A stretch of DNA of 14,377 nucleotides. Source: a virus. Its lineage: Duplodnaviria; Heunggongvirae; Uroviricota; Caudoviricetes. The notes under the pieces were generated by a model. The model ran no database searches and was not told the origin of the DNA. It saw only the letters and a program-made list of their open reading frames with translations. Shown here piece after piece: positions 1 through 14,377 of the stretch (position 1 is the stretch's first letter; the number at the start of each line of letters is the position of its first letter). The DNA is taken from the IMG/VR virus record IMGVR_UViG_2675903352_000015, positions 1-14,377 of that record, one strand, 5' to 3'. The translations under genes and the position numbers were made by a program.

Positions 1-750
1 AGCCGGTGACTCCGGATCAACGGCAATGCTGACCACCGTCTTTTCCTGTGGCGGGTTTTGCTGGTGGGCGTGAGGCAGCAGCGCAAGATTTTTTGTGCGC
101 TGCTTCAGTATGCTGGTGGCGGTCTGCTCTCCCGGTACGATGTCGCTTTCGCGGTACACCGAGCGGATTTTTTCCGCACGCAATCCCAGAGAACGACGTA
201 ATACTGCCTCCGGCAATACGTCCGCTACCTGATTGCAGACCGCCCACCAGGATAATTCAGCCAGCGATAACTCCCGCTCCTGTGTACCGTTTATTGCGTG
301 GCGGATGACGTCAATCATCCAGGATGTCAGGTTTTGTTGAGCAAGTTGCCCGAGTGATTCTGAAGTCTGGTCGCGTAACTGATTATCACAGTGCCAGCAC
401 AATACCATCGCGCCGGTACCGTAACGATGTATGACGGTTTCACTGTGGTGGTAGTCACCATGAGGCCACTGGCAGGATTTAACATGGCGTAACAGCCAGT
501 CAGACAATGCGCCAGCGCCGCCAGCAGCACGAATCACCCGCTCATCGCTGAAAAATGGCAGTAATGATTTATCTTCCGCGAGCGGCTGGCGCACGGCAGG
601 AACAGCTCCTGACGGCAGACCGCGCATGCTTTTCGGTTCCGGCTCCACCAGCACCCGGGGATTATGAAATACCTGCATGGATTCACGGCCCGGCTTAAGG
701 ACCACCAGCCCGAGTTCCGGTACCAGAACAGGTCGAAGTAATATCCGCAC
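1..750 (-). CDS. hypothetical protein, N-terminal part only (gene continues beyond the left edge)
   Basis: Minus-strand frame aligned to plus triplets 1,4,7... has no stop from position 825 down to position 1 (more than 270 codons). Candidate starts are GTG 750..748 (GGAGG 4 nt upstream, 1 nt after the stop of the upstream gene) or ATG 678..676. Translation contains a His/Cys-rich segment (CQWPHGDYHH...LCWHCD). Absent from the ORF track because it is edge-truncated. No family recognised. Confidence 0.4.
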   Translation of the reverse strand, partial: MRILLRPVLVPELGLVVLKPGRESMQVFHNPRVLVEPEPKSMRGLPSGAVPAVRQPLAEDKSLLPFFSDERVIRAAGGAGALSDWLLRHVKSCQWPHGDYHHSETVIHRYGTGAMVLCWHCDNQLRDQTSESLGQLAQQNLTSWMIDVIRHAINGTQERELSLAELSWWAVCNQVADVLPEAVLRRSLGLRAEKIRSVYRESDIVPGEQTATSILKQRTKNLALLPHAHQQNPPQEKTVVSIAVDPESPA

Positions 751-751
751 G

Positions 752-1030
752 TTACCTCCAGATACGTTGCTGGAATGTGCGGGAAGGACGCGGTGGGCGC
801 TCGGAGTAAGGGAGCCTTACAGAGATTATCCAGTGCAGGCGATCCAGACTGAGATCTTTCTGAACCTCATAGCCACGTCTGCGGTAGCTCTGAATTAGCC
901 ATTCAGCCTGTTCTTCTGTGCATGGAGGGTGCTGATACCAGCGAGTTTTAAATGCGTGCAAACGCCGCCCGTGCCTGCTGGCAAAGACGGCTGAATTATC
1001 AGAATTGTGTAACTTGGTATCGTGCGCCAT
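752..1030 (-). CDS. hypothetical small protein (92 aa from ATG 1030; ORF track extends it to a TTG at 1084)
   Basis: Open frame 752..1084 on minus strand; first ATG at 1030..1028; stop abuts the GGAGG/GTG start of the downstream edge gene, suggesting an operon. No family recognised. Confidence 0.35.
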   Translation of the reverse strand: MAHDTKLHNSDNSAVFASRHGRRLHAFKTRWYQHPPCTEEQAEWLIQSYRRRGYEVQKDLSLDRLHWIISVRLPYSERPPRPSRTFQQRIWR

Positions 1031-1098
1031 CGGTTGTCTCTGCTGGCGCAGCAGGTGCCAGTTGTTCAGGCTGGCGTGCGGCAATATTGTCTCTGATT

Positions 1099-1148
1099 TC
1101 TGTTGTCGTCAACAGACAGCGTGCTATCATCGAATAGTGTTCTATACT
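1099..1148 (+). promoter_or_regulatory. putative parDE promoter with palindromic operator
   Basis: Palindrome CTGTTG-tcgt-CAACAG at 1100..1115; candidate -10 hexamers TATCAT 1125..1130 and TATACT 1143..1148 upstream of the ParD start at 1166. ParD antitoxins typically autoregulate through such palindromes. Confidence 0.4.
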
Positions 1149-1165
1149 ACTCTGTGAGGTTTACC

Positions 1166-1423
1166 ATGCGTACAACCCAACAATTCAGCATTACATTAAC
1201 TAACGAGATGGCTGACATGGTGCGCGCCCGTGTGGCTTCCGGTGCCTATGCTTCAGAAAGTGAGGTCATTCGTGAAGGGCTTCGCGCACTGAATGAGCGC
1301 GATAAAGCAATCGAAGAGTGGTTAACGCATTCAGTCGCCCCCTCTCTTGATTCTATCCGCGAAAATCCAAGCAACGGACGCTCCATTTCACAGGTTCGCG
1401 CCGCGATTCGATCCGGAAAGTAA
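1166..1423 (+). CDS. parD: ParD-family antitoxin (ribbon-helix-helix)
   Basis: 85-aa product from ATG 1166 (GAGG 7 nt upstream); sequence ...MADMVRARVASGAYASESEVIREGLRALNERDKAIEEWL is typical of RHH ParD antitoxins; immediately followed by a ParE-like gene. The ORF-track start at 1103 is an unlikely N-terminal extension. Confidence 0.8.
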   Translation: MRTTQQFSITLTNEMADMVRARVASGAYASESEVIREGLRALNERDKAIEEWLTHSVAPSLDSIRENPSNGRSISQVRAAIRSGK

Positions 1424-1428
1424 TCTGC

Positions 1429-1740
1429 ATGACATATGAAGTCATCATTACTCCTGAGGCCGAACAACAAATAATCAACATGCACAGATATATAACTGAG
1501 AAAGCAGGGAACGTCATTGCTGACAATTATGCCAATGCACTTCTTGATTATCTTGATGGGTTTTCTACATTCCCGCATCGGGGCAATAAACGCGATGATA
1601 TTCGCCAGGGGATGCGGGTAACTCATTTCCGCCACAGAACGATTATTGCTTTTGCCGTTGATGACAATAAAGTTTTTATCGCAGGCGTATACCACGGTGG
1701 GCAAATCTATGAAACCGATTTTTTATCCAGTGCACCGTAA
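1429..1740 (+). CDS. parE: ParE/RelE-family toxin
   Basis: 103 aa; starts 5 nt after the parD stop; C-terminal part (THFRHRTIIAFAVDDNKVFIAGVYHGGQ) matches the ParE/RelE fold pattern; canonical antitoxin-then-toxin order. Confidence 0.8.
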   Translation: MTYEVIITPEAEQQIINMHRYITEKAGNVIADNYANALLDYLDGFSTFPHRGNKRDDIRQGMRVTHFRHRTIIAFAVDDNKVFIAGVYHGGQIYETDFLSSAP

Positions 1741-1780
1741 AACCCCCATCCTTCAGGGCGTGGCGGATATCAAACTTTGT

Positions 1781-2863
1781 TCATTTTCTCTGGCTGATCT
1801 TTACCGGATAACCATCCCGAAGATCAATTAAGTGCTCCGGTTCAGAAGCAAACCATGCATAAGATCCCCACGCCAATTCTGGTATTGCCTTTTTAAAAGG
1901 CAGAGCACTTCTGTCAATAAATGCCGTAAGGAATGCAAGATTTTTCTCGCTGAACCCAGCGTCAATAGCCAAATGAGTGAGAGTAACTTTTCGTTCCCTG
2001 TTTATAGGCCCATCTGTCGCAACTACCTCAGTGAAAACTACAAGCATATCCGAACCCGTTCGGTCCTCTCCCAAATCAATCAAAATAATATCTGGAAGTG
2101 CTTTTGAGGCATCAATATTCAGCCCCAATGCTTTTGCCAATACATCATCCTGAGCAACAACTTTATTCCCAGATTCAGACAACCAGAGCACAGTTGGATT
2201 CTTAAGAAAATTAGGAGCAAAAACTTCGATGACGGCCTTAGCTATTGTACTTGACGGGCCCGGAGCTAAAGTTCTCTTCTCTCCATTTGGGAAAGTGACG
2301 ACTACGGCATCAGCAGCAATCACTGCCCCTGATTTCAATAAACGCAATCTAGCAAGAGCGGCTTTGTTCAAATGATTTTCCTGCCAGGAACTTATTGCAC
2401 TCAGCAGCGAATCTCCTTCAAGCCCAGCATCAAAGAGTGCTGCAAAAGAGCGATTCAAACTGTAACGAGGATGAGAGGATGTGGTGGGTATACCTTTACG
2501 CTCAACAATTGCATTGCAAGGTATTAGGCCATTTTTTATAGTTTCATCACGTATTGGCTCACGCGTATTTTCCGCATACCATGCATCAGCAGGCCTTATC
2601 TTTTGTTTAGAGAAAGTCATCTTTACCCAACTTTCTCTGGACGCATCATCAGTAAGAGCAGCCTGTGAATCTCCCATACTTACAACCTGGCTGGGCCTTA
2701 TCCATCGCCCCAGCCCCTCAACCGCACCAGCATAAAACATGACAAAAATTGTTTTTGCAGCTATTTCCCGAATTAAATATCCACGATTCTCAGTCCCTTC
2801 AGGGAAAATTAATGGTAATCTTTCCCGGATAACATTCAATGGGGGAACAACAGGCAGATTCAT
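1781..2863 (-). CDS. putative type II restriction endonuclease (resembles BsuBI/PstI family, from memory)
   Basis: 360-aa ORF directly downstream of the methyltransferase on the same strand, with ATGA start/stop overlap at 2860..2863; AT-rich composition; size and context match REases paired with Eco57I/PstI-type methyltransferases. Family assignment is from recollection only. Confidence 0.6.
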   Translation of the reverse strand: MNLPVVPPLNVIRERLPLIFPEGTENRGYLIREIAAKTIFVMFYAGAVEGLGRWIRPSQVVSMGDSQAALTDDASRESWVKMTFSKQKIRPADAWYAENTREPIRDETIKNGLIPCNAIVERKGIPTTSSHPRYSLNRSFAALFDAGLEGDSLLSAISSWQENHLNKAALARLRLLKSGAVIAADAVVVTFPNGEKRTLAPGPSSTIAKAVIEVFAPNFLKNPTVLWLSESGNKVVAQDDVLAKALGLNIDASKALPDIILIDLGEDRTGSDMLVVFTEVVATDGPINRERKVTLTHLAIDAGFSEKNLAFLTAFIDRSALPFKKAIPELAWGSYAWFASEPEHLIDLRDGYPVKISQRK

Positions 2864-4692
2864 GCAATCATCACTCCATAGAAACCAGCGATAGTTCTCT
2901 CAATAATCCGTCTGTGGACGCCGGCATCAATTAACGATTGAATCTCCATCACCTGCTCCAGAGAAGGCAACGGGATTGAATTCAATTCATAGGCCGAAAC
3001 AGCAACACTTCCGCTTATACACCTGAACGCCCGATCGACAACATGCGAATTAAGTAGCATATCAATAACATCAGGGCGAACCGCAGAGAACAATCCGTTT
3101 GAATACACAATATTAATATGGTTTTCAACTACTACGCCACCAGTTTCATCTATAAATCCCTGAGGTAAAATCGCAGCTAAAATCCTTCTGTCCTGCTCCT
3201 TCGATGTTGTCCGCTGAACAAGCACACATTCAGATTTTGTCACAAGGAAACCCTGTTGTGGGGTTATATCGATATAGGGAACATGATTTTTTCTGTCTGC
3301 GCTAAAACGGAAACCAGCTGAAGTTATTGATTCCGCCCAGACTAATGGATAGCTATTTTTTCCTTTCGTCGTACGCAACTGCGACTTAAATCGATTCCAG
3401 ACTAACTGACCTGTAGAGACTGAGTATCCCAGATCAGCTAAACGCGTAGACATCTGTTTTAATACATTAAGAAAACAAGCATCATCTTTAACTCGTGGCA
3501 AAAGCCACGTTGCTCCACCTTTTTCTATATCAACATTACCTATTTTCTCAATTTTTGCTTTGTTCAACCCCTTAGGGACAAGTGAGGATACCTGGGCCCG
3601 AACTTTATGTTCTCCCGCCTTGAATGCTGTCAACATTGTTTCCTGGAGAACATCGTCAAAGACCCCATCCCTGTCAGCGACGAAATCAAGGGCATACGGA
3701 GTAGTTTTTTCGGTCAAAAGGGTTCGCAGCGCGGTGAAATACTGCCCACCAAGAAAAGAAGTTGGCGTAAGAAATGCAATAACTCCTGTTTTCTCTTTAA
3801 CCATGCGAACAGCTAAGTCGGTGAACAATCCATATAGATTTGCATGACCAAATAACGAACGAGAATATTTTTCTCTCGTTTTAATATCGAGAGTGACACG
3901 TCCGTAAGGCGGATTCCCTACCACAAGATCATAACCAGAAATTTTATCTTGCTGAAGCGCATCAGCAACAATAATTGTATCTTCAGGCAATCTACGTTTT
4001 ACCTTTACACATAGTGGCATTAGTACAGATTCGAGCAATACCAAACTCATCCAAGCCGCAAATGGATCGATTTCTATCCCCTTTAAACGACGACTGATTC
4101 TCCTCAACATCCATTCAGGGGAAGACCCCTTGTCTTTTTTTAACATTCGAATGGCTACTGGTGCCAAAAATGCACCGCCACCACACGCAGGATCAATAAC
4201 CGATGCATGAGAAAAATCAACACCAGACTTTTCAGCCAGGTCCAAGAGACGCGCTACCAAAGGTGGGGGGGTATAGTAAGCCCCCAATTCCGAACGGTAA
4301 GCGGATGGCAGCATTACCGTATAAATTGACCCAATCAGATATCCAGCGTCCTCCGCCGGAAATTGAGCAATAAGCTCACCTGTTCGTTCAGCGAGCTCGC
4401 GTGCATCACATGGAATGTCTTCTATGTAAACAGTGTGCGGTACTGCCCTCATTTTAATGCTGCTTTTTTGCTTTTTTGCAAGGGTATCCCAATATGCAGC
4501 TACGATGCTGAAGCAGTATGAGCGGGCATGCATCAACCTTGACTGCCCGGTTTTGTAATTGCCCGCATAACCTTTGGCCATGGCTTTACAAGTTTGATAT
4601 CTTTCCAGATTAGAAAACTCATTATCTGTAAAAAAATCAAAATGTTGCACATTCATAATGTAAAATCCTAATGTATCAAACATGCGGGCCAT
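2860..4692 (-). CDS. gamma-class N6-adenine DNA methyltransferase (Eco57I/PstI-like modification subunit)
   Basis: 610 aa; motif X GAYYTPP, motif I DPACGGGAFL (SAM binding), motif IV NPPYGRV in gamma-class order. Start choice is uncertain (ATG 4692 with weak SD; internal ATG at MNVQHF has an AGGA upstream). Confidence 0.85.
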   Translation of the reverse strand: MARMFDTLGFYIMNVQHFDFFTDNEFSNLERYQTCKAMAKGYAGNYKTGQSRLMHARSYCFSIVAAYWDTLAKKQKSSIKMRAVPHTVYIEDIPCDARELAERTGELIAQFPAEDAGYLIGSIYTVMLPSAYRSELGAYYTPPPLVARLLDLAEKSGVDFSHASVIDPACGGGAFLAPVAIRMLKKDKGSSPEWMLRRISRRLKGIEIDPFAAWMSLVLLESVLMPLCVKVKRRLPEDTIIVADALQQDKISGYDLVVGNPPYGRVTLDIKTREKYSRSLFGHANLYGLFTDLAVRMVKEKTGVIAFLTPTSFLGGQYFTALRTLLTEKTTPYALDFVADRDGVFDDVLQETMLTAFKAGEHKVRAQVSSLVPKGLNKAKIEKIGNVDIEKGGATWLLPRVKDDACFLNVLKQMSTRLADLGYSVSTGQLVWNRFKSQLRTTKGKNSYPLVWAESITSAGFRFSADRKNHVPYIDITPQQGFLVTKSECVLVQRTTSKEQDRRILAAILPQGFIDETGGVVVENHINIVYSNGLFSAVRPDVIDMLLNSHVVDRAFRCISGSVAVSAYELNSIPLPSLEQVMEIQSLIDAGVHRRIIERTIAGFYGVMIA

Positions 4693-4751
4693 AACATCTC
4701 ATGGTGGCGCATAGCAAACTGGCCCGAAGAATATCACGCACCAAGTCGATC

Positions 4752-4767
4752 TCATAACCCGTTATGA
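4752..4767. promoter_or_regulatory. 16-bp palindrome TCATAACCCGTTATGA upstream of the restriction-modification operon
   Basis: Perfect inverted repeat CATAAC-cc-GTTATG (4753..4766, extendable by one base each side), about 60-75 bp upstream of the methyltransferase start in a 214-bp AT-rich intergenic region; position fits an operator. Confidence 0.3.
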
Positions 4768-4906
4768 CAATAAATCTTTGTAGCTGAACTCACTTGGTGA
4801 TTTGTCAATCATTCCTGGCCTCCAGTTCGTCCTGAATCTCTTTATCGAGTTCACCGTATTTGTTAGTCCTCATCACTCACGACTTGACTTCCAGAAATAA
4901 CCTTGA

Positions 4907-5263
4907 TTATTCGGGGCTATATTTTGTCACCCTGCGTATCCGCGCTTTCGCATTACGCTCAATCTGGATTAGCTTTTCTATATTTTTTCGCCTTTCCCGC
5001 TCCTCCTGGCGCAAGAGCCTTACATCATCTGCCAGTCTGGTTTCTCTTTTCGCCACAGAGAGCATCCAGTCAAATGGCTCCACAACTGCACCGCAGATTT
5101 TACAGCGGACCTGACGCTCTTTTTCGTCAACCCGGACAGAAGCGTGATGGCAATATGGTCTTTCCGATGGCTCATAAAGAAAATTAACCTGATTACGAGG
5201 GTTATCCTCTTTTACCGGAAATAAAACAATATTGCTTAACTCATCTTCTGGTTTTATTTCCAT
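4907..5263 (-). CDS. hypothetical protein with putative zinc ribbon (C-H-H ... C-x2-C) and basic C-terminus
   Basis: 118 aa from ATG 5263..5261, preceded by AAGGAGAGGAGC on the minus strand. The ORF-track start (GTG 5320) directly abuts the upstream stop and lacks an SD. Motif YCHHASVRVDEKERQVRCKICG. No family recognised. Confidence 0.5.
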   Translation of the reverse strand: MEIKPEDELSNIVLFPVKEDNPRNQVNFLYEPSERPYCHHASVRVDEKERQVRCKICGAVVEPFDWMLSVAKRETRLADDVRLLRQEERERRKNIEKLIQIERNAKARIRRVTKYSPE

Positions 5264-5320
5264 GCTCCTCTCCTTTGATGCGAATGCCAGCGGTAATTGA
5301 AGCCTGATAGCTAATTTCAC

Positions 5321-5743
5321 TCACAGTACCGCCTCCTGAAAATCACCCTGATAGAAAGCCAGTACACGCTGCATAACTTCACTCTTCCGGCACTCGCGAC
5401 AGATTATGTTCTGATGTCTGTCGTAGCGGCGTATTTCTCCGTCTGGTAATGACCAGATAAGGTCCGGATCAACCGCAGATGGTTTCTTCAGCTTTGCCCT
5501 TGAGAGCTTTTTACGGGCATTTTGCCAGTCCTTACGCGCCTGTTCAGACGGGAATAACCCGTAACCAGAGTTGCATACATCGCCACTGGCAACCAGCTCT
5601 CTGGCCAGAACGCTCATCAGATATCTTGTTGCCCCAGTTTTAGCTTCCAGTTGTCGTAACGTCTCGCGCCCACTCTGGCGTACGAGTTCAACAACCTGCC
5701 CTTTAATTTTTTCCCGCTCTTCTTGTGTAAAAACTTTTGCCAC
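5321..5743 (-). CDS. hypothetical protein (possible winged-helix/HTH) in the position where a helicase loader would be expected
   Basis: 140 aa; GTG start 5743..5741 with AGGAGGG upstream; lies 40 bp downstream of the O-like gene; no Walker A motif, so not DnaC-like. Confidence 0.5.
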   Translation of the reverse strand: MAKVFTQEEREKIKGQVVELVRQSGRETLRQLEAKTGATRYLMSVLARELVASGDVCNSGYGLFPSEQARKDWQNARKKLSRAKLKKPSAVDPDLIWSLPDGEIRRYDRHQNIICRECRKSEVMQRVLAFYQGDFQEAVL

Positions 5744-5783
5744 AAGCCCTCCTGAAAATTACCTCATGACCAGAAATTAACAC

Positions 5784-6749
5784 TTACCCCCTGAAGCCCG
5801 GCGGAATTTCGTTATCCGGTTCAGAAATGTGATTCACGCAACGCTGTACAGGCGAACGCCCCAGACGAATAACCAGCTCATCCCATTTTTCGCGAAGCTT
5901 TGACGGGCTCATGACGTTTTTTACCCAGAATGGATCCCGCTGTACCCGACCAAACATTTCGCAAATTTGTCTGTGAGTTCTGCCATCCAGCATCCGCATT
6001 GTGCGCACATCATTGGCCCATGCAGTCCAGTTTGGTTCTTTCGGTCGCATGATTTCGCCATCATCGCTGGCAGCCTGCTCGTAAAGACTCACGATTCGCC
6101 CCCAGATCCACTGCGCACACGCCAAATCTTCCTGGCTGCCCCACTGGCGTTTTTTCGCACTGAACACAACAGCGTCAGGGTGTCGGGTTAAAAAATCCTG
6201 TTCAGCCGTCTGCCTGTCCGGTTGCGAAGATTCCGGACGAGAAGTGTTTTTATTCTCTGTAGTAATCTCTGTTGTATTCTCTGTAAGATCATCGGGCCAT
6301 TTTGACCCGATGACATTGGGTCGTTTTGAACCAATGGAGCGTGTCATTTTGGCTCCTTCCATCGTGTCATTTTGACCTGATGGAGCGGCGCATTTTGACA
6401 TGATGGATTCGCTCACTTTGCCACCATCTAAAAGCTCGCTCTCGTAATTAATCGTGTAAAAATTAGTCATATCACGCTTTGATTTGTTGAGCTTTTCACA
6501 ACGCAAAAGCCCCAGCGTTTTCAGACTTGCAAATGCGCGTTTTAACGTTGACTCTGACCAGAAAGGGAACTGTTCCAGCCATTGTTCTGTTGTGTTATAA
6601 ATCCAGCGAACACCATCACATTCCATGCCGGAACCGGTATCTCTCAACCAGTAATGCAGCTGCTGCAACACGATGGCTTCGTTCAGACCAATTTTCATCG
6701 CCAGCTGCGTGTTTATAACCAGCGGGCGTTCAGCAAAAAGGAGCTTCAT
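5784..6749 (-). CDS. phage replication initiation protein (lambda O / Rac YdaU-like replisome organiser)
   Basis: 321 aa; strong SD (GGGGGAGGGG) before ATG 6749; follows the Cro-like and YdaT-like genes in the rightward-operon position; an iteron array and AT-rich repeats lie inside the central linker of the gene, as in lambda O/ori. Confidence 0.65.
   Translation of the reverse strand: MKLLFAERPLVINTQLAMKIGLNEAIVLQQLHYWLRDTGSGMECDGVRWIYNTTEQWLEQFPFWSESTLKRAFASLKTLGLLRCEKLNKSKRDMTNFYTINYESELLDGGKVSESIMSKCAAPSGQNDTMEGAKMTRSIGSKRPNVIGSKWPDDLTENTTEITTENKNTSRPESSQPDRQTAEQDFLTRHPDAVVFSAKKRQWGSQEDLACAQWIWGRIVSLYEQAASDDGEIMRPKEPNWTAWANDVRTMRMLDGRTHRQICEMFGRVQRDPFWVKNVMSPSKLREKWDELVIRLGRSPVQRCVNHISEPDNEIPPGFRG
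6250..6430. repeat. putative replication origin: six 23-bp-spaced iterons plus three tandem 12-bp AT-rich repeats
   Basis: TTTTG cores at 6300, 6324, 6347, 6370, 6393 and (CTTTG) 6416, unit consensus about GTCATTTTGACCnGATGGAG; adjacent TATTCTCTGTAG-like 12-mers with TCTCTGT at 6254, 6266, 6278. Confidence 0.6.
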
Positions 6750-6770
6750 CCCCTCCCCCAGAACACGTTA

Positions 6771-7196
6771 TCAATGCGCCACCACGGCATTTCCCGCCGG
6801 ACCACCACGATTCATCTGATTGAAACCAGCAATTACCACCGCGACAAGTTCATCAGCGTCTCTCACCAGTCGTTCATGCGTATCCACCAGTTCCCGAAAA
6901 TAATCGGAACTGTGGCTGCGCATCCAGGCCACCAGCGGAGGTGGCATTGCCTTTTCGATCGCTGGTAACAAAGCCTGAATTTTTTTAACCGCATCAGGGG
7001 TGTCTTTCTCCACCCAGCGGAAAATTTTCTGAGTATTGCGAGCCAGGGCTTCCGGATGGCTGTCGTCATACAGTTCCGGGAATGTCATACCCAGCTCAAA
7101 ATAAGCCCGGGTTATTTCAGCTGCCGGAACTTTTTCACCGTCCGGACGCGCCCAGGCATTCATCGCCATGCGGATGTGTTCATGCTTGATTTTCAT
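6771..7196 (-). CDS. YdaT-like protein (Rac prophage family; role assignment from context)
   Basis: 141 aa; overlaps the end of the upstream Cro-like gene by 17 bp; SD GGGGA upstream; position and size match Rac ydaT. Confidence 0.5.
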   Translation of the reverse strand: MKIKHEHIRMAMNAWARPDGEKVPAAEITRAYFELGMTFPELYDDSHPEALARNTQKIFRWVEKDTPDAVKKIQALLPAIEKAMPPPLVAWMRSHSSDYFRELVDTHERLVRDADELVAVVIAGFNQMNRGGPAGNAVVAH

Positions 7197-7452
7197 GAAT
7201 CATCCCCGGTGTATTTGGTGTGTTAACTTTACATCCAACAGGTAAACCGTCGGTTGGGTTAGGATAAATATCAGGGCGAATTTCATGCGGGGTAACTTCC
7301 CACTTCATTAGCTGGCATAACGGAATTACCTGCTTTGGGGGAACACCAAAGCTAAACCATTGCCAAACAGTCTGTTGAGCAACTCCCATATAACGACCTA
7401 TTTCAGCTTGAGTGTGTTTCTGCCTAATTTTTTCGCGAGTGCTATCTAGCAT
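7180..7452 (-). CDS. Cro/YdaS-like HTH transcriptional regulator
   Basis: 90 aa; strong SD (GAGGAGGG) before ATG 7452; HTH segment TQAEIGRYMGVAQQTVWQW; divergent from the repressor gene across an operator-bearing intergenic region. Confidence 0.65.
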   Translation of the reverse strand: MLDSTREKIRQKHTQAEIGRYMGVAQQTVWQWFSFGVPPKQVIPLCQLMKWEVTPHEIRPDIYPNPTDGLPVGCKVNTPNTPGMIHENQA

Positions 7453-7481
7453 TTTGCCCTCCTCTAAAAAACTATAAGCAA

Positions 7482-7523
7482 ATCCTACAATAAAAAACTG
7501 TATGCGATCAACAGTTTTTTATT
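7482..7523 (-). promoter_or_regulatory. pR-like promoter with operator palindrome O1 (AAAAACTGT-N9-ACAGTTTTT)
   Basis: Perfect 13-bp inverted repeat AATAAAAAACTGT (7489..7501) / ACAGTTTTTTATT (7511..7523); on the minus strand TTGATC (-35, 7511..7506), 18-bp spacer, TAGGAT (-10, 7487..7482) upstream of the Cro-like gene. Confidence 0.5.
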
Positions 7524-7561
7524 GTGATGCTTTTAACAGTATTTGCCTGTAAAATTGGAAA

Positions 7562-7963
7562 ATGATGAACGCCCTAGAAGTATCTATGTACAGAATCAGC
7601 AAGCTTCTTCAGGAAACTGGATGGAGCCAGGCTGAGCTTGCCCGTAGAATTGGTGTGACACAGCAAACTGTTCAACAATGGGTCAGCGGTAAGGCAACAC
7701 CTAAAGCCTCAAGTTTGGATAAACTGGTTGAGGTTACAGGGCATCCATTGCATTGGTTTTTATTGCCTCCTGAAGAGAGGGAGCAAATTTTCACCCCTGA
7801 TACGATGAAAATTGGTCCTCGCCAACGCGAACTGCTCCAAGCTTTTAGTGCGTTTCCTGAGGAAGACCAGGAAAAAATGCTTCAAGAAATCAAAGACAAG
7901 AAAAAATCAATGGAAGAAACCATTGCCCGATGGTTAGCGGCACAAAAAAGCCGCCTGGCGTGA
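7562..7963 (+). CDS. CI/RacR-like prophage repressor (XRE-family HTH, no S24 peptidase domain)
   Basis: 133 aa; HTH SQAELARRIGVTQQTVQQWVSGKATP; sits between the two operator-bearing divergent promoters in the same arrangement as lambda cI; no C-terminal Ser/Lys autocleavage motif recognised. Confidence 0.7.
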   Translation: MMNALEVSMYRISKLLQETGWSQAELARRIGVTQQTVQQWVSGKATPKASSLDKLVEVTGHPLHWFLLPPEEREQIFTPDTMKIGPRQRELLQAFSAFPEEDQEKMLQEIKDKKKSMEETIARWLAAQKSRLA

Positions 7964-7990
7964 CCACTGAACAAGAAGAGGAGTTATGCC

Positions 7991-8068
7991 ATGAGTACAG
8001 CCCTTTCTCCGATAGTTTCAGAATTCGAAACAACCGAACAAGAAGACAGTTATAACTTCAAGCATTGA
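7991..8068 (+). CDS. possible small ORF (25 aa, acidic) downstream of the repressor
   Basis: ATG 7991 preceded by GAGGAG with a 7-nt spacer; MSTALSPIVSEFETTEQEDSYNFKH; lies between the repressor stop and the terminator. Could be non-coding. Confidence 0.25.
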   Translation: MSTALSPIVSEFETTEQEDSYNFKH

Positions 8069-8133
8069 AATTGCAAATATTGTGCATGCCCGACGACAAT
8101 TTACCTTCTCTATCTAAGCAGAACAATTTTCAT

Positions 8134-8159
8134 ACTCCCTCATTCGAGGGAGTTTTTTT
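8134..8159 (+). terminator. rho-independent terminator ending the repressor transcript
   Basis: 8-bp stem ACTCCCTC / GAGGGAGT with ATTC loop followed by TTTTTT (8154..8159); U-run present only for the plus-strand transcript. Confidence 0.65.
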
Positions 8160-8173
8160 GCCTAAACCAACAA

Positions 8174-8213
8174 TTAAAAACTGTTGACACAAAACAGTTT
8201 TTAATTGTAGATT
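8174..8213 (+). promoter_or_regulatory. pL-like promoter with operator palindrome O2
   Basis: TTGACA (8184..8189), 18-bp spacer, TAGATT (8208..8213); perfect 12-bp inverted repeat TTAAAAACTGTT (8174..8185) / AACAGTTTTTAA (8193..8204) overlapping the -35; same CTGT-N9-ACAG core as O1. Confidence 0.55.
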
Positions 8214-8224
8214 ATTTTCACCAA

Positions 8225-8237
8225 CCCCCCCCCCCCC
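8225..8237. repeat. homopolymeric C13 tract
   Basis: Thirteen consecutive C at 8225..8237, starting about 12 bp downstream of the pL-like -10 hexamer, in the transcript start/5' leader region. Confidence 0.9.
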
Positions 8238-8389
8238 ACAGAACGCCGGGCAATACTTCGAGTTACCCGGCAGTGGTCAGGGGTTAAGTAGCCAGCCCGA
8301 GGCGTAAGAACATGACGGCAGGGTTCAACTTTAACTATGCAGCAGGTTTTTGTTCCGCTACCCCGGCGTTAAGGGGAAATGAGGTCAAC

Positions 8390-8545
8390 ATGGATACTAT
8401 CGATCTTGGCAACAACGAATCTCTGGTGTGCGGCGTGTTCCCAAACCAGGACGGCACATTCACCGCGATGACGTATACCAAAAGCAAAATGTTTAAAACC
8501 GAAAATGGTGCCCGTCGCTGGCTGGAAAGAAACTCAGGTGAGTGA
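8390..8545 (+). CDS. small prophage protein (51 aa; resembles Rac/Qin YdaF/YdfA-type proteins from memory)
   Basis: ATG 8390 with GAGG 5 nt upstream; an in-frame upstream ATG at 8312 (GAGG 9 nt upstream) would give 77 aa, so the start is ambiguous. Confidence 0.5.
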   Translation: MDTIDLGNNESLVCGVFPNQDGTFTAMTYTKSKMFKTENGARRWLERNSGE

Positions 8546-8546
8546 T

Positions 8547-8675
8547 ATGGATTTCGACACAATCATGGAAAAGGCTTACGAAGAATACTTCGAAGGCCTT
8601 GCCGAAGGCGAAGAGGCTCTCAGCTTCAGTGAGTTTAAACAGGCGCTTTCCAGCCCGGCAAAATCTAACGGCTGA
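8547..8675 (+). CDS. small acidic protein (42 aa)
   Basis: ATG 8547 one nt after the preceding stop (coupled); MDFDTIMEKAYEEYFEGLAEGEEALSFSEFKQALSSPAKSNG. The ORF-track alternative (GTG 8542, other frame, Arg-rich low complexity) looks less protein-like. Confidence 0.4.
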   Translation: MDFDTIMEKAYEEYFEGLAEGEEALSFSEFKQALSSPAKSNG

Positions 8676-8704
8676 TAAGCGAAGCAGCACCGCGAGGAAT
8701 CAGT

Positions 8705-8923
8705 ATGCAGAAACGAGAACCCGTCATCATCGCGCCAGACTATACCGATGATGAACTTTATGAGTGGATGCACCAGAAAATTAAGGCAGCGCAGGACCTG
8801 AAATGGGCCAATGAAGCCATGGCTAAGCAGGCCGAAAATCTGTCTGCTCTGGAAAAAGATATTACCAATCTGGAAAAAGCAGCGGCATTAAGCATTGCCA
8901 GAATGATTACATACCCACGTTAA
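8705..8923 (+). CDS. hypothetical helical protein (72 aa)
   Basis: ATG 8705 with GAGGA 6 nt upstream; heptad-like, probably coiled-coil sequence; no family recognised. Confidence 0.5.
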   Translation: MQKREPVIIAPDYTDDELYEWMHQKIKAAQDLKWANEAMAKQAENLSALEKDITNLEKAAALSIARMITYPR

Positions 8924-8945
8924 TAGCTAACCAACGAGGCTAATA

Positions 8946-9353
8946 ATGGAATTTAAAGATTTACCAAAAGAAATCCAGACAATTGCTGCAACGACTCTCG
9001 GTGATAGTCTGGTGAAAATTGACCCGGCATACACCAAAAAAGAAACCATCGATAATATGGTTCGTAATGTGCGCAATGCTTTTTCTGGGCTATATGGTTC
9101 TGATAATCAAAAGCAGGAAAGCGATGTTAATAAACGGGTAATTTCTGTTTGCGTGAATGGCCATGTTCTTTCATCAATCAAAACAGAAACGGCGACAGTC
9201 TTCGATTGCCTTTGCATTGTACAGAGCCTTGTTGATGCCCTGTTTCGTTCAGTGAATTTAGAAAATGATGCAAATCTGCGAGGGCGCACAATAGCACATC
9301 CATATGCACATACTTTAGGCTCTGTGGATATCAAAGATCCCACAAATCTTTAA
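8946..9353 (+). CDS. hypothetical protein (135 aa) in an AT-rich accessory insert
   Basis: ATG 8946 with GAGG 8 nt upstream; visibly AT-richer than flanking prophage genes; no transmembrane segment or known motif recognised. Confidence 0.55.
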   Translation: MEFKDLPKEIQTIAATTLGDSLVKIDPAYTKKETIDNMVRNVRNAFSGLYGSDNQKQESDVNKRVISVCVNGHVLSSIKTETATVFDCLCIVQSLVDALFRSVNLENDANLRGRTIAHPYAHTLGSVDIKDPTNL

Positions 9354-9564
9354 TGAAATAGTTAACGCGAATTGTACTTGCTCTTTCAGTTGCTTTCAGA
9401 ATACGCGTTGAAACTGCTGGCGGTAATTTGGTATTCCATTTATTAAAATCATGCCCGGGAAAGTACTCTTCGAAAATACTTTTAACTGCAGACTCGCCTA
9501 TTGAAATGCTGCTTACCATGCGATTTTGATAAAGGCATTTAGCAATAAGAGTTGATTTTAACAT
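9331..9564 (-). CDS. hypothetical protein (77 aa), convergent with and overlapping the 3' end of the 135-aa gene
   Basis: ATG 9564..9562 preceded by AGGAGG (spacer GTGA) on the minus strand; AT-rich; 3' end overlaps the convergent gene by 23 bp. Confidence 0.45.
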   Translation of the reverse strand: MLKSTLIAKCLYQNRMVSSISIGESAVKSIFEEYFPGHDFNKWNTKLPPAVSTRILKATERASTIRVNYFIKDLWDL

Positions 9565-9957
9565 TCACCCTCCTGAGGGTTGGTAATTAAGGAGTTCTCC
9601 ACGGGTGAAATGGAGTGCGTGCGCCGGACACGGGTGAACATCCGGCACTGACAGTTTACTGAAAGGATATTTCTCTGAAAAGTCAGAGCATAACGCGAAA
9701 GCGCACGGCGAGGTTGCTGGTTCATAGATAGCCTGTCGTTAAATTTTCGTCGACCGTGCGCTTCCGGTTGTGGCACTCCGCGAAATGGCGCGGCGGTAAG
9801 TATGGCGGGGTTATTCCTTCCCCCGTTGAGGACACCGGGTTGTCAGGTTGACCATACGCTTAAGTGACAACCCCGCTGCAACGCCCTCTGTTATCAATTT
9901 TCTGTGACGTTTGGCGGCATCTGTTTGCCCATGAACTGATGTCCGCCCTTTTTAAAG

Positions 9958-10105
9958 TGAATTTTGTGATGCGGTGAATGCGGCTAAGCGCACGCGGAAC
10001 AGTTAAAGCTAAAAACAGTGTTATGGGTGGATTCTCTGTATCCGGCGTTAATTGTTAACTGGTTAACGTCACCTGGAGGCACCAGGCACCGCATCACAAA
10101 ATTCA
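9958..10105. repeat. 19-bp perfect inverted repeat pair flanking a 110-bp segment
   Basis: TGAATTTTGTGATGCGGTG at 9958..9976 and its exact reverse complement at 10087..10105; right arm ends 4 nt before the GAGGA SD of the ORF starting at 10123; internal segment contains GTTAAC-tg-GTTAAC. Confidence 0.85.
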
Positions 10106-10122
10106 TTGTTGAGGACGCGATA

Positions 10123-10311
10123 ATGGAAACGTTATTACCAAACGTTAATACGTCTGAAGGTTGTTTTGAAATTGGTGTCACTATCAGCAATCAGATATTT
10201 ACTGAAGATGCCATTAATAAAAGAAAACACGAACAGGAACTGCTAAATAAAATATGCATTGTTTCGATGCTGGCCCGTTTACGTCTGATGCAAACAGGAT
10301 GCAGGCAATGA
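10123..10311 (+). CDS. hypothetical small protein (62 aa) in the kil-region position
   Basis: ATG 10123 with GAGGA 7 nt upstream; the ORF-track GTG 10018 start would read through the inverted-repeat arm and is less likely. Confidence 0.4.
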   Translation: METLLPNVNTSEGCFEIGVTISNQIFTEDAINKRKHEQELLNKICIVSMLARLRLMQTGCRQ

Positions 10312-10406
10312 ATACGGCATTTGTACTCGTTCTGACTGTTTTTTTGTTTCTGGTGAACCGATTGATCTTGTTATTGACATACATGACTCAATGGAAGAAT
10401 GCATGA
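10308..10406 (+). CDS. possible hydrophobic micro-protein (32 aa, single predicted TM helix)
   Basis: ATG 10308 overlaps the upstream TGA (ATGA coupling); MNTAFVLVLTVFLFLVNRLILLLTYMTQWKNA. Below the length cut-off of the ORF track. Confidence 0.3.
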   Translation: MNTAFVLVLTVFLFLVNRLILLLTYMTQWKNA

Positions 10407-10498
10407 CTGCCGCGGCAGAGCAAAAAATTCCCGGGAACTGTTATCCTGTCGACAAAATTATTCGCATGAACAATAACGAAATCCCGGCAGGCCTTTAA
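10403..10498 (+). CDS. possible micro-ORF (31 aa; 35 aa if started at ATG 10391)
   Basis: ATG 10403 overlaps the preceding TGA (second consecutive ATGA coupling); MTAAAEQKIPGNCYPVDKIIRMNNNEIPAGL. Confidence 0.25.
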   Translation: MTAAAEQKIPGNCYPVDKIIRMNNNEIPAGL

Positions 10499-10590
10499 AA
10501 CAGCCCCATAATAAATATCCGGTTTTATTTTTATATGTCAGCAATGGCAGGGATTTGTCCACCCTTAAATCTGTAATGAGGTAAAACAAA

Positions 10591-13071
10591 ATGAGTAAAG
10601 TCTTTATTTGCGCCGCCATTCCGGACGAACAGGCAACAGCAGAAGGCGCCAAACCTGTGGCCACTGCCATTGAAGCAGGCGACGAACGCCGGGCAAGAGC
10701 CAAATTTAGCTGGTTATTTCTGGAACAATACCCGGAAGCTCAGGACTGTGCTTATAAATTTCTTGTCTGCGAGGATAAACCCGGCATGGCCCGCCCTGCT
10801 CTCGATTCCTGGGATTCCGAATATATGCAGGAAAACCGCTGGAATGAGGAGTCGGCTTCCTTTGTTCCGGTCGACCCTGAACCGGACGCAGAAATTGTTA
10901 ACTTTAATCAGTTATCTGACGACAAGCGGGCTGCTGTCCTTGTCAGGTTCGGTACACATGAAAACATCACCGTGGATATGGTCATCAATGCAAGCGGGCT
11001 TCTCGGCGATGACGAGATGACGACTTTTGATGGACACCTCGCTGAAGCAATTATCCGGACCAGAGAAATTAACGCCATGTATCCAGAGCGTCAGATTGAG
11101 TACATCAACGATGCCAGACGTGATTTAAAACCAACAGCCAAATGGCCCGACGTTCAGGCGTATTTTCTCGAACGTAAAAAACGCATGGAAAAGGAGCGCA
11201 AAGAAGGTGGCGCATATAATTCCGTCGTCGATCTTGCCCGCGCCAGAGTCAACCGGCAAGGCACTGAAAACTCTGCAGGAAAAACTGACTCCGTAACTGC
11301 TGTCATTCGTCGCGAATACAGGCAGACATGGAAAACACTGGATGAAGAACTGGCCTACGCTTTCTGGCCTGGTGATATTGATGCCGGAAACATTGACGGC
11401 AGCATCCATCGCTGGGCAAAAAATGAAGTTATCGACAAAGATCGCGAAGACTGGAAGCGTATTTCCGCATCAATGCGCAAACAACCTGATGCCGTTCGCT
11501 ACGACCGTCAGACTATTTTTGGCCTTGTCCGTGAGCGTCCGATCGACATTCACAAAGATCCCGTGGCGCTGAACAAATACATCACTGAATACCTGGCGAC
11601 AAAGGGCGTGTTTGAGGATGAAGAAACAGACCAGAGCACTGCTGATATTCTCCAGCCGTCAGCAGCACAAACTGATGCAGTGGAAACTGAAGTATCTGAT
11701 ACCCAAAAAAATGAAAGCGCGCTGGAAACTGAACCATCTGTAGAGCGTGAGGGGCCGTTCTACTTCCTCTTCACCGATAAGGATGGCGAAAAATATGGTC
11801 GTGCAAACAAACTTTCTGGTCTGAATAAGGCGCTGGCTGCAGGGGCTACTGAAATCACGAAAGAAGAATATTTTGCCCGTAAAAACGGCACGTACTCAGG
11901 TTCACAACAAAATACTGGTGCATCTGACACGACCGCACAACCAGAGCCGGTAAAAGTTACCGCTGACGAAGTAAACAAAATTATGCAGGCAGCCAATATC
12001 AGCCAGCCTGACGCCGATAAGTTGCTTGCTGCCTCTCGCGGAGAATTTGTTGCAGGGATTAGCGACCCGAATGATCCGAAATGGGTGAAGGGGATTGAAA
12101 CCCGCGATTCTGTAAACCAGAACCAGCAAGAATCGGAACAGAACGACCAGAAAGCGGAACAAAACAGTCAAAATGCGTTACAAAACGAGCCAGAAACGAA
12201 ACAACCTGAGGCAGTAGCGCAACAGGAACCGGAAAAAGTCTGCACCGCCTGCGGTCAGAGCGGTGGCGGCAACTGCCCTGATTGTGGCGCGGTGATGGGC
12301 GACGCAACATACCAGGAAACATTCGATGAAGAGAATCAGGTTGAAGTTCAGGAAAATGATCCGGAGGAAATGGAAGGCGCTGAACATCCACACAAGGAGA
12401 ATGCTGGCAGCGCTCAGGACCACGCCAGCGATAATGAAACTGGTGAGACGGCAGATCCCTTAATTGTGGTGAACGGTCATCACGTTATCACATCCACCAG
12501 CAGAGTGTGGTACCACCTGATGATCGACCTTGAAACAATGGGAACCAACACCAATGCGCCCATCGTGGTTATTGGTGCGGTTTTCTTCGACCCACAAACA
12601 GGGGAAATCGGGCCAGTATTTTATATCGTTATCAGTCTGACTGACGCAATGAATACAGGGGCTGCTCCTGACGGTGGAACCATCAAATGGTGGCTGAAGC
12701 AGTCCAGTGAAGCCAGAGCTGCCATTTTAACAGACCAGGTAAAACTGAAGGATGCCCTTTCGCGGTTTCGGGAGTTCATCAACGAATACTCAGATGAAAA
12801 ATTCGTTCAGGTATGGGGTAATGGTGCAACTTTCGATAACGCAATTTTGCGCACCTCATACGAACGTCTGGACATCCCCTGCCCGTGGCGCTACCACAAC
12901 GATCGCGATGTACGCACAATCGTTGAGCTGGGAAAAACAATCGACTTTGATGCTAGAACCGTTATTCCATTCGAAGGCGTTCGCCACAATGCACTGGATG
13001 ACGCCCGTCACCAGGCAAAATACGTTTCAGCAATCTGGCAAAAACTGATCCCGAATCCGGTTGATTTTTAA
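10591..13071 (+). CDS. RecE-like prophage exonuclease: RecE-type N-terminal/central region and Cys4 zinc ribbon fused to a DnaQ-like DEDDh 3'-5' exonuclease domain
   Basis: 826 aa; GAGGT 8 nt upstream. Segment DKLLAASRGEFVAGISDPNDPKWVKGI...CTACGQSGGGNCPDCGAVMGDATYQETFDEE closely matches Rac RecE as I recall it. C-terminus has DEDDh motifs: MIDLETMG (D646, E648), WGNGATFDNAIL (D749), HNALDDARH (H799, D803/D804). Confidence 0.8.
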   Translation: MSKVFICAAIPDEQATAEGAKPVATAIEAGDERRARAKFSWLFLEQYPEAQDCAYKFLVCEDKPGMARPALDSWDSEYMQENRWNEESASFVPVDPEPDAEIVNFNQLSDDKRAAVLVRFGTHENITVDMVINASGLLGDDEMTTFDGHLAEAIIRTREINAMYPERQIEYINDARRDLKPTAKWPDVQAYFLERKKRMEKERKEGGAYNSVVDLARARVNRQGTENSAGKTDSVTAVIRREYRQTWKTLDEELAYAFWPGDIDAGNIDGSIHRWAKNEVIDKDREDWKRISASMRKQPDAVRYDRQTIFGLVRERPIDIHKDPVALNKYITEYLATKGVFEDEETDQSTADILQPSAAQTDAVETEVSDTQKNESALETEPSVEREGPFYFLFTDKDGEKYGRANKLSGLNKALAAGATEITKEEYFARKNGTYSGSQQNTGASDTTAQPEPVKVTADEVNKIMQAANISQPDADKLLAASRGEFVAGISDPNDPKWVKGIETRDSVNQNQQESEQNDQKAEQNSQNALQNEPETKQPEAVAQQEPEKVCTACGQSGGGNCPDCGAVMGDATYQETFDEENQVEVQENDPEEMEGAEHPHKENAGSAQDHASDNETGETADPLIVVNGHHVITSTSRVWYHLMIDLETMGTNTNAPIVVIGAVFFDPQTGEIGPVFYIVISLTDAMNTGAAPDGGTIKWWLKQSSEARAAILTDQVKLKDALSRFREFINEYSDEKFVQVWGNGATFDNAILRTSYERLDIPCPWRYHNDRDVRTIVELGKTIDFDARTVIPFEGVRHNALDDARHQAKYVSAIWQKLIPNPVDF

Positions 13072-13137
13072 TGTTCAACCCTGATCGCCGTCTCCGAATT
13101 ATATTGGCGGCGGTCATGCTGTAAGGCACGTGACCAC

Positions 13138-13389
13138 ATGTACGAATTAACTCTATCGCCAGCAGAGATTCAAGAGATCACGAAATACGAGCGATACACA
13201 AAACAGCAACACCAGTTAAGGCTGCACGGTATCCCATTTGTAATCGGTCCTAAAAACGAACCAATAGTTCTTCGCAGGGATATTCCACACGGACTGACTA
13301 CGATGCCAAAAGCACCTGAACTAGTTTCCGCTGAACCCGATTTTGAGGCGCTGAACAATGGGAAGACCAAGAAAAAACAAAAAAGATAA
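13138..13389 (+). CDS. xis: excisionase (lambda Xis-like)
   Basis: 83 aa; N-terminus MYELTL and lysine-rich C-terminus NNGKTKKKQKR resemble lambda Xis (MYLTL...NGKKAKS) from memory; overlaps the integrase start by 32 bp as in lambda. Confidence 0.55.
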   Translation: MYELTLSPAEIQEITKYERYTKQQHQLRLHGIPFVIGPKNEPIVLRRDIPHGLTTMPKAPELVSAEPDFEALNNGKTKKKQKR

Positions 13390-14377
13390 TGCACTACCAC
13401 CGCGTGTTAGATCGAATGGTTACAGTTACGTGTGGAAACCCGAAGGAAGCACAAGAACTATAGGGCTCGGAAGAGTACGGGAAACCAGCGTAGCTAAAGT
13501 CTGGCAAAATTATGAACTGGAAAAAGCAAAACTCCACAACATAATGACCGTCGCTAAATTATGGCACATGTTTATGGACTCCCCTGCATTTACAGAACTG
13601 GCACCCCGAACCCAAAAAGATTATCGACAACATCAGAGGGCGTTGCTGGCGGTATTCGGTAAAGTGCTTGCTGATAATGTAAAAATTGAGCAAGTAAGAA
13701 TTTTCATGGATAAGCGGGGACTTGAGAGCAAGACCCAGGCAAACCATGAGCTGGCAAGCCTGAGTCGCGTATACGGATGGGGATATGAGCGTGGGTATGT
13801 GAAAAATAATCCATGCAAAGGCGTCAGAAAATTCACGCTTAAAGCCCGCACTGTTTACATAACCGATGAACAGTATGCGGCGATATACGCGGAAGCAATT
13901 CCACAGTTACGCATTGCAATGGAGATTTCCTATCTTTGTGCGGCAAGGCTCGGTGATGTTCTCGAGCTGAAATGGCAGGATATTATGGATAAAGGGATCT
14001 ACATTGAGCAAAACAAAACAGGCACCAAACAAATCAAGGAATGGTCTCCGCGATTACGTACGGCGATCCAGTTAGCCCGAAATGTATCTTCCGGCATATG
14101 CGGGTATGTGATCAGCACAACCAAAGGCGGGAAAGTCATCGCTAAAACGCTGAACAACTGGTGGAATCAGGCTAAACGCGCAGCCGAGCAAAAAGCAGGC
14201 GTTCCGTTCGGATGTAATTTTCATGACATAAAAGCCAAAGGGATTTCAGATTATGAAGGCAGCAGCCGCGACAAACAAATTTTCAGTGGGCATAAAACAG
14301 AAAACCAGGTGTTGATTTATGATCGCAAAACAAAAATCACCCCAACACTGGATTTGCCGCTTGTGGTCAGTAAGTAG
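13358..14377 (+). CDS. int: tyrosine integrase, lambda Int family
   Basis: 339 aa; N-terminal MGRPRK...LPP...NGY like lambda Int; box I Arg (AARLGDVLELKW); box II FHDIK...SGHK...LIYDRK with candidate catalytic Tyr; stop codon TAG is the last three bases of the window. Confidence 0.9.
   Translation: MGRPRKNKKDNALPPRVRSNGYSYVWKPEGSTRTIGLGRVRETSVAKVWQNYELEKAKLHNIMTVAKLWHMFMDSPAFTELAPRTQKDYRQHQRALLAVFGKVLADNVKIEQVRIFMDKRGLESKTQANHELASLSRVYGWGYERGYVKNNPCKGVRKFTLKARTVYITDEQYAAIYAEAIPQLRIAMEISYLCAARLGDVLELKWQDIMDKGIYIEQNKTGTKQIKEWSPRLRTAIQLARNVSSGICGYVISTTKGGKVIAKTLNNWWNQAKRAAEQKAGVPFGCNFHDIKAKGISDYEGSSRDKQIFSGHKTENQVLIYDRKTKITPTLDLPLVVSK

Follow-up and report, generated by a model that had tools for sequence, protein, structure and literature searches.

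The integrase (Int) encoded at the end of the window (the whole stretch of 14,377 nucleotides of viral DNA that was analysed) is very probably a functional tyrosine integrase of the lambda-type heterobivalent kind, from a lambdoid prophage of the Sp4/CP-933M/Evi type, in which Lys292 takes the place of the second catalytic arginine (Arg II). This lysine is ancestral in a large clade of gammaproteobacterial integrases, where selection has maintained it, and is not a lesion of one copy. A sequence-only reading of the window had noticed the substitution and offered two interpretations: a catalytically impaired enzyme, consistent with a cryptic or immobilised prophage, or an unusual variant. The direct evidence on this point comprises the alignment, the inventory of active-site residues, clade-wide conservation, purifying selection, recombination products and a lambda-like fold. 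Lysine at Arg II is already recorded in the literature, and Int carries a known, conserved and functional variant found in a common E. coli prophage type.

The int gene is the last ORF of the window and its stop codon ends at the final base (Table 1). Its product scores 31.2 bits with the catalytic-domain profile PF00589 (cut-off 27.1) and covers positions 3-167 of the 172 in the profile; this profile and the fold place it in the tyrosine recombinase superfamily. A phmmer search of the PDB aligns the protein with full-length lambda Int (1z1b; E-value: 4e-18, Int residues 1-318 on lambda residues 1-339) at a low identity of 23-25%. The arm-binding domain searched on its own matches 1kjk with an E-value of 0.14. 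An AlphaFold2 (AF2) model built from 38 clade members (pLDDT 95, pTM 0.81) gives this domain three strands and a helix (E17-19, E23-26, E35-39 and H45-60). The top Foldseek match of the model is again lambda Int (1z1b), with a TM score of 0.70 to the full-length protein and of 0.83 (rmsd 2.8 A) to residues 75-356; further matches include Tn1549 Int, XerA, IntI and Cre. Among solved structures, lambda Int is the best match by both sequence and fold. An arm-binding domain ahead of the core-binding and catalytic domains, as found by both phmmer and Foldseek (TM 0.70), is the lambda-type heterobivalent arrangement. NCBIfam has no model specific for Int, the sole match being a sub-threshold XerC, and an Rfam scan of the window gave no matches. 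Membership of the BPP-1 integrase subgroup, an idea taken from the class of the integrase Pal_Y-Int_1 discussed below, was rejected: Int has no significant similarity to BPP-1 Int.

The codons at positions 14222-14233 are CAT GAC ATA AAA and encode H289-D290-I291-K292, exactly the H-D-I-K with a lysine codon at 14231-14233 that the sequence-only reading had described. In the phmmer alignment, the Int segment "nfhdikakg" lies on lambda "tfhelrsls", which pairs H289 with H308 and K292 with R311. K292 also falls in the R311 column in three MAFFT alignments of different composition (lambda Int with family members), and this equivalence agrees with the structural match of the AF2 model found by Foldseek. 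All three methods agree with the earlier claim that a lysine stands in place of lambda R311, and the lysine stays at the triad position in the formal multiple alignments. Residues Y321, K220, R197, D200, H289 and H312 all align with their lambda counterparts, in keeping with superfamily membership, and complete the active-site set tabulated by Gibb et al. (PMC2943603, Table 1); the box I arginine, the downstream histidine and the tyrosine (R197, H312 and Y321) had rightly been reported as present. Among 127 aligned representatives, the K220 column holds K in 126 and the Y321 column holds Y in 121. K292 is invariant in the 38-sequence alignment of its clade. The Arg II position is thus occupied by a basic residue, though not by arginine in the strict sense; Lys292 is counted as filling it because the literature survey includes a lysine minority and lysine supports catalysis in Cre.

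Table 1. Features of the window referred to in the text
Feature	Position	Strand	Basis
int, lambda-type three-domain tyrosine integrase, 339 aa	13358..14377	+	ORF list and translation, Pfam, phmmer, AF2
N-terminal arm-binding (AB) domain, ~residues 1-60 (MGRPRKNKKDNALPPRVRSNGYSYVWKP...)	13358..13537	+	aligned to lambda Int residues 1-60
Cys194 (TGT), three residues before Arg I; Thr in canonical recombinases (TGxR)	13937..13939	+	column comparison
Arg I, R197 (AGG) = lambda R212	13946..13948	+	invariant column in alignments
Asp I, D200 (GAT) = lambda D215	13955..13957	+	RLGD on lambda RVGD; role from PMC2943603, Table 1
Catalytic Lys of beta2-beta3 hairpin, K220 (AAA) = lambda K235	14015..14017	+	EQNKTG on lambda EQSKTG
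His II, H289 (CAT) = lambda H308	14222..14224	+	phmmer and MAFFT
Lys at Arg-II position, K292 (AAA) = lambda R311	14231..14233	+	phmmer and MAFFT
K294 (AAA), second Lys two residues past Arg-II position	14237..14239	+	alignment
His III, H312 (CAT) = lambda H333	14291..14293	+	SGHK on lambda LGHK
Tyrosine nucleophile, Y321 (TAT) = lambda Y342	14318..14320	+	alignments
DUF4224 protein, 83 aa, candidate excisionase/directionality factor	13138..13389	+	Pfam DUF4224 (E-value: 1.8e-9); PHROG
Methyltransferase, 610 aa	2860-4692	-	Eco57I/N6_Mtase; PADLOC MTase_II (E-value: 7e-300)
Endonuclease, BsuBI/PstI-family, 360 aa	1781-2863	-	PADLOC REase_II (E-value: 2e-129)
90-aa regulator and YdaT-family protein, facing the repressor in the immunity region	6771-7452	-	
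HTH (CI-like) repressor, 133 aa, no peptidase domain detected	7562-7963	+	domain search
826-aa "exonuclease"	10591-13071	+	C-terminal ~180 residues: Rv2179c-like 3'-5' exoribonuclease (E-value: 1.7e-69)

An identity to lambda Int of 23-25% leaves room for an alignment artefact, in which the true box II would be shifted and an arginine would occupy the triad position. The probability of this is next to nil, as HMMER, the three MAFFT alignments and Foldseek are concordant and the F-H-D/E-hydrophobic-K/R motif is colinear with the FHD[IL]RAK of the sister clade. There is no arginine within 11 residues of K292, and the nearest ones, R274 and R304, are both out of register. The identity of the int-encoded residue at position 292 is confirmed and its alignment is unambiguous.

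Conservation of the lysine was examined at several depths. Among the 120 nearest representatives of clusters at 90% identity, which extend to 55% identity, HD[ILV]KAK is present in every full-length sequence. When 1.84 billion representatives of 50%-identity clusters were searched exhaustively with HMMER, 4,691 matched, and the best 150 of these reach ~30% identity. Besides the query and lambda Int, the set of 127 aligned sequences has 125 representatives, each 250 aa or longer, drawn from these best 150 of the 4,691. Its Arg-II column holds K in 91 sequences and R in 31 (lambda included). A neighbour-joining tree with lambda Int as the root places 90 of the 91 K sequences, the query among them, in a single pure clade, and parsimony on the same tree places only two changes in this column, with R as the root state. 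Sister sequences in the R clade read FHD[IL]RAK, a colinear motif in which R versus K is the only difference.

Scanning species-representative genomes (GTDB r232, one for each species) for the K motif recovered 382 relatives, in Gammaproteobacteria. They occur in Enterobacterales, Aeromonas, Photobacterium, Shewanella and Pseudomonas; the genera include Escherichia, Citrobacter, Pluralibacter, Sodalis, Photorhabdus, Xenorhabdus, Yersinia and Serratia, as well as Morganella, Gilliamella and Idiomarina. Of the 60 K-motif loci examined, 31 have a tRNA gene at 80-165 bp downstream of int, and the genes found beside K-clade integrases are those for tRNA-Ser (UGA and CGA), tRNA-Leu (UAA and CAA) and tRNA-Cys. 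Such diversification of tRNA targets within the clade requires continued integrase function. The core is not oriented the same way with respect to int throughout the clade: most members have an intact tRNA gene just downstream on the opposite strand, and in the E. coli serT group a tRNA fragment lies beside int on the strand of int, with serT itself intact at the distal prophage end. E. albertii NBRC 107761 has a 99% identical integrase at the edge of a 10-kb contig (NZ_BBMY01000156.1), and so this integrase type occurs in more than one Escherichia species.

A second possibility is that Lys292 is not the functional equivalent of Arg II and that the scissile phosphate is reached by an arginine from another part of the fold. 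The CTnDOT integrase (IntDOT) lacks Arg I and uses another arginine in its stead (PMC8138268), and within the K clade arginine is found at position 195 in 43 of 91 members and at position 232 in 77 of 91. Such a substitute is nevertheless highly improbable in Int: no arginine column is universal in the K clade yet absent from the R clade, the query has alanine at 195 (the best candidate column), and published modelling lets lysine reach O1P. The invariance of K292 in the clade would also be unexpected of a bystander. The column that best separates the two clades is residue 194: 82 of the 91 K sequences have Cys there, and 27 of 30 R sequences have Thr. Since the switch from R to K was essentially one ancient event, this covariation of Cys194 with Lys292 is inseparable from shared ancestry. 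K294 does not divide the clades in this way; the column is K in 117 of the 127 representatives, in both K and R clades, and lambda has leucine here.

Lysine at Arg II is rare across the superfamily as a whole. In a survey of more than 12,000 tyrosine recombinases, Arg II was R in 99.1% and K in 0.5% (Gibb et al., PMC2943603, Table 1), so the sequence-only reading was fair in calling Int an unusual variant. Natural lysine at this position is also mentioned in PMC4381057. [quoted passage not shown] Among natural Arg-II-to-Lys enzymes, Pal_Y-Int_1, which its authors assign to the BPP-1-arm type, gave integration in 18.7% of the Pseudomonas cells that received the plasmid, and Pal_Y-Int_2, a second lysine-bearing integrase, failed to give integrants (PMC12884075). 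The classification of Smyshlyaev et al. describes variants of Arg I and His II; a text search of it found no mention of lysine, and lambda-related integrases are barely sampled in it. For these reasons the size of the K clade may be under-appreciated.

These precedents bear on the reading in which Lys292 cripples catalysis and leaves an impaired integrase in a cryptic or chromosome-stuck prophage. The near-universal conservation of Arg II, the ligation defect of Cre R292K and the failure of Pal_Y-Int_2 are all in its favour. Pal_Y-Int_1, with its natural lysine, integrates efficiently and is evidence on the other side, as are the results on selection and recombination that follow.

The int gene is under strong purifying selection: dN/dS among the copies of the window, phage Evi and Sakai Sp4 is 0.01-0.06 (0.016-0.056), with a dS of about 0.3-0.4. 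The gene was found in 748 of 5426 complete E. coli genomes and is full length in 742 of them, and every copy in a 30-row sample of the ranked E. coli matches is annotated as an integrase. Truncation, frameshift, relaxed selection and copy-specific loss, the marks of a decaying integrase, are absent here, the 339-aa ORF being intact and the lysine clade-wide. The K motif is also carried by isolated phages. The Int of Evi (LR597642), a coliphage obtained from infant faeces (PMC10910852), is 98.8% identical to that of the window and has the same motif. The others are vB_EcoS-689R5, ST64B and ZF40, the last of which is recorded as an "induced lysogen".

The chromosomal site can be read from closely related prophages. 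The nearest chromosomal match is CAU16175, whose int is 99.9% identical (one amino-acid difference) and belongs to a complete-looking 41.7-kb lambdoid element with a full lambdoid gene set. Both this prophage and Sakai Sp4 lie between yccA and serT and are arranged alike, with int next to yccA and the intact serT at the far prophage end. No tRNA gene was found beside int in this 99.9% identical locus, only the 3' 60-odd nt of serT being duplicated there. A four-way alignment of the empty K-12 serT attB, both CAU16175 junctions and the Evi attP reveals a 65-bp block (CGGTCTTGAAAACC...CCGCCAAATAA) common to attB, attL, attR and attP, which spans serT from the anticodon stem to just past the 3' end of the gene. 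Around this core the bacterial and phage arms are swapped exactly as in BOB' x POP' -> BOP' + POB'. These are the products of conservative attP x attB recombination, seen on loci 96-99.9% identical, the window itself ending at the int stop codon. The 96% identity of Int to ECs_1055 of Sakai Sp4 and the position of the 99.9% identical CAU16175 locus at serT-yccA assign it to the serT-targeting Sp4/CP-933M type.

Experimental data exist for Sakai Sp4, whose Int (ECs_1055) shares the motif. Circularised Sp4 and Sp14 were detected by PCR after mitomycin C treatment and their attP was sequenced, from which Asadulghani et al. concluded that the integrases are able to mediate excision (PMC2669165). 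In the same study, Sp4 circles were seen only after mitomycin C, which was attributed to regional replication driven by Sp5, and Sp4 does not figure among those whose transfer to K-12 was reported. SOS induction requires a peptidase domain that is missing from the Sp4-type repressor (PMC2669165). Sp4 is a multiply defective prophage, and its excision is weak and mitomycin-dependent.

The dependence of Sp4 circles on mitomycin C and the missing report of Sp4 transfer would also fit an impaired integrase, as would the repressors: that of the window has an HTH domain only and that of Sp4 no peptidase, so that self-induction may be limited. Impairment is still quite improbable. The lysine is invariant in the clade down to ~30% identity and across hundreds of species; dN/dS is low; Evi, ST64B, ZF40 and 689R5 share the K motif; the integration and excision products at serT are exact; and tRNA targets have diversified inside the clade. 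The suggestion of catalytic impairment in a cryptic or immobilised prophage is contradicted by the same evidence and by the Sp4 circles. The sequence-only reading had named efficient recombination as an observation that would overturn it, and recombination is demonstrated by these circles and the att sites for proteins 96-99% identical to Int.

In the preferred reading, that of a functional integrase with a lysine at Arg II, the reaction can be outlined as follows. Int would recombine attP of the phage with the 3' portion of serT, a tRNA-Ser gene, via the 65-bp identity core between serT and yccA. Its predicted active site is R197-D200-K220-H289-K292-H312-Y321. K292 would act as a working transition-state ligand, its ammonium group forming a hydrogen bond with a non-bridging oxygen of the scissile phosphate and stabilising the transition state. 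This phosphate-contact role is inferred from published work on Cre, Flp and TopIB, according to which lysine is less well placed than arginine to contact the tyrosine oxygen. Cys194 in place of Thr, together with the conserved K294 nearby, may tune the K292 pocket. The chemistry would otherwise be standard: attack by Tyr321 would give a 3'-phosphotyrosyl intermediate, followed by a Holliday junction and the second strand exchange. Presumably the neighbouring DUF4224 protein, together with host factors, determines the direction of the reaction.

The ORF for the DUF4224 protein overlaps the start of int by 32 nt. Its product matches phrog_1266 ("excisionase"; E-value: 6.5e-23) and is 96% identical to Sakai ECs_1056; the Sp4 homologue was judged to have no DNA-binding motif and to be probably non-functional (Asadulghani et al., PMC2669165). 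Upstream of it, the N-terminal ~640 residues of the 826-aa exonuclease have no Pfam match. The early region of the prophage contains a two-gene type II restriction-modification cassette (1781-4692, minus strand), which is missing from the otherwise 99.9% identical CAU16175 prophage and present in FDAARGOS_943-type prophages. The window is thus a mosaic, and none of the complete E. coli genomes contains 80% or more of it. As the Sp4-type repressor has no SOS peptidase domain (PMC2669165), the prophage may be induced by a route that does not involve RecA-mediated self-cleavage.

The lysine might also have a significance beyond retained activity. There is a slim chance that the clade with lysine at Arg II is a mechanistically distinct lambda-like sub-family, in which Lys292 and Cys194, with Lys294, have re-tuned the balance of cleavage and ligation. 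If so, its members could have, for example, a longer-lived covalent intermediate or an altered dependence on the DUF4224 partner for direction. For annotation, the lesson is that finding a lysine in place of the second "invariant" arginine is not enough to infer inactivation. Lysine at Arg II marks a large, active, tRNA-targeting clade of phage integrases in Gammaproteobacteria, which includes integrases of EHEC prophages with type III effector genes and provides natural material for the study of a tyrosine recombinase active site with Lys for Arg II. The int of the window adds nothing beyond the records for Sp4, Evi and ST64B.

Among known systems, lambda Int (1Z1B, 1Z1G, 5J0N) has the same arm-binding, core-binding and catalytic architecture as Int. 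The two differ at three positions near the active site, where lambda Arg311, Thr209 and Leu313 correspond to Lys292, Cys194 and Lys294. The lambda attB lies between gal and bio and not in a tRNA gene.

An engineered and a natural enzyme with a lysine at Arg II, Cre R292K and Pal_Y-Int_1, have kept recombination activity (PMC2943603; PMC12884075), as is proposed for Int. Cre R292K is, however, a laboratory mutant with a ligation defect. Within the K clade, the integrases of ST64B (Sb28; Salmonella) and ZF40 (Pectobacterium) are 50% and 46% identical to Int and read FHDLKAKG. Both phages are inducible and temperate, but their hosts and att sites differ from those of the window type.

The closest systems are Evi and Sakai Sp4. 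The attP of Evi carries the same 65-bp serT core, and its Int has the motif seen in the window; the Evi genome is that of a free phage and not of an integrated copy, and its int has a synonymous divergence from that of the window of ~0.32. The Int of Sp4 (CP-933M in EDL933) is likewise 339 aa long, reads HDIKAKG and differs from Int at 12 amino acids. Sp4 also has the same gene order (exonuclease, DUF4224, int) and the same serT-yccA site as the window type, whereas its cargo differs, for example in the BsuBI/PstI-type restriction-modification cassette of the window prophage.
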